A stretch of DNA of 64,000 nt, from contig VGDE01000001.1 in assembly GCA_016869875.1 (NCBI GenBank), positions 7,088 to 71,087 on the forward strand, written 5' to 3'. The notes under the pieces are model-generated. The model had not been told where the DNA came from. It ran no database searches and saw only the letters and a list, made by a program, of their open reading frames with translations. Made by a program: the position numbers and the translations under genes. The stretch is from Alphaproteobacteria bacterium (GTDB lineage Bacteria > Pseudomonadota > Alphaproteobacteria > Rhodobacterales > Rhodobacteraceae). Numbering within the stretch: the first letter of the stretch is position 1; every line of letters begins with the position of its first letter. Shown here piece by piece: positions 1 through 64,000 of the stretch.

Positions 1-512
1 ACCTCCTCGAAGGCGGCCTTCACCGCCCGTTGGACCGGGTGGACGGGCAGGATATAGTCGGGATCGCCCTTCAGATGGCGGTTCAGCGTCAGAAACCCGG
101 CATGCTTGCCCGAGCAGTTGTTGTGCAGCTGGCAGAGCGCCTCGTCCCCGCAGGTCAGCCGGCGGTTCTCGGCCGGGTCAGTCGGCATGTGGCAGCCACA
201 GCGCAGGTCGCTGTCGCCCATGCCCAGACCCGACAGCCAGTCGCCCACCGCGCAAACATGGATGTCGGCGCCCGAATGGCTGGCGCAGGCCAGGGCCAGA
301 TGCCGGTCGGTCAGGCCGGCCGCATCGGCCGCCCCGCTTTCGATCAGCGGCAGCGCCTGGATCATCTTGCAGGAGGACCGCGGAAAGATCACCTGCGACG
401 GACGGCCCCAGACCTCGACCACGCCACGGGCGTCGCAGATCACGGCATGACCGCAATGCAGGCTTTCGCGCATGTCGCCACGCCACAGTTCGATCATTTC
501 GGCGGAACGCAT
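1..512 (-). CDS. ansA: L-asparaginase II (Rhizobium etli AnsA-type), 3' end beyond window
   Basis: Manual minus-strand translation MRSAEMIELWRGDMRESLHCGH...PRSSCKMIQALP...ACASHSG...LHNNCSGKHAGF contains the family motifs; not in the supplied ORF track because it runs off the edge. Confidence 0.85.
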   Translation of the reverse strand, partial: MRSAEMIELWRGDMRESLHCGHAVICDARGVVEVWGRPSQVIFPRSSCKMIQALPLIESGAADAAGLTDRHLALACASHSGADIHVCAVGDWLSGLGMGDSDLRCGCHMPTDPAENRRLTCGDEALCQLHNNCSGKHAGFLTLNRHLKGDPDYILPVHPVQRAVKAAFEE

Positions 513-669
513 CGGAATTTCTCCCTGACAATTGCGCGATTATGCTTGCGCAGCCTTTCTCGGGCGGCGATTTTCGCTATCTTGACGGCAGATGGTTGAA
601 AAGACCACAGCAGTCTGGAAACAACGCCGGGCAAAGCGGCGAACTGAATGAATGGCAGGAGGCCAGAGC

Positions 670-1191
670 ATGATTACCACCACGCTGCGCGGCATTGGCG
701 CGGGCCTTGTCCTGATCGCCGGACTTGGCGCGGCTGTTGCGCAAGAATCCAGCAACGTCGTCGCGACCGAGGGGGACTGGACGGTCTTTGCGGCGGACAA
801 CCCGCGCGAGTGCTGGGCCGTGTCGCCTCCGAAATCGACGATCAACACCCGCAATGGCCAGCCGGCCGAAGTGGCCCGGGGCGACATCCGCCTTTACGTC
901 GCCTATCGCCCCGGCCAGAACGGCGAGGTTTCCTTTACCGGCGGCTATCCCTTTGCGCCGGATTCGACGGTCGAGGTGGATGTGGGCGGCCGCAAGTTCA
1001 ACCTGTTCACCGAGGGCGAAAGCGCCTGGACCGGCAGCCCGTCGGACGACCAGGCGCTGGTGTCGGCCTTGCGGGCGGGCTCGTCCGCCGTCGTGACCGG
1101 ACGCTCGGCGCGCGGCACGACCACCAAGGACACGTTCAGCCTGTCGGGCATCACCGCCGCCACCAACTCGGCCCGGTCGCGCTGCCAGTAA
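670..1191 (+). CDS. Invasion-associated locus B (IalB) family periplasmic protein
   Basis: Signal peptide, GDWTVF...CWAVS, C-terminal DTFSLSGITAA...C; AGGAGG RBS; usual position upstream of rlmN. Confidence 0.8.
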   Translation: MITTTLRGIGAGLVLIAGLGAAVAQESSNVVATEGDWTVFAADNPRECWAVSPPKSTINTRNGQPAEVARGDIRLYVAYRPGQNGEVSFTGGYPFAPDSTVEVDVGGRKFNLFTEGESAWTGSPSDDQALVSALRAGSSAVVTGRSARGTTTKDTFSLSGITAATNSARSRCQ

Positions 1192-1317
1192 AACGGCAGG
1201 CGCGCGCCCGTCCCTAGGTCCGCCGGACCTGTCACCTGTGTCGAATTCCGCGGGGCTGGTTGATTTCCGGCCCCGTTTCGCTTATTTGCAGGTCTTTCGC
1301 AGAATCCCGGTAGGCTC

Positions 1318-2514
1318 ATGACCGTCCTTCTTCCGCAGGCCGCAGGCGCGGCCCCGATCACGCAAGACGTGCTGACCATACCGCGCAAGCTGCCGGACGG
1401 CGGACGCGTGAACATCGTCGGCCTGACGCGCGACCAGTTGCGCGACGCGCTGGTCGAGGCGGGAACGCCCGAGCGGCAGGCCAGGATGCGCGTGGGCCAG
1501 GTCTGGCAGTGGGTTTATCACTGGGGCGTGCGCGACTTCGCGCAGATGACGAACCTTGCCAAGGACTACCGTGCCCTCTTGGCCGAGCGTTTCGAGATTG
1601 CCCTGCCCGAGATCGTGACCCGTCAGGTCAGCGCCGACGGCACACGGAAATACCTGCTGAAGATCGCCGGCGGCCACGAGGTCGAGGCCGTCTATATCCC
1701 CGAGGAAGGACGCGGCACGCTCTGTGTTTCCAGCCAGGTCGGTTGCACGCTGACCTGTTCGTTCTGCCATACCGGCACGCAAAAGCTGGTGCGCAACCTG
1801 ACCGCCGGGGAAATCGTGGGCCAGTTGCTGGTCGCGCGCGATGATCTGGGCGAGTGGCCCGTGCAGGGCGCCCCCAAGGACGAGACGCGGCTGATCAGCA
1901 ATGTCGTGCTGATGGGCATGGGCGAGCCGCTCTACAACTTCGAGAATGTGCGCGACGCGATGAAGGTGGTGATGGACAACGAGGGCCTGTCCTTGTCCCG
2001 CCGCCGCATCACCCTGTCCACCAGCGGCGTGGTGCCGGAAATCGCCCGCACCGCCGAGGAAATCGGCTGCCTGCTGGCCGTCAGCTTCCACGCCACCACC
2101 GACGAAGTTCGTAACCAGCTGGTGCCGATCAACAAGCGCTGGAACATCGAGGCGCTCTTGGGTGCGCTGCGCGAATACCCGCGCCTGTCCAACAGCGAAC
2201 GGATCACCTTCGAGTATGTCATGCTGGACGGGGTGAACGACAGCGATGCGGATGCGCGCCGTCTGGTCCGGCTGATCCAGGGCATCCCGGCCAAGATCAA
2301 CCTCATTCCGTTCAACGAATGGCCCGGTGCGCCCTACAAGCGTTCGTCCTGGGAGCGGATCCAGGCCTTTGCCGATATCGTCCACAAGGCTGGCTATGCC
2401 AGTCCGATCCGCACCCCGCGCGGCGAGGATATCATGGCGGCCTGCGGCCAGTTGAAATCGGCGACCGAGCGCGGCCGCAAGTCGCGTGCCCAGATCGAGG
2501 CCGAGGCCAGCTGA
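1318..2514 (+). CDS. rlmN: 23S rRNA (adenine(2503)-C2)-methyltransferase RlmN
   Basis: Radical [18 protein letters not shown]-terminal DIMAACGQL. Confidence 0.97.
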
Positions 2515-2515
2515 T

Positions 2516-3007
2516 CTAGGGCAGTGCCGCCCGCAGCTTTGACAAAAGCGCATTCAGCGCCGCACGATCCTGCGGCGGCAGGCCTGCCAGCAGGCGGGTC
2601 TCATTTTCGGCATGCGGCCCGATGGCGTCCTCGACAAGCGCAAGGCCATCGGGTGTCAGTTCGACCAGCGTGCCCCGCCGGTCCTCGGGGTTGGGCAGGC
2701 GGCGGATCAGGCCTCGTCGTTCCAGCCGGTCCAGCCGCGCCGTCATGCCGCCCGAACTGAGCATCGTCGCCTCGTAGAGTGCCGTAGGTGTCAGGCGAAA
2801 GGGTGCCCCCGCCCGGCGCAGGGTCGCCAGAACGTCGAACTCGCCTCCCTGCAGGCTGAACCGCTCGAAGACAGGCTGCAGGTCGCGGGTCAGCAGAGCC
2901 GACAATTCGTTCAGCCGGCCGACGATCTCCATCGCCTCGACGTCCAGGTCAGGGCGCTCTCGGCGCCAGGCTTGCGCCGCACGGGCAGCACGATCAGGAT
3001 CAGACAT
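2516..3007 (-). CDS. MarR family regulator, PecS/UrtR-like
   Basis: N-terminal W-x-x-E-R-P-D-L, EFDVLATLRR, LDRLE, DRRG wing; divergent from a DMT exporter. Confidence 0.88.
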   Translation of the reverse strand: MSDPDRAARAAQAWRRERPDLDVEAMEIVGRLNELSALLTRDLQPVFERFSLQGGEFDVLATLRRAGAPFRLTPTALYEATMLSSGGMTARLDRLERRGLIRRLPNPEDRRGTLVELTPDGLALVEDAIGPHAENETRLLAGLPPQDRAALNALLSKLRAALP

Positions 3008-3039
3008 GTCTTGCCATAAAGATTGTTTTCGGCAAGATA
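3007..3039. promoter_or_regulatory. Two overlapping PecS-type operator palindromes
   Basis: TGTCTT-N6-AAGATT (3007-3024) and ATTGTT-N6-AAGATA (3022-3039) between the divergent MarR and DMT genes. Confidence 0.65.
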
Positions 3040-3065
3040 CTAACATCCAAAGCAGGGGCGCGACA

Positions 3066-3968
3066 ATGACCGAGATGCAGGGCCGGCTGGTGATCCTGGG
3101 ATGTCTGGTGACAGCGGGAGCCGCGCTGGCGGTGACGATCCTGATCTCTCGCATGGCGTCGGATGCGGGGGCGCCGATGATCTGGTTCCTGTCTGTCGTG
3201 CTGGCTGGCGGAGGTGCGGTGCAACTGGTGCTGGCGGCGCTGCTGGGGCAGCTGCGTGGCGCGGGGCGGATGCTGCCCTATGCGGCGGGGGCGGGCGTGC
3301 TGCTGGCCGGGCCCACGGCACTTGGTTATCTGGCCGTCGCGCATGTGGGCGCGGGCTATATCGCGATGACCTTTGCCTTTCCGATTCTTCTGACATGGGG
3401 GATGGCCCGCCTGCTGGGATTGGAGCGTGCCGATCCCCGCCGCTCGTTGGCCGTGGCCCTGGGTCTGTCCGGAGGCGTGATTCTGGCCATGTCCAAGCTG
3501 ACGGACCTGCCGGCCGAGGCGACAACCTGGCTGGTCGCGGCGACGGCGATGCCGGTGGTCATTGCGGCGGGCAATATCTATCGCAGCCGCTATTGGCCCG
3601 CGGGCGGGCGGCCGCTGACCCTGTCGGCGCTGACGCTGCTGATGGCGGGGCTGGCCTGCGTGCCGCTGGCCCTGATGCTCGATCCGGGTGCCGCAATCCT
3701 GTGGCACCGCGCGGACCTGCGCTCGCTCGTGGGTGTCGATGTGGCCGTCTTCGTGATCCAGTACATCGCCTTTTTCCAGCTGCAGCGCCGGGGCGGCCCG
3801 GTGACGCTGTCGCTGCTGGGGCCGGTGGCGGCCGTCACCGGGGCGGCCGGTGCCTTGTGGCTGTTCGCCGAACCCCTTCCGCAGGGCTTTCTGCTGGCTG
3901 GGCTGCTGGTGGGGGCGGGCGTCCTGCTGATGCTGATGCGCCGCGCCCCTGCAGCCCGGCCCGTTTAA
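3066..3968 (+). CDS. DMT/EamA family transporter (PecM-like)
   Basis: About 10 hydrophobic helices in two EamA repeats. Confidence 0.82.
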   Translation: MTEMQGRLVILGCLVTAGAALAVTILISRMASDAGAPMIWFLSVVLAGGGAVQLVLAALLGQLRGAGRMLPYAAGAGVLLAGPTALGYLAVAHVGAGYIAMTFAFPILLTWGMARLLGLERADPRRSLAVALGLSGGVILAMSKLTDLPAEATTWLVAATAMPVVIAAGNIYRSRYWPAGGRPLTLSALTLLMAGLACVPLALMLDPGAAILWHRADLRSLVGVDVAVFVIQYIAFFQLQRRGGPVTLSLLGPVAAVTGAAGALWLFAEPLPQGFLLAGLLVGAGVLLMLMRRAPAARPV

Positions 3969-4795
3969 GGGGCGGGCCAGTTGTCGATGATCGCGACGGC
4001 CTCGTCGGCGGTCTCGACATAGCGGATCAGTTCCAGGTCGCTCTGGCTGATCGTGCCCGCATCCGCCAAAGCCTGCCAGTTGATGATGCCGTCCCAGAAG
4101 GCGGCGCCGAACAGCAGGATCGGAATGCGTGCCATGCGGCCCGTCTGGATCAGCGTCAGCGTTTCGAACAGTTCGTCCAGCGTGCCGAATCCGCCGGGAA
4201 AGACGGTGACGGCGCGGGCGCGCATCAGGAAATGCATCTTGCGGACCGCAAAATAGTGGAAGTTGAAGCACAGGTCCGGCGTCACATAGGCATTTGGCGC
4301 CTGTTCGAACGGCAGCACGATCCCCAGACCGATGGACACGCCGCCCGCCTCGGCCGCGCCCTTGTTGCCGGCCTCCATGACGCCCGGACCGCCGCCGGTG
4401 CAGATCACGAACTCCCGTCCCTTTGCCGCCAGGCTGCGCTCGGTCATCCGGTAGGCGAAAAGGCGCGCCTGCTCGTAATATTGCGACAGTTCTGCAAGGG
4501 CAGTCGTGCGTGCCGTCCGGGTGCCGTCGGGCGAGGGAATACGGGCGCCGCCGAACATCACCACCGTCGATTCGATGCCGTATTCGTCCATGATCATCTG
4601 CGGCTTCAGCAGTTCCAGCTGTAGCCGGACGGAACGCAGTTCTTCGCGCAACAGGAACTCGCGGTCGGTGAAGGCGAGGCGATAAGAGGGCGCACGGGTC
4701 TGGGGCGTATCGGGAACATGGCCCGCGCGGGCCACGTCCTCCTCGCTGTGGGGCAGGGTGTGGACGCGGTCCTCTTCGGGCAGGTCGTCGTTCAT
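3965..4795 (-). CDS. LOG family protein (TIGR00730-like)
   Basis: TGGGPGVMEA, FHYFAVRK and PGGFGTLDE motifs. Confidence 0.9.
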   Translation of the reverse strand: MNDDLPEEDRVHTLPHSEEDVARAGHVPDTPQTRAPSYRLAFTDREFLLREELRSVRLQLELLKPQMIMDEYGIESTVVMFGGARIPSPDGTRTARTTALAELSQYYEQARLFAYRMTERSLAAKGREFVICTGGGPGVMEAGNKGAAEAGGVSIGLGIVLPFEQAPNAYVTPDLCFNFHYFAVRKMHFLMRARAVTVFPGGFGTLDELFETLTLIQTGRMARIPILLFGAAFWDGIINWQALADAGTISQSDLELIRYVETADEAVAIIDNWPAP

Positions 4796-4823
4796 CGAAG
4801 CCTCATAAGCGCCCTTGCGCGGA

Positions 4824-4849
4824 TTGCGCGGGCTTTCCCTGACGCATAT
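4824..4849 (+). promoter_or_regulatory. Candidate RpoH-type promoter for dapD
   Basis: TTG-N18-CATAT about 50 bp upstream of the ATG. Confidence 0.4.
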
Positions 4850-4898
4850 AGCCCGACACAGAGATTTTCCACCCACCCCCGCCCGAGGAGAGGCCGCC

Positions 4899-5720
4899 AT
4901 GACCCAAGCCCTGGAAACCGCCATCGAAGCCGCGTGGGAAGGCCGCGCCGACATCACCAGCGCCACCCGGGGTGAAACCCGCGAAGCAGTCGAGGAAACC
5001 CTGCGGCAGCTGGACAGCGGCACCCTTCGCGTCGCCGAAAAGCGCGGCGCGGACTGGCATGTGAACCAGTGGGCGAAAAAGGCCGTGCTGCTGTCGTTCC
5101 GCCTGAACGACATGGAGGAAATGTCGGGTGGCCCGCAGGGGTCGAACTGGTGGGACAAGGTCCCGTCCAAGTTCCACGGCTGGGGCGCCGACCAGTGGCG
5201 CGACGCGGGTTTTCGCGCCGTGCCGGGCGCCATCGTGCGGCGCTCCGCATTCATCGGCCGGAACGCCGTGCTGATGCCGTCCTTCGTGAACCTGGGCGCC
5301 CATGTGGGCGAGGGCACGATGGTGGACACCTGGGCCACGGTCGGCAGCTGCGCGCAGATCGGCCGGAACGTCCACCTGTCGGGCGGCGTCGGCATCGGCG
5401 GTGTGCTGGAGCCGCTGCAGGCCGGCCCCACCATCATCGAGGACGACTGCTTCATCGGCGCCCGGTCCGAGGTCGTCGAGGGCTGCATCATTCGCGAGGG
5501 CTCGGTCCTCGGGATGGGCGTCTATATCGGCCAGTCCACCAAGATCGTCGACCGCGAGTCCGGCAATGTCAGCTATGGCGAAGTGCCTGCAGGCTCGGTC
5601 GTGGTGTCGGGAACGATGCCCTCGAAGAACGGCGTGAACCTGTATTGCGCGGTGATCGTCAAGCGCGTGGACGCGCAGACGCGCTCCAAGACATCTGTCA
5701 ACGAACTGCTGCGCGACTGA
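4899..5720 (+). CDS. dapD: Tetrahydrodipicolinate N-succinyltransferase
   Basis: [33 protein letters not shown], ends NELLRD. Confidence 0.97.
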
Positions 5721-6172
5721 TGACCACGCTCTACATCGACGCGGATGCCTGTCCCGTGAAGGCCGAGGCCGAGCGGGTGGCGGTCCGCCTTGGTGTGCCG
5801 ATGGTTCTGGTCTGCAATGGCGGGCTGCGGATGCCCAGACATCCGCTGGTCCGCCTGGAGATCGTCCCCGAAGGCCCGGATGCCGCCGACAAGTGGATCG
5901 CCGATCAGTGCGGGCCGGGCGACGTGGTGGTGACGGGCGACCTGCCATTGGCTGACCGCTGCCTCAAGGCCGGCGCGCAGGTCCTGCGCCATGACGGTGA
6001 GGTTTTGTCCGAAGCCAATATCGGGCCGCGCTTGGCCGTGCGCGACCTGATGGCCGACCTGCGGGCGGCCGATCCCTTCCTGCAGGGCGGCGGCGCCTCC
6101 TTCGGCAAGGCGGACCGCGCGCGGTTCCTGCAGGCGCTGGACCGAGCGCTGACACTGGCGCGGCGGGGCTGA
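5720..6172 (+). CDS. YaiI/YqxD (DUF188) family protein
   Basis: [10 protein letters not shown]...DAADKWI...VVTGDLPLA; TGATG coupling to dapD. Confidence 0.9.
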
Positions 6173-6173
6173 C

Positions 6174-6198
6174 GAACCATCCGGCCCTTGCGCGCGTT
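6174..6198 (+). promoter_or_regulatory. Candidate EcfG (sigma-T) promoter for exoD
   Basis: GAAC-N17-CGTT 30 bp upstream of the ATG. Confidence 0.55.
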
Positions 6199-6227
6199 GC
6201 CCCAGTCGCATCGTGCAGGAGAGGTCG

Positions 6228-6809
6228 ATGAGCGACGACGACACCAGCATCAGCGCCATGATCGGCCGGGTCCAGAAGGCCGCCAGCGGCGAACGGACCC
6301 GGGTCGGCGACATTGCCGAGGCGCTTGGGCGCGACTCGCTGCCCCCCAACCTGATGATCCCGGCGCTGGCGGTGGTGTCGCCCCTGTCAGGCATTCCGCT
6401 GTTCTCGTCCATCTGCGGCATCATGATCGCGCTGATCTCGGCGCAGATGCTGCTGAGGCGCGAGCAGGCCTGGCTGCCCGGTTTCGTGACGCGCAAGGAG
6501 GTCTCGACCGAGCGGCTGCGCAAGGGGGCCGAGTGGATGCAGCGGCCGGCGCGCTTTCTGGACCGCATCACCCGCCGAAGGCTCAGCTGGCTGGTGCGCC
6601 GGCCGATGCTGTGGGTGACGCAGCTGATCTGCCTGTGCTGCGGCCTGATGATGCCCATGCTGGAGATCCTGCCCTTTACCTCGTCGCTGATGGGCGTCGT
6701 GGTCAGCCTGTTCGCATTCGGCATGCTGGCGCGCGACGGGCTGTTCACGGTTTTTGGCTTTGGCGCGATTGGGGGCGTGGGGGCGGCCGTCCTGTATTTC
6801 GTCCAGTAG
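6228..6809 (+). CDS. exoD: ExoD family membrane protein
   Basis: SPLSGIP, QML...WLP, C-terminal G...RDG motif typical of ExoD. Confidence 0.85.
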   Translation: MSDDDTSISAMIGRVQKAASGERTRVGDIAEALGRDSLPPNLMIPALAVVSPLSGIPLFSSICGIMIALISAQMLLRREQAWLPGFVTRKEVSTERLRKGAEWMQRPARFLDRITRRRLSWLVRRPMLWVTQLICLCCGLMMPMLEILPFTSSLMGVVVSLFAFGMLARDGLFTVFGFGAIGGVGAAVLYFVQ

Positions 6810-6812
6810 CGG

Positions 6813-6849
6813 AGCGGGCGGCGGGGCCATCGAGGCCCCGCCGCCCGCT
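6813..6849. terminator. GC-rich hairpin between convergent genes
   Basis: AGCGGGCGGCGGGGCC / GGCCCCGCCGCCCGCT inverted repeat; no U-tract. Confidence 0.45.
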
Positions 6850-6892
6850 GCCGCGGCGCCGGCACAAGGGACCGGCGACGCGACCGCCCGCC

Positions 6893-7693
6893 TCAGGCCT
6901 CGGGCTTGATCCGCGCCGCCGTGCCTTGCGCAAAGGCGGCCAGTCGTTCGCGCGCCGCGTCCTGGGTGTTGATCACGCCCGCCACCATCGCCTCGGCATA
7001 GGCGGCGTCAAGCCCGCTCATGTTCTGCATGTGGCTGATGGCCGAGCAGATCGCGAAGTTCGACAAGGGCGGGTTTTCGGCCGCGGTTCGGGCGATCGCC
7101 ACCGTCTTGGCCTCGGGATCGTCGACGAGATACTGGCAAAGCCCGACATCCACCGCCTCCTGCCCGCGATAAAGGCGGCCCGACAGCATCATGTCGATCA
7201 TCCGCGCCTTGCCGATCAGGCCTGCCACGCGGATCGTCGCGCCTCCGCCGGTAAAGAGGCCGCGCTGCCCCTCCGGCAGGCCGAAATAGGTGTCGGGCCC
7301 CGCCACGCGGATATGAGCGGCGCTGGCAAGCTCCAGCCCGCCGCCCACGACGGCGCCCTTCAGCGCCGCGATGACGGGCACTCCTCCGTATTCCATCTTG
7401 TTGAACGCCTCGTGCCACCGCAGGCAGACCTGCATGAAATCGGCCGCCGAACGGTTTTCCCGGTGGTGTTCGACCAGATCAAGTCCTGCGCAGAAATGAT
7501 CGCCCTCGGCCCGCAGGATCGCGGCCCGCGCGCCGGCGCGCGGCAGGATCGAGAAGATGTCCACCAGCTCGTCGATCGTGGCCAGATCCAGCGCGTTCCG
7601 CTTGGCCGGGCGGTTCAGCGTAACGGTGGCGATCCTGTCATCATCCACCGTCAGCAGGATGTTCGACAGCCTCAGGTCCGCGATGCCGCGCAT
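6893..7693 (-). CDS. Enoyl-CoA hydratase/isomerase (crotonase) family
   Basis: [27 protein letters not shown]. Confidence 0.92.
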
Positions 7694-7756
7694 GTCCGGT
7701 CTCCTCCTTGTGACGGGTCGGGCATAGCGCGGCGACCCCGTGCGGCCAAGACGTGC

Positions 7757-8680
7757 TCAGGCGCCGATTAGCACCATGACCAACGGGATGGTCAGGATGC
7801 TCAGCGCGGTCGAGATCAGGATCGCCGCCGACACTCGCTGCTGCGCCAGCCCGAAGTGTTGGGCCAGGATATAGACGTTGCCGGCCACGGGCAGGGCGGC
7901 GGCGGCGGCCATGACGCCTGCGGCAAAGGGTTCGACCGCCAGCGCCAGGGCGGCCAGCCCCACGGCCAGCGGGTGCAGGACCAGCTTGGCCAGGCTGAGC
8001 CAGGCCGAGGCGGCCACGCGCTGCAGCCGCCGCCCCGCCAGGCTGGCGCCGATCGCAAAAAGCGCGCCGGGGGTCGCCGCGGCCCCCAGGACGGTCAGAA
8101 ACTCGTCCAGGGGGCCGGGCAGCGGCAGGGCCAGCCCGGCCCAGGCAAGACCCGCGACCATGGACAGGATCATCGGGTTGGCCAGGATACCCCGCAGCAC
8201 CGGCAGGACCGTCGCCAGCCGCATCCCGCTCTGGCGCGAGGCGTGCACGATCAGCGTGATCAGCGTCGAGAACACCAGCATGTCGATGATCAGCACCATC
8301 AGGACCGGGCCGACGGCGCGCTCTCCCAGCAGGACGACCAGCATGGGCACGCCCAGAAAGCCGGTATTGCCGATCATGCAGCACTGGGCCTCCATCGCGG
8401 CCTCGGCCATGCCGAGGCCCCTCAGGCGCGCCACGGCCAGCCCCAGCACCCAGACCAGCAGCGATCCGGCCAGATAGGCCAGCGCAAAGCGCAGGTCGAA
8501 CAGCGCAGCCAGATCGAGGTCGGCGGCAAAGCGGAACAGCATGGCCGACAGGGCGAAATAGAACACGAAGCGCGTCAGCCAGGCGGCGCCCTCGGGCGGA
8601 AAGAACCGCGTGGCCGCCGCCGTCCAGCCCAGCCCGATCAGCCCAAAGAACGGCAGGGTCTTCAGAAAGACCTCCAGCAT
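7757..8680 (-). CDS. AEC (auxin efflux carrier) family transporter
   Basis: GNTGFLGVP, LAKLVLHP, ALPVAGNVY, ILISTALS. Confidence 0.9.
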   Translation of the reverse strand: MLEVFLKTLPFFGLIGLGWTAAATRFFPPEGAAWLTRFVFYFALSAMLFRFAADLDLAALFDLRFALAYLAGSLLVWVLGLAVARLRGLGMAEAAMEAQCCMIGNTGFLGVPMLVVLLGERAVGPVLMVLIIDMLVFSTLITLIVHASRQSGMRLATVLPVLRGILANPMILSMVAGLAWAGLALPLPGPLDEFLTVLGAAATPGALFAIGASLAGRRLQRVAASAWLSLAKLVLHPLAVGLAALALAVEPFAAGVMAAAAALPVAGNVYILAQHFGLAQQRVSAAILISTALSILTIPLVMVLIGA

Positions 8681-8711
8681 CCGGCTTTCCCCAAGTTCGC
8701 CTTGGGGCGCG

Positions 8712-9692
8712 TCAGCCGGAACCGATCAGCACCCCCACGGCCAGCACCAGACCACCGCCCACCACGACTTGCAAGGTGGCCCGCCAGAAGGGCGTCTGCA
8801 TCCAGCGGTTCTGGATCCAGGCAATGGCCCACAGTTCGACAAAGACCACGATGATGGCGAGGGTTGTGGCGGTCCAGAAATCGGGGATCAGGTAGGGCAG
8901 CGCATGACCCATGCCGCCCACCGTGGTCATCACCCCTGACGCGACCCCCCGCTTGATGGGGGAGCCGCGGCCCGACACGACCCCGTCGTCCGAGGCCGCC
9001 TCGGTAAAGCCCATGCTGATGCCCGCACCCAGACTGGCCGCGAGCCCCACCAGAAAGGTCGTCCAGGGGTCCTGCGTCGCAAAGGCCACTGCAAAAATCG
9101 GCGCCAGGGTCGAGACGCTGCCATCCATCAGCCCCGCAAGGCCCGGCTGCACCCAGGTCAGCACAAAGCTGCGATGCGCGACGGCGTCCTCCTCGGCCCG
9201 GGCATCGGAATGCAGGTGTTCGGTGGCCAGTTCGACGGCGCGGTTCTCGTGGCCGCGCTCGGCCGCGGCCAGGTCGCCCAGCAGCTTGCGCGTGCCGGCA
9301 TCCTGGCTCAGCTGCGCGGCGCCGGCATAGAACTCGGCCGCATCGCGCTCCATCCCGGCCGCCTCGGCCCGGATCGACTCGAGCGACAGGACATCCATCA
9401 TCCAGGCGGGTCGCCGGGTGACATAGCCCGCGACATGTTCGCGCCGGATCACGGGGATCGCGTCTCCAAAGCGCGCCCGGAACGCGTCCAGCAGCAGGCG
9501 GCGGTGGCCATCCTCTTCCGCACTCATCGCGTCAAAGACGGCGGCGGTGGCGGGATAGTCCTTGCGCAGCGTCTCGGCCCAGTTCCGATAGATCCGGGCG
9601 TCATCCTCTTCCGAGGCGATGGCGAGGGCCAGGATCTCGCGCTCGGACAGTTCCGACAGGCGCTTGCGGCTGGGCAGGAAGGGCAAAGTCAT
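8712..9692 (-). CDS. mbfA: Iron exporter MbfA (rubrerythrin plus VIT1/CCC1 domain)
   Basis: EEDD/EEDGH ferritin-like N-domain; QPGLAGLMDGSVSTLAP membrane domain. Confidence 0.93.
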   Translation of the reverse strand: MTLPFLPSRKRLSELSEREILALAIASEEDDARIYRNWAETLRKDYPATAAVFDAMSAEEDGHRRLLLDAFRARFGDAIPVIRREHVAGYVTRRPAWMMDVLSLESIRAEAAGMERDAAEFYAGAAQLSQDAGTRKLLGDLAAAERGHENRAVELATEHLHSDARAEEDAVAHRSFVLTWVQPGLAGLMDGSVSTLAPIFAVAFATQDPWTTFLVGLAASLGAGISMGFTEAASDDGVVSGRGSPIKRGVASGVMTTVGGMGHALPYLIPDFWTATTLAIIVVFVELWAIAWIQNRWMQTPFWRATLQVVVGGGLVLAVGVLIGSG

Positions 9693-9701
9693 GATCGTCG
9701 C

Positions 9702-9754
9702 TCAAATATCCTCGGGGGTGAGGCCGCTTGCGGCCGAGGGGACCGATGGTCCCC
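9702..9754 (-). repeat. Dispersed palindromic repeat, copy A
   Basis: GGGGACCATCGGTCCCC-hairpin-CCCCCGAGGATATTT; similar copy at 12508-12560. Confidence 0.5.
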
Positions 9755-9977
9755 GTTGCACGGTGAACTCCAGCGCGCCCTCGTCCAACGTGCGCATGTC
9801 CACCATGACATGTCCCGCCTGTCCGCAGAAATGCGGCACATCGACCGCAGCCATGGGATCGGTGGCGATCAGGCGCAGGACCGCACCGGGCGGCAGGTCC
9901 TGCAGCGCCTTGCGCAGCCGCAGCACGGGCAGGGGGCACAACATCCCCCGCGCATCCACCACCCGGGGCTGGGTCAC
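9702..9977 (-). CDS. Sulfurtransferase TusA family protein
   Basis: VDARGMLCPLPVL (CPxP) and ATDP...DVPHFC; C-terminal tail overlaps a repeat. Confidence 0.88.
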   Translation of the reverse strand: MTQPRVVDARGMLCPLPVLRLRKALQDLPPGAVLRLIATDPMAAVDVPHFCGQAGHVMVDMRTLDEGALEFTVQRGPSVPSAASGLTPEDI

Positions 9978-10486
9978 GAAGCATCCGCGAATCGGGCCAG
10001 GCACCAGCCGGTCAGGTCCGCCGGCGCCACCTCGACCGCCAGGTCACCGGCAAAGTCCAGGAACTGGTCGCGCTGCTGGCGCGGGACATACAGCACCACC
10101 GGCAGACCCGCGCCCGCCGCGTCGCCGATCAGGCTGCGAAAGCCGCGGCCCATCGCCTCCTGCCGGCCGAACTTGGGCACCACCACCAGGTCGGCCCCCG
10201 CCAGATGCGGCGCCGTGCGCGCCACCGCCTGTTCCAGCGCGCCGGTGTCCAGCCGGCAGCCCGAGGCGCCCGGCCCCAGCGATTGCGAGATGCGGATCGG
10301 CATCCCGGTATCGCCAAGAACGATCATGTCCATGTCGCAGGCGCAATCCGGCCCCAGATCGTGGTTGCGCTGCACGGCGCCGGCGACGCGCAGGCCGCGC
10401 GCCTGCAGGTCGCGGGCCAGATCCTCGATCAGCCGGTCGGCGTGACCGGGGGGCGCATCCTTTGTCATGGTGAACCAGGCCAGCAT
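9974..10486 (-). CDS. DUF2478 family P-loop-like protein
   Basis: GAVQ...CDM...ISQSLGPGASGCRLD...KFGRQEAMGRG. Confidence 0.85.
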   Translation of the reverse strand: MLAWFTMTKDAPPGHADRLIEDLARDLQARGLRVAGAVQRNHDLGPDCACDMDMIVLGDTGMPIRISQSLGPGASGCRLDTGALEQAVARTAPHLAGADLVVVPKFGRQEAMGRGFRSLIGDAAGAGLPVVLYVPRQQRDQFLDFAGDLAVEVAPADLTGWCLARFADAS

Positions 10487-10500
10487 GGGGTTCCTTTCCT

Positions 10501-11127
10501 TCAGACGCCGCTGTCCAGCGCGAATTTCATCAGGCCGTTGATCCCGTCCACGCCCAGCTTCTTCTTCAGCAGGGAGGACGTGTTCGCGGCGGTCTTGTAG
10601 CTGACGCCCAACTGGTCCGCGATGGCCTGCAGCCCCTGCCCCTGACCGATCAGGGTCAGGACCTGCCGCTCGCGCTCCGACAGGGCTCCCAAGGGATCGT
10701 TGGCCGCCCCGACGCGCAGGGTGGCCAGCGCCATGGCCTGCTTGGGGGCCAGATAGAACTCGCCCGCCTCCAGCGTTCGCACCGCGTCGCGGAAATCGGA
10801 CGGGGGCGCGTTCTTGGACAAAAAGCCCTGCGCGCCGGCCTGAAGCGCGCGGGCGGCAAAGCCCGTCTGGTCGTTCATGGAAAAGATCAGGATGCGCGCC
10901 CGTGGCGCCGCCGCGCGCAGGGGGGCCACCAGATCCAGCCCGCTGCTGCCCGGCAGGCTGATGTCCAGCACGACCAGGTCAGGCGCGGGACCGGCGGCCA
11001 GCTGTTCCAGCGCCTCGCCCCCGGACATGGCCTGACCCACGGGATCATATCCCAGGTCCCGCAGCAGGCGGCTGGCGCCCAGGTGGGTGATGGGGTGGTC
11101 GTCGATGACCAGGGCCGTTTTCGTCAC
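10501..11127 (-). CDS. NarL/FixJ family response regulator (MxcE/MxaX-like)
   Basis: REC domain (DDHP, LDISLP) plus LuxR HTH with SYKTAAN...LKKKLG. Confidence 0.9.
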   Translation of the reverse strand: MTKTALVIDDHPITHLGASRLLRDLGYDPVGQAMSGGEALEQLAAGPAPDLVVLDISLPGSSGLDLVAPLRAAAPRARILIFSMNDQTGFAARALQAGAQGFLSKNAPPSDFRDAVRTLEAGEFYLAPKQAMALATLRVGAANDPLGALSERERQVLTLIGQGQGLQAIADQLGVSYKTAANTSSLLKKKLGVDGINGLMKFALDSGV

Positions 11128-12455
11128 GTCGTCGTCCTGTTCCTGTCCGGGGCCTGGCGGGGCAGCCGGGCCTGCAACCGCGTTCCGGTCTGGTCTGTCT
11201 CGATCCTCAGGTCGCCGCCCAGCAGGGTGATGCGTTCGCGCATCCCTGTCAGGCCGCTGCCCTCGCGCCCGTCCGGAGGCATGCCCTGGCCGTCATCGGA
11301 CAGGATCATGCGCCAATGCGCCGGATCGGTCCAGAGCCGGATCTGCACGCGCGCGGCGCCGGCGTGGCGCAAGGTGTTGGTGGTGCCTTCCTGCAGAATG
11401 CGGAACAGGGTCAGGGCGGTGGCCTCGTCGGGTTCGGGCAGGCCCGCTGCGACGTCCAGGTCAAAGCGGATTTCGGGAAAGCGGCGGTTCAGGTCGGCCA
11501 CGTAATCCGCCAGCACGGTGGCCAGCGGCAACTGGCCCACCGCGACCGGCCGCAGATCCTGCAGCAGGGCGCGGTTCACACGGGCGATCTGTTCGGCGAT
11601 GGCCGCGATCTGGTCGGCCGATTGGCGGGTCGCCGCGTCGGGGGCAGCCTCGCGCAGGGCATCCGCCTCGACCCGCAGGCCGAACAGGCAGGGACCCATC
11701 TCATCGTGCAGATCGCGGGCAATGGCCTTTCGCTCGGCATCGGCACGGGCGACGATCTGATGCTGCAGGCGCCACCGGTCGGCGCGCGCCTGTTCCAGCG
11801 TTTCCGCCAGCTGGTCCACGTGGCGGGCGACCGGTGCCAGATCCGGCTCGGCCAGCGGGCCGATGCGCGTTTCCAGTTCGCCCCGTGTCATGTCGGACAG
11901 GCGGGTGCCGATCGTCGCGACCGGGCGCAGCGCCTGGCCCACCGCCCATGCCACCAGTGCGGCCTGGGTAGCCGCCGTGGCCAGGGCAAGCGCCATCAGG
12001 TCGCGCATGTCGCGCCAGGCACGGGCGATTTCCTCGGCGGGATCACCCGTGACCAGGACATAGCCGCGCGGGCGCCCCTCGATGACCACCGGCAGCCGCG
12101 TTTCCTGCGGCTCGGGCGCCACAAGGGCGGCGAACCAGCGCGGGCTGGCCGAGGCGGGGTCGGGTGGGCCCGGCGGCTGGCGCAGCGTGCCGTCCAAGGC
12201 GTCCAGAACGCCGATGCGGGCGTGGCGCGGTTCGGTCAGCCGTTCCGGCAGGCGCGCCATGATGCGGTCGGCGGGCACCGCGCCCTGCATCGTGCCGATC
12301 GTGGCCAGCACCAGGTTGCGGGCGGTTTCGGCGCCCATCCGGGTTTCGGTCGCGATGTCGCGCCGCAGCCGCTCGAGGCTGCCGGCCGCCAGAACGCCGG
12401 TCAGCAGGAGTTGCGTGGCAAGGATCACCAGAAGAATGCGGCTGCGAAGCGTCAT
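11124..12455 (-). CDS. Sensor histidine kinase, HAMP plus HisKA_3 (MxcQ/MxaY-like)
   Basis: Two TM segments, ERKAIARDLHDEMG H-box, QEGTTN...H, DDGQG, GLTGMRER. Confidence 0.9.
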   Translation of the reverse strand: MTLRSRILLVILATQLLLTGVLAAGSLERLRRDIATETRMGAETARNLVLATIGTMQGAVPADRIMARLPERLTEPRHARIGVLDALDGTLRQPPGPPDPASASPRWFAALVAPEPQETRLPVVIEGRPRGYVLVTGDPAEEIARAWRDMRDLMALALATAATQAALVAWAVGQALRPVATIGTRLSDMTRGELETRIGPLAEPDLAPVARHVDQLAETLEQARADRWRLQHQIVARADAERKAIARDLHDEMGPCLFGLRVEADALREAAPDAATRQSADQIAAIAEQIARVNRALLQDLRPVAVGQLPLATVLADYVADLNRRFPEIRFDLDVAAGLPEPDEATALTLFRILQEGTTNTLRHAGAARVQIRLWTDPAHWRMILSDDGQGMPPDGREGSGLTGMRERITLLGGDLRIETDQTGTRLQARLPRQAPDRNRTTT

Positions 12456-12507
12456 GCGCGGCAGAGTGGCGTCAGCCGCGGCGCGGGGCAATGGGCGATG
12501 GCCGCGC

Positions 12508-12560
12508 GGGGTGCTGTTCCCGTCCTTTGGGCCGCCCGGGATATTTTCGCGCAAGGAAGG
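12508..12560 (+). repeat. Dispersed palindromic repeat, copy B
   Basis: GGGGTGCTGTTCCC-hairpin-CCCGGGATATTTTCGCGCAAGGAAG. Confidence 0.5.
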
Positions 12561-12603
12561 GCCTGGGCTTTTCTGTCGCCCGGTGCAGGCGTAGAACAGC
12601 GCG

Positions 12604-13056
12604 ATGAGCGATTATGACGATCTGGCGGCCCGCATCCGGGCCCTGTGCAAGGGCGAGACCGACGAGGTCGCGCTGATGGCCACCGTGGCCTGCGAGCTGC
12701 ATCATTCCGACGACCGGTTCGACTGGACCGGATTCTATCGCGTGATGGCGCCCGACCTGCTGAAGATAGGTCCCTATCAGGGCGGGCACGGCTGCCTGGT
12801 GATCCCCTTTTCGCGCGGGGTCTGCGGAACGGCGGCGCGCACGCGCGAGGTGCAGATCGTTCCGGATGTCGAGGCCTTTCCCGGCCATATCGCCTGCTCC
12901 AGCAGCACCCGCTCGGAAATCGTGCTGCCGGTGCTGGGAAAGGGGGGGCGGCTGATCGGGGTGCTGGACATCGACAGCGACCGGCCCGATGCCTTCGGGC
13001 CCGGGGATGCAACGGCCTTGCAGGCCATTCTGGAGGAGGTGTTCGGTGAATCGTGA
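12604..13056 (+). CDS. msrC: GAF-domain free methionine-R-sulfoxide reductase-like protein
   Basis: WTGFY, GPYQG..GC..I...GVCG, FPGHIAC, SEIVLP, VLDIDS. Confidence 0.85.
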   Translation: MSDYDDLAARIRALCKGETDEVALMATVACELHHSDDRFDWTGFYRVMAPDLLKIGPYQGGHGCLVIPFSRGVCGTAARTREVQIVPDVEAFPGHIACSSSTRSEIVLPVLGKGGRLIGVLDIDSDRPDAFGPGDATALQAILEEVFGES

Positions 13057-13435
13057 CGTGACGGGTCGCTGCCTCTGCGGGGCAGTGACGTTTCGGGCCC
13101 GCAGCGCAGAGGACGGAGTGCGGGCCTGCCATTGCGGCCAGTGCCGCCGCTGGTCGGGCCATGTCTGGGCCGCCGTCGGTGCCCGGGACCTGACGGTCGA
13201 GGGGCCGCTGCGCTGGTACCGCTCTTCCGACAAGGCCGAACGGGGGTTTTGCACGGAATGCGGCGGGGCGCTGTTGTGGCGCGAAACGGGCGGGGACGAG
13301 GTGGACATCGCCGCGGGCGCCTTGGACCAGCCGACCGGGCTGACGCTGCAGGGGCATATCTGGGTGGCGGACAAGGGGGATTATTACCCCATTGCCGACG
13401 GGTTGCCGCAATGGCCGCAGGGGGCCGACACGTGA
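13046..13435 (+). CDS. GFA (CENP-V) family Zn-binding protein
   Basis: GRCLCGAV, CHCGQCRR, RGFCTECG. Confidence 0.9.
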   Translation: MNRDVTGRCLCGAVTFRARSAEDGVRACHCGQCRRWSGHVWAAVGARDLTVEGPLRWYRSSDKAERGFCTECGGALLWRETGGDEVDIAAGALDQPTGLTLQGHIWVADKGDYYPIADGLPQWPQGADT

Positions 13436-14058
13436 TCTGGGACACGCTGGCCGCCATTCCGGCCAGCCAGCTGATCGCCTTTGTCGCAGGCGGGCTGGTG
13501 CTGAACTTTGCGCCGGGTCAGGACGTGTTCTTCGCCAGCGCCTGCGGCATCCAGGGCGGGCCGCGCGCCGGGGCCTGGGCGGGCCTTGGCGTGGGGCTGG
13601 GCGTGCTGATGCACGTGACCCTGGCGACGGTCGGTCTGGGCGCCCTTGTGGCGGCCCATCCCGAAGCGCTGCGCGCGATCAAGTATGCGGGCGCGGCCTA
13701 TCTGCTGTGGCTGGCCTGGAAAAGCTGGCGGTCGGGGGATGTGGACCCGACTGCGCGGGGCAGCGTGCGGGTCTGGAACATCATCCGGCGGGGGTTCCTG
13801 TCGAATGCGCTGAACCCCAAGCCGGTGCTGTTCCTGCTGGCCTTTCTGCCGCAGTTCACCAATGCCGCCTGGGGGCCGGTCTGGCAGCAGATCCTGGGGC
13901 TGGGGCTGATCTTTGCCTTTACGGGCACGCTGGTGACCATGGGCTACGGCATCGTCGGCGGCGTGGCGGGCCATGTGATTGGCAAGCGGCTGGGGCTGGT
14001 CAACAAGATCGCCGCCGTCATGTTCGCCGCGCTGGCCGTGCGGCTTGTGGCGAAATGA
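13432..14058 (+). CDS. LysE/RhtB family translocator
   Basis: APGQD, GAAYLLWLAW, GFLSNALNPK. Confidence 0.9.
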   Translation: MIWDTLAAIPASQLIAFVAGGLVLNFAPGQDVFFASACGIQGGPRAGAWAGLGVGLGVLMHVTLATVGLGALVAAHPEALRAIKYAGAAYLLWLAWKSWRSGDVDPTARGSVRVWNIIRRGFLSNALNPKPVLFLLAFLPQFTNAAWGPVWQQILGLGLIFAFTGTLVTMGYGIVGGVAGHVIGKRLGLVNKIAAVMFAALAVRLVAK

Positions 14059-14705
14059 GCGGCTTTGTCTACGCTCCCCCGTCCGGCGCGCCCGTCGTGA
14101 TCCACGTCGATCACGAGGTTCTGGTGGTGGACAAGCCTTCGGGCCTCTTGTCGGTGCCGGGTCGGGGCGATGACCGGGCCGATTGCCTGATCGCGCGGCT
14201 GCGAGGCGCCTTTCCGACCGTGCTGCTGGTGCATCGGCTGGACCTGGACACGTCGGGTGTCATGGTCTTTGCCCTGACGCCCCATGCGCAACGCCACCTG
14301 TCCAGGCAGTTCGAAGAGCGTCAGACCAAAAAGGTGTATGTGGCCCGGCTGGCAGGGCGGCTGGAGCCCAGGACGGGGCGCGTCGACCTGCCGCTGATCG
14401 TGGACTGGCCCAACCGCCCGCGCCAGAAGGTCGATCACGCCGAGGGCAGGCCCGCCCAGACCGACTGGCGGGTGATGCGGGCCAGTGAGGACGAAACCCG
14501 CGTGCGGCTGATGCCGGTGACGGGTCGCAGCCATCAGCTGCGCGTCCACATGGCGGAACTGGGTCACCCGATCCTGGGCGATCCGCTGTATGCGACGGGA
14601 TCTGCCGCAGAACACCCGCGTTTGATGCTGCATGCCGAAAGCCTGCGCTTTCGCCATCCGGACAGCGGTGTGCAGCAGGGTTTTTCGGCGCCCGTGCCGT
14701 TCTAG
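14055..14705 (+). CDS. RluA family pseudouridine synthase
   Basis: VDKPSGLLS, VHRLDLDTSG, TGRSHQLRVH, ILGDPLY. Confidence 0.93.
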   Translation: MSGFVYAPPSGAPVVIHVDHEVLVVDKPSGLLSVPGRGDDRADCLIARLRGAFPTVLLVHRLDLDTSGVMVFALTPHAQRHLSRQFEERQTKKVYVARLAGRLEPRTGRVDLPLIVDWPNRPRQKVDHAEGRPAQTDWRVMRASEDETRVRLMPVTGRSHQLRVHMAELGHPILGDPLYATGSAAEHPRLMLHAESLRFRHPDSGVQQGFSAPVPF

Positions 14706-15400
14706 GCGTTCGTTGCCCGCAGGCGCCGGGCGATCCATCGCGCAATCCAGGGAAAGATCGCCAAGACCGCGACGATGGCGATCACCCGCGGTCCCACGAT
14801 GTCCGAGATCTGGTCGATCTCGGCCAGTTGCGTGCCCGCCGCGGTCAGGATGACCTTGTTCGGCATCACTCCAAGCGCCGTGACCAGCAAAAAGGGTCGC
14901 ACCGGAAGGATGCTGAGCCCGGACAGCAGGTTCAGGACAAAGAAGGGCAATCCCGGCGCCAGCCGCAGGCTGAACAGCGCCAGCGCGCCATCGCGGGCGA
15001 CCATCTCGTCCAGTTGCCGCACGCGAGTGCCCAAGGCCCGCCGCAGCCGGCGGGTCAGCAGATGGCGCGCCGCCAGAAACGTCAGCATGGCCGCCGCAAG
15101 CGTTCCCGCCAGCGACAGCGCGATCCCCAACCAGAAGCCGAAAAAGGCGCCCCCGGCCAAGGTCAGGCCCACGACGATGGGCAGGGGCAGTGCGGCGCAG
15201 AACGCAAAGACCGTGAAAAAGGCCAGGACCGCAAGCCCGGAATTGTCTGTGCGCCACCCTTTTCCCCGCTCGATCACGTCATGCAGCAGCCCCAGGTCCG
15301 ATTGCAGTGCGGGCAGCGAAGGCCAGAGCCACAGCGCCATCCCGGCGACGGCCAGCGCCGCCAGGGTCAGCCCGGCCCTTCGCGGCAGGCGCAGGGCCAT
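14702..15400 (-). CDS. TVP38/TMEM64 (VTT/DedA) family membrane protein
   Basis: LTLAGGAFFG, LRLAPGLPFFVLN. Confidence 0.85.
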   Translation of the reverse strand: MALRLPRRAGLTLAALAVAGMALWLWPSLPALQSDLGLLHDVIERGKGWRTDNSGLAVLAFFTVFAFCAALPLPIVVGLTLAGGAFFGFWLGIALSLAGTLAAAMLTFLAARHLLTRRLRRALGTRVRQLDEMVARDGALALFSLRLAPGLPFFVLNLLSGLSILPVRPFLLVTALGVMPNKVILTAAGTQLAEIDQISDIVGPRVIAIVAVLAIFPWIARWIARRLRATNA

Positions 15401-15409
15401 GGCTTGCGC

Positions 15410-16177
15410 TCAGCTTTCGCCGTCGGGATACCAGTCGGCCACGACCACCTCGGTCCCCGACCCCCCCTCGGTCACCAGGCGGGCAAACTCGTCCAGGTCG
15501 CTGCCCTTGTGATGATACGGATAGACCACGTCGGGCACAAAGGCCGCCACGGCCTCGGCCGCCTGCTCGACCGTCATCGTATAGGGCAGGTTCATCGGCA
15601 GGAAGGCGACGTGGATGTCCTCCAGCGCCCGCAGCTCGGGCGTGTCCTCGGTATCGCCCGCGATCAGGAACCGCTGGCCGCCGATGGTCAGGACATAGCC
15701 GTTGCCCTGACCCTGCGGATGGTACTGGAGGCGGTCTTCGGTGATGTTGTAGGCGGGGATCGCCTCGATCGGCAGGCCCAGCGCCTCGTGGCTGTCGCCA
15801 TTGGCCATCACGGTGCTGCGCCCCTGCATTTCCTGGGGCAGCAGGTCGTGGACCGCCTGGTTCGCGACGATCGGCACCTCCGGCAGGCTGTCCAGCGTGG
15901 GCTGGTCGAAATGGTCGCCATGCTCGTGGGTGAAGAGGATCAGGTCGGGGGCCGGCAGGTCGGCATAAGCCTCGGCTCCGCCCACCGGATCCACCGCGAT
16001 CACGCCGGCGGGCATTTCCAGAACCATGCTGGCATGGCTGACGGGATGGATGACCACCTCTCCGCCCTCGACGGCGTGGCGGTGGCCGGTTTCCTGGGCT
16101 TGGGCAAGCGCGGGGATCATGGCGCTGCCCATCAGGGCCGTGGCCAGCTGCAGTCCGGTGCGGCGCGTCAGGCGCAT
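15410..16177 (-). CDS. MBL-fold metallo-hydrolase with Tat signal peptide
   Basis: MRLTRRTGL signal; THEHGDH, GDTED, VYPYHH. Confidence 0.88.
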   Translation of the reverse strand: MRLTRRTGLQLATALMGSAMIPALAQAQETGHRHAVEGGEVVIHPVSHASMVLEMPAGVIAVDPVGGAEAYADLPAPDLILFTHEHGDHFDQPTLDSLPEVPIVANQAVHDLLPQEMQGRSTVMANGDSHEALGLPIEAIPAYNITEDRLQYHPQGQGNGYVLTIGGQRFLIAGDTEDTPELRALEDIHVAFLPMNLPYTMTVEQAAEAVAAFVPDVVYPYHHKGSDLDEFARLVTEGGSGTEVVVADWYPDGES

Positions 16178-16214
16178 GGGATCTCCTTGTGTTGCGAGAT
16201 GAATGGTAACGGGG

Positions 16215-16240
16215 AACACGTGATGGCGCGTGCCGGTTCC
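16215..16240 (-). promoter_or_regulatory. Candidate EcfG promoter for the MBL hydrolase-TVP38 unit
   Basis: GGAAC-N17-TGTT on the minus strand. Confidence 0.55.
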
Positions 16241-16301
16241 CTGTATTGCAGGCGACCGGTGCGCGACCTAACCTGCGGCAACGGCAAGGCGGGGAAACGG
16301 G

Positions 16302-17357
16302 ATGACGCATCTGTGGGTCAGGGCGGAAAGCCGGCCGAACGAGGATCGCGTGGGGATCATGCCCGAGGGCGTGGCCCGGCTGATCGCCCGTGGCATGACC
16401 GTGACGGTCGAGGACAGTTCCCGCCGGATCATCCCCACCGCGGAATATGGCAGGGCCGGCGCCGCCATCGCGCCCGAAGGCAGCTGGCCCACAGCACCTG
16501 ACGACGCGATCATCTTTGGCCTGAAGGAACTGCCCGAGGACGACACGCCCCTGCGCCACCGCCACATCATGTTCGGCCATGCCTTCAAGGGCCAGGCCAC
16601 CGGGCGGGACCTGCTGAAGCGGTTCAAGGCGGGCGGCGGGACTTTGTATGACCTGGAATATCTGACGGATGACGATGGGCGCCGGCTGGCGGCCTTTGGT
16701 TACTGGGCAGGTTTCGCCGGGGCGGCGGTGTCGCTGGACTGCTGGGTGGCCCAGCAGGCGGGCGGCATCTGCGGGCCGGTGCATGCCTGGCCCGACCAGC
16801 AGCAGCTGCTGGACGACCTGCGGGCGCGGATGGATGCGACCGGCCGCCCGCGCCCGCGCGCCATCGTGATCGGCGCCAAGGGCCGCGTCGGCCGCGGCGC
16901 CGCGGATCTCCTGTCCCGGATGGGCGTCGGCGTGACGCAGTGGGACATGGACGAAACCGCGCATGGCGGTCCTTTCCCCGAGGTGCTGATGCACGACATC
17001 TTCATCAACGCGATCCTGGCGCAGCCCGGCGCGCCGGTGTTCGTCCCGGCGGATGCAACGGGTCCGCACCGGACGCTGACCGTCATCGGCGACGTGGCCT
17101 GCGACCCGACCAGCGAATTCTCCCCCATCAAGGTTTATGATCGCAGCACGACCTGGGACGCACCGGCGCTGCGCGTGGCACATGCCCCGCCCCTGGACGT
17201 GATGGCGATCGACAACCTTCCCTCGATGCTGCCGCGCGAAAGTTCGCAGGATTATGCGGCCCAGCTGCTGCCCGTGCTGGAGGAGCTGGACCGGATTGCC
17301 GAAGGCGCGTGGGGTCGCGCCGCGCGGCTTTACCGCGATCATGCGGCGGATCTCTGA
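16302..17357 (+). CDS. Saccharopine dehydrogenase (NAD+, L-lysine-forming; Lys1-type)
   Basis: LWVRAE, GLKELP, HIMFGHAFKGQ, LYDLEYL, GAKGRVG, IDNLPSMLPRESS. Confidence 0.92.
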   Translation: MTHLWVRAESRPNEDRVGIMPEGVARLIARGMTVTVEDSSRRIIPTAEYGRAGAAIAPEGSWPTAPDDAIIFGLKELPEDDTPLRHRHIMFGHAFKGQATGRDLLKRFKAGGGTLYDLEYLTDDDGRRLAAFGYWAGFAGAAVSLDCWVAQQAGGICGPVHAWPDQQQLLDDLRARMDATGRPRPRAIVIGAKGRVGRGAADLLSRMGVGVTQWDMDETAHGGPFPEVLMHDIFINAILAQPGAPVFVPADATGPHRTLTVIGDVACDPTSEFSPIKVYDRSTTWDAPALRVAHAPPLDVMAIDNLPSMLPRESSQDYAAQLLPVLEELDRIAEGAWGRAARLYRDHAADL

Positions 17358-17839
17358 CGCAGAAATCGCCCTGACCCGCACCGGCAGTGTCCCGGGTCCT
17401 GCCCGGGCCGCGCATCGCAACATGTGCACGGCCCGCGCAAGGGGCGATGGAACGCGGGGACCCGGGCCAACCGTCCCGAAGCGCAGGAGGCGACGTGGAC
17501 GTGGCGGGATGCCCTTGTCCCGATGCGGCCGGCCTGTCAGCGGTGCCGCGGGCGCAGCTGACCTTTGGCAAGGGCTTGCACTTTGCCGGCACCGGCATGT
17601 CCCATCGCAGAAGGCTGCGCCAAGCCTTCCCGCAAGGGCGGCGGTGGTGGGGCCGCATCGTCCATCTTGGTTTCCGCGAAGGCATGAAGGAGGGCCGCGC
17701 GACTGCCGCATGCAGGCTTGGCCTTGCAGCCGGAGCAGGCGCGGGACGGGGCGTGACCAGGCCCCCTGGTTGCACAGCACGTGGATCACGCGGGCCATTG
17801 GTTCCGGCCGGTCCTGACATCATCGTGACCCCCCGTCGC

Positions 17840-17864
17840 GGAACACCGCAAGGGGTGGGACATT
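17840..17864 (+). promoter_or_regulatory. Candidate EcfG promoter for the PQQ sugar dehydrogenase
   Basis: GGAAC-N16-CATT. Confidence 0.55.
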
Positions 17865-17897
17865 GGGTGTGCAGATTTCATTCCCCATTGGAGGACC

Positions 17898-19130
17898 ATG
17901 ACCATGCGCTCCCTGCGCCGCTCGACGACAAGTCTGACTGCCCTTGCCGCCACCGGTTTCCTGGCCACCATGGCCGCGGCGCAGGACTTCAACGATGCCC
18001 CGCCGCATGGGGCGGCCTATGACCAGACACCGGCCTTTGACAACCAGACCCGCGCACCCGTCATCGGGAACGACGACACGCCGCTGACCCGGACGGTGGT
18101 GGCCGAGGGGCTGGAACACCCTTGGGGCCTTGTTCAGTTGCCGGATGACAGCTGGCTGGTGACCGAGCGTCCGGGCCGCATGCGCATCGTTTCGCCTGAG
18201 GGCGAGTTGTCCGACCCGATCGAGGGCCTGCCCGAGGTCGATGCCCGCGACCAGGGTGGACTGCACGACGTTTCGATCGCTGACGATTTCGCCGAAACGC
18301 GCCGCGTCTGGTGGACCTATGCCGAGCCGCGGGGCGAGGGCGAGAACGGGACCGCCGTCGCCACCGGACTCCTGTCCGAGGATGGCACCAGGCTGGAGGA
18401 TGTCCAGCGCATCTGGCAGCAGCAGCCGGCCTGGGCCTCGACCAAGCATTTCGGCGCCCGCATCGTCCATGACGGAGAGGGCCACATCTTCGTGGGCCTG
18501 GGTGAACGCTCGGATCCCGAGCCGCGGGAATATGCGCAGGACCCCCAATCGACCCTGGGCAAGATCATCCGCATCGATGCGGAGGACGGGACCCCTGCCG
18601 GTGCCGAGATCGAGGGTGCCTTGCCCGAGATCTGGTCGATGGGGCACCGCAACATCCAGGGCGCCGCGATGGGCCCCGACGGGCAGTTGTGGATGAACGA
18701 GCATGGCCCCAAGGGCGGGGACGAATTGAACCTGATCGAGGCGGGCGTGAACTATGGCTGGCCCGAGGTCACCTATGGCGTCGAATACAATGGCAACGAA
18801 CTGGGCGTGACCGAAAAGGAGGGCACCCGGCAGCCGGCCTATTACTGGGACCCCTCGCCCGCGATCAGCGGCATGGCGTTCTATGACGGCGAGATGTTCC
18901 CCGACTGGCAGGGTCACGCCCTGATCGGCGGCCTGCGGTCAGAGGATGTGATCCGCCTGAGCATCGAGGGTGGCGAAGTGACCGGTGAGGCGCGGCACCT
19001 GCGCGGCATCGGCCGCGTGCGCGAAGTGGAGGTCGCCAGCGATGGCGCGCTGATGGTGATCACCGACCACGAGAACGGCCAGCTGATCCGGATCACGCCG
19101 GAGGGTGCGGAAGACGAAGCCGACGCCTGA
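17898..19130 (+). CDS. PQQ-dependent soluble sugar dehydrogenase (YliI/Asd family)
   Basis: Signal peptide; GLEHPW, QGGLHD, HFGARI, GHRNIQG, EHGPKGGDE, NYGWP. Confidence 0.92.
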   Translation: MTMRSLRRSTTSLTALAATGFLATMAAAQDFNDAPPHGAAYDQTPAFDNQTRAPVIGNDDTPLTRTVVAEGLEHPWGLVQLPDDSWLVTERPGRMRIVSPEGELSDPIEGLPEVDARDQGGLHDVSIADDFAETRRVWWTYAEPRGEGENGTAVATGLLSEDGTRLEDVQRIWQQQPAWASTKHFGARIVHDGEGHIFVGLGERSDPEPREYAQDPQSTLGKIIRIDAEDGTPAGAEIEGALPEIWSMGHRNIQGAAMGPDGQLWMNEHGPKGGDELNLIEAGVNYGWPEVTYGVEYNGNELGVTEKEGTRQPAYYWDPSPAISGMAFYDGEMFPDWQGHALIGGLRSEDVIRLSIEGGEVTGEARHLRGIGRVREVEVASDGALMVITDHENGQLIRITPEGAEDEADA

Positions 19131-19149
19131 GGCGCGTCAAGGATCCTCA

Positions 19150-19175
19150 AGGGCGGCCTGCGGGCCGCCCCTTTC
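19150..19175 (+). terminator. Intrinsic terminator-like hairpin
   Basis: GGGCGGCC-TGCG-GGCCGCCC followed by CTTTC. Confidence 0.55.
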
Positions 19176-19493
19176 CTGAGGGCACCGAATGCCTGAAACC
19201 CTGTCCCTGCCCGGTGAGGTGGAGCTTGGTCCCTTGTCGGGCGGTGTGCGCTGGGACGGACCGCCAAGGCGCCTTTTCAGGCGCTTCACGTTCGGCCTGT
19301 TCACGGCCCGTGAATGGGACATCGGGTTTCCGCGTTCCCTACCCGGACCAGACATCGGGACATGGCCGCCAGGGTGATGCCGCGGCACCGACAGGGGGCG
19401 CACCGACACGGACGCTTCTGACATCTGGCCAGCCGCATGTGTCGTGGGCCAGACGCCCTGTGCCTTGGCAGACGGACCAAAGAGACTGGTGCC

Positions 19494-21323
19494 TCAGTCG
19501 CGCCGCCCGAACAGGCGCTCGATGTCGTTCAGGTGCAGCTTGACCCAGGTCGGGCGCCCGTGGTTGCACTGGCCCGATTTCGGCGTCCGCTCCATTTCGC
19601 GCAGCAGGGCGTTCATCTCCTCTGCCGTCATCCGCCGCCCGGACCGGACCGAGCCGTGGCAGGCCATCGAGGACAGGACCGCATCGATCCGCGCCCGCAG
19701 CCGGTCCGAACTGCCCTGATCGGCCAGGTCGTCCAGAATGTCGCGGATCAGGGCAGATGCGTCCAGCCGCGCCAGCAGGGCCGGCACCTCGCGCACCGCA
19801 ATGGCACCGCCGCCGAACGGCTCGATCACCAGTCCCAGGGCGGCCATGTCATCGGCGACCGACAAGAGGCGGGCAGCGTCGGTTTCGGCCAGTTCCACGA
19901 TCTCGGGGATCAGAAGGGCCTGCGCCGCGATCCCGTTCGCCTCGGCCTGCGCCTTCAGCCGTTCATAGACCAGCCGTTCATGGGCGGCATGCTGATCCAC
20001 GATGACGAGGCCGTCCAAGGTCTGGGCGATGATGTAGTTTTCGTGGACCTGCGCGCGTGCCGCGCCCAAAGGGGCCTCGCCCGTGGCGACGGGTGCGGCC
20101 GCCGTGTCATCCTGCACCGGCTCATAGCGGGCCGAGGGCGTTTCGGCAAAGCCGGCCTCTGGGGCCTGCAAGTCCAGCGCGGCCCTGATCGCCGGAGCCG
20201 AGGGGGTTTCGGGGCGCCAGGCCGCCGGGGCGCGGGTCGGGGCCGGCTCGGGCTGAAACGCCCGCAGCGTCGCGGCGCCCACCGTTGTCGAGGCGCGATG
20301 CCCGGCCTGTGCCATGGCATGGCGCAGCGCACTGACGATCAGACCCCGCGCGGCCTGCGGGTCGCGGAAGCGGACCTCGGCCTTGGCAGGATGGACGTTC
20401 ACATCCACAAGCTGCGGATCGCAGTTCAGGAACAGCACGACCGCCGGATAACGGCTGGCCGCCATCACATCCATGTAGCCGGCCCGCAGCGCGCCCGTCA
20501 GCAGCTTGTCGCGCACCGGGCGGCCGTTCACAAACAGATGCTGCGCGACCGCCGCACCCCGCGAATAGGTCGGCAGCGCCGCAAAGCCCGTCAGGGCCAG
20601 GCCGTCGCGTTCGGCATCAATTGGCAGGGCGTTGTCGATGAACTCGGGACCCATGATGCGAGTCAGGCGGGTCGTCAGGGCGCCGAACAGCTCGCCCTGC
20701 TCGGCATCAGCGCGAAAGATCTCGCGCCCATCGGCCGACAGGCAAAAGCCCACATAAGGCTCGGCCATGGCCAGACGGCGCACCACCTCGGCCACGGCCT
20801 GGGTTTCGGCGCGCTCGGTGCGCAGGAACTTCAGCCGGGCAGGGGTCGCAAAGAACAGGTCGCGCAGTTCGACCACCGAGCCGCGATTGGCGGCGGCCGG
20901 GCGCGGAGGCGTCATCCGCCCACCGGTGACGGCGATGACGGCGCCCTCCTCTCCGGGCGCGCGCGAGGTGATCGTCAGCCGCCCCACGGCGCCAAGCGAA
21001 GCCAGGGCTTCGCCGCGAAAGCCAAAGCTGGTGATCGCCAGGAGGTCCGACCCGTCGATCTTGCTGGTGGCGTGACGCGACAGCGCCAGCGGCAGGTCCT
21101 GAGGCGTCATGCCGCAACCGTCATCCGTCACCCGGATCAGTCGCTTGCCGCCTTCCTCGATGCAGATCTCGACCCGCGTCGCCCCCGCGTCCAGCGCGTT
21201 CTCGACCAGTTCCTTGACGGCCGAGGCAGGACGCTCGACCACCTCGCCGGCCGCGATGCGATTGGCCGTGGCTTCGTCCAGTTGCCGGATGACCGGACGT
21301 ATATGGGGGGCATGGCTGTTCAT
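19494..21323 (-). CDS. mutL: DNA mismatch repair endonuclease MutL
   Basis: [34 protein letters not shown]. Confidence 0.97.
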
Positions 21324-21386
21324 GCCCCCAAATCTAGCACCAACACCCGCAAACCGCCAGAGATTCCCCTGCAGTCGACATGCCCA

Positions 21387-21413
21387 CGCCGCGCCCCCGG
21401 CGGGGGCGCGGCG
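21387..21413. repeat. GC-rich hairpin between the M16 gene and mutL
   Basis: CGCCGCGCCCCC-GGC-GGGGGCGCGGCG. Confidence 0.4.
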
Positions 21414-21438
21414 CGTGCAGTTGCTTTCGTCCCGGGCT

Positions 21439-22764
21439 TCAGTTCGTGGCGGCGTCGGCCGGCGTTTCCTCGATCCCCTCCGGACGCCCGACCAGAACAA
21501 AGCGCAGCTGGTCCGTGTCCAGCAGCCGCCCGGCCACGCGCGTCACGTCTTCGGGCGTCACCGCCTCGACCTTCGCGTTCCGGGTGTTGATGTAGTCGAT
21601 GGGCAGCCCGATCAGCTGCATCCCCGCCAGAATCGAGGCGATACGCCCGTTTCCGTCAAAGCGCAGGGGATATTCGCCCGTCAGGTAGGTCTTGGCATCC
21701 GCCAGTTCCTGCGGGGTCACGCCCTCGGCCATCTGCGTCCATTCCTGCCGGATCAGGTCCACGGCCTCGGCCGTCGTGGCGTTCGAGCCCGCCATTCCGC
21801 CCTGCCAGGTCTGCCCGTACAGCTTCGAGGCCAGTGCCGTTCCGACACCATAGGTCAGGCCCCGCTTTTCGCGGATCTCCTCCATCAGGCGCGAACTGAA
21901 GCCGCCGCCGCCCAGGATGTGATCCGCCACAAAGGCCGCGAAGTAATCGGGGTCGTCGATCGGCAGCCCCGGTCCGGCAAAGGACACCACCGTCTGCGGG
22001 CTGTCCCAGTCGATCACCGTCACGCCACCGGTCAGTTGCAGCTCTGCCGGTTCCGGCAGAGGGGCGGTGGCCTCTGCCGGCAGCCCACCCAGGATCCGGT
22101 CCAGCAGCGGGCCCAGTTCTTCGGGGGTAATGTCGCCTGCGGCGCCCACGACCACGCGGTCGCGCGCCAGCACGCGGTTCTTGGCGGCAACCAGGTCCTG
22201 CCGGCTCAGCGCGGCCACGCTGTCGCGCGTCCCGTTGATCGAGGTCGCATAAGGGTGATCCCCCCAGGCCTGGCGGGCCATTTCCTTGGCGGCGATGCTG
22301 CTCGGATCGGTCGCCTCGGAGCGGATGACGGCCTGCACCTGCGCGCGGACCCGCTCCACCGCCGGTTCGTCAAAGCGCGGCTGCGTCAGGGCCTGGGCCA
22401 GCAGGTCGGCCGCCTCGTCCCGATTGTCGCTCAGCGCGCGGAAGCCTATCGAAACCGCATCGTCGCCCGCGCTGAAGGACAGCCGCGCGCCCAAGTCCTC
22501 GGCGGCCTGGGCGAACTGGGTCGCGTCGCGCGTGCCCGCCCCTTCTTCCAGCAGCGCGGTCATCAGGTTCACGGCGCCCCGCTTGCCGGGGGGATCAAGG
22601 CTCGCGCCACCCTTGAACTGGATGTCCAGCGCCACGAAAGGGATGCTGTCGTCCTGCACCAGCCAGGCGCGGATGCCGCCCGGAGAGGTGACATCCTCGA
22701 TCTCGATGGCCTGCGCGGGCAGGGCCATCAGGGCGATCATGGTGGCGATGGCAGCGCGGATCAT
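21439..22764 (-). CDS. M16 family peptidase, non-catalytic subunit
   Basis: Signal peptide, [19 protein letters not shown] (R/Y pair); no HxxEH. Confidence 0.9.
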
Positions 22765-24188
22765 CCTTGCACCTCGGGCGTTTCGGGCTGGTCTGTTGTG
22801 GGCACGGGGGCAGGCGCGCTTGCCGCAGGCGCTTCTTGCGCGGTTTCGACCGGCGCGGGCAGCAGCCAGCCGGTGACGGCGCCGCGGCCGCCCAGCACCT
22901 CGCGGGCGGCGGCCATGACGTCCTCGGCCGTCACGGCCTCCAGGATATCGGGCCAGTCGTTGACGTCCTGGACCGTCAACCCGGTCGAAAGCCCTTGGCC
23001 ATAGTCATAGGCCCGGCCATGCGCCGAATCGCGGGCATAGATCTCGGCGGCCCGGATGCGGGTCTTGACGCGCTCCAGATCCGCCTCGTCGGGACCCTGA
23101 TCCAGGAACTTTGCCAGGGCAGCGTCCAGCGCCGCCTCGGCCTGCTCGGGGGTGCTGTTATCTGCGGGGACCAGCGACAGCGCAAAATCCGTGCGGTCCA
23201 GAGACAGCCCGTCGTAACTTGCGCCGACCCACAGCGCCTTGCCCGTCAGCACCAGTTCGCGCCCCAGAACCGAGGTCTGGGTCGAGCCGCCCAACAGGTC
23301 GGCCAGCACCGTCAGCGCCGCGGCCTTTTCCTGCCGGCCCGGATCGCGTTCCGGGGCCAGAACCCGCCGCGTCATCTGCGGCTGCGCCACGCGTGGGTCC
23401 GACATCTCGATCCGGCGGTCGGTCTGCTTGGGCTGTTCCTGGGGGCGCAGCCTCGGCTCGGCTTCGCCCTTGGCGGGAATGGCGCCGTAATGCTCCTCGG
23501 CCAGGCGGCGGACCTCCTCTGCCGTGACGTCGCCCGCGATGACCAGAACCGCCTCGTTGGGCGAATAATGGGTGTCGTACCACGCGATCGCGTCCTCGCG
23601 GGTCAGGGCCTCGATCTCGTCGCGCCAGCCGATGATGGGGCGCCCATAGGGATGGTTGTCGTAAAGAACCGCGTTCATCTCTTCGGCAAACAGCGCGCGC
23701 GGGTCGCTGTCGACACGCTGCGCACGTTCCTCCAGCACGACCTGCCGCTCCGCCTTCCAGTCATCGTCCGAGATCGACAGGTTTTCCATCCGGTCGGCCT
23801 CCATCTCCATCACCAGCGGCAGGCGGTCACTGGCGATGCGCTGGAAATAGGCCGTGAAATCCCACGAGGTGAAGGCGTTGTCGCTGCCGCCATTGGCGGT
23901 CACGGTTTTCGACAGTTCGCCCGCCGCCAGCGTGTCGGTGCCCTTGAACATCAGGTGTTCCAGGTAATGGGCGATGCCGGACTTGCCCGGCTGTTCGTCG
24001 GCCGCACCGATGCGGTACCAGACCATCTGCACCACGACGGGGGCGCGGCTGTCCTCGATCACCACCGTCTCCAGCCCGTTCGGCAGGGTAAAGTGGCTGA
24101 TGCCTTCGGGCATGTCGGCCAAGGCCATGACTGGTGTCGTCAGCGCCAGGGCCGTGGCCAGGGCATGGTGGAATGCGGGGCGACGCAT
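22761..24188 (-). CDS. M16 family Zn peptidase, catalytic subunit
   Basis: GIAHYLEHLMFKGT (HxxEH), NAFTS, signal peptide. Confidence 0.93.
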   Translation of the reverse strand: MRRPAFHHALATALALTTPVMALADMPEGISHFTLPNGLETVVIEDSRAPVVVQMVWYRIGAADEQPGKSGIAHYLEHLMFKGTDTLAAGELSKTVTANGGSDNAFTSWDFTAYFQRIASDRLPLVMEMEADRMENLSISDDDWKAERQVVLEERAQRVDSDPRALFAEEMNAVLYDNHPYGRPIIGWRDEIEALTREDAIAWYDTHYSPNEAVLVIAGDVTAEEVRRLAEEHYGAIPAKGEAEPRLRPQEQPKQTDRRIEMSDPRVAQPQMTRRVLAPERDPGRQEKAAALTVLADLLGGSTQTSVLGRELVLTGKALWVGASYDGLSLDRTDFALSLVPADNSTPEQAEAALDAALAKFLDQGPDEADLERVKTRIRAAEIYARDSAHGRAYDYGQGLSTGLTVQDVNDWPDILEAVTAEDVMAAAREVLGGRGAVTGWLLPAPVETAQEAPAASAPAPVPTTDQPETPEVQG

Positions 24189-24286
24189 GGGTGCTGCAAC
24201 CTCCTCTTGCTGACGGAAACTTGGACCGGCGGCCCGGGCGGCGCAAGCCACCCTCGCGGGAATGTGCGGCGCCTGCGGCCGGGCAC

Positions 24287-24349
24287 CGGGGCGCAGCCCC
24301 CGCGATCCCTGCCCCCTTTGTTGGGGGCAGGGTTCGTGCCCGCCCCGGA
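24287..24349. repeat. Nested hairpin at the P450/M16 junction
   Basis: CCGGGGCG...CCCTGCCCCC-TTTGTT-GGGGGCAGGG...CGCCCCGG. Confidence 0.4.
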
Positions 24350-24374
24350 CGACAGGCCGATGGCCGGGACCGCC

Positions 24375-25595
24375 TCAGGACAGCAGGCGCAGGGGCAGGC
24401 TGGTGGGACCATGGGCCTGCAGGCCGGCCTTCCAGCGCACGGGCCCGTCCAGCGCCAGGCCAGGGACGCGGTCCAGCAGGGCCGTGAACAGGATCTCCAT
24501 GTTCAGCCGCGCGAGGTTGTTGCCCAGGCAGACATGTGCCCCCGCGCCAAAGGCCAGGTGCACATTGGGGCGGCGGGTGATGTCCAGTCGGTCGGGCTCC
24601 GCGAATGCCGCAGGGTCGCGGTTCGCGCTGGCATAAAGCAGCCCGAACTTGCTCCCCTTGGGCCAGTGCCGCCCGCAGAGGGTCAGGTCTTCCGAGGCAT
24701 AGCGATGAAAGAACGGCAGCGGCGCGGCAAAGCGGAACATCTCCTGCACCGCCTGCGGCATCAGGCCGGGATTCGCGCGCAGCAGCGCCAGCTGGTCCGC
24801 ATGGGTCAGCAGCGCATGAAGACCGCTGCCCATCACGTCGATGGTCGAGCCGTGGCCCGCATGCAGGATCTGCATGATCGTGGCGATCAGTTCGTCATGC
24901 GTCAAAAGACCCGCCGTCTCTGCCCCGATCATGGCCGACATCAGGTCCTGGCGCGGGCAGGCGGCCCGTTCGGCGTGCAGGTCCTCCAGCAGCTCGGCGA
25001 ACAGGCGCGTTGCCTCTTCGGCGCGGGCCTTCTTGGCCGCCGTGCGGCCGATGTCGAAATAGCTGACCACATGCTCGGACCATTCCGTCATCCGCGGGGC
25101 CAGCGCCGGGTCGGTGCCGATCAGGTGGCCGATCACCTGGCCGGGCAGCTGCGCGGCCAGGTCCGGCACAAAATCGATGCGCCCCCGAGGAATCAACCGG
25201 TCCAGCGCCCCGTCCACCCAATCGGTGACAAAGCCCCGCAGGCCCTCCAGCCGGGTCTTGGTAAAGAACGGAAAGACCCCGCGGCGCAGCCGGTCGTGGT
25301 CCGGCCCGTCGATGTCCAGCATTGACATCTGCACAAAACGTTCATGGAACGGCATGTCGTGAAAGTTTCCGGCGACCTGCAGGCGGCGCACCTCGTCGGG
25401 CGGGCAAAAGGCCGCTGGATCGCGCACCATGCGGCGGTCCAGCGCGATGGCGCGGACATCGGCCATGCGCGCGGCCAGATGCCCGTCAAAGCCGGGCCAG
25501 AAGGGCAGGCCGGGCTGGTCGCGCAGGCGTGCATAGGCGGGCCAGGGGTCGGCTCCGAAGCCGGGGGCCGACGGATCGAACAGGGCGTTCCTCAC
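24375..25595 (-). CDS. Cytochrome P450
   Basis: DGPDHDRLR, ExxR (EMFR), ANRDP, heme motif FGAGAHVCLG; GTG start overlaps the upstream stop. Confidence 0.93.
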   Translation of the reverse strand: MRNALFDPSAPGFGADPWPAYARLRDQPGLPFWPGFDGHLAARMADVRAIALDRRMVRDPAAFCPPDEVRRLQVAGNFHDMPFHERFVQMSMLDIDGPDHDRLRRGVFPFFTKTRLEGLRGFVTDWVDGALDRLIPRGRIDFVPDLAAQLPGQVIGHLIGTDPALAPRMTEWSEHVVSYFDIGRTAAKKARAEEATRLFAELLEDLHAERAACPRQDLMSAMIGAETAGLLTHDELIATIMQILHAGHGSTIDVMGSGLHALLTHADQLALLRANPGLMPQAVQEMFRFAAPLPFFHRYASEDLTLCGRHWPKGSKFGLLYASANRDPAAFAEPDRLDITRRPNVHLAFGAGAHVCLGNNLARLNMEILFTALLDRVPGLALDGPVRWKAGLQAHGPTSLPLRLLS

Positions 25596-26113
25596 CGCGC
25601 GGCGGGCGCCGGCGCGGTCGAGGTGATGGCACCCGCCCGCTGCCATCGCAGCTGCTCGGCGGGCGCGTCCAGCGCCATCGGCGCATAGGCGCGCTGATAG
25701 ACGGAGGTTCCGAACAGCACCTCCAGCGGGCGGCGGCCGTTGCGGGCACGCCATTCGGCATCCGATCGCGCAAGGCTGGCGCGGATGTCGGGGTCGGTTC
25801 CTGCCCGCCCTGCATGGGCCACCAGCGCCTGGTCGGCGGCGCCAATGCCCTGATCGGACAGGCGGTCCGGGTTGCCGCCCAAGGCCGCCACCGCGTCCCC
25901 CTGCGGGTTCGGGTCGGTGATGTTGCTGCCACCGGGAGTGGGCGCGGGCAGCACCGCCAGATCGGGCGGCATCGACAGCGCGCGCGTCGGCAGGATCGCG
26001 AATTCATCCGGACCGCTCTGCCCCGACTTGAGGTTGTTCAACTGCGAGCTGCCCCCGCAGGCCCCAAGGCCCGTCACGGCCGCAACTCCGATCACCAGCG
26101 CCCATGTCCGCAT
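25592..26113 (-). CDS. DUF3035 lipoprotein
   Basis: Lipobox LGAC, GPDEFAI...L.MPPD...LPAPTPG. Confidence 0.88.
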
Positions 26114-26142
26114 GTCCTGCCCCCTTTGTGCCTTGCGCCGTT

Positions 26143-26889
26143 CTAGCCCGCTTTCCCGTCGCCGTCACGGGTCTGTTCGCCGGCCGCGTCGCGGTTGTGG
26201 TCGAACAGGTCCGGCTGTCGGGGCCGGGGGGGCGGGGGCGGCTGTTGGGACGCAGGCCTGGGACGCGGGGCGGGCTTGGCCTTGGCCGGCTCCTTGCGCT
26301 CGGCGCGAGGGGCGGGCGTGTCCGAGGTGTTCTGCGGCATCAGCACCAGCCCGATCGCGCCGGCAAAGATGGCGATGTCGGCCACGTTGAAGCTGTAAGG
26401 GTTCTGCCAGCCCGGCCGGGACATGTTCAGGAAATCCGCCACTGCCCCGTAAAGCAGGCGGTCCACCACGTTGCCAAGCGCGCCGCCGATCAGCAGTCCC
26501 GCCGCCGCGCGGGCAAACCGCCCCAGGTTCGCCCGCCAGACCCAGATCCACACCCACAGGCAGATTGCCAGTGCGATACCGATCAGCACCCACCGCATCA
26601 CGTTCTGGTCCGAGGCCATCAGGCCGAAGTTCACCCCTTGGTTCCACGCCATGCGCAGGTTCAGCCAGGGCGGCAGCACGTCGATCTCGCGCACGCGGTC
26701 CAGCTGCATGATATGCACGACCAGGTATTTCAGCGCCTGGTCCAGCAGGAACACGGCCGCCGCGACCCAGATCACCAGGCGCATGTCGCTGCGCGGCGGC
26801 CCGGCGGGAGCCTTGGGCTTGCGGGCCTGGGGCGCGGCCGCCGCCTTGCGCGGTGCGGGGCTGCGCTCGGCTTTGGGTGCGCTGGCCAT
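26143..26889 (-). CDS. lspA: Lipoprotein signal peptidase II with low-complexity terminal extensions
   Basis: [32 protein letters not shown]. Confidence 0.95.
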
Positions 26890-28478
26890 CAGTGCCGGAA
26901 GTGCCGCTGGCCGGTCAGGACCATGGCCAGACCCAGGCGGTTTGCAGCCGCGATCACCTCGTCGTCGCGCATCGACCCACCGGGCTGGATCACGGCCTTG
27001 GCGCCCGCCTCGGCCAGCGCCTCGATGCCGTCCGCAAAGGGAAAGAACGCGTCGGAGGCCACGGCGGCACCTATGGTCAGGGGCTGGGCAAGACCCATCG
27101 CCTGCGCCATGTCCTCGGACTTGCGGCGGCCGATGCGGGTGCTGTCCACGCGGCTCATCTGGCCGGCGCCGATGCCCACGGTCGCCAGATCCCTGGCATA
27201 GACGATGGCGTTCGATTTCACGTGCTTGGCGACCGTCCAGGCGAACAGCATGTCGGCCAGTTCCTCCTCGGACGGCTGGCGCTCGGTCACGATCCTCAGG
27301 TCGGCGCGGGCGACATGGCCGTTGTCGCGGCCTTGCGCCAGAAATCCGCCCGCAACCTGGCGGAAGGTCAATCCGCCCGCACGGGGGTCAGGCAGGCCGC
27401 CCGTCGTCAGCAGGCGCAGGTTCTTCTTGCCCGCAAAGATCCGCCTGGCGTCCTCGTCGGCATCGGGGGCGATGACGACTTCGGTGAAGATCTTGACGAT
27501 CTCCTCGGCGGTGGCGCCGTCCAGCGGCTGGTTCAGCGCGATGATGCCGCCAAAGGCCGAGGTGCGGTCGCAGTCGAAGGCGCGCTTGTAGGCCTCCAGC
27601 GCCGATCCGCCCTGGGCCACGCCGCAGGGATTGGCGTGCTTGATGATCGCGCAGGCCGGGCCCTGAGCCGGGTCGAACTCGGCCACCAGCTCGAAGGCCG
27701 CGTCCGTGTCGTTGATGTTGTTGTAGGACAGTTCCTTGCCCTGGTGCTGGGTCGCGGTGGCGACGCCGGGACGGCTTTCGCCGGTGACATAGAAGGCCGC
27801 CTGCTGGTGCGGGTTCTCGCCATAGCGCAGGCCTTGGGCCAGCGTGCCGGCCAAGGCCCGACGGCGGGGCGTGTCCTCGCCGATGGCCCCGGCCATCCAG
27901 GTGCTGACGGCGGCGTCATAGGCTGCGGTGCGGGCATAAGCGATCTGCGCCTGGCGCTGGCGGAAGGGCAGGGTCGTCGCGCCGTCGTGGGCGTCCAGTT
28001 CGGTCAGCACGGCGTCGTAATCCTGCACGTCCACGACCACGGTGACAAAGCCGTGGTTCTTGGCCGCCGCGCGGATCATCGCCGGGCCGCCGATGTCGAT
28101 GTTCTCGATGCAGTCGTCATAGTCCGCGCCGTTGGCGACCGTCTCCTCGAACGGGTAAAGGTTCACGACCAGCAGGTCGATCGCGCCGATCCCATGCTGT
28201 TCCATGGCCGCAACGTGGTCGTCGTTGTCCCGCAGCGCCAGCAGCCCCCCATGCACCTTGGGGTGCAGCGTCTTGACCCGGCCGTCCATCATTTCCGGAA
28301 AGCCGGTGACATCGGCCACGTCCGTAACGGTCAGCCCCGCGTCGCGCAGCGCCTTGGCGCTGCCGCCGGTGGACAGGATCTGGATGCCGCGCGCGTCCAG
28401 CGCCCTGGCAAAGTCGATCAGCCCGGTCTTGTCGGAAACCGAGATCAGCGCGCGTTTCAGGGCGACGGGAGGGGTCAT
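26889..28478 (-). CDS. purH: Bifunctional AICAR transformylase/IMP cyclohydrolase
   Basis: [34 protein letters not shown], ends RHFRH. Confidence 0.98.
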
Positions 28479-28536
28479 GGGGGCCTCGTGACTGGTTCCC
28501 CGTCCGATTAGCGAAGCGGGGACCGAAGGTCCAGCG

Positions 28537-29772
28537 TCAGGACGGCTTTCGCAGCCGCGCCATGTAAAAGCCGTCCATGCCTCCCTTGTCGGCCCAGTAA
28601 TCGGGCCGCAGGCGCAGGCCGCCTTCCTGCGTGATCCAGGCCGGGTCGATGCCGGGCAGGTCGGGGCGTTCGATTGTCAGGCCCGGGTGGCGGGCCAGCG
28701 CCTCGTCCACCTGCACCTCGCCTTCGTCGGGGATCAGCGAGCAGGTGGCAAAGACCAGCCGCCCGCCCGGCCGCAGCAGCGTCAGTGCGTGGTCCAGCAG
28801 CGCGGCCTGCAGTTCGATCAGCTCCGCGATGCCGTGGCCGTCGCGGATGAACGGCAGGTCGGGGTGGCGCCGGATCGTGCCGGTGGCGCTGCAGGGGGCG
28901 TCCAGAAGAATCGCGTCAAAGGTCACGTCGGGACGCCAGGCCAGCGCGTCGGCGGCCACCAGCCGCGCGGTCAGCCCGCAGCGCAGCAGGTTTTCGGACA
29001 CGCGCTTCAGTCGCTGGTCGTTGATGTCCACGGCGATCACCTGCGCGCCGGCGGCGGCCAGCTGCAGCGTCTTGCCCCCGGGGGCGGCGCACAGATCGGC
29101 GATGCGTTCGCCCGGTTGCGGGTCCAGCAGGCGCACGGGCAGGGCTGCGGCCGCGTCCTGCACCCACCACTCGCCCGCGTCGTAACCGGGCAGCGCCGTC
29201 ACCTGCGCCGGGCCGTGCAGCCGCCAGGACCCGGTGGGCAGGGCATCGGTGCCCGGCACCGGGGCCGCACCGGGCCGGGGCGTCAGGTCAAGGGGCGCCC
29301 CCTGCTGATGGGCGGCCTCGACGGCCGCGATCACCGGCTGGCCATAGGCCTCGACCAGCGGGCCGCGCAGCCATTCGGGCAGGGGCTGCGGGGTCAGGTC
29401 CGCCCAGCCCGGATAGGCGGCGGCCTTGCGCAGCACGGCATTCACCATGCCGGCGGCCGCCTGGCCGCGCTTGCCCAGGGTGCGGGTCAGATCAACGGCT
29501 GCGCCCACGACGCCATGCGCGGGCGCACCCAGTTCCAGCATCTCGACAACGGCCAGGCGCAGCACGTCGGCGACCTGCGGGGCGGGCTTGCGCGACACCA
29601 GCCCCTCGATCACGCGGTCCGCCCGTCCCTGATGGCGCAGGGTCTCGGCCGCCAGCCGCGCCGCGCGGGCCTGATCGGCCACGGGCAGGCTGCGCAGCGC
29701 GCCCGCCTGGTCGCCAAGCGACCGCCCCTCGCGCACACCCTGGATCAATCGCAACGCGCCCTGTCGCGCCAT
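28537..29772 (-). CDS. RsmB/NOP family RNA m5C methyltransferase
   Basis: NusB-like N-terminus, [22 protein letters not shown]. Confidence 0.92.
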
Positions 29773-29863
29773 ATCGCCGCCCGGCTTTGCCAAAACGCTT
29801 TCCTTCGCCTACATGTTATTCAAGACTGACCGTGACCCATACGCCCATTCGGGAGATGTTTCC

Positions 29864-30064
29864 ATGAGTGATGACGCCAGCGATCCCCGCCCCGGCACCC
29901 CAGCCGACCTGCCGCCCGCCGCGCAGCGCGCCCTGGCCGAGGCCGAGGAACGCCGCAAAGCCGCCGCCGCACAGATCCTGCCCAAGGAATATGGCGGCCG
30001 CGACGGACCCGAGCCCGTGCGCTATGGCGACTATGAAAAGAACGGTCTCGCGGTGGATTTCTGA
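29864..30064 (+). CDS. DUF1674 (SdhAF4-like) protein
   Basis: PKEYGGRDGPEPVRYGDYEKNG..VDF. Confidence 0.9.
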   Translation: MSDDASDPRPGTPADLPPAAQRALAEAEERRKAAAAQILPKEYGGRDGPEPVRYGDYEKNGLAVDF

Positions 30065-30066
30065 GG

Positions 30067-31401
30067 ATGGACTGGCTGCGGGCCTCGGCCACCCAGCAGG
30101 GCCGCGCGATCATGGCGGGCCTGCTGGACCCCATCAACCAGACCGAGGCCTATCTGGCCGCCGCAAAGGAACATCCGGACTGTGACCGCATCTATGCGCG
30201 CCTGACCTGGGCCCGGGCGCGGTCCGAGGCCGTGGCCGCCCATGACCGCGCCAAGCAGGAACGCCGCCACAGCCTGCTGGACGGTGTCGCGATCAGCTGG
30301 AAGGACAACATCGACAGCGGCGGCACCGTGACCGAGGCGGGGTCGCGGCTGCTGGAAGGCCGCGTGCCGCGCAAGGACGCCAATATCCTGGCCCGTGCGG
30401 CGCGGCGCGGCACCGTCTGCCTGGGCAAGACCCACATGACCGAACTGGCCTTTTCCGGGCTGGGACTCAATCCGGTCACGGCCACGCCCCCCAATGCGCT
30501 GGACCCGGACCTGGCGCCCGGCGGATCGTCGTCGGGCGCGGCGGTGTCGGTGGCCCTGGGGCTGGCGGCGGCGGCGATCGGGTCCGATACGGGCGGCTCG
30601 GTCCGCGTGCCGGCGGCCTGGAACGGGCTGGTCGGGTTCAAGCCCACCCAAGGCGCGCTGCCGGAAAAGGGCGTGGTGCCCCTGACGCGCAAGTTCGACA
30701 TCGCTGGCCCCATCGCCCGCACGGTCGAGGATTGCGCCGAATTGTTCGCCATCATGGCCGACCAGCGTGCGCCCGACCTGTCCGAGGCGACGGTGCAGGG
30801 GCTGCGGCTGATGGTGCTGGACGGTCTGCCCTATGAAGGTGCCGAACCGGGTCCGGTCAACGCGTTTCAGGATGCCGTGGACCGGCTGGCGCGGGCCGGG
30901 GCGCAGGTCGGCCATGTCACCACCGACTGGATCGACCGCGCGATGGCATTGTCGCCAAAGCTGTTCGCCTCGGAAGCCTATGGCATCTGGCGCGCCCAGA
31001 TCGAGGATGCGCCCGAGCTGATGTGGAAGCCGATCCTGGACCGCTTCCGCGGCGGCACCGAGGTCAGCGGCCCCGACTATGTCGCCGCGTGGGAAAGCCT
31101 GACGCGCATCCGCCGCAAATGGATCAAGGAGGTCGTGGGCGGCTATGACGCCGTCCTGATCCCGACGGTGCCGATCATGCCGCCCCGGGCCGCCCGGCTG
31201 ATGGAGGACGAGGCCGAGTTCGTGCGCGCCAACCTGCTGACGTTGCGCAACACGCGCATCGCGAACCTGCTGGGCCTTCCGGCGATCACGCTGCCGACCG
31301 GCCATCCGGCCTGCGGGATCTCGTTGCTGGGGCATGCGGGCCAGGACCGCCACCTGTTGCGGGTGGCCGCCGGGGCCGAGGCGGCGCTGGCCGCGACATA
31401 G
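30067..31401 (+). CDS. Amidase signature family protein
   Basis: KD, GGSSSG, GSDTGGSVRVPA. Confidence 0.92.
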   Translation: MDWLRASATQQGRAIMAGLLDPINQTEAYLAAAKEHPDCDRIYARLTWARARSEAVAAHDRAKQERRHSLLDGVAISWKDNIDSGGTVTEAGSRLLEGRVPRKDANILARAARRGTVCLGKTHMTELAFSGLGLNPVTATPPNALDPDLAPGGSSSGAAVSVALGLAAAAIGSDTGGSVRVPAAWNGLVGFKPTQGALPEKGVVPLTRKFDIAGPIARTVEDCAELFAIMADQRAPDLSEATVQGLRLMVLDGLPYEGAEPGPVNAFQDAVDRLARAGAQVGHVTTDWIDRAMALSPKLFASEAYGIWRAQIEDAPELMWKPILDRFRGGTEVSGPDYVAAWESLTRIRRKWIKEVVGGYDAVLIPTVPIMPPRAARLMEDEAEFVRANLLTLRNTRIANLLGLPAITLPTGHPACGISLLGHAGQDRHLLRVAAGAEAALAAT

Positions 31402-31506
31402 GCAGAGGCTTGCACCGGCGCCGGTCTTTTGCTGGACGCAAGGGCGCGATCACGCTAATGTTTCTGCCAAAGGAACGGGGCGCAGACCCCGGAGAGCGAG
31501 GCAGAA

Positions 31507-32709
31507 ATGGCATTCCCCGAGCGGTTTTCGAACCTGCCGGACTACGCGTTCCCGCGCCTGCGCGCGCTGTTGGCCGATATCGTGCCCGGTCTTGCGGCGG
31601 GCGAATCCCCCATGATCCTGACCATCGGAGAGCCGCGTCACCCGATGCCGGACTTTGTCGCGGGGGTCATGACCGGCAGCATCGCCGAACTGGCGAAGTA
31701 TCCCGTGAACGAGGGCACGCCCCAACTGCTGTCCGCCATCGGCGGCTGGCTGGAGCGGCGCCACGGCCTGGATGTCGCGCCCGAGCGGCTGATGGTGCTG
31801 AACGGCACGCGCGAAGGGCTGTTCAACGCCGCCCTCGCGCTCTGCCCCGAGCAGAAGAACGGTCAGCGCCCGGCTGTCCTGATCCCCAATCCCTTTTACC
31901 AGGTTTATGCCGTGGCGGCGGCCGCCGTGCAGGCCGATCCCGTCTTTGTGCCCGCCGCCCCCGACACGGGCAACCTGCCCGATTATGCAGGCCTTGATCC
32001 GGCGCTGCTGGACCGGGTGGCGATCGCCTATCTGTGTTCGCCCGCCAATCCCCAGGGGGCGGTGGCGGGGCGCGATTATTTGGAAAGACTGGTCGCCCTG
32101 GCCGAGCGGCACGACTTCCTGATCTTTGCGGACGAATGCTATTCCGAGATCTGGCGCGATGCGCCGCCGCCCGGCGCCCTGCAGGTCGCGACGGCGATGG
32201 GCCTGCCCGACCGGGTGGTGATGTTCAATTCGCTGTCCAAGCGGTCGAACCTGCCGGGGCTGCGGTCGGGATTTGCGGCTGGAGGCGTGGCGCAGATTCG
32301 CGAGATGCGTCGTCTGCGCAGCTATGCTGGCGCGCCGCTGCCGCTGCCGGTGCAGCGCGTCAGCGCCGCGGCCTGGGCGGACGAGGCCCATGTCGACGCC
32401 AGCCGCGCATTGTATCAGCAGAAATACCGGGTTGCAGATCGCGTGCTGGGCGATGTTCCCGGCTACCGGCCGGTCGAGGGCGGGTTCTTCCTGTGGCTGC
32501 CCGTGGCCGACGGCGAAGCGGCGGCGCGAAAACTGTGGGCTCGTGCAGGCATCCAGGTGCTGCCGGGGGCCTATCTGGCGCGTGACGTGGACGGGGCCAA
32601 TCCGGGGCGCGGGTTCATCCGCGTTGCCCTGGTCGCCGATGCGGCCCAAACCGAAGCCGCGCTGACGCGTCTGCGCGCGGTGCTTTACGACGATCCTGTG
32701 GAGGGGTGA
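31507..32709 (+). CDS. Class I/II aminotransferase, DapC-like
   Basis: [30 protein letters not shown]. Confidence 0.88.
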
Positions 32710-32713
32710 CATC

Positions 32714-35290
32714 ATGGCAAGCTGGCAGGCGAAGCATCGCGATCCGCTGTTCGACCAATCCACGCAGGCCGCGCTGGAGCGGCGCGGAAAGGAACTGGCC
32801 GGGGCGGGCCTGATCGTCCTGGGCATCCTGATGGCGATGATGCTGGGAAGCTGGTCCTCGGACGATCCCAGTTTCCTGTCGGCCACGGATACCCCGGCGC
32901 AGAACATGCTGGGCAGCCTGGGGGCCTATATCGCCTCGCCCCTGATGATGATCGCGGGCTATGGGTCCTGGGTGCTGGTCGCGGCAGCCTGGGTCTGGGG
33001 CCTGCGCCTGATGCTGCACAGGGGCGAGGAGCGCCTGATGCGCGGCATCTTCACGCCCATTGCGGTCGCACTGGTGTCGGTTTATGCCAGCACGCTGGTT
33101 CCAGGGCCGGAATGGCAGCAGAATTATGGCCTGGGCGGGCATTTCGGCGACATGGTCATGGGCGCGATGCTGAACCTGCTGCCCATGAAGGCGCAGTTGG
33201 GTATCCGCGTCGCGGCGCTGCTGGTGGCGCTGGCCGTCCTGGGAGTCGGTGCCTTTGTCATGGGCTTCAACCGGCTGGAACTGCTGGGGCTGTGGCGCCG
33301 CTTTGCCGGCGGTCTGATGACGGCCCGGGTGGCTGTGACCCATGCGGTTCGGGCCGGGGTCGGGCTGGTGCGGCGCCTGCGCCAGGGGCGCCAGGCCGCA
33401 GGCGATACGCCGCGTCCGGCGGGCGGGGTCCGTCTGGCACGTCGCAAGCCGGCCGCCCCCGCCTTTGAGCTGGAAGAGGAACTGCCCGAGCCCGAGTTGA
33501 TCGAGCGTGATTCCGACTATGACGGCACAGCTCCCACCGAAGACGAGGTCCGCGGCCGTATCAGCGATGCGATCCGCTCCAGCACGGCCAAAACCTCGGT
33601 CCTCAAGACGGTGGCGGCGCGGCTGACGCGCGAGAACGCGGCGCGCGTCGACATGCCGGCCGCCGACGCGCCGGCCCAGCCCGAGGCCGAGGAGCAGCCG
33701 CCCGCACGTCCGGCCGGCCGCAAGGCGGAGCCCGCGCCGGCCCCGCGCCCCGAGGCACCGCCGCGCCCGGAGGACGGACCGCATTACGAGCATCCGCCGC
33801 TTGACCTGCTGTCGGCGCCGACGGAAAGCGACCAGCAACCCGTATCCCACGAGGTGCTGATGGAGAACGCCCGCACGCTGGAGGCGGTGCTGGACGATTA
33901 CGGCGTCAAGGGCCAGATCACCGAGGTCCGACCCGGTCCGGTGGTCACGCTGTACGAGTTGGAGCCTGCTCCGGGCCTGAAGGCCAGCCGCGTGATCGGC
34001 CTGGCCGACGACATCGCGCGGTCGATGTCGGCGCTGTCGGCGCGCGTGTCCACCGTGCCGGGCCGCAGCGTGATCGGGATCGAACTGCCCAACGCCCGGC
34101 GCGAAAAGGTTTTGCTGCGCGAGATCTTTGCCAGCCGCGCCTTTGGCGACGGCACGCAGCCGCTGCCCCTGGCGCTGGGCAAGGACATCGGCGGCGATCC
34201 GGTCGTGGCGAACCTGGCCAAGATGCCCCACCTGCTGATTGCGGGCACCACCGGCTCGGGCAAGTCGGTCGCGATCAACACGATGATCCTGAGCCTGCTT
34301 TACAAGCTGACGCCGGACGAGTGCCGGCTGATCATGATCGACCCCAAGATGCTGGAACTGTCGGTCTATGACGGCATTCCGCACCTGCTGTCTCCGGTCG
34401 TCACCGACCCCAAGAAGGCCGTCGTGGCGCTGAAATGGGTCGTGGGCGAGATGGAGGACCGGTATCGCAAGATGTCCAAGATGGGCGTCCGCAACATCGA
34501 GGGCTATAACGGCCGAGTCAGCGAGGCGCTGCGCAAGGGCGAGATGTTCAAGCGCACCGTCCAGACCGGCTTTGACGAGGATACCGGAGAACCGATCTTC
34601 GAAACCGAGGAGTTCCAGCCCGAAACCTTCCCTTACATCGTTGTCGTGGTGGACGAGATGGCCGACCTGATGATGGTCGCGGGGAAAGAGATCGAAGCCT
34701 GCATCCAGCGCCTGGCGCAGATGGCACGGGCTTCGGGCATTCACCTGATCATGGCCACGCAGCGTCCTTCGGTCGATGTCATCACCGGCACGATCAAGGC
34801 GAACTTCCCGACGCGGGTCAGCTTCCAGGTCACGTCCAAGATCGACAGCCGCACCATCCTGGGCGAGCAGGGGGCCGAACAACTGCTGGGACAGGGCGAC
34901 ATGCTGTACATGGGCAACGGCGCGCGGATCACCCGCATCCACGGTCCCTTTGTCAGCGACGAGGAGGTCGAGGAGATCGTCAACCACCTCAAGTCCTTTG
35001 GACCGCCCAGCTATAAATCCGGCGTCGTCGAAGGGGTCGAGGATGACAAGGCCGACGACATCGATGCCGTTCTGGGCCTGGGCGGCGGTGACGGCGGCGA
35101 TGACGCGCTGTATGATCAGGCGGTGATGATCGTCGCCAAGGACCGCAAATGCTCGACCTCGTACATCCAGCGCAAGCTGGCCATCGGCTACAACAAGGCG
35201 GCGCGCCTGGTCGAGCAGATGGAGGATCAGGGGGTGGTCAGCGCGGCGAACCATGTGGGCAAGCGCGAGGTCCTGGTCCCCGAGGTTTGA
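32714..35290 (+). CDS. ftsK: DNA translocase FtsK
   Basis: 4TM N-domain, [16 protein letters not shown], gamma domain IGYNKAARL. Confidence 0.97.
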
Positions 35291-35303
35291 AGGGGACCGT
35301 AAC

Positions 35304-36113
35304 ATGACGGTCTGGCACATCCATTTCCTGAACGCCCGCCATGCGTTGACAGCCGACATGGCCGAGATCCGGGCCTGCGCGCGCAAGGCCGTCGCGCAGG
35401 TGGGCGCGATTGTCGAGCTGCCGCGGTTCGACCTGATGATCCGCGGCGAACCGGGTGGCGGCATTCCTGACTGGGGCGTGGGCGGGCGGGCGCCTGCGCC
35501 GGGTGTGATCGAGGTGACGGTCAGTCCCGGCCGTTTTGCACCCCGCCACCTGATGCGTGTGCTGGTCCACGAGATGCATCACATGGTCCGATGGGAAGGA
35601 CCGGGCTATGGCAGGTCGCTGGGCGAGGCGCTGGTCAGCGAAGGGCTGGCCGGGCACTTTGTCCAGCAGGTTCTGGGCGGAGAGCCCGACCCTTGGGATG
35701 CCACCCGACCGGGTGCCGGGACGCTGCGCCAGGCAGGCCACATGTGGGCGCGGCGCGAGTTCGATTTTGCCGAATGGTTCCTGGGGCGCGGCAAGATCCG
35801 CAAATGGTCCGGCTATGGGATCGGCCACCGCCTGATCGCGGAATATCTGTCCGGAGCCCAGGGCGAGGATGCGGCTAGCCTGGCTTGGATGCCGGCCGAT
35901 TCCTTCCGTCCGGCCCTGCGCCGCCTGCTGGCAGCCGAGGGGATCGAGGCGCCGGAGGACGAGCCGGAGGATCAGGAGGAGGCGTGCCCGGATCCTCTGG
36001 ACGAGCAGACACCGGCAGCGGACGTTGAAGTGCCACCAGAGGTCCTGAAGGTCACGGCGGTTGCGTCCGGCGACGCCGGGGGGCCGGCCCCCCGGACCCC
36101 CCCGGACAGTTAG
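35304..36113 (+). CDS. DUF2268 putative Zn-dependent protease
   Basis: HEMHH...EGLA...GY..G. Confidence 0.8.
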   Translation: MTVWHIHFLNARHALTADMAEIRACARKAVAQVGAIVELPRFDLMIRGEPGGGIPDWGVGGRAPAPGVIEVTVSPGRFAPRHLMRVLVHEMHHMVRWEGPGYGRSLGEALVSEGLAGHFVQQVLGGEPDPWDATRPGAGTLRQAGHMWARREFDFAEWFLGRGKIRKWSGYGIGHRLIAEYLSGAQGEDAASLAWMPADSFRPALRRLLAAEGIEAPEDEPEDQEEACPDPLDEQTPAADVEVPPEVLKVTAVASGDAGGPAPRTPPDS

Positions 36114-36255
36114 ATGCTGCATCGTCGCGGCTTGAATTTCGGGCGGCGGGCTCCGAAAGCAGTTTGACGGTGTGCCTTCCGGGGCCTTCGCCTGTGGTCA
36201 TGGCGCAAGTCTCGAATGTTCGTCGGCAGGAGAAGGCGGGTCCGCAGGCTTGACC

Positions 36256-36921
36256 TTAGCGGGCGGATGGAGAGAAGGCAAAGATCAGGCCCAGTATAAG
36301 GCCGGCGGCCGCGCCGCCCAGATGCGCCTCCCAGGCGATCGACGGCATCAGCAGCGTCAGAGCGATGTTCAGACCCAGGATCAGCGCCACGGCCCGCACC
36401 AGGGGGGCCAGAGACCGGCGGCGCCGGCGCAAGGTGATGGCCGCGAACCCCACCAGCGCCCCTGCCAGCCCGAAGACCGCGCCCGAGGCGCCGATCATCG
36501 GCCCCGCCTGCGGCTGCATCGCGGCAAACAGCGCGGCGCCACTGACCTGACTTGCCAGATAGATCGCGCCCATGCGGGCCGGGCCGACCATGCGGTTCAG
36601 CTCTCGGGCGACGGCCGCCAACGAGATCATGTTCATCGCCAGATGCAGCAGGCCTCCGTGCAGCAGGCCATAGGTGAGGAACATGGCCAGGCGCTGGCCC
36701 GGATAAAGCCCCGCGCCTTCCCAGATCAGTGGCGACCAGAAGCCACCCAGCATGAAGCTGGCCTGCCGCGCGATCGGGTAGCCCACAAGACCCGCAAGCA
36801 GCAGCAGCCCCTCGATCCCGCAGCAGATCACGACCAGCGCGCGAATCCAGCCCGGCAGCACGGCCGGATGAAGGCGGCGGGCGGTGACAAGCGGGATCGC
36901 GGCGGGGCGATCCTCAGCCAT
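36256..36921 (-). CDS. Rhomboid family intramembrane serine protease
   Basis: [19 protein letters not shown]. Confidence 0.92.
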
Positions 36922-37111
36922 CGGCCTTGATCTGGCGCGCCTCGTCGATCAGCATGATCGGAATCCCGGACCGGATCGGAAAGGCCAGGCCCGCCGCGCG
37001 GGACACCAGCTCCTGCCGCTCGGGGTCGTAGGCCAGCGCGGTGTGGGTCACGGGGCAGACCAGCGCCTCGAGCATGTGCCGGTCGAAGATCGGCGTGACA
37101 GGGTCGGTCAT
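36914..37111 (-). CDS. Trm112 family protein (YcaR-like)
   Basis: LEALVCPVT...[17 protein letters not shown]. Confidence 0.92.
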
Positions 37112-37734
37112 TGCAGTCGTTCCTCGTTCTCGCCGCCATGGAGGGCGAATTCGATCAGCCCCATCAGCAGTTCGCGCCGATCGGACAGGGAGGGAGATTC
37201 CAGCAGCGCCTGTTTGTCGCCAGGCGTGAAGGGCAGCATCATCGACAGCGAGTTGATCAGCAGCTCGTCCTCGGCCTGGGCGGCGGCATCCCAATCGGTC
37301 GACAGTTCATGCGTCTCCATATAGCGCGACAACAAGGCGAACAGCGCCTTTCGGTCCAGGCCAGGGTCCTGTTCCACCCCGCCTTGGTCACGCCGGAAGG
37401 ACGACCAGTCCACCATGCCCTGCAGATAGGGCGCAAAGCCTTCGGTCACGTCCTTCAGCCGGAACCGCGATACCGCGCCGAGCGAGATCATCATACGCCC
37501 ATCCTCGGTTTCCGAAAAGGCCACCACCCGGCCGGCGCAGCCGATGGCCGACAGTCCGTCGGCATCGGGCTGGATCATCCCGATCAGCCGGTGATCGGTC
37601 TTCAGCGTGTCTTCCAGCATCTGAAGATAGCGCGGCTCGAAGATGTGCAGGGGCATGCGGGCGCGGGGCATCAGCACCGCGCCGGGCAGCGGGAAAAGGG
37701 CGATCCGGTCGGGAAGATCGAAACGCAGGGTCAT
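37108..37734 (-). CDS. LON peptidase substrate-binding domain protein
   Basis: LFPL...[14 protein letters not shown]. Confidence 0.92.
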
Positions 37735-37738
37735 CGGA

Positions 37739-38650
37739 TCAGGCAAAGATCAGCGAGGACAGGCGGCGGCGGCCTTTTTGGCCGATCGGATCATTGGGCT
37801 TGAGGCTGTCAAAGATGGTGATCAGCTGGGCCTTGGCCGCGCCCTCGTTCCAGTCGCGGTCGCGGCGGAAGCTGTCCAGCAGGATGTCGATGGCCTCCTC
37901 CAGACGGCCTGCGCCGTGCAGGGCCTGCGCGTATTCCAGTCGCGCCTGCTGATCGGCGGGATCTGCCTCGACCCGCGCCTGCAGGTCGCCCAGAGGGCCG
38001 GCGCTGCTGGCCTGCTGGGCCAGTTGCAGCTGCGCCCGCGCGGCCTCGACCGGCGCCAACTGCGCCACCGGACCCGGCACCTGCTGGAGCGTCGAGGCGG
38101 CGGCGGCGTGGTCGCCCGCAGCCAGATGCGCGCGGATCAGCCCGCCCCAGGCCTCGGGGCTGTCGGGCATCTCGCCGATGATGGCGGTGAAGGTCTCGAT
38201 CGCGTCGGCGGCCTCGCCGTCCTCGATCATCTGCTCGGCCGCGGCAATGGCATCGGCCAGGCCCCCGTCATCCCCCGAAAGGGCGACCAGCTTGTCCACG
38301 AACTGCTTCAACTGGCTTTGCGGAAGAGCGCCTTGGAAGGCATCGACCGGCTGGCCCTTGAAGAAGGCGTAGACGGTGGGAATCGACTGCACGCGCAACT
38401 GGCCCGCGATCATCTGGTTCTCGTCCACGTTGACCTTGGCCATGCGGACCCGGCCCTTGTGGCGGGCGACCTCGGCCTCGAGCGCGGGGCCCAGCGTCTT
38501 GCAGGGTCCGCACCAGGGGGCCCAGAAGTCGACGATGACGGGCACCTCCATCGAGGCTTCGACGACCTCGGCCATGAAATTGGCCTCGGACACGTCCTTG
38601 ATGAACTCGTCGGTCTTGGGTGCGGCTGCGCCGTCGAAAAGCATGGTCAT
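37739..38650 (-). CDS. cnoX: Thioredoxin-TPR chaperedoxin CnoX/YbbN
   Basis: WAPWCGPC plus TPR region ending GRRRLSSLIFA. Confidence 0.9.
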   Translation of the reverse strand: MTMLFDGAAAPKTDEFIKDVSEANFMAEVVEASMEVPVIVDFWAPWCGPCKTLGPALEAEVARHKGRVRMAKVNVDENQMIAGQLRVQSIPTVYAFFKGQPVDAFQGALPQSQLKQFVDKLVALSGDDGGLADAIAAAEQMIEDGEAADAIETFTAIIGEMPDSPEAWGGLIRAHLAAGDHAAAASTLQQVPGPVAQLAPVEAARAQLQLAQQASSAGPLGDLQARVEADPADQQARLEYAQALHGAGRLEEAIDILLDSFRRDRDWNEGAAKAQLITIFDSLKPNDPIGQKGRRRLSSLIFA

Positions 38651-38688
38651 CTCGTCCCCGGTCGTTGGGTTGCAGGCGGTCGGGCACA

Positions 38689-38714
38689 ATATGGGACGTC
38701 CGGCGGATGAACAA
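38689..38714 (-). promoter_or_regulatory. Candidate RpoH promoter for cnoX-LON-Trm112-rhomboid
   Basis: TTG-N18-CATAT on the minus strand. Confidence 0.55.
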
Positions 38715-38732
38715 AAGGGCGGAATGCGCGTT
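38709..38732 (+). promoter_or_regulatory. Candidate EcfG promoter upstream of the NhaC pseudogene
   Basis: GAAC-N16-CGTT. Confidence 0.4.
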
Positions 38733-38789
38733 GCCGCCACCTGCGCCTCACGGGAGCGTGAGGAGGACAGATCTGGGTAGGGTAGAACG

Positions 38790-39740
38790 ATGACTGAAGC
38801 CACCGGGTAGCCAAGATCCCTGCCACCGCTACCACTGGCGCTGCTGCCGATTGTGCTGACACCGAGACTGCTGGCGATCCGGCAGTTCTGGTACGGCGGC
38901 TTGACGCGCAAATCCGCCGGTTCTGGAACTGACGATGACTGACTTTCCGGGCGTATCTCGCGGGCAGGGGCGGACGGGCATCCGCAAAGGCATCTTTCAC
39001 GTCATCCAAGTCCTGATGCCCTCTCTGTCGGTCCTGATCGTGTTGGGCATGATCATCGGGGTCTGGATGGCCTTCGGGAACCGTGCGACGCTGATCCATT
39101 GTGGGCTGACGCTCCTGAACCTGCAGATCTTTTTGGTGGCAGTGAGGATCCAGGGTCCCTTGGCACCAGTTGGGGAACCTGGACGCGGCGGGCGTGGCGC
39201 GGAGGGGGATCGGGGGGGGGCTTTGGCATCCCCACCGCCGGGGCCGTCGTGTCCGGCGCGTCCTTTGGGACAAGCTATCGCCCCTGCCGGACACGACGAA
39301 CCTGGCTCTGGCGGTGACAAGTCTGAACATCTTTGACCACATCGGGAACATGCTGCCGGCGACCATACCCGCCATGCTGATCGCACCGGCGGTTTATGCT
39401 CTGGCGGGAGACTCGCCGGGCGAGGCCAGCTTTGTCCGGGTCCCGGCAATCACCAAGACGCTGCAGGGGCAGTTCTGGCTGGGGCTGGTTCCACTGATCC
39501 CCGCGCTTGTGGTCGCGGTGCTGTCCGTCATGCGGTGGCCGCCCTTGCCGTCGCCGTTTGCGAGCGTCCTGCAGGACGGGTGATCGCGAACTTCTGACAG
39601 AGCGAGGGGCTGCACAACGTCTTTGCCCATGCCCCGTCCGGCTTTACGATCGGGACGAGGATGGGCCGATATGGATAGACTGGCTGGACAGGGGTGGCAT
39701 CCAGACGATGATGTGGATCACCGGCATGGGCGGATTCTCA
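38790..39740 (+). pseudogene. nhaC: Na+/H+ antiporter NhaC family pseudogene
   Basis: Fragments in different frames: LALLPIVLT; GMIIGVWMA; LGTSWGT; GAVVSGASFG; DKLSPLPDTTNLA...FDHIGNML; DRGGIQTMMW; early stop and frameshifts; C-terminal part missing. Confidence 0.82.
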
Positions 39741-39819
39741 CCCCGCGCCGAGGGCCGCGATTGGGACCGTCAGGACGAGGATGGGCTGGATCTGGACGAT
39801 CACGCCGGGGCAAGATCAG

Positions 39820-40605
39820 CTAGAGGTCGAAGCTTGCCAGCACGGGGACGTGGTCGCTGGGCTGCTCCCACCCCCGGCAGGGGCGCAGGATGCGGCTGCC
39901 ATGGGCGGCATTGGCGATGTCGGCAGTGGCCCAGATGTGGTCCAGCCGGCGGCCCTTGTCGGCGGCATGCCAGTCCTTGGCGCGATAGCTCCACCAGCTG
40001 TAGAGCAGCCCCGACGGGATGTCCTGGCGCGTCACATCCACCCAGTTTCCGGCATCCTGGGCGGCCAGCAGGTGTTCGACCTCGACGGGCGTGTGGCTGA
40101 TGATCTTCAGCATCTGCTTGTGCGACCAGACGTCATCCTCGCGCGGGGCGATGTTCAGGTCGCCGACCAGGATCGAACGCTCGGGTCGGTCGGCGTGGAA
40201 GACGTCGCGCATCTCGGCCACGAAATCCAGCTTTTGCCCGAACTTCTCGTTGGCGGTGCGGTCAGGAATGTCGCCGCCCGCGGGCACGTACATGTTGTGG
40301 ATGACGACGCCGTTCTCCAGCCGCGCCGAAACATGGCGGGCATGGCCCAACTGGGCGTAATCGCGGTCGCCTGCATCCTCCAGCGGCAGGCGCGACAGGA
40401 TCGCCACGCCGTTGTAGCCCTTTTGGCCCCGCGCGACGATGTGGTCGTAGCCCAGGTCGCGGAACCGTGTCAGCGGGATCTTGTCCACCGGCGACTTGCA
40501 TTCCTGCAGGCACAGGACATCGGGCGCTTCTTCCTCCAGGAAACGGGCAACCAGACCCTCGCGCAGGCGGACCGAATTGATGTTCCAGGTGGCGATGGTG
40601 AACAT
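39820..40605 (-). CDS. xth: Exodeoxyribonuclease III
   Basis: ATWNINS, LQE.K, GDLN, YSWWSYR, RLDHIW, SDH. Confidence 0.94.
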   Translation of the reverse strand: MFTIATWNINSVRLREGLVARFLEEEAPDVLCLQECKSPVDKIPLTRFRDLGYDHIVARGQKGYNGVAILSRLPLEDAGDRDYAQLGHARHVSARLENGVVIHNMYVPAGGDIPDRTANEKFGQKLDFVAEMRDVFHADRPERSILVGDLNIAPREDDVWSHKQMLKIISHTPVEVEHLLAAQDAGNWVDVTRQDIPSGLLYSWWSYRAKDWHAADKGRRLDHIWATADIANAAHGSRILRPCRGWEQPSDHVPVLASFDL

Positions 40606-40718
40606 GGGGCTTCTCCTTTGGGCGCGGAACCTAGCGGCGCGGGCCGGGGCTGTCGAGCCGCAGGCTTGCCATATGGGGCAGGCACGCTATGCAAGGGAAA
40701 AGGGCGCGGAGGACCGGG

Positions 40719-42035
40719 ATGAAGCTGACCATCGACGAGGCGCTGACCCTGGGCGGCACCGGCCGCTTTCAGTGGCGGCTCCTGGGCATCTTTGGCCTGG
40801 TCTGGGCGGCCGATGCCATGCAGGTGATCGCGGTGGGCTTTGCCGCCCCTTCGGTCGCGGCCAGCTTTGGCCTGGATCGGGTGACGGCGCTGCAGATCGG
40901 CACGGTGTTCTTTCTGGGCATGTTCGTGGGCGCCTTCCTGTTCGGACGCGTGGCCGACCGGATCGGGCGCAAATGGGTGCTGGTCGGCACGGTCGCCATG
41001 GATGCGGTCTTTGGCCTTGCCTCGGTCATGGCGGGTGACTTCACCTGGCTGCTGGTCCTGCGTTTCCTGACCGGCGTCGCCGTCGGGGGCACGCTGCCCG
41101 TGGATTATGCCATGATGGCCGAGTTCCTGCCCCCCAGGAACCGTGGCCGCTGGCTGGTCTGGCTGGAAGGGTTCTGGGCCATCGGCACCATTGTCGTGGC
41201 CCTTACGGCCTGGGCTGCCGCCAGCCTGGGTGCCGAGGCGCCCTGGCGCTGGATCTTTCTTGTGGCCGCGCTTCCGGCACTGATCGGGTTCGTTCTGCGC
41301 TTCTGGATTCCCGAATCGCCGATGTTCCTGGTCCGCAAGGGCCGGCAGGCCGAGGCCCGCGCCGTCATCGACCGCGTGCTGGCCGTGAACGGGGCCCCGC
41401 CGCTGCCGCCCCACGCGCATCTGAACCCGGCGGTGGTACCGGCCGGCGCCGCCGCCTCGATCCTGGCCGCGCCGCTGCGCCGGGCCACGCTGGGCGTTCT
41501 GGCGGTCTGGTTCCTGGTGTCGCTGTCCTATTACGGCGTCTTTGTCTGGGTGCCGGGGCAACTGGCGACCGAAGGCTTTGGCTTTGTCCGCGGATATGGG
41601 TTCCTGGTCGTGCTGGCGCTGGCGCAGGTGCCGGGATATGCCCTGGCCGCCTGGGGGGTCGAGGCGGTGGGCCGCCGGCCGACGCTGGCGGGCTTCCTGC
41701 TGCTGTCGGCCGCCGGATGCGGGCTGTTCGCCCTGGCCTCCGGCCCGGTGCTGGTCGCCACCGCCCTGATCGTCATGAGCTTTGCCCTGCTGGGGACCTG
41801 GGGCGCCCTTTACGCCTTTACCCCTGAACTCTACCCGACGCATCTGCGCGGCACCGGCATGGGCACCGCCAGCGCCGTCGCGCGCCTGGGCGGCATCCTG
41901 GCCCCCAGCCTGCTGGCCATGGTCTTTGCCCATGGCTTTGGCCTGGCGATCGGCAGCTTTGCCCTGCTGCTGCTGCTGGCGACGGCCGCGCTTCTGCTGG
42001 TGCGGGTGGAAACGCGCGATCGCGCCATCGGTTGA
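40719..42035 (+). CDS. MFS transporter (SV2/NiaP-like)
   Basis: GRVADRIGRK motif A, IPESP, ELYPT..RGTG. Confidence 0.9.
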   Translation: MKLTIDEALTLGGTGRFQWRLLGIFGLVWAADAMQVIAVGFAAPSVAASFGLDRVTALQIGTVFFLGMFVGAFLFGRVADRIGRKWVLVGTVAMDAVFGLASVMAGDFTWLLVLRFLTGVAVGGTLPVDYAMMAEFLPPRNRGRWLVWLEGFWAIGTIVVALTAWAAASLGAEAPWRWIFLVAALPALIGFVLRFWIPESPMFLVRKGRQAEARAVIDRVLAVNGAPPLPPHAHLNPAVVPAGAAASILAAPLRRATLGVLAVWFLVSLSYYGVFVWVPGQLATEGFGFVRGYGFLVVLALAQVPGYALAAWGVEAVGRRPTLAGFLLLSAAGCGLFALASGPVLVATALIVMSFALLGTWGALYAFTPELYPTHLRGTGMGTASAVARLGGILAPSLLAMVFAHGFGLAIGSFALLLLLATAALLLVRVETRDRAIG

Positions 42036-42046
42036 GACCCGGCGGA

Positions 42047-42071
42047 GGAACAACGCGCGCCACCGCCCGTT
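42047..42071 (+). promoter_or_regulatory. Candidate EcfG promoter for yqjG
   Basis: Exact GGAAC-N16-CGTT. Confidence 0.65.
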
Positions 42072-42100
42072 GCTTGGTCAGATCACGGAAAGGAACCGAC

Positions 42101-43075
42101 ATGGGCCAATTGGTGAACGGCGTCTGGAAGGACGAATGGTACGACACGGACAGCACCGGCGGCGAGTTCCGCCGCGACACGTCCAAGTTCCGCAACTGGG
42201 TGACGGCCGACGGCAGTCCCGGTCCGACGGGCGAGGGCGGGTTCAAGGCGGAAAGCGGGCGCTATCACCTTTATGTCAGCCATGCCTGTCCCTGGGCGCA
42301 CAGGACGATGATCTTTCGCGCGCTGAAGGATCTGACGGATCACATCGAGGTGTCGGTCGTGCATCCCGAGATGCTGAAGGACGGGTGGGAATTCCGGACC
42401 GACTTCGACGGCGCGACCGGCGACCGGCAGTTCGGCTTCGATTTCCTGCGCGAGGTTTATCTGAAAGCCAAGCCCGACGCCTCGGGCCGGGTGACGGTGC
42501 CCGTTCTTTGGGACAGGACCACCGAGCAGATCGTGTCGAACGAAAGTGCCGACATCATCCGGATGTTCAACTCGGCCTTCGACGGCCTGACGGGGAACGA
42601 TGACGATTACTGGCCAGAGGATCTGCGCGGCCGCATCGACGAGGTGAACGACCGCATCTATGACACCGTGAACAACGGGGTCTACAAGGCCGGGTTCGCC
42701 ACCTCGCAGGAGGCCTATGACAAGGCCGTGGAACCGCTGTTCGACAGCCTGGACTGGATCGAGGGCCTGCTGTCAGAGAACCGATACCTGACCGGCGACC
42801 GTATCACCGAGGCCGACTGGCGGCTGTTCACCACCATTCTGCGCTTTGACCCGGTCTATCACACGCATTTCAAGTGCAACCGGCGCCGGATCGTCGACCT
42901 CCCGAACCTCTGGGGCTGGGCGCGGGAGCTGTATCAATGGCCCGGCATCGCCGGAACGGTGCATGTCGACCACTTTGTCCGGCATTATTACTTCAGCCAC
43001 GACATGATCAACCCGAACCGGATCATCCCCATCGGCCCGGACACCGACTGGACCGTCCCCCACGGGCGCGGCTGA
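42101..43075 (+). CDS. yqjG: Glutathionyl-hydroquinone reductase (YqjG/Xi-class GST)
   Basis: RYHLYVS.ACPWAHR, TVPVLWD, NNGVYKAGF, HFKCN. Confidence 0.93.
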   Translation: MGQLVNGVWKDEWYDTDSTGGEFRRDTSKFRNWVTADGSPGPTGEGGFKAESGRYHLYVSHACPWAHRTMIFRALKDLTDHIEVSVVHPEMLKDGWEFRTDFDGATGDRQFGFDFLREVYLKAKPDASGRVTVPVLWDRTTEQIVSNESADIIRMFNSAFDGLTGNDDDYWPEDLRGRIDEVNDRIYDTVNNGVYKAGFATSQEAYDKAVEPLFDSLDWIEGLLSENRYLTGDRITEADWRLFTTILRFDPVYHTHFKCNRRRIVDLPNLWGWARELYQWPGIAGTVHVDHFVRHYYFSHDMINPNRIIPIGPDTDWTVPHGRG

Positions 43076-43079
43076 CGTG

Positions 43080-43110
43080 AAAAAACCCCGGCGCAGGGAA
43101 ACGCCGGGGT
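43080..43110 (-). terminator. Intrinsic terminator of cenR/sRNA
   Basis: ACCCCGGCG-loop-CGCCGGGG followed by a U6 tract on the minus strand. Confidence 0.8.
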
Positions 43111-43160
43111 ATCAGAGAGGGAGGGGTTGTGGCCGCATCCGCCGACCACTGGGCTTCGGG
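43080..43160 (-). ncRNA. SorX-like small RNA in the cenR 3' UTR
   Basis: 5' hairpin GUGGUCG/CGGCCAC, single-stranded AACCCCUCCCUCUC anti-SD tract, terminator; same genomic position as R. sphaeroides SorX (3' UTR of RSP_0847). Confidence 0.65.
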
Positions 43161-43165
43161 GGCCT

Positions 43166-43190
43166 AACGTCCCGGCCCGGTCTCGGTTCC
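43166..43190 (-). promoter_or_regulatory. Candidate EcfG promoter for the SorX-like sRNA
   Basis: Exact GGAAC-N16-CGTT on the minus strand, downstream of the cenR stop. Confidence 0.6.
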
Positions 43191-43231
43191 AGCCTTTCGC
43201 GGGGCTTTTGCCGAAACCTGACCGCCAAGGG

Positions 43232-43918
43232 TCACGCGACCAGGCGATAGCCGCCCGATTCCGTCACCAGCAGGCGCGCGTTCGAAGGATCGGGCTCGAT
43301 CTTCTGGCGCAGGCGATAGATGTGGGTTTCCAGTGTGTGGGTCGTCACGCCGGCATTATAGCCCCAGACCTCGTGCAGCAGCACGTCGCGCGGCACCACG
43401 CCATCCTGGGCGCGATACAGGAACTTGAGGATGTTCGTTTCCTTCTCGGTCAGGCGGATCTTGCGGTCCCGCGAATCGATCAGCATCTTCATCGCCGGCT
43501 TGAAGGTATAGGGCCCAAGCTGGAAGATCGCGTCCTCAGACTGTTCGTGCGTGCGCAACTGGGCGCGCAGGCGTGCCAAAAGCACAGGAAACTTGAAGGG
43601 CTTGGTCACATAGTCGTTCGCGCCTGCGTCCAGGCCCAGGATGGTGTCGGCATCCGTGTCATGTCCGGTCAGCATCACGATGGGACATTTCACGTTCAGC
43701 TTGCGCAGTTTCTTGCACAGTTCGCGCCCGTCGGTGTCGGGCAGGCCGACGTCCAGCACCACCAGGTCAAAGATGGCGCTCCGGGTGGCCTCGACTGCCT
43801 CGGCACCGCTGCCGGCCTCGGCCACGTCGAAGTCGTCGGTCGCCACCAGTTGCTCGGCCAAGGCTTCGCGCAGGTCTTCCTCGTCGTCGACCAGGAGAAT
43901 CTTTTTCAATCCGGGCAT
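43232..43918 (-). CDS. cenR: OmpR-family response regulator CenR
   Basis: HEQSEDA, RLTEKETNILKFL, VWGYNAGVTTHTLETHIYRLRQKIE. Confidence 0.88.
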   Translation of the reverse strand: MPGLKKILLVDDEEDLREALAEQLVATDDFDVAEAGSGAEAVEATRSAIFDLVVLDVGLPDTDGRELCKKLRKLNVKCPIVMLTGHDTDADTILGLDAGANDYVTKPFKFPVLLARLRAQLRTHEQSEDAIFQLGPYTFKPAMKMLIDSRDRKIRLTEKETNILKFLYRAQDGVVPRDVLLHEVWGYNAGVTTHTLETHIYRLRQKIEPDPSNARLLVTESGGYRLVA

Positions 43919-44053
43919 GTTGCCTCCTATGGCTTGCTTGGGGCAATCAGTGGGAACGGCTGCGCGAACCGTCCAGCAACATGTCGGAAATCTCACATGG
44001 AGTTGTCGGTATCGCGCGCTATGTTTCAGAATGTTTCAAACCAGCGTGGCGCA

Positions 44054-45112
44054 ATGAGCCTGATCCCGACCCTTTCCGAAACCATTGCCCGGGCGCGGGC
44101 CGACCTCCGGATGGGCCTGCCTGTGGTGCTGGGCGATCACGTGGCGGCAGCTGTCGAGACGCTGTCGCCGGCCAGGCTGGAGGATCTGAAGGCATTGGGG
44201 CGCCCGGTGCTGGCGCTGACGGCGCGCCGGGCCGAGACGCTGAAGGCGCGGGTCTATGACGACGGCCTGGCGCGCATCCTGCTGCCGGCGGATGCCGACC
44301 TGCCCTGGCTGCGGGCGCTTGCGGATCCGGCAGGCGACCTGATGACGCCGATGAAGGGGCCGCTGGCCTCGGAACGGGATGGCGACGTCACCCCCCACAA
44401 GGCTGCCCTGGCGCTGGCCAAGTCGGCCGAACTGCTACCCGCGATGCTGCTGGTCGCGGCCGCGCCGCCCCCCGATCTGACGCGCCTGCCGCCGGGCCCG
44501 CTGGTCGCGCGGCTGGCGGCCGAAAACGTCCTTGCCCCGGTGGCTGCGGCGCGTCTGCCGCTGCTGTCGGCCGAAAGCGCGCGGCTGCACATCTTCCGCC
44601 CGGACGACGGCGGGGCCGAGCATTATGCCATCGAGATCGGTGATCCGCCCCGTGAGGCCCCCGTGCTGGCGCGGCTGCATTCGGCCTGCTTCACCGGCGA
44701 CGTTCTGGGCAGCCTGAAGTGCGACTGCGGGCCCCAGTTGAACGCGGCGCTGGGGGCGATGGGTCAGGCGGGGGCGGGGGTGCTGCTGTACCTGAACCAG
44801 GAGGGGCGGGGGATCGGGCTGGCCAACAAGATGCGCGCCTATGACCTGCAGAACCAGGGCTTCGACACGGTCGAGGCAAACCATCGCCTCGGATTCGAGG
44901 ATGACGAGCGCGACTTTCGGATCGGCGCGGGCCTCTTGCGGCGACTGGGCTTTGGTGCCGTGCGGCTGATGACGAACAACCCGCGCAAGGTGGCCATGAT
45001 GGAGACGCATGGCATCACCGTCACCGACCGGGTGCCGCTGATCGTGCCGCGCAACCGCCACAACACCGGCTATCTGGATACCAAGGCAGCCAAGTCGGGC
45101 CACCTCCTGTGA
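44054..45112 (+). CDS. ribA: GTP cyclohydrolase II with degenerate DHBP-synthase-like N-domain
   Basis: RLHSACFTGD..GSLKCDCG, QEGRGIGL.NK, LMTNNP, GHLL. Confidence 0.93.
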   Translation: MSLIPTLSETIARARADLRMGLPVVLGDHVAAAVETLSPARLEDLKALGRPVLALTARRAETLKARVYDDGLARILLPADADLPWLRALADPAGDLMTPMKGPLASERDGDVTPHKAALALAKSAELLPAMLLVAAAPPPDLTRLPPGPLVARLAAENVLAPVAAARLPLLSAESARLHIFRPDDGGAEHYAIEIGDPPREAPVLARLHSACFTGDVLGSLKCDCGPQLNAALGAMGQAGAGVLLYLNQEGRGIGLANKMRAYDLQNQGFDTVEANHRLGFEDDERDFRIGAGLLRRLGFGAVRLMTNNPRKVAMMETHGITVTDRVPLIVPRNRHNTGYLDTKAAKSGHLL

Positions 45113-45642
45113 GCGTGTTCGACATGGTTCTCACCCCGCAGGGCCTGCGCTTCATGGGGCGTCTGTTTCCCTGCAGCATCGGCAGGAACGGTGTGACCGC
45201 GACCAAGCACGAGGGCGACAGGTCCACGCCTGCCGGCCTGCACCGCATCACCGGATTGTGGTACCGCCCCGATCGGCTGGCCCGCCCGGCGCCTTGGGCG
45301 CGGTCCATCGGACCAGGCGACCTTTGGTGCGACGATCCTGCGCATCCGGCCTACAACCACCACGCCCGCGCGCCGTTGGGCGCCAGCCATGAGCGGCTGC
45401 GCCGGGCGGACCCGCTCTACGACCTGATCCTGACGACCGACTGGAACTGGCCTTGCGCCATCTCTGGCGCCGGCTCGGCCATCTTCCTGCACCAGTGGCG
45501 CCGTCCCGGATATGGCACCGAGGGTTGTATCGGTTTTGCGCGCAGCCATCTCCGCTGGATTGCCGGCCGCGCCGTTCCCGGCACGCGCCTGATGGTTCCG
45601 GCCTCTCTTGCCCAGATACCTGCGGCCCGGCCTCAGCCGTAG
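45109..45642 (+). CDS. L,D-transpeptidase (YkuD-like) family protein
   Basis: KHEGD..TP, GSAIFLH...TEGC. Confidence 0.85.
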   Translation: MSVFDMVLTPQGLRFMGRLFPCSIGRNGVTATKHEGDRSTPAGLHRITGLWYRPDRLARPAPWARSIGPGDLWCDDPAHPAYNHHARAPLGASHERLRRADPLYDLILTTDWNWPCAISGAGSAIFLHQWRRPGYGTEGCIGFARSHLRWIAGRAVPGTRLMVPASLAQIPAARPQP

Positions 45643-46286
45643 TCCCGCGCCCCGAAGATCGCCGATCCCACGCGCACATGCGTGGCGCCTTCGGCGATGG
45701 CAATCTCGAAGTCGGCGCTCATCCCCATCGAGAGCAGCGACAGGCCGTTGTCCTGCCCCAGGCGGCGCAGCAGCCGGAAATGCGGGGTCGGGTCCTTGCC
45801 CTCGGGCGGGATGCACATCAGTCCTTCGGGGGACAGTCCCAGTTCGGTGCAGGATCGCAGGAAGCCCGGAACCTCGTCGACCAAAATCCCGGCCTTTTGC
45901 GGCTCGTCCCCGGTGTTGACCTGCACGAACAGCTGCGGCAGGCAGGCCTGATCGGCCAGTTGGGCTGCCAGCTTGCGGGCCAGCGTCATGCGGTCCAGCG
46001 TGTGGATGGCATCAAACAGCCCCACCGCGACCTTGGCCTTGTTCGACTGAAGCGGGCCGATCATGTGAACCGAAACGTCCGGAAAGCGCATGCGCCAGTC
46101 CGGCCACTTGGCCTGCGCCTCCTGAACGTAGTTCTCGCCAAAGACGGCGTGGCCTGAAGCAAGCACGGCCTCCACCCGCTCGGGCGGTTGCACCTTGCTG
46201 ACAGCGATCAGGGTCACGCTGCCCGGTGCGCGTCCGGCAGCCTGTTCTGCCGCAGCGATGCGGCGATTGATGTCGTTCAGTCCCAT
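45633..46286 (-). CDS. yggS: PLP homeostasis protein YggS
   Basis: [40 protein letters not shown]. Confidence 0.95.
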
Positions 46287-46300
46287 GAAGTGCACCTGAC

Positions 46301-46334
46301 AAAAAGAAAAGAGCGGGCGCAAGGCCCGCTCTCT
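46301..46334 (-). terminator. Porin intrinsic terminator
   Basis: AGAGCGGGC/GCCCGCTCT stem plus UUUUCUUUUU on the minus strand. Confidence 0.8.
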
Positions 46335-46358
46335 CGATTTGACGTTGATCGCAAAGGA

Positions 46359-47354
46359 TCAGAAGTCGAAGCGCACGCCCATGTCCGCACGCAGGTTCTC
46401 GTCATAGCCACGCTCGATTGCACCGGACAGACGGGCACCGCCCAGGTCGTAGCTGGCGCCGATGCCGAACGCATTGTCGGTTTCATTGGCATCTGCGTTG
46501 TTGTTGGCGATATAAGCGCTCACCGTGGTCAAGGGTGCGACAGCGTAGTCACCGTACAGCACAATGGTCTTGCCGAAGTCGACGCCTGCTGCGCTGTTGC
46601 CATTGTCCATCCAGTTCAGACCCACACCGTTTTCGGTGCCGGCCAAGGTGTAGTAGGCACCCAGGAAATACTGGTCATTGCCGTCGATGCCGGCGCCGTC
46701 ACGCACGGCGGCCGCTGCCAGCAGGATGTTATTCCACGTGTAATCGACCGAGACGCTGATTTCCTCATTCGTCGCACCCGAGGTCTGGTCGGGGTCGACA
46801 TAGGAAACCCGTGCTTTCAGAGCATCAACCGCATATTCGGCCGCAATGCCCAGGCGGTTGGAGGTCTGGTTCTCGTTGATGATGGTGCAGGGCTGGTCGG
46901 GATTGTCGACGTCGCACTCGTTGCGGAGGGTGTTCGAGCCATAGGCTTTCGACGCATAGCCGAAGAATGCGCCCGAGCGAGTGCCGTGCGAACGATCCAG
47001 ATAACCGATTTCCGGACCGCCGGCAAGGCCCACCGCGTCATAAGCCGGTGTGACGTTACCCACTGCAACCGTCAGGCCGCTGGCCGTGACATAGATCTGT
47101 CCCGGCGCGAGAGACGTGATCCCGGCATCGCCCTGGTCCCACTGCAGGCGCAAACGTGCACCGAAGTCGACACCCTGATCCGTCGACGTGGTGCCGAGGA
47201 CGTTCAACCGGACGCGCGAAATGACCTGCGTTTCCTGGTCACGGCTTTCCTGATAATCAACGCCGGTACGGCCATAGCCCGAGATGGTCACGTCGGCAGC
47301 AGCCACGCCGGCGGTCAGAACCAGCGCGGTCGAGGCGATAAGAGCCTTTTTCAT
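46359..47354 (-). CDS. General outer-membrane porin (Rhodobacter/Paracoccus type)
   Basis: MKKALIASTAL signal, ADVTISGYGRTG, YDLGGA, C-terminal ADMGVRFDF. Confidence 0.93.
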   Translation of the reverse strand: MKKALIASTALVLTAGVAAADVTISGYGRTGVDYQESRDQETQVISRVRLNVLGTTSTDQGVDFGARLRLQWDQGDAGITSLAPGQIYVTASGLTVAVGNVTPAYDAVGLAGGPEIGYLDRSHGTRSGAFFGYASKAYGSNTLRNECDVDNPDQPCTIINENQTSNRLGIAAEYAVDALKARVSYVDPDQTSGATNEEISVSVDYTWNNILLAAAAVRDGAGIDGNDQYFLGAYYTLAGTENGVGLNWMDNGNSAAGVDFGKTIVLYGDYAVAPLTTVSAYIANNNADANETDNAFGIGASYDLGGARLSGAIERGYDENLRADMGVRFDF

Positions 47355-47621
47355 GGATATGTTCCCTCTTGTCTCTCTGATGCCCAAGCCGGCGGTCCCG
47401 CCCTGGGTATGCGATTTGTTTCACCCTTTCGAAGTTGTGATGCAACGGAATCAAGTGTCGCCTGATTTCTTTACCCAATTCCATGATGCACAAGGGCCAC
47501 ACCTGTTGTGGCAGCCGCTGCGGCCGCCCGCCGAACGCTGCAGGTGCAGGGCCCAAAGCGCTTGTTTTGCCTTGCCGTTCCGCGTTAATGCTGGCGCCGG
47601 AACAAGGACCCGGGGGATGGC

Positions 47622-48107
47622 ATGGATATGGCACAGGCAGCACGCCTGCTGATCGTCACGACGCTTTGCGCGGGGCTGGCGGCTTGCGGAAATTCGGGCC
47701 GCGGCTCGTCCGAACCGGCCTCGATCCTGACCGATCCCGACATGCGGCCCTCGGCACGCTCGACGCGCATCCAGGACGTCTTTGCACGGTCCGAGAAGCC
47801 CAACCAGACAGTCGGGGTGAACAAGTATCTGTGGAACGCCAGCCTCGAAGTGCTGAACTTTCTGCCCGTCCAGACGATCGACCCGTTCACCGGCGTGATC
47901 CAGACCGGTTATGGCACGCCACCGGGCGGAGGGCGGTCCTATCGCGCGACGGTTCAGATCAGCGATCCCGCGCTGGACGCCCGCAGTCTGCGCTTGTCGC
48001 TGCAGGGCCCGGGCGGCGGCGCGGTCGAGCCGGGCACCGTGCGCGCCGTCGAGGATGCGATCCTGACCCGCGCCCGCCAGTTGCGCCTGCGCGACGGCCG
48101 CCTTTGA
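47622..48107 (+). CDS. DUF3576 lipoprotein
   Basis: Lipobox LAAC, VNKYLWNASL, DPFTGVI, EDAILTRARQL. Confidence 0.88.
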   Translation: MDMAQAARLLIVTTLCAGLAACGNSGRGSSEPASILTDPDMRPSARSTRIQDVFARSEKPNQTVGVNKYLWNASLEVLNFLPVQTIDPFTGVIQTGYGTPPGGGRSYRATVQISDPALDARSLRLSLQGPGGGAVEPGTVRAVEDAILTRARQLRLRDGRL

Positions 48108-48204
48108 TCGCTGGCGGCGCAGGTGGCCTGCGCCGTGGCCCTCTGGACCCGCTGATGCGGGGGGTATAAACCCTGCGGGCAACGAATGACGCCCGAGGTT
48201 CCCG

Positions 48205-50745
48205 ATGCCCTATGATCCCGCGACAAGCGAAACCCGCTGGCAGAAGGCCTGGGCCGATGCCGGCAGCTTTACCGCCACGCGCGACGAGCGGCCGAAATAC
48301 TATGTCCTCGAGATGTTTCCCTATCCTTCGGGGCGCATCCACATGGGCCATGTGCGCAACTATACGATGGGCGACGTGGTGGCGCGCTTCAAGCGGGCGC
48401 AGGGGTTCAGCGTGCTGCACCCGATGGGCTGGGACGCGTTCGGCATGCCGGCCGAAAATGCGGCGATGGAACAGGGCGGCCATCCGCGCGACTGGACCTA
48501 TGCCAACATCGCCACCATGCGCGAACAGCTGAAGCCCCTGGGCCTGTCCATCGACTGGAGCCGCGAGTTCGCGACCTGCGACGACGCCTATGTGGCCCAG
48601 CAGCAGGCGCTGTTCCTGGACATGCTGGAGGCGGGCCTGATCACGCGCAAGTCGGCGCAGGTCAACTGGGACCCGGTCGACATGACCGTTCTGGCCAACG
48701 AGCAGGTGATCGACGGCAAGGGCTGGCGGTCCGGTGCGACGGTCGAACGGCGCGAACTGACGCAATGGTTCTTCCGGATCTCGGATTACTCGGACGAACT
48801 GCTGGAGGCGCTGGACGGGCTGAAGGGCTGGCCCGAGAAGGTGCGCCTGATGCAGTCGAACTGGATCGGCAAGTCGCGCGGGCTGCAGTTCCGCTTTGCC
48901 ATGGTGGATGCGCCCGACGGTTTCGAGCAGATCGAGGTGTACACAACGCGCCCCGACACGCTGATGGGTGCCAGCTTCGTGGCGCTGTCGCCGGACCACC
49001 CGCTGGTCAAGCAACTGGCCGAGACGCGCCCCGAGATCGAGGCCTTCCGCGAGGAATGCCGCAAGATCGGCACCACCGAAGAGGCCATCGAAACCGCGCC
49101 CAAGCTGGGCTTCGACACCGGCCTGACCGTTCAACACCCGCTGGACCCGGACTGGCAGCTGCCGATCTGGATCGCGAACTTCGTGCTGATGGACTATGGC
49201 ACCGGCGCCATCTTCGGCAGCCCGGCGCATGACGAGCGTGACCACGAGTTCGCGACGAAATACGGGCTGCCGATCCGGGCGACCTTTGGTGAACGGGGCA
49301 TGGATCAGGCGCAGGCCGATGCGCTGGTCGCAAAGGCGCCCTTTGTGCCCGCCAAGTCCGAGATCGTGACCTATGTGCGCGGCTTCTCGGGCGAGGCCGA
49401 TCAGACGGGCGAGGCTGCGGTGGATGCCGCCATCGCTCATGCCGAGGCGCAAGGCTATGGCGAGGGCGTGACCAAGTTCCGCCTGCGCGACTGGGGCATC
49501 TCGCGCCAGCGCTATTGGGGCTGCCCGATCCCGGTGGTTCATTGCGACAGCTGCGGCACGGTGCCCGAGGTGAAGCAGAACCTGCCCGTGCTGCTGCCGC
49601 AGGACGTCATCTTCGACGTGCCCGGAAACCCGCTGGACCGCCACCCGACTTGGCGTCAGGCCAGCTGCCCCAAATGCGGCGGCGAGGCGCGGCGGGAAAC
49701 GGACACGATGGACACCTTCGTGGACAGCAGCTGGTATTACGCGCGCTTCACGTCGCCCCAGGCCGATACGCCGACGACGCGTGCGGATGCGGATTACTGG
49801 ATGAACGTGGACCAGTATATCGGCGGGATCGAGCACGCGATCCTGCACCTGCTGTATTCCCGCTTCTTTGCCCGGGCGATGGTGAAAACCGGACATCTGC
49901 CTGAAAAGGCCAGGGAGCCGTTCGACGCGCTGTTCACGCAGGGAATGGTCACGCACGAGATCTACATGACCCGGGACGAGCGGGGCCGGTCGGTCTATCA
50001 CCTGCCCGAGGACGTGACGGACGGCAAGCTGGCGGATGGCACCGCGGTCGAGGTCATTCCTTCGGCCAAGATGTCGAAGTCGAAGAAGAACGTCGTCGAT
50101 CCCGTCAACATCGTGAGCAGCTTTGGCGCCGACACGGCGCGCTGGTTCATGCTGTCCGACAGCCCGCCCGAGCGGGACGTCGAATGGACCGCCTCGGGGG
50201 CCGAGGCTGCGGCCAAGTTCCTGGCCCGCGTCTTCCGGCTGGCCGAGGAGACCCCGGCCGATGGCGGTGACGATGCCGACCTGACGCGGGCGGCGCATCG
50301 CGCCATTGCCGATGTGACGGCGGCCATCGAGGGCTTTGCCTTCAACAAGGCGGTGGCCAAGCTTTATGAACTGGCCAATGCCATCGGCAAGTCCAGGGCC
50401 GGGGGCGAGGCGCGCCGCGAGGTCCTGCGGATCATGGCGCAGCTGATGGCGCCCATGGTGCCGCACCTGGCCGAAGAAGTCTGGTCCGTCGCAGGCGGGC
50501 AGGGCATGGTCGTGGACGCCGCCTGGCCCAAGGCGGACCCGGCCCTGCTGGAGAGCGACAGCGTGATCCTGCCCATCCAGATCAACGGCAAGCGGCGGGC
50601 CGAGATCGAGGTGCCCAAGACCATGCCCAAGGACCAGATCGAGGCGATGGTGCTGGCGGACGAAACGGTGCAGCGTTTCCTGGAAGGGGCAGCGCCGAAA
50701 AAGCTGATCGTCGTGCCGGGGCGGATCGTCAATGTGGTCGCCTGA
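48205..50745 (+). CDS. leuS: Leucine--tRNA ligase
   Basis: [24 protein letters not shown]. Confidence 0.98.
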
Positions 50746-51226
50746 CCGCATCCCGCGGCGCGCGGTCCTTCTGGGGCTGCTGGCACTGTCGGCCTGCGGG
50801 CTGAGCCCGATCCACGGGCCGGGCGGCGGGGGCGACCGACTGTTCGGCAAGGTGCGCCCGCGCGACCCGGACACGCCTCTCGACTTTGTCTTCAACCGCC
50901 GCCTGGCCGAGCGGCTGGGACCGGAGAACGCTGCGATCTATGACCTGGATTACCGGATCAACGCCAGCGTCGTCAGCCAGGCCATCACGCCGGACGAGGT
51001 GACAACCCGCTATTCGCTGAACGGCACCGCCGATTTCGCACTGACCGGGCCGCAGGGGCAGGTCATCACGCGGGGACGGGTCAGCAGCTTTACCTCCTAT
51101 TCGACAACGGGCACGACCATCTCGACCTTGGCAGCCGAGGCGGACGCGCGGGAACGGCTGGCGCTGATGCTGGCCGATCAGGTGGTGACGCGCCTGCTGG
51201 CCGCCGCCGGGTCGCTGCCGGAATGA
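50732..51226 (+). CDS. lptE: LPS assembly lipoprotein LptE
   Basis: Lipobox LSACG; lies between leuS and holA. Confidence 0.85.
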
Positions 51227-51233
51227 GGGCGCG

Positions 51234-52262
51234 ATGCTGCTGAAAGGCGGCGAGATCGTGCGCTATCTGGCACGGCCTGACCCGTCACGCCCGGCCCTGC
51301 TGATCTATGGCCAGGACCCGATGCGGGTGGCGTTGAAGCGGGCCGAGGCCGTGAGGGCGCTGGTCGGAGAAAAGGCTGACGAGGAGATGCGCCTGACGCG
51401 GATGTCCGGCGCAGGGCTGAGGAAAGACCCGGCCCAGCTGATCGACGCCGTGCGGGAAGTCGGGTTTTTTCCGGGTCCCCGTGTCGTTCTGGTGGACGAG
51501 GCACCCGATACGGCGGCGGAGGCGATACGTGCAGCCCTGGCCGATTGGCGGCAGGGTGATGCGGTGGTCGTGGTGACCGCGGGCAGCCTTGGCAAATCCT
51601 CGGCGCTGCGCAAGCTGTTCGAAACCCATGGTCAGGCCGTCACGGCGCCCGTTTACGACGATCCGCCCGGAGAGGACGAGGTGTCCGGCTGGCTTTTGGA
51701 GGCAGGCCTGCGCGAGGTGCCGCGCGATGCCATGCGCGAGCTGATGCTGCTGTCCCGCGCGCTGGACCCGGGCGACCTGCGCCAGACCATCGAGAAGATC
51801 GGGCTTTACAAGCACGACGATCCCGCGCCGCTGACCGTCGAGGAGATCGCGCTGCTGGCGCCTGCCACGGTCGAGGCCGACCTCGACGAACTGATCCATG
51901 TGGTCGCCGAACGGCGCGAAGCCGACTTTGGCTCGCTGATGCGCCGGATCGATCAGCAGGGCATTGCCCCCGTGACCCTGTGCATCGCCGCCCTGCGCCA
52001 TTTCCGCGCCCTTCATCTGGCGGCGGCGGATCCCGCAGGGCCGGGGGTGGCGCTGGCGCGAGCGCGGCCGCCGGTCTTTGGCCCGCGCCGCGACCGCATG
52101 GCGCGGCAGGCGCAGTCATGGGGAATGGGCCCGCTGGAGGAGGCGGTGTCCATGCTGCTGGACACCGACATGACGCTGCGCTCGACCAGCCGCGCGCCGC
52201 AGATGCCGCTGGTGGAACGGGCGCTGCTGCGGCTGGCGATGAAACCCAGGGGCCGGCGGTGA
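51234..52262 (+). CDS. holA: DNA polymerase III subunit delta
   Basis: LIYGQD, L.KSSALRKLFE, PPVFG; leuS-lptE-holA order. Confidence 0.9.
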   Translation: MLLKGGEIVRYLARPDPSRPALLIYGQDPMRVALKRAEAVRALVGEKADEEMRLTRMSGAGLRKDPAQLIDAVREVGFFPGPRVVLVDEAPDTAAEAIRAALADWRQGDAVVVVTAGSLGKSSALRKLFETHGQAVTAPVYDDPPGEDEVSGWLLEAGLREVPRDAMRELMLLSRALDPGDLRQTIEKIGLYKHDDPAPLTVEEIALLAPATVEADLDELIHVVAERREADFGSLMRRIDQQGIAPVTLCIAALRHFRALHLAAADPAGPGVALARARPPVFGPRRDRMARQAQSWGMGPLEEAVSMLLDTDMTLRSTSRAPQMPLVERALLRLAMKPRGRR

Positions 52263-53467
52263 TCGAGGCGGTCGATGCGCTGGTCATTGGTGCGGGCCCG
52301 GCAGGCCTGATGGCGGCCGAGACGCTGATGGCGCCGGGGCGGCAGGTGGTGGTGGCCGAAGCGATGCCCACGTCCGCGCGCAAGTTCCTGATGGCGGGCA
52401 AGTCGGGGCTGAACCTGACCAAGGACGAGCCGCTGCCCGACTTCCTGCAGCACTTTGCCGGCGGAAGCATGCCCCGGCAGTGCCCGGATTATCTGTCGCA
52501 GGATAAGAGCGACGCCTGGGGACCGGCCGAGGTGATGGCTTGGGCCCAGGGTCTGGGGGTGACGCTGTTCACCGGCTCGACCGGACGCGTTTTTCCGGTA
52601 GGCATGAAGGCATCGCCGCTGCTGCGGGCCTGGCTGGCGCGGCTGTCCGAAGGCGGGGTCGTTGTGCGCAACCGCTGGCGATGGACGGACCTGGCTGATG
52701 GCGTCTTTCGCTTCGACACCCCTGACGGGTCGCGACGGGTGCGCGCGCGGGCGGTGGTGCTGGCTCTGGGCGGCGCCAGCTGGCCACGGCTGGGGTCCGA
52801 TGGGAGCTGGGCCCCGATCCTGGCAGCGAAAGGCGTGCCGATCGCGCCGTTCCGGCCGGCCAACATGGGCCTGAAGGTCGCCTGGTCTCTGCCGATGCAG
52901 CGGCATCTGGGTGCCGCCGTGAAGGGCGTGGCGATCCACGCTGCAGGGCAGGTCAGCCGAGGTGAGTGGGTGATCGCCCGCACGGGGATCGAGGGCGGCG
53001 GCATTTACGAGATTGCGGCCCCGATCCGCGATGGTGCCCCGGCGACGGTCGATCTGGCCCCTGACATGGACCTTGATGCGCTGGCCCGCCGGTTTGACCG
53101 GGGGCGGGGCAAGCTGTCCCTGGGAAACTGGCTGCGCCGTCTCCTGGGGGACCCGGTCAAGGTGGCGCTGCTGCTGGAATGGGGCCAGCCGCTGCCGCGA
53201 GAGGCGCGTGCTTGGGCAGAGCTGTGCAAGGCCCTGCCGCTGCGCCACCAGGGCCCGATGGGACTGGATCGTGCGATCTCGTCGGCGGGCGGCATCACGG
53301 CCGGGGGCCTGACCAACCTGCAGGAACTGCGTGCGATGCCCGGCGTCTTTGCCGCGGGCGAGATGTTGGACTGGGAGGCGCCAACGGGCGGCTATCTGCT
53401 GACCGGCTGCATGGCCACCGGACGACGCGCTGGTCGCGCGGCTGCGGCAAGGCTGTCTGCGACCTGA
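52259..53467 (+). CDS. HI0933/BaiN-like flavoprotein (TIGR03862-type)
   Basis: GAGPAG, KFLMAGKSGLNLT, GGASWPRLGSDG, GEMLDWEAPTGGYLL. Confidence 0.92.
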   Translation: MIEAVDALVIGAGPAGLMAAETLMAPGRQVVVAEAMPTSARKFLMAGKSGLNLTKDEPLPDFLQHFAGGSMPRQCPDYLSQDKSDAWGPAEVMAWAQGLGVTLFTGSTGRVFPVGMKASPLLRAWLARLSEGGVVVRNRWRWTDLADGVFRFDTPDGSRRVRARAVVLALGGASWPRLGSDGSWAPILAAKGVPIAPFRPANMGLKVAWSLPMQRHLGAAVKGVAIHAAGQVSRGEWVIARTGIEGGGIYEIAAPIRDGAPATVDLAPDMDLDALARRFDRGRGKLSLGNWLRRLLGDPVKVALLLEWGQPLPREARAWAELCKALPLRHQGPMGLDRAISSAGGITAGGLTNLQELRAMPGVFAAGEMLDWEAPTGGYLLTGCMATGRRAGRAAAARLSAT

Positions 53468-53570
53468 GTCGCAGAAGCTCCTGGCGACGATGACGAATCG
53501 CCGCAGTGCAGCTATCGTGAAAGTTGGGGGGAGCCTTGCCAGTCGCCATGCTCTGGCCAGAGGGGTTCCG

Positions 53571-53780
53571 ATGACGCATACGATCACGCATTTCCTGCCC
53601 GAGGCCCGCTGCAGGATCGACGGCTTTGTCAGCCAGCTGGGTCCAAGGCCCGACCCGCAGCCGCCTGGCACCGGGCTGCCTGACGCAGGCGCCGGGCAGT
53701 CGCCCGCCGATCGCCCTGCCGATCCCGCGGCCGACACCGCCGGGTCGCAGGACCCTGATCAGGCCGCCGCGGCGCGCTGA
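53571..53780 (+). CDS. Small hypothetical protein (69 aa)
   Basis: GAGGGG RBS, fills a 290-bp gap; Pro/Asp/Ala-rich tail; 22-bp overlap with the convergent GST. Confidence 0.4.
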   Translation: MTHTITHFLPEARCRIDGFVSQLGPRPDPQPPGTGLPDAGAGQSPADRPADPAADTAGSQDPDQAAAAR

Positions 53781-54346
53781 TAGGCCGGGCGCTGCCGGAT
53801 CCGGTCGAGATAGTCCGACAGCCGGGCTTCGACGATCGGAAAGCGCGCAATCAGGGCCCAGTCCAGGCAGTGCCCCAGGATGATGTCCGGAACGGTCATC
53901 CTTTCGCCCATCAGGAACGGACCATCGGCCATGCGATGAACCAGGGTCTTTTGACTGGTTTCGAATTCCCACATCAGCGTGTTCTTGATGGCCGCAAGCC
54001 GCAACTCCTTGGGCAGGACAAAGCTGTGCCGCGCCGCCAGCCACAGCGCCGCATCGAATTCGTCCAGCAGAAACTGCGTCAGGCTGTCCTGCCGCGCCCG
54101 GTCCAGCGTCCCCGCCGGATGGGTGAACTGGCCGTGGCGGTCGGCCAGATAGGTCAGGATCGCGGTGGAGTCGGTGATGGGCGTTCCGTCGTCGATCAGC
54201 ACCGGGACCTTGCCTGCAGGATTGAACTGGGCCACCCCCTCGCTGCGCGGGTTTGCAGGGATGTGCTGGTAGGGCTGCCCCAGTTCCTCAAGCATCCACA
54301 GGGCGCGGAACGCCCTGGATCTTGCAGTGCCTATGACGCGGTACAT
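53759..54346 (-). CDS. Glutathione S-transferase family protein
   Basis: SRAFRALWMLEE, NPAGKVPVL, DSTAI, FLMGE..TVPD. Confidence 0.92.
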   Translation of the reverse strand: MYRVIGTARSRAFRALWMLEELGQPYQHIPANPRSEGVAQFNPAGKVPVLIDDGTPITDSTAILTYLADRHGQFTHPAGTLDRARQDSLTQFLLDEFDAALWLAARHSFVLPKELRLAAIKNTLMWEFETSQKTLVHRMADGPFLMGERMTVPDIILGHCLDWALIARFPIVEARLSDYLDRIRQRPAYQRAAAA

Positions 54347-54400
54347 GAACCCCTCCCTTTGTCGGGATCAGAGGCCAGGGCGCAGCCCGCGTCAAGCAGG

Positions 54401-54982
54401 TCAGGCGCGGCGGCAGGCCACCAGCTGCTGGCGGTACATCTCGGAGCGCTGTCCGACCTGGCCCGCAACCCGCATCAGCCAGCCCTTTTGCCGGTGGGAG
54501 CCGCGCGCGAACCCGCCCCGGCCTTCATGATAGGCCAGGTATTGCGAGGCGGCGTCATGTTTCGACAAACCCAGCTGCTGCTGGCTGCCGTGCATGTACC
54601 AGCCCATGAAGTCGGTCGCGTCGCGGATGTTGTCGCGCTTGGCGCGGCGGTTGTTGGTCGAACGCTGATACTCCTCCCATGTGCCGTCCAGGGCCTGGGA
54701 ATAGCCAAAGGCGCTGCTCTGCCGGCCGATCGGGATCACGCCCAGGGCATATTGGTGCGGTGTGCGCGCATCACCGATGAATTTCGATTCCTGGTACATC
54801 GTGGCCATCTGCACATGCACCGGCACGCCCCACTTCCGCTCGGTCTGGCGCATGGCGCGCAGATAGGCGGGACGTTCCGAGGCGATCGCGCATGCATTGT
54901 CCAGCTGTCGCGGCGCGCTGTAGTTGCCGCCGCCGCAGGAGGCGACCAGCCCCACAATGGCCAGCTTCAGTAGCCTGTTCAT
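54401..54982 (-). CDS. SLT-domain lytic transglycosylase-like lipoprotein
   Basis: Lipobox VASC, QES, SSAFGYSQA, YLAYHEG. Confidence 0.87.
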   Translation of the reverse strand: MNRLLKLAIVGLVASCGGGNYSAPRQLDNACAIASERPAYLRAMRQTERKWGVPVHVQMATMYQESKFIGDARTPHQYALGVIPIGRQSSAFGYSQALDGTWEEYQRSTNNRRAKRDNIRDATDFMGWYMHGSQQQLGLSKHDAASQYLAYHEGRGGFARGSHRQKGWLMRVAGQVGQRSEMYRQQLVACRRA

Positions 54983-55069
54983 TCTGCCCTCGTGCTGCTT
55001 GTTCTTTTGCGTTGCGGCCATATTACGGAAATTCACGCGCCGGTGAAATCACAAAGCCGGAACGGGCGG

Positions 55070-55447
55070 TCAGCCGGTCCCCTCGGGGCGCAGCAACGCG
55101 TTCAGGGCCTGAAGATTCTCGGCCCCCGCCTCGCGCAGCAGAGCCTCCAGGGCGCGGTAATGGTGCAGCACCTGCCGGCCCGTGGCTGTCACCGTCGCCC
55201 CGCCGCCGCCGGCACCGCCCCGCGCGCTGTCGATGACCGGATCTGCAAAGGCGATGTTCATCTCCTCGACCAGCGTCCAGGCGCGCTTGTAGCTCATCCC
55301 CATCTCGCGCGCGGCGGCCGAGATCGAGCCGAGGCGTGCGATGCGGGCCAGCAGTTCCGCCTTGCCTGGTCCCAGGATCAACGGGGAATCGTATTCCAGG
55401 CGCAGCTTGATGCGCAGCCGGGGGCCTCCGGTGGCGATCTGGGTCAT
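55070..55447 (-). CDS. ModE-like winged-helix regulator (no TOBE domain)
   Basis: LGPGKAELL, GSISAAAREMGMSYKRAW, RGG.GGGGA. Confidence 0.88.
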   Translation of the reverse strand: MTQIATGGPRLRIKLRLEYDSPLILGPGKAELLARIARLGSISAAAREMGMSYKRAWTLVEEMNIAFADPVIDSARGGAGGGGATVTATGRQVLHHYRALEALLREAGAENLQALNALLRPEGTG

Positions 55448-55465
55448 GGGGGCCTCGCTGCTTGC

Positions 55466-55488
55466 CGTTATTCCCCCCAAGCATAGCG
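55466..55488. promoter_or_regulatory. Candidate ModE/Mo-box-like operator
   Basis: CGTTAT-N11-ATAGCG inverted repeat 19 bp upstream of the ModE-like ATG. Confidence 0.45.
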
Positions 55489-55618
55489 ACGGTTCGCGTC
55501 GGCTGCAATTTGCTCGGGTCCCGCCCGCTGTCATGGAATGTCGCGACGGAATGCTGCCGGGTGCTTGCCCGGCGGAGCCCGGCCCTTATTCTTTCGCAAA
55601 GGCAAGAGGAGGCCCGCC

Positions 55619-56800
55619 ATGCCCGAAAACGAAATCGTCATCCTGTCCGGCGCCCGCACGGCCATCGGCACATTCGGGGGCAGCCTGGCTGCACTGCCGC
55701 CCATTGCCCTGGCCACGGCCGTCACGCGCGCCGCACTGGAGCGGGCACATGTCGCGCCCGACCGCATCGGGCAGGTGGTCTTTGGCCATGTGATCAACAC
55801 CGAGCCGCGCGACATGTATCTGAGCCGCGTCGCCATGCTGGAGGCGGGCATTCCCCATACGACGCCCGCGATGAACGTGAACCGCCTGTGCGGCTCTGGT
55901 GCGCAGGCGGTTGTTTCGGCCGCGCAGGCCCTGCTGCTGGGGGATGCGGATTTTGCCGTCGCCGGCGGCGCCGAAAGCATGAGCCGTTCGCCCTATGCCA
56001 TGTCCTCGGCGCGTTTCGGAGCCAAGATGGGCGACCAGATGATCCAGGACATGATGACCGGCGCACTGACCTGCCCGATGGGCACCGGCCACATGGGAGT
56101 GACGGCCGAAAATGTCGCCGCCGAGCATGGCATTACCCGCGAGCAGCAGGACGAGTTCGCGATGGAGTCGCAGCGGCGCGCGGCGGCGGCGATCGCGGCG
56201 GGGCATTTCCGCGACCAGATCGTGCCGATCGAGGTCAAGACCCGCAAGGGCCTGGTCGCATTTGACACGGACGAGCATCCCAAGGAAACCAGCGTTGAGA
56301 AGCTGGCCGGTCTGAAGCCCGTCTTTCAGAAAGGCGGGTCGGTGACGGCGGGCAATGCCAGCGGCATCAACGACGGGGCGGCCGCCCTTGTCCTGGCTCG
56401 CGCCCAAGCGGCCGAGGCCGCCGGGCTGGCGCCCCGCGCGCGCATTCGCGGCTATGCCGTCGCAGGCGTGCGTCCCGAGGTGATGGGCATCGGCCCGATC
56501 CCCGCGGTCGAGGCGCTGTTGGCCCGCACCGGGCTGAAGGCGGACCAGTTCGACGTGATCGAATCGAATGAAGCCTTTGCCGCGCAAGCCCTGGCCGTGA
56601 ACAAGGGCCTGGGGCTGGACCCGGCCCGCGTGAACCCCAATGGCGGCGCGATCGCATTGGGCCATCCCGTGGGGGCCACGGGCGCCATCCTGACCGTCAA
56701 GGCCTTGCACGAACTGGAGCGCACGGGCGGCCGCCTTGGGCTGATCACCATGTGCATCGGGGGCGGCCAGGGCATCGCGATCGCGATCGAGCGACTCTAG
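55619..56800 (+). CDS. Acetyl-CoA C-acyltransferase (thiolase, BktB-like)
   Basis: [28 protein letters not shown]. Confidence 0.95.
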
Positions 56801-56826
56801 CCCGTCCCATTTCGGCACCTGTCCAG

Positions 56827-56856
56827 AACTGGTCCGGTTTCCGGACCGGTTTTTTC
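56827..56856 (+). terminator. Palindrome: thiolase terminator and/or FadR-family (LldR-like) operator
   Basis: AACTGGTCCGG-TTT-CCGGACCGGTT followed by a T-tract. Confidence 0.5.
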
Positions 56857-56914
56857 TTGCATTTCGTTTCTGTCCATCCCCGAGTGATACGGACAAATCG
56901 AAGAGGAGAACGAG

Positions 56915-58669
56915 GTGTCACAGGGAGTTCTGTTCATTGCGGCCGCGTTGCCGGTTGCGGTGGTCTTTATTTTGCTGGTGGTGATGCGCCGGTCGGCCAA
57001 GCTGTCGATGCTGACCGCTTATCTGGTGACGGTGGCGCTGGCGCTGGTGCTGTGGGGGGCACCGGCCGCGCGGGTGGCGGGGGCAACCGTCAATGGTCTG
57101 GTGACGGCGGTCACGCTGCTCTACATCGTCTTCGGGGCGATCCTTTTGTTGTACACCGTCCAGGAGTCGGGCGCGATCCGGACGATCCGGCGCGGGTTCA
57201 CGGACATCTCGCCTGACCGGCGCATCCAGGCGATCATCATTGCCTGGATGTTCGGGTCGCTGATCGAAGGAGCCTCGGGCTTTGGCACGCCTGCTGCCGT
57301 CGCCGCGCCGCTGCTGCTGGCCATCGGATTTCCGGCCATGGCGGCTGTTATGGTCACACTGATCATCCAGTCCACGCCGGTGTCCTTTGGCGCGGTCGGG
57401 ACGCCGATGCTGGTCGGCATCACCAACGGGCTGTCCAACAGCGCCGAGGTCGATGCGGCCATCGGGCCCATGGCGGTCGCGGATTATGTCCCCGTCGTCG
57501 CCGCGCAGGTGGCGCTGGTCCATGCGCTGGTCGGCATCCTGATCCCGCTGTTCATGGTGGGGATGCTGACGCGGTTCTTTGGCACCAGCCGCAGCTTTGC
57601 CGAAGGTTTCCGCGCCTGGAAGTTCGCAGTCTTTGCCGGTCTGGCCTTCACGCTTCCCTACCTGCTGGTGGCGCGGGTGCTGGGGCCCGAATTCCCGTCG
57701 CTTCTGGGAGGGCTGATCGGTCTGATGATCGTCGTGCCGGCGGCACGGGCCGGCCTGTTCCTGCCGCGCGACCGGTTCGAGTTCCCGTCCCGCGACCGGT
57801 GGCAGGCTGGCTGGCAGGGCAGCGTCCAGCCAGCCGAGGCTGACGCCGAACTGGGTCCGCAAGGGCGGAGCATCTCGTTGCTGACGGCCTGGATGCCCTA
57901 CGTGATCGTGGCGATCCTTCTGGTGCTGACGCGGACCATCGCGCCGCTGAAGGCATGGCTGACCGGGCCTGACACGACGATCGCGCTGACGAACCTGTTC
58001 GGGTCCGGCATCAACGCATCGGCGCAGTTCCTGTATTCGCCGGGAACGGTGATGATCATCGCCTCGCTGATCTCGGTCGCGCTGTTCCGCATGCGCGGGC
58101 GCGACTATGGCCGGGCTTGGGCTATCTCGGGGCGGACGATGCTGGCGGCGGCGCCCGCGCTGCTTCTGGCGGTGCCGATGGTGCAGGTCTTCATCAATTC
58201 CGGCTCTGACGGGATGCCGTCCATGCCGATCACGCTGGCCCAGGGCATGGCATCGGCGACGGGCGCGTCCTGGCCGCTGTTTGCCCCGGTGGTCGGCGCA
58301 CTTGGCGCCTTTATCGCGGGATCGAACACGGTGTCGAACATGATGTTCGCGCTGTTCCAGTTCTCGACCGCGCAGGGCATCGGGCTGGACCTGGCGGGAA
58401 TCACCACCGTGGTCGTGCTGCAGGCGGTCGGCGGGGCGGCGGGCAACATGATCTGCGTGCACAACGTCGTTGCGGCCTCCGCCACCGTCGGGCTGGTCGA
58501 CCGCGAAGGGGACCTGATTCGCAAGACGCTGATCCCGATGGTCTATTATGTCGTGCAGGCGGGGCTGATCGGCATGGCGCTGATCACCGGCGGCCTGTGG
58601 TGGGCGGCGGCGCTGGTCTGGGCCATGATCGTTGTGCTGGCCATGCGTACGAATCGGGCGCGCGGCTGA
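56915..58669 (+). CDS. L-lactate permease
   Basis: [39 protein letters not shown]. Confidence 0.93.
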
Positions 58670-58671
58670 GG

Positions 58672-58702
58672 CAAAGGAAAAGGGCGGCCTTTGGCCGCCC
58701 TT
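58672..58702. terminator. Probably bidirectional intrinsic terminator
   Basis: AAGGGCGGCC-TTT-GGCCGCCCTT; minus-strand tail UUUUCCUUU. Confidence 0.75.
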
Positions 58703-58945
58703 GTCTGTCAGAAGCTCCTGGTCGCTGCCGGAGGCTTCGAACTGGGAACGGGCCGCCCAGATGAGGCGACCCGCGAGATCCACGGAGATGGTCCGGTTAG
58801 GGATGGGTAAGCATCCGGTCCCAATCAGGGGTTACGACCCTCGGGGCTGCCCTCAGGCCACGGCCCCCCTGACTGTTCCGACACCTCTCTCCAATATCAC
58901 TCTCGACACTGGACCACCTCCTTTCAAAAGATTGCCGTTATAAGC
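58675..58945 (-). ncRNA. Candidate structured sORF-bearing RNA with extended Shine-Dalgarno
   Basis: Own promoter-like elements, 17-nt SD, 18-codon ORF, several hairpins, terminator. Confidence 0.6.
58853..58909 (-). CDS. Small ORF MSRVILERGVGTVRGAVA (18 aa)
   Basis: GTG start 7 nt after GGAGG within GAAAGGAGGTGGTCCAG; TGA stop at 58855-58853. Confidence 0.55.
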   Translation of the reverse strand: MSRVILERGVGTVRGAVA

Positions 58946-58975
58946 AGAGGGTGCCACAGATCGAAATTCTGTCAA
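58937..58975 (-). promoter_or_regulatory. Candidate sigma70 promoter(s) for the sORF RNA
   Basis: TTGACA (58975-58970) with CACCCT at a 16-nt spacer; alternatively TTCGAT-N17-TATAAC. Confidence 0.5.
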
Positions 58976-59578
58976 TCAGCTTTCGTGCCGTTGCCGCAAC
59001 AAATTGCGCACGATCAGCCGGAACGGCACAAGGGCAAGTAGTGCCAGACAAAGTTTGACCAGCCAGTCAGCAACTGCCAACGAAACCCACAGGCGGGTGA
59101 CCGGTCCCTGCCCAAGCAGCGGAACGGCCTCGTTCGCCCAGCCCGTGTTGATGTCGGCGGGCAATGCCGCCGAAAAGGCGATGCCGAAGAACAAGGCCGT
59201 GTCGAGCGCCGAGCCGATCAGCGTCGAGGCCAGCGGCGCCCGCCACCAGCGCCCGTCGCGCAGCCTGTCGAACACCGCGATGTCCACAAGCTGGGCCACC
59301 AGAAAGGCCGTTCCCGAGGCCAGGGCGATTCGCAGGGTCGTTGCCTGAAGACCGGCGGCGACCAGCGAGCAGGCCACCCCGACGACAAAGCCCGCCAGAA
59401 CGACCCGGCGCGCGGCCGCAGGGCCATAGACGCGGTTCATCACATCCGTCACCAGAAAGGCCAGCGGATAGGTAAAGGCGCCCCAGGTCAGCCAGTCGCC
59501 GATCACGAATTGCACAAGGACGTTGGAGGCCACGACAATGGCGGCCATGGCAAGGATGCCGGGCAGAAAGCGGGTCAT
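58976..59578 (-). CDS. Queuosine precursor transporter (YhhQ/VUT family)
   Basis: ASNVLVQ, TWGAFTYP..FLVTD, RIALASGTAFL.AQLVD, DT..FF. Confidence 0.92.
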   Translation of the reverse strand: MTRFLPGILAMAAIVVASNVLVQFVIGDWLTWGAFTYPLAFLVTDVMNRVYGPAAARRVVLAGFVVGVACSLVAAGLQATTLRIALASGTAFLVAQLVDIAVFDRLRDGRWWRAPLASTLIGSALDTALFFGIAFSAALPADINTGWANEAVPLLGQGPVTRLWVSLAVADWLVKLCLALLALVPFRLIVRNLLRQRHES

Positions 59579-59584
59579 CGCTGA

Positions 59585-59638
59585 TTTTCCGTTTTACAAG
59601 GTTGCGGAAGAACTCGGCCCCGGCAGGTTGCGGGGCAG
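59585..59638 (-). promoter_or_regulatory. Candidate preQ1-I-like riboswitch/leader
   Basis: CGAG-UUCUUCCGCAAC-CUUG stem-loop, then UAAAA-CGGAA able to pair with loop UUCCG and cover the RBS. Confidence 0.5.
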
Positions 59639-59669
59639 CGCGGCCCTTACGCCCTGCCGCTCCGCCTTG

Positions 59670-60584
59670 TCAATTCCGCAGGGCCTGCCGGTCGCTGTCG
59701 CGCAGGCGGAACTCGACGATCTCGGTGCGCTGCACGAACAGGAAGTTGTCGTCCGAGATCAGCGTGACCCGGATGTCCTGTCCGTCGTGCCAGACCGAGA
59801 TGCCTTCGAGGTTGTCATATTGCATCGGCCAGCTTTCCAGCAGGATCTCCTCGTCCTGCGGCCCGTCCGGGCCCAGCTGCATCCGCCGGACGCGCGAGGT
59901 AAAGCCAAAGCCGCGAAAGTCCCGCTCCAGCAGATAGAAGAGGCCATCCGGCCCGAAATCGGCGCCCACGGGCAGCCAGCGCGGATCGCGGCGGATCTGC
60001 GTCAGTTCCGACCAGCCGCCATCGAAGGTCAGGACGGTGAACGGCGTTTCCGGCGTGGCCGAGCGTTCCGGCACGGCGACCAGCGTGCCGTCCGGACGGA
60101 TTGCCAAGGCCTCCAACCCCGAATTCGCGCCCATTCCCGGCAGGCGCGGGGGACGCGGAAGACGGGCGGCAGGGGCCTCCGGATGGTCATAGCTTGCCAG
60201 CCGGTGCAGCCCTTCGAAGCTGACCCAGATGCGGCCGTCGGCATCGATGGCCAGGCCCTCGCTGTCGCCGGTGCGCCCGGGGGGCAGAGGATTGCCCTTG
60301 CTGTCCCGCAGGTTGGCGCGACCGTCGATGGACAGGCCTTGGATGACGCCTTGGCCGTCCCGCGCGATCTGGCCCCAGTAAAGATGCGCCTGGTCGGTCA
60401 AGGCATGGAACGCGTCGCCCCCTTGACTGATCTCGATGCCGGAAAAGCCGCCAAAGCTGGGATCGTCGTCACGCCAGACATGGGTGCCGACATAATCAAG
60501 AACCGCGCCTGCATGGGCAGGCGCGGTCGTCAGGGCCAGCATCAGGGCTGACGAGATCAGGGCGCGCCGGCGACGGTGCGGCAT
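59670..60584 (-). CDS. Esterase-like activity of phytase family protein
   Basis: FGGFSG, DSEGL, NSGLEAL, DNLEG, LISDDNF. Confidence 0.88.
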   Translation of the reverse strand: MPHRRRRALISSALMLALTTAPAHAGAVLDYVGTHVWRDDDPSFGGFSGIEISQGGDAFHALTDQAHLYWGQIARDGQGVIQGLSIDGRANLRDSKGNPLPPGRTGDSEGLAIDADGRIWVSFEGLHRLASYDHPEAPAARLPRPPRLPGMGANSGLEALAIRPDGTLVAVPERSATPETPFTVLTFDGGWSELTQIRRDPRWLPVGADFGPDGLFYLLERDFRGFGFTSRVRRMQLGPDGPQDEEILLESWPMQYDNLEGISVWHDGQDIRVTLISDDNFLFVQRTEIVEFRLRDSDRQALRN

Positions 60585-61420
60585 TGTGCAGGCAGTTCGC
60601 TGAGGCGGTAGGTGCGGGGATGACGATAGTCGGGATCGGCCGGCGCGGCGGGTGCGCGCGAGGGATTTGCCCGGTTGTTGATCCATTCCTGCGCCTCGGC
60701 GCAGCCATCGCCTGGAGGCGGGGCATCCTGCGTGCGGCACAACGAGCCTGCGGGGCAGGACAGACGGACATGGAAATGATAGTCATGGGCGTTGATCGGC
60801 CGCACCTTTCGCAGCCAGGACCGGTCGCCTGTCTCCATCTGGCACATCGCGACCTTGGCGACGGGATCGACCAGGATGCGCTCGACCCGGCGGTCCCGCG
60901 CGGCGGCGCGCATGATCGACATGTGCTGAGGCGTCCAGTTCGCGGACAGGCCCAGCCCGTTCGAGGCCACGACCGAGACCGAGGACAGATTCTCGCGCTG
61001 TTGCGGCGACAGGTTCAGCGACGAGGGCGGCAGCATCCAGATGTCGGCATCCAGACCGATCTGGTGGCTGGCATGACCCGAGGTCATCGGCCCGCCGCGC
61101 GGCTGGCTGATGTCGCCGATATAGAGGCCGCGCCAGCCCGCCTGCTGGGCCGCCCGCGACAGGCCGACCAGAAAGTCGATCATTACCGGGTGGCCCCAGT
61201 GCCGGTCGCGCGACAGACGCATCGCCTGCCAGCTGGGGCCGCTTTCGGGCAGCTGCACCATGCCTTGCGCACAACCTTGAGAGTAATAGCCGATGGCCAC
61301 GGCCGGTCCCTGGGACGGGCTGCGGAATGCGCCGAACAGGTCCTTGGCCAGCGGATCGGCGGTGGCGGGCAGGGCCAGCCCCAGCATCAGGGCGGCGGCG
61401 GTCAGGGTCTTCTTGATCAC
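60557..61420 (-). CDS. mepA: Penicillin-insensitive murein endopeptidase
   Basis: RHWGHP, GDISQPRGG...GHASHQIGLDAD, HDYHFHVRL.CP; GTG start. Confidence 0.93.
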   Translation of the reverse strand: MIKKTLTAAALMLGLALPATADPLAKDLFGAFRSPSQGPAVAIGYYSQGCAQGMVQLPESGPSWQAMRLSRDRHWGHPVMIDFLVGLSRAAQQAGWRGLYIGDISQPRGGPMTSGHASHQIGLDADIWMLPPSSLNLSPQQRENLSSVSVVASNGLGLSANWTPQHMSIMRAAARDRRVERILVDPVAKVAMCQMETGDRSWLRKVRPINAHDYHFHVRLSCPAGSLCRTQDAPPPGDGCAEAQEWINNRANPSRAPAAPADPDYRHPRTYRLSELPAQCRTVAGAP

Positions 61421-62787
61421 GGTTGGGCCTCTCCTTCCGGGTCCACCCACCGTAGCAGAACAAGCGCGACAAGGAAGATCACGATCAGCGGAATGAACCC
61501 GATCCGCTGGTTGCCGCTGAGTTGCGTGGTCAGCGCGATCAGGAACGGCGCCAGAAAGGCCGTGGCCTTTCCCGACAGCGCATAAAGGCCGAAACCCTCG
61601 GTTGCGCGATCCTCGGTCGTGTGGCGCACCATCATCGTGCGGCTGGCCGCCTGCAGCGCCCCGCCCGCGCCGCCGATGATGGCACCGCAGACAAAGAAGA
61701 TCACGTCCGGCAGGCGCAGACCGGCCAGCACCGGCTCGGCCGGCGCCGGAAAGCCGAAGATCGTGCTGCGGTCCATGCCGACCAGCAGGGTGCAGACCGC
61801 CGTCAGCGCAAGGATGCAGGCGGTGATGACCGCGCGGGGGCCAAAGGCCCGGTCGGCCCGCCCGCCCAGCCAGCTGATCACCGCGGCCGAAACGGCGCTG
61901 ACGACGCCGAAGACGCCTGCCAGAAAGACCGGCCAGCCCAGCACGGTACCGGCGTAAACCCCGCCAAAGCCGTAGAGCGCATTCAGCGCGTCGCGCGAAA
62001 ACATCGAGGACAAGAGCCAGGCCGCCAGGCTGCGGCGGTGGCGCAGGCTGCGGATCAGCGCCCAAAGGTCCGACATTGCCGCTGCGACCCGGATGGGACG
62101 CCCGCCGTTGCGCGGCTCTTTCACCCACAGAAAGAACGGGATCATGAAGACGACGTACCAGACGGCGGTAAAGGGGCCGACGAAGCGCGTGCCCTCGCGC
62201 AGGGTGGGGTCCAGTCCGAACAGGGGCGGGATGCCGATCAGCGTGCGGCCATTGGGGGTTTCGGCAAACAGCGCCAGCATCAGGCCCAATGCGACGACAC
62301 CCCCCAGATAGCCAAAGGCATAGCCCGACCCCGACAGGCGCCCGATCTCGGCCCGTGGTGCGAGGCCCGGCAGCATCGCGTTGGTGAAGATCGTCGCGAA
62401 CTCGACCCCGATCAGGCCGATGCCGAACAGCACGACTGCCTGGATCAGCGCGGGTTGCACGGGCATCAGCCACCAAAGGCCGGTGGCGCCCACGACATAC
62501 AGCAGCGAAAAGAACCACACCCAGGGCAGCCGCCGCCCCGAACTGTCGGCGATGGCCCCCAGGACCGGCGCAAGACAGGCGATGATCACCCCGCTGAACG
62601 CCAGCCCATACCCCCACAGCGCCTGCGCATGGGCGCCCGCAATCGACACGTTGTCGCCGATGGCCACGAAGTGGCGCTTGGCGACCTCGGCGAAATAGAT
62701 CGAAAAGATGAAGGTCAGCAGCAGCGTGTGATAGGGCTGGCTGGCCCAGTCGAAAAACCACCAGCCCCAGATCCGCTTGCGGTTCAT
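61417..62787 (-). CDS. MFS transporter (UMF1/ATG22-like)
   Basis: WWFFDWASQPY, GYLGG, QAASR, FGLYALSGKATAF. Confidence 0.9.
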   Translation of the reverse strand: MNRKRIWGWWFFDWASQPYHTLLLTFIFSIYFAEVAKRHFVAIGDNVSIAGAHAQALWGYGLAFSGVIIACLAPVLGAIADSSGRRLPWVWFFSLLYVVGATGLWWLMPVQPALIQAVVLFGIGLIGVEFATIFTNAMLPGLAPRAEIGRLSGSGYAFGYLGGVVALGLMLALFAETPNGRTLIGIPPLFGLDPTLREGTRFVGPFTAVWYVVFMIPFFLWVKEPRNGGRPIRVAAAMSDLWALIRSLRHRRSLAAWLLSSMFSRDALNALYGFGGVYAGTVLGWPVFLAGVFGVVSAVSAAVISWLGGRADRAFGPRAVITACILALTAVCTLLVGMDRSTIFGFPAPAEPVLAGLRLPDVIFFVCGAIIGGAGGALQAASRTMMVRHTTEDRATEGFGLYALSGKATAFLAPFLIALTTQLSGNQRIGFIPLIVIFLVALVLLRWVDPEGEAQP

Positions 62788-62841
62788 GCCGTCCCCCTGC
62801 TGCCCCTTGTCGCGCGCTGGCGCCATAAGGCCCACCAAGCC

Positions 62842-63402
62842 CTAGACTGGCAAGCCAAGTTTCGCATCGGCGGGAATGACCGGTGGCCAAGGGCGTGCGG
62901 CATCTGCCCGGATCCAGGCGGCGATCCATTCGGGCAGGGGCGGGCTGTCGGGATCGCGGCCCATCGCCGCCATCACCTCGGCCGGCGGCACGATCCCCTG
63001 GGCCGAGGTGAAGGCCGACCGGATCAGGACCTGGTTGCAGCACTCGGACCCCTTCCACATCGACTGCTCCATATAGGCAAAGCGGTGGTCCCAGCCCACG
63101 AGCCGCGAGATCATCGTGAAGCGTTCAAAAGCACGGATGCGGCGGCGATAGCGGGTCGAGTTCCCTGCCACGGTGATGCCCCAGCCCCGCTGCTTCAGCA
63201 CCGGGATCAGCCCGGTGCGCTGCGCCAGCGGGATGCGGCCCAGGTCGAACAGCGTCAGGGTGCGCCCGTTGTTCAGCTCGATCCACGGATCCAGGTCCCA
63301 GGGCCAGCAGATATGGGTCGACACATGAGTCCCCAAGGGCTCCAGCCGGGGCGCGTTGCGGAACTTGAGCATCTCTTTGGCAAAGCGGATCAGCGGATAC
63401 AT
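62842..63402 (-). CDS. Acyl-CoA thioesterase (hotdog fold)
   Basis: WDLDPWIELNNGRTLTLFDLGR. Confidence 0.88.
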   Translation of the reverse strand: MYPLIRFAKEMLKFRNAPRLEPLGTHVSTHICWPWDLDPWIELNNGRTLTLFDLGRIPLAQRTGLIPVLKQRGWGITVAGNSTRYRRRIRAFERFTMISRLVGWDHRFAYMEQSMWKGSECCNQVLIRSAFTSAQGIVPPAEVMAAMGRDPDSPPLPEWIAAWIRADAARPWPPVIPADAKLGLPV

Positions 63403-63550
63403 GACGGCCCTTTCCTTTGGCCCCTGGGGTGGCGTCGGATCACGAGGGCGTCAAGTCGGACGCGGCGGCATCGGGTCGCATCGGCTTGCGTCAGGCCCGG
63501 CGCGTCGCCATACAGTGCAGCATGCCGCGACAGACGCCGAAGGAGTGACG

Positions 63551-63844
63551 ATGGGAACGCTGTACGAAGCACTGCAACTGATCCTGCAGGTTCTGTGGTT
63601 CATCATGATCGTCCACATCATCATGTCCTGGCTGATCAATTTTCAGGTGCTGAACCTGCGCCAGCCGCTGGTCGCGCAGATCTGGGATGGGCTGAACAGG
63701 CTGCTCGAGCCGATCTATGCGCCGATCCGGGGCGTGCTGCCCAACACGGGGGGCCTGGATCTGGCGCCGCTGGTCCTGTTCATCATCATCATCATCCTGC
63801 AGCGCGCGCTGGCCAACAATGCCGGCTTCTTCTACGGATTCTGA
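63551..63844 (+). CDS. YggT family membrane protein
   Basis: IMSWL...EPIYAPIR..LP..GGLDLAPL. Confidence 0.92.
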   Translation: MGTLYEALQLILQVLWFIMIVHIIMSWLINFQVLNLRQPLVAQIWDGLNRLLEPIYAPIRGVLPNTGGLDLAPLVLFIIIIILQRALANNAGFFYGF

Positions 63845-64000
63845 TGGCGCGTGACCTTCCTGCGGGCGATCTTCTGCGCCAGGTCTGGGGGTTCGACGGA
63901 TTCCGTCCCGGCCAGCAGGAGATCGTCGAGGCCGTGGCCGCGGGCCGCGACGTGCTGGCCATCATGCCGACGGGCGGCGGCAAGTCGCTGTGCTATCAGC
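63844..64000 (+). CDS. recQ: DNA helicase RecQ (5' part only)
   Basis: WGFDGFRPGQQEI...IMPTGGGKSLCYQ. Confidence 0.92.
   Translation, partial: MARDLPAGDLLRQVWGFDGFRPGQQEIVEAVAAGRDVLAIMPTGGGKSLCYQ

Follow-up and report, generated by a model that had tools for sequence, protein, structure and literature searches.

What kind of gene occupies the 306-bp gap between a lactate permease ORF (56915-58669, plus strand) and a yhhQ-like ORF (58976-59578, minus strand) in a Rhodobacteraceae genome, is it new, and what might it do? The gap lies in the window, i.e., the whole analyzed stretch of 64,000 nucleotides (GenBank assembly GCA_016869875.1, contig VGDE01000001.1, positions 7,088 to 71,087), whose numbering is used throughout. 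The original prediction had read a complete minus-strand unit into this gap, with promoter, an exceptionally long Shine-Dalgarno (SD) sequence, a short ORF, hairpins and a terminator, and had put it forward as the best candidate for an undescribed system. The ORF list gives the same gap length, and a sequence check found every one of the listed features on the minus strand.

A complement of the 16S rRNA 3′ end upstream of a short ORF

The minus strand of the gap carries an extended SD sequence, GAAAGGAGGUGGUCCAG (58909-58925), that complements the whole free 16S rRNA 3′ tail. Read as GAAAGGAGGTGGTCCAG from 58925 to 58909, it pairs with CUGGAUCACCUCCUUUC over 17 positions, 16 of them Watson-Crick pairs and one a G-U pair, and the predicted energy of the duplex with the 16S tail is -31.0 kcal/mol. 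The window's own assembly ends short of the 16S 3′ end; the tail ...GCGGCUGGAUCACCUCCUUUCU was verified in a genome of the same genus. In complete genomes of this genus, the SSU rRNA gene terminates in GGATCACCTCCTTTC, and the 16S rRNA reads ...GCGGCTGGATCACCTCCTTTCT. Against this same-genus tail, the 17-nt pairing with a single G-U that had been proposed was confirmed.

The last base of the complement is at the same time the first base of a GTG codon (...CCAG-TG at 58909-58907). This GTG opens an ORF of 18 codons, MSRVILERGVGTVRGAVA (58853-58909, minus strand), closed by TGA at 58855-58853, so that start codon and ORF follow the anti-16S leader as originally read. The complement ends in the G of GTG in 48 of 50 unique family sequences, while the other two start with ATG. 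Across the class Alphaproteobacteria, the first 15 nt of the SD are near-invariant, most of these loci having been retrieved with a pattern that fixes this very stretch.

The window's own genome has a single match to a 19-nt form of the motif, and 24 of 24 genomes of the same genus carry one copy. Within the family, an 18-nt form was found exactly once in 138 of 194 genomes and in none of six genomes of a sister family; the reversed control pattern had no occurrence in the same-family genome scan. Loss of the SD or of the ORF in most close relatives, one of the outcomes that would have spoken against the original prediction, is excluded. An extended SD followed by a short ORF of 17-26 codons also appears in records labelled as Gemmatimonadetes/Gemmatimonadota, Terriglobales and Gammaproteobacteria (loci L103, L171, L104 and L187). 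RNAs of this kind may hence reach beyond the Alphaproteobacteria, unless these metagenome-assembled genome (MAG) contigs were mis-binned.

Boundaries and expression of the unit

The conserved element corresponds to a stand-alone structured RNA of about 200 nt on the minus strand, from about 58941 to 58742. Its candidate promoter (58948-58975, minus strand) consists of TTGACA at 58975-58970 and a weak -10 element, CACCCT, at 58953-58948, separated by a spacer of 16 nt with TGTGG at its end; the predicted transcription start is near 58941. Because the promoter scan returned no canonical sigma-70 site, we infer from these elements a weak promoter of the extended -10 type. TTGAC and CTGTGGCA(S)(S)CT are kept in the genus and family alignments; within the -10 element CA(S)(S)CT, conservation is confined to A at position 2 and T at position 6. 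The promoter originally proposed holds for its conserved TTGACA half, but not for TATAAC (58942-58937), which lies 27 nt from TTGACA and is variable in the genus, and which we rejected as the -10 element. A sigma-54 reading of TGGCAC was also discarded upon sequence inspection, because GC lies at an unsuitable distance and is variable. An RpoH-type promoter looked plausible in other orders but was discarded, being indistinguishable from the alphaproteobacterial sigma-70 consensus and absent in Rhodobacteraceae. Many Rhodobacteraceae genera share TTGCGTAA...TTTGACA-ACACAAAATCTGTGGCA upstream of the RNA (window 58948-59000; loci L055-L084). Within this shared sequence, CACA-N5-TGTG in the promoter spacer resembles a small inverted repeat that could be an operator.

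At the other end, an intrinsic terminator (58740-58775, minus strand) is formed by CGCGGGUCGCC/GGGCGGCCCG followed by the U-rich tail UUCCCAGUU, with the hairpin CGGGTCGCC/GGCGGCCCG located inside 58775-58749. In BLAST comparisons of 24 same-genus loci, conservation spans window positions 58980 to about 58745. Since it stops there, the CGGGUCGCC/GGCGGCCCG hairpin marks the end of the conserved unit. Compensatory changes in 10 of 10 pairs were found in this terminator stem (helix 12 of the consensus fold). All hairpins and the terminator that had been listed are present; however, the two elements further downstream do not belong to the unit, as neither the GAAGC hairpin GAAGCCTCC/GGAGCTTC (58738-58730 and 58718-58711, i.e., 58738-58711) nor the GC-rich terminator returned by the terminator scan (58702-58680) is conserved in the 24 same-genus loci. 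The hairpin and terminator in 58670-58738 probably belong to the convergent permease gene, or else provide a back-up. Located 11 nt past the permease stop codon, the stem of the 58702-58680 terminator is a good one when read from either strand.

Public sequencing runs give a hint of transcription. Among them we found none with the window locus itself, and no run contained more than a fraction of 0.29 of the words sampled. Of the runs that contain the conserved core, one of uncertain type yielded a 182-nt contig identical to window positions 58748-58929, and for relatives the same span is covered by contigs of two RNA-seq runs and a metatranscriptome; such contigs inform neither about transcript ends nor about strand or level. 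Contigs in RNA libraries that cover the conserved unit thus lend weak support to a transcript.

Assignment to the rre small mRNAs

Hahn et al. (RNA Biol 2016;14:1353, PMC5711450) described alphaproteobacterial small mRNAs in which at least 16 nt of complementarity to the 16S 3′ end precede a small ORF and end in the first base of its GTG. In their work, rreR of the Rhodobacter/Roseobacter branch has 18 codons and a GTG start, and rreB is the counterpart in Bradyrhizobiaceae. Because every sequence-level feature that these authors use is found in the window, the element is very probably rreR, i.e., the representative of the 'rre' (ribosome-regulated expression) small mRNAs in the Rhodobacter/Roseobacter lineage. 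This assignment is based on the sequence features described in the text of PMC5711450. The notion of an undescribed system hence had to be given up: the family was published in 2016, with rreR described for exactly this lineage. The window adds another rreR from a lineage where the gene had already been reported, and the finding itself is not new.

The taxa agree with this picture. Paracoccus, Rhodobacter and Dinoroseobacter are among the genera in Figure 8 of PMC5711450, and our pattern scan of public genomes yielded two MAGs from these genera: that of Dinoroseobacter carries an ORF of 18 codons, and that of Paracoccus encodes the same peptide as the window. The same scan found Afipia broomeae ATCC 49717, one of the rreB species of PMC5711450, with a 14-codon ORF, as well as a Bradyrhizobium MAG; other named relatives are Roseovarius, Alloyangia and Donghicola. 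With published rreR and rreB the window shares a complement of 16-17 nt and a putative free-standing small transcript with a terminator, in which only a few complement bases at the 5′ side are predicted to be single-stranded. No family-defining difference from rreR was seen; in the genus of the window, G replaces A in GGUG(G)UCC, which gives rise to the G-U pair with the 16S tail. Distal masking of the SD by an internal mimic, linkage to yhhQ and missing codon periodicity, all addressed below, are absent from the available portions of PMC5711450. The peptide of rreB is unrelated to RreR, and the rreB SD is masked by a local hairpin and not by a distal mimic.

Genomic context

The yhhQ-like gene is located directly upstream of the RNA on the same strand, with the stop codon TGA (58978-58976) immediately next to the -35 box. 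It belongs to the queuosine-precursor transporter family, and rreR is found directly behind it throughout Rhodobacteraceae. Transcription probably starts at the RNA's own promoter, which overlaps the end of yhhQ, and read-through from yhhQ into the RNA is likely. As sequence inspection and the terminator scan found no terminator between yhhQ and rreR in the window, the rreR terminator may also end yhhQ transcripts.

This arrangement raises the possibility that the element is a cis-acting part of yhhQ, namely a structured 3′ UTR with terminator that controls stability or expression of the transporter mRNA. In 63 Rhodobacteraceae-type loci, identified by tblastn with the window protein, a co-oriented yhhQ lies 51-189 nt upstream of the RNA, which together with the missing intervening terminator in the window would suit such a role, as would one RNA-library contig that spans both yhhQ and the RNA. 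However, a conserved TTGACA box separates the two, rreB was reported to have its own mapped transcription start (PMC5711450), and outside Rhodobacteraceae the same RNA has unrelated neighbors. No neighbors are shared across the class, and differing neighbors of rre genes were likewise stated by Hahn et al. (PMC5711450). A cis element of yhhQ thus appears quite improbable, and we continue to regard rreR as a free-standing gene.

On the 3′ side, the next gene is co-directional in only about half of the loci, from which it follows that the RNA is not a leader. A leader-peptide transcription attenuator was rejected accordingly, as the permease gene that follows is convergent in the window and, across clades, only about every second locus has a co-directional gene at this place. 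In a Bradyrhizobium MAG (L198, 6333-6683), an rreB-type RNA adjoins a tRNA gene, as reported for the B. japonicum rreB (tRNA-Gly).

Fold of the RNA and masking of the Shine-Dalgarno sequence

The stretch outfolds 200 of 200 shuffled sequences (z = -3.7). Both minimum free energy and consensus folds contain a long internal hairpin, AGUCAGGGG...CCCCUGAUU (58823-58874, minus strand), with an apical hairpin, GGGCAGCCC (58852-58844), that has the ORF stop codon at its 5′ base. A small variable hairpin, GGAUG/CAUCC (58816-58812 and 58805-58801), follows. Many compensatory changes fall into helices 4-7, which build the long internal hairpin, and helices 8-9 of the small hairpin covary. For the covariation analysis we used a model-guided alignment of 59 matches, i.e., 55 plus-strand family copies and four weak matches, in which 92.5% of the cells are paired, compared with 80.9% in shuffles and 45-57% in slid controls. 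Both-side changes occur in 37 of 54 pairs. The observed values were reached by none of 500 shuffles; these counts come from related sequences in an alignment fitted to the model's structure. With this proviso, the covariation across Rhodobacteraceae that had been suggested as a check exceeds 500 of 500 shuffles in the structure-fitted alignment. Near the ORF end (window 58844-58855) lies a hairpin motif, G(R)GCAGCC(Y)C, that recurs in distant clades (L033, L035, L041 and L044). In a clade with 'MSS...' peptides this motif is in frame as E-Q-P in most loci and out of frame in L037 and L040.

The closing helix of the RNA involves the SD itself. According to the folds, an internal mimic of the 16S tail, GGACCAUCUCC (58784-58794, minus strand), pairs with the SD core GGAGGUGGUCC over 11 bp, a duplex with a predicted energy of -23.6 kcal/mol. 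A partner of the C(A/G)(C/U)CUCC type is present in 62 of 62 family sequences, and the variants of this partner keep the pairing by wobble. Pair 25:263, which contains the sole variable SD position, is G-C in 23, A-U in nine, G-U in three and unpaired in 21 of 56 sequences. At the 5′ side of the complement, GAAA is predicted to be single-stranded, with an unpaired probability of 0.73-0.90. In Rhodobacteraceae, a conserved mimic of the 16S tail on the 3′ side is hence predicted to lock the SD and to leave only GAAA free, and opening the SD region would cost about 14 kcal/mol. As pairing of the SD core is predicted to persist over the whole range of 20 to 50 °C, with an unpaired probability of GGAGG of at most 0.004, an RNA thermometer was dismissed.

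Other orders appear to be organized differently. Their SD is less masked, and the CCUCC arm is mostly missing outside Rhodobacteraceae. There, codons 2-5 pair with a stretch that precedes the terminator. This helix covaries between orders, with -9.5 kcal/mol for own versus -6.1 kcal/mol for swapped partners. In Rhodobacteraceae it is weak (-7.65 versus -6.82 kcal/mol for swapped partners) and would cross the helix between SD and mimic.

The open frame and its peptide

In the family, the frame is open in all 50 unique sequences, whereas the two other frames contain internal stops in 29 and 28 of the 50. It comprises 18 codons with the stop at codon 19 in 49 of 50 sequences, and TGA, TAG and TAA are all used. 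Across the class, a frame of 14-59 codons is kept in 190 of 192 loci, 186 of these having 14-32 codons, and it starts with ATG, GTG or TTG only, always at fixed spacing. At the same time, the coding sequence lacks three-base periodicity, with entropies of 0.816, 0.812 and 0.812 bits at the three codon positions, and synonymous changes are not enriched (fraction of 0.23 observed versus 0.29 expected at random).

One reading of the constant frame is an ordinary small-protein gene, in which RreR, a peptide of 18 residues, carries the function and the RNA features tune its expression. The permanently open frame with one stop position but three different stop codons points in this direction. So does the use of synonymous codons at some conserved residues, i.e., TCT/TCG/TCA/TCC for Ser2, GGG/GGA for Gly11, and AGA/CGA and AGG/CGG for Arg. 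BLOSUM loss per changed codon gives frame 0 a slight edge (-3.95 versus -5.2 in the other frames), and the related SEP1 protein was detected in Sinorhizobium meliloti (PMC10117765). However, neither the absent periodicity nor the synonymous fraction indicates coding constraint, peptides of different orders share Met-Ser alone, and Pfam and NCBIfam searches with ten relatives of 22-26 aa gave no real matches. Moreover, synthetic RreB and RreR peptides were unstructured, and rreB overproduction had no phenotype (PMC5711450). A gene whose point is its peptide is therefore possible, if rather doubtful. A tmRNA-like tag, suggested by the ...GAVA ending, was rejected, as the window has no Rfam gathering match to tmRNA and ARAGORN found no tmRNA; likewise, a Trp-leader was dropped for a peptide that contains no Trp.

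Conversely, the ORF might be incidental to a non-coding regulatory RNA that acts by base pairing, for instance through the freed CCUCC mimic arm or as a decoy for anti-SD sRNAs. Equal nucleotide conservation at all codon positions and the strong covariation of the fold would be expected from such an RNA, and the mimic arm seems to resemble the seed of an anti-SD sRNA. Yet starts are restricted to ATG/GTG/TTG at fixed spacing, the frame is kept in nearly all loci as detailed above, and translation has been shown for rreB (PMC5711450) and SEP1 (PMC10117765). The complement furthermore extends into GAAA and UGAUCC, which match only the 16S tail, and the putative pairing arm is mostly missing in clades outside Rhodobacteraceae. 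We hence consider a purely non-coding function unlikely. The decoy function in the original prediction is not supported either, since the conserved complement follows the 16S tail beyond the CCUCC core and not an sRNA loop.

Start signals, open frame and RNA fold are conserved, and the peptide is weakly constrained. Selection that keeps the frame open and hardly constrains its product suggests that the act of ribosome loading itself is the conserved property of rreR, but the peptide may have a function as well.

Possible mode of action

The rre small mRNAs have the longest natural SD pairing described and are kept in many Alphaproteobacteria. For the 165-nt rreB, with its 14-codon ORF and 17-nt complement of the 16S end, Hahn et al. 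reported co-sedimentation with 30S subunits, which bound it strongly, and weak translation (PMC5711450). Its half-life rose from 10 to 37 min once GUG was changed to UAG, i.e., decay depended on the start codon, and the authors proposed a seed-and-melt idea for the pairing between rreB and 16S rRNA (PMC5711450).

By analogy with rreB and from the predicted energies, which agree with this seed-and-melt idea, the 16S tail could nucleate on the free GAAA of rreR and then displace the internal mimic, as a pairing of -31 kcal/mol would outweigh the opening cost of about 14 kcal/mol. The RNA, whose transcription would end at its own terminator, might thereby become docked very firmly on the 30S subunit. 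The mini-ORF would then be translated inefficiently, and initiation, or a trapped 70S ribosome, may trigger turnover of the RNA. In Rhodobacteraceae, a covarying internal 16S-tail mimic masks the SD, and a toehold of only 4 nt is predicted to stay free.

The original prediction of a dual-function RNA survives in part. Docking on 30S subunits matches the co-sedimentation, weak translation and start-dependent decay of rreB; the sponge and decoy functions are not supported. A 30S sponge would lower global translation by sequestering subunits, and the predicted 17-bp pairing of -31 kcal/mol is as compatible with it as the co-sedimentation of rreB with 30S subunits (PMC5711450). Nevertheless, rreB overproduction left growth unchanged, the authors state that ribosomes are in large excess over the RNA (PMC5711450), and the gene is single-copy. 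Sequestration of 30S subunits is therefore very unlikely, and docking of the individual RNA remains our preferred reading.

We may further speculate that rreR of Rhodobacteraceae is a ribosome-gated switch. Entry of the 30S subunit via the GAAA toehold would free the CCUCC arm, transit through the 18 codons would unzip the RNA body, and the freed arm or a ribosome-dependent decay product could act in trans on ribosome-binding sites of other mRNAs. Such an RNA would report the supply of free ribosomes, and its position behind yhhQ could tie it to tRNA modification. As a whole, this extension of the docking model seems rather unlikely to us.

Comparison with known systems

A gathering-mode Rfam scan of the whole window gave no matches, and ARAGORN reported neither tRNA nor tmRNA in 58500-59100, in agreement with the original view that the element is not tmRNA, 6S, SRP or RNase P RNA. 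A permissive scan returned a single meaningful match, RF01867 (Caulobacter sRNA CC2171), over the full model length with 27.6 bits and an E value of 5.6e-4. CC2171 reportedly goes back to Landt et al. 2008. With 27.6 bits against a gathering score of 75 bits, the window is not a formal member of RF01867. The caveat of the original prediction that the element might match a characterized Rfam family thus came true only in part, through this one sub-threshold match. RF01867 was also the only Rfam match for the copies in Methylobacterium (99.1 bits), Brevundimonas (91.1), Afipia, where it is rreB (54.6), Dinoroseobacter (40.0) and Paracoccus (32.1). Among 151 alphaproteobacterial genomes, 26 have matches, with scores that run continuously from 90 to 22 bits. 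A model built from the genus alone scored the Dinoroseobacter copy at 77.5 bits and found true CC2171 members weakly.

The clear RF01867 matches all have the motif, followed at fixed spacing by an ATG, GTG or TTG that opens a short frame, as well as a terminator. The RF01867 consensus opens with the same GAAAGGAGGUGAUCCAGUGUC and is alike in length and terminator, whereas the Rfam structure lacks the pairing between SD and distal arm and the family is filed as a non-coding sRNA. From these sequence comparisons we conclude that rre genes and CC2171 form one family that is covered in part by the Rfam model. CC2171 was validated by Northern blotting in Caulobacter and Methylorubrum extorquens (bioRxiv 10.1101/2022.01.24.477521).

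SEP1 of S. meliloti is a 23-aa protein encoded 'on sRNA' (Hadjeras et al., microLife 2023, PMC10117765). It ranks first in translation efficiency among 54 novel sORFs, and a Western blot confirmed the protein; rreB is unmentioned in the main text of that paper (PMC10117765). Judged by the published ORF and primer sequences, SEP1 appears to be the S. meliloti counterpart of rreR. It has the same GGTGATCCA-ATG-TCT start (continuing AAT-GAG), the hairpin motif GAGGCAGCCCUC near the stop and a short frame on a small RNA, but differs in its 23 codons, ATG start and acidic peptide. The SEP1 cloning primer AGGAAGGTGATCCAATG (PMC10117765 supplement; chromosome 1048694-1048780) equals the 16S complement with an extra A in the SD core, which suggests a 1-nt insertion in the SEP1 SD. 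High translation efficiency together with an interrupted SD would fit the published finding that a full complement hampers translation. Published rre genes, Rfam CC2171 and the translated SEP1 hence appear to be one family.

Masking of a ribosome-binding site by 5′-3′ fold-back is also known from Staphylococcus aureus RNAIII/hld and from hok-type mRNAs. The rreR RNA resembles these in that a distant part of the molecule, on its 3′ side, covers the SD of a short ORF. In contrast, it has no sequence relation to them and its peptide is not hydrophobic; rreR is single-copy and vertically inherited, with no antisense partner known.

Follow-up and report, generated by a model that had tools for sequence, protein, structure and literature searches.

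In the structure of the T. tengcongensis aptamer, a class I preQ1 (preQ1-I) riboswitch of type II, preQ1 is read by C15 of loop L2, U6 of L1 and A29 of L3. The floor of the pocket is C16 of helix S1 and the ceiling is the G11-C30 pair, with C7 held in a base triple; A14 fills the pocket when it is empty (PMC7641330). The partner of C16, G5, follows from the aptamer sequence, which is printed verbatim together with that of B. subtilis in PMC10639078. An AC dinucleotide before the 3' strand of helix P1 is a hallmark of types II and III, and the structure available for type III is that of the E. coli yhhQ leader (PDB 8fza according to PMC11625349). According to PMC10622847, E. coli yhhQ is controlled by a preQ1-I riboswitch that buries the Shine-Dalgarno sequence, and type III comes almost exclusively from gamma-proteobacteria.

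A parallel in architecture and taxon only is offered by the SAM/SAH riboswitch, which is unrelated to yhhQ and differs from the element described here in ligand, genes (metK) and sequence. This riboswitch, too, sequesters the Shine-Dalgarno sequence in an H-type pseudoknot. It is a very small riboswitch reported from Rhodobacterales (PMC6411933).

Our literature search returned no paper tying preQ1 riboswitches to Rhodobacteraceae or other Alphaproteobacteria; the type II set of McCown et al. 2014 lay outside this search and may include some. Here we analyse the leader of yhhQ in a member of the Rhodobacteraceae. Judged from its sequence and from its relatives across the family, this leader is very probably a class I preQ1 riboswitch, compact in form and type II-like in its pocket, which would act as a translational OFF switch.

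The yhhQ leader and its genomic context

By the window we mean the whole stretch of 64,000 nucleotides that was analysed. A re-reading of the sequence located every leader element listed in an earlier note on this DNA, all on the minus strand. The features are as follows.

59645-59673, minus strand: putative promoter from direct reading, TTGACA (59673-59668), a 17-nt spacer and GTAAGG (59650-59645).
59617-59636, minus strand: hairpin P0, a 6-bp GC stem of GCCCCG (59636-59631) and CGGGGC (59622-59617) with an 8-nt loop, abutting P1 directly.
59613-59616, minus strand: 5' strand of P1, CGAG, with a G.U wobble at the second pair.
59609-59612, minus strand: L1, UUCU, 2 nt longer than the usual UC; U59612 is the counterpart of U6.
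59605-59608, minus strand: 5' strand of P2, UCCG, complementary to CGGA and extendable to U59609.
59601-59604, minus strand: L2, CAAC; C59601 is the counterpart of the specificity base C15 and A59602 that of A14 (roles from PMC7641330).
59597-59600, minus strand: 3' strand of P1, CUUG, the partner of 59616-59613, closing a 12-nt loop.
59592-59596, minus strand: linker L3, UAAAA, the A-tract, 1 nt below the usual 6 nt.
59588-59591, minus strand: 3' strand of P2, CGGA, which includes the GGA Shine-Dalgarno core (59590-59588) and is extendable to A59587.
58976-59578, minus strand: yhhQ, a queuosine-precursor transporter of 200 aa (Vut_1/COG1738; Pfam PF02592, E=1.1e-29).

With both extensions, P2 of the window's copy would reach 5 bp (UUCCG with CGGAA). 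The start codon of yhhQ occupies 59578-59576; just five open codons precede it, and the N-terminus that it defines, MTR..LPGI, is kept in relatives. From GGA to the AUG there are 9 nt in the window's copy and 7-8 nt in most relatives. The 9-mer CCGCAACCU, noticed earlier as a repeat, does occur twice on the minus strand of the leader, at 59633-59625 (loop and stem of P0) and at 59607-59599 (aptamer loop and P1). This duplication is absent from the yhhQ leaders of a same-genus relative and of the other genera compared, and is peculiar to the window's genome.

On the minus strand yhhQ is preceded by a phytase-like gene at a distance of 91 nt, and the TGA stop of this gene lies inside the TTGACA hexamer of the leader. 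The region directly upstream of the leader (59670-63058, minus strand) combines the phytase-like gene (PF13449) with a Peptidase_M74 domain (MepA-type murein endopeptidase). The latter closes an 833-aa open frame at its C-terminus; this frame overlaps a 473-aa frame and is probably over-extended. The window's own genome has queC, queF and tgt.

Conservation and covariation across the family

Our sample comprised 121 Rhodobacteraceae genomes, one per genus. The gene yhhQ is present in 115 of the 121, and 110 leaders were extracted. A shared arrangement of variable P0, 4-bp P1, 10-nt loop, A-tract and CGGA recurs in 99 of the 110, with 7-9 nt from CGGA to the start codon across the leaders that have it. 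The consensus runs from a variable hairpin through CAAG-U-C-UCCG-CAAC-CUUG-UCAAAA-CGGA and a further 7-8 nt to the start codon. Among the eleven leaders left over, L017 has a degenerate form and ten hold nothing similar. The parser that recognised the motif required the U, CCG, CGG and complete pairing of P1, which in part accounts for their invariance; it made no demand on the loop C, the length of the A-tract or P0.

Both helices vary in a compensatory manner. The first pair of P1 is C-G in 88 leaders, G-C in 6 and A-U in 2; the second is A-U in 91, G.U in 5 and G-C in 1; the third is A-U in 92 and U-A in 5, and the fourth is invariably G-C. The inner pairs of P2, CCG with CGG, do not vary among the 99, both strands being required by the parser. 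Its outer pair is U-A in 52-59 leaders, C-G in 10 and A-U in 1, and a purine-purine mismatch stands there in 22 of the 99. Compensatory changes are thus seen at three of the four P1 pairs and at the outer pair of P2. Covariation across yhhQ leaders, which the earlier note had proposed as a check, is accordingly present in P1 and P2, and in all 500 column shuffles the score stayed below the observed one. Pairing amounts to 91% in register, as against 11-48% when the 3' partners are slid by one to three columns, and RNAalifold recovered P1 unprompted.

The unpaired positions are conserved to a similar degree. The base directly 5' of the P1 3' strand is C in 98 of the 99 leaders and the dinucleotide is AC in 90, neither of which was demanded by the parser. 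The U after the P1 5' strand and the G of the top P1 pair are invariant columns of the leader alignment (A2); that U is parser-required, and on inspection we found no U-less leader that carries the rest of the motif. L1 has 2 nt in 90 of the 99 and L3 has 6 nt in 81; nearly all L3 linkers end in AAAA, with interruptions in L019 and L088. In the same alignment the core is almost invariant and the P0 sequences are unrelated between genera, which means that neutral sites are saturated and that the conservation does not come from close kinship.

One leader of the 99, L038 (the yhhQ leader of G060), has G in place of the C before the P1 3' strand (CAAG-CUUG). Such a leader could have a naturally altered specificity, pair in another register or be defective.

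R1, the covariance model that we derived from A2, yielded one significant match in the window's genome, the yhhQ leader (30.6 bits). It matched exactly once in each of 97 of the 121 family genomes, every time directly 5' of yhhQ; the six family genomes listed as having no yhhQ match gave none. Beyond the family, 150 other alphaproteobacterial families, each represented by one genome, returned nothing credible: there were four marginal matches (E 0.001-0.01), which we rejected since no yhhQ lies downstream and the motif does not fit. The motif is likewise absent from 29 yhhQ leaders of other alphaproteobacterial families, and from that of one further family member (G213). When about 185,000 species genomes were scanned for the exact pattern, at least 120 matches came up; among the matches listed, every named organism belongs to a Rhodobacteraceae, Paracoccaceae or roseobacter-type genus (Ruegeria, Nioella, Shimia, Tabrizicola, Rhodobacter, Gemmobacter and others) or is an unclassified alphaproteobacterial MAG. 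The element is a single-copy, lineage-restricted and yhhQ-specific leader.

About one in ten family members has a yhhQ leader without the motif (L032, L059, L067, L071, L074, L082, L084, L085, L087, L102 and L119). In two such genomes, G062 and G076, the open frame around yhhQ is as long as 573 and 731 aa, lengths that point to a fusion or to another gene context.

Comparison with known preQ1-I riboswitches

The consensus loop of the family, UCUCCGCAAC, is equal in length to the T. tengcongensis loop, UCGCAGUAAC (10 nt), and the two have U6, C7, C9, G11, A14 and C15 in common. C30, the partner of G11, has its counterpart in the C just 3' of the A-tract, A29 in the final A of the linker, and G5-C16 in the top P1 pair, G-C. 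The resemblance to type II extends to the H-type pseudoknot and to the AC before the P1 3' strand, and that to T. tengcongensis in particular to the Shine-Dalgarno sequence within P2 and, as proposed here, to translational control. The earlier note had read the leader as an H-type pseudoknot that sequesters the ribosome-binding site of yhhQ, and the comparative analysis upholds each part of this reading.

The helices and the linker are where the element departs from type II. Type II aptamers (T. tengcongensis, Bacillus subtilis queC) have a P1 of 5 bp, an L3 of 8-9 nt and non-canonical A.A and G.A pairs in P2. None of these traits is found in the Rhodobacteraceae leaders, where P1 has 4 bp (C-G, A-U, A-U, G-C), L3 has 6 nt and P2 is a regular Watson-Crick helix of 3-4 bp (CCG with CGG and one covarying pair); the pocket positions correspond nonetheless. 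Both the 4-bp P1 and the 6-nt L3 are below those of any solved aptamer. Also unlike type II, the element carries a conserved P0 on P1, is confined to Rhodobacteraceae and to yhhQ, and is missed by the Rfam model RF00522.

With type III, as known from E. coli, the element shares the controlled gene, a proteobacterial host that also has the de novo pathway, a short pyrimidine-rich loop, the AC specificity motif, a GGA Shine-Dalgarno core buried in P2 and the failure of RF00522 to find it. In type III, UU follows P1, three G-C pairs are conserved within P1, L3 is longer and variable, and the A-tract runs straight into AAGG, of which the first Shine-Dalgarno base touches the ligand. In the Rhodobacteraceae, by contrast, L1 is UC, P1 is the A-U rich CAAG/CUUG and the tail is AAAA-CGGA, with a C between the A-tract and GGA. 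The E. coli K-12 leader (L031:5170-5220) reads UUGGG-UUCCCUCAC-CCCAA, followed by a long linker and AAAAAGG, and R1 does not match it.

At E<=10, RF00522 matches neither the window nor 20 canonical relatives, and in the 121 family genomes nothing exceeds its gathering threshold of 39 bits. A search with preQ1 models, which had been suggested as a check, is therefore negative, but under identical conditions the validated type III element of E. coli gives no match at E<=10 either, and among our control genomes E. coli does not register for RF00522. Given that miss, the negative result weighs little: it marks the Rhodobacteraceae element as uncatalogued and does not show it to be unrelated. The weak RF00522 matches seen in relatives lie on contigs or at positions other than those of yhhQ. 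The best of them below threshold, L152 (G035:C75:197600-199400, minus strand, about 1575-1617; 25.5 bits), comes from a genome that lacks yhhQ. A 5-bp stem and an A-rich tail are present, and a 10-codon ORF follows; we reject it as a probable chance match because AU rather than AC precedes its 3' strand and no ORF of at least 80 aa lies downstream.

These comparisons bear on how the element should be classified. The type II-like pocket argues for a compacted lineage variant and against a new class. Of the earlier suggestion of a possible new subtype there survives, then, a variant of this lineage, compacted and missed by Rfam. A stronger version would make it a distinct fourth preQ1-I subtype with the smallest natural core yet (28 nt from the first P1 base to the last P2 base), viable through obligatory coaxial stacking of P0 on P1 and possibly shifted in its preference between preQ0 and preQ1; we put this forward tentatively and consider it rather unlikely.

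The ligand is most likely preQ1, possibly also preQ0. That the same fold should be tuned to another 7-deazapurine instead, with preQ0 or a related base as the main signal, seems improbable. The T. tengcongensis aptamer also binds preQ0 well, as stated in PMC10622847, and with a fully Watson-Crick P2 and a short L3 the contacts to the aminomethyl group are unreadable from sequence. Nevertheless every base that reads the guanine-like face is kept, the presence of queF in the genome implies that preQ0 is converted to preQ1, and the E. coli yhhQ switch is reported to prefer preQ1 (PMC10622847).

The 5' hairpin, the predicted transcript start and the window's copy

P0 ends no more than 3 nt from P1 in 96 of the 99 leaders and abuts it with no spacing in 76. 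Its stem has at least 6 bp in 72 of the 99, compared with 13% of shuffled flanks. As no U-run follows the hairpin, it is not a terminator. The earlier note had considered the 4-bp P1 a weakness of the window's copy. This objection falls away: the short helix is conserved throughout the lineage, undergoes compensatory changes and is abutted by a conserved P0. P0 may stack coaxially on P1, making up for the shortness of that helix, shield the 5' end, or both.

Across 95 leaders, TTG is enriched about 34 nt and TA about 11 nt upstream of P0. Enrichment at fixed distances from the hairpin points to a transcription start just 5' of it, where we would place the beginning of the leader RNA. For the promoter proposed earlier, the TTGACA hexamer is present and the family-wide enrichment is in agreement, while a sigma-70 consensus scan of the window called no promoter at the leader; we keep it as putative.

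The copy in the window is the second-lowest of the 97 R1 matches, at 30.6 bits. It has the G.U pair in P1, 2 nt more in L1 (an insertion visible in the cmsearch alignment) and 1 nt less in L3, and, deviating in all three, it could be weakened. The leader of the same-genus relative (L014) is canonical. When the window's leader was folded as a single sequence its z-score was not significant, with the limit that a nested fold cannot show a pseudoknot; the nested fold prefers P2 (UUCCG/CGGAA) alone. Another fold, which pairs the loop with upstream coding sequence, was rejected since that segment is outside the predicted transcript.

A structured leader that works independently of any ligand would be a different explanation for such a conserved element: a constitutive pseudoknot with its 5' hairpin might set mRNA stability or a fixed low level of translation, or bind a protein or an sRNA. 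P0 stands at the predicted 5' end, a place where hairpins would protect mRNAs, and P2 is already the preferred helix in the nested fold just described. Still, we think this very improbable. The unpaired U after P1, the AC and the A-tract are as conserved as the helices, which speaks for a pocket and not for mere structure, and a position-by-position match to the preQ1 pocket would hardly arise by coincidence in an element tied exclusively to a preQ0/preQ1 importer.

A reading at the DNA level, in which a dimeric transcription factor would recognise the CAAG...CUUG inverted repeat as its operator, is scarcely credible. Some compensatory changes in P1 (CAUG/CAUG, GAAG/CUUC) do keep the DNA palindrome too. 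But the G.U wobbles, seen in P1 (5 leaders) and in P0, correspond to no palindrome in DNA, covariation extends to the second helix, which forms a pseudoknot with the Shine-Dalgarno sequence, and the element is strand-specific and downstream of the promoter-like positions.

Proposed mechanism and implications

For the preQ1 riboswitch that we favour, the mechanism would be as follows. The transcript probably starts a few nucleotides before the 5'-terminal P0, which abuts the 4-bp P1. The loop closed by P1 would present the U directly after P1, the CCG segment, and the AC directly before the P1 3' strand. The A-rich linker would run back along P1, so that CGGA could pair with UCCG of the loop as P2, completing an H-type pseudoknot. 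When preQ1 (perhaps also preQ0) is plentiful, it would sit between P1 and P2, held by the C and the U of the loop together with the final linker A. The bound ligand would lock P2 and bury GGA, 9 nt before the AUG; ribosomes would be blocked from starting, and less importer would be made.

The direction of the switch is suggested by the layout of the leader. No terminator fits between the aptamer and the AUG, and GGA lies in P2 at optimal spacing, which together argue for a block of initiation and for an OFF switch. The T. tengcongensis and E. coli switches work in this direction. Such a role fits a genome with queC, queF and tgt in two respects: the genome makes preQ1 itself, so that the importer would be needed only when the pool is low, and intracellular preQ1 exists to be sensed.

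On the comparative evidence taken together, the yhhQ leader represents a known riboswitch class in a real, conserved variant that is specific to this lineage. With it, the range of class I preQ1 riboswitches would come to include the Alphaproteobacteria. The Rfam model appears to miss whole lineages, namely the Rhodobacteraceae element and type III of E. coli. The element also lends itself as a natural test of how far P1 and L3 can shrink when a flanking helix is present.

Rhodobacteraceae (roseobacters, Paracoccus, Rhodobacter) rank with the most abundant heterotrophs of the sea, and queuosine precursors belong to the micronutrients that are exchanged. If an unannotated switch governs the sole dedicated importer, it would offer a direct way to tell when these bacteria salvage 7-deazaguanines and when they synthesise them.
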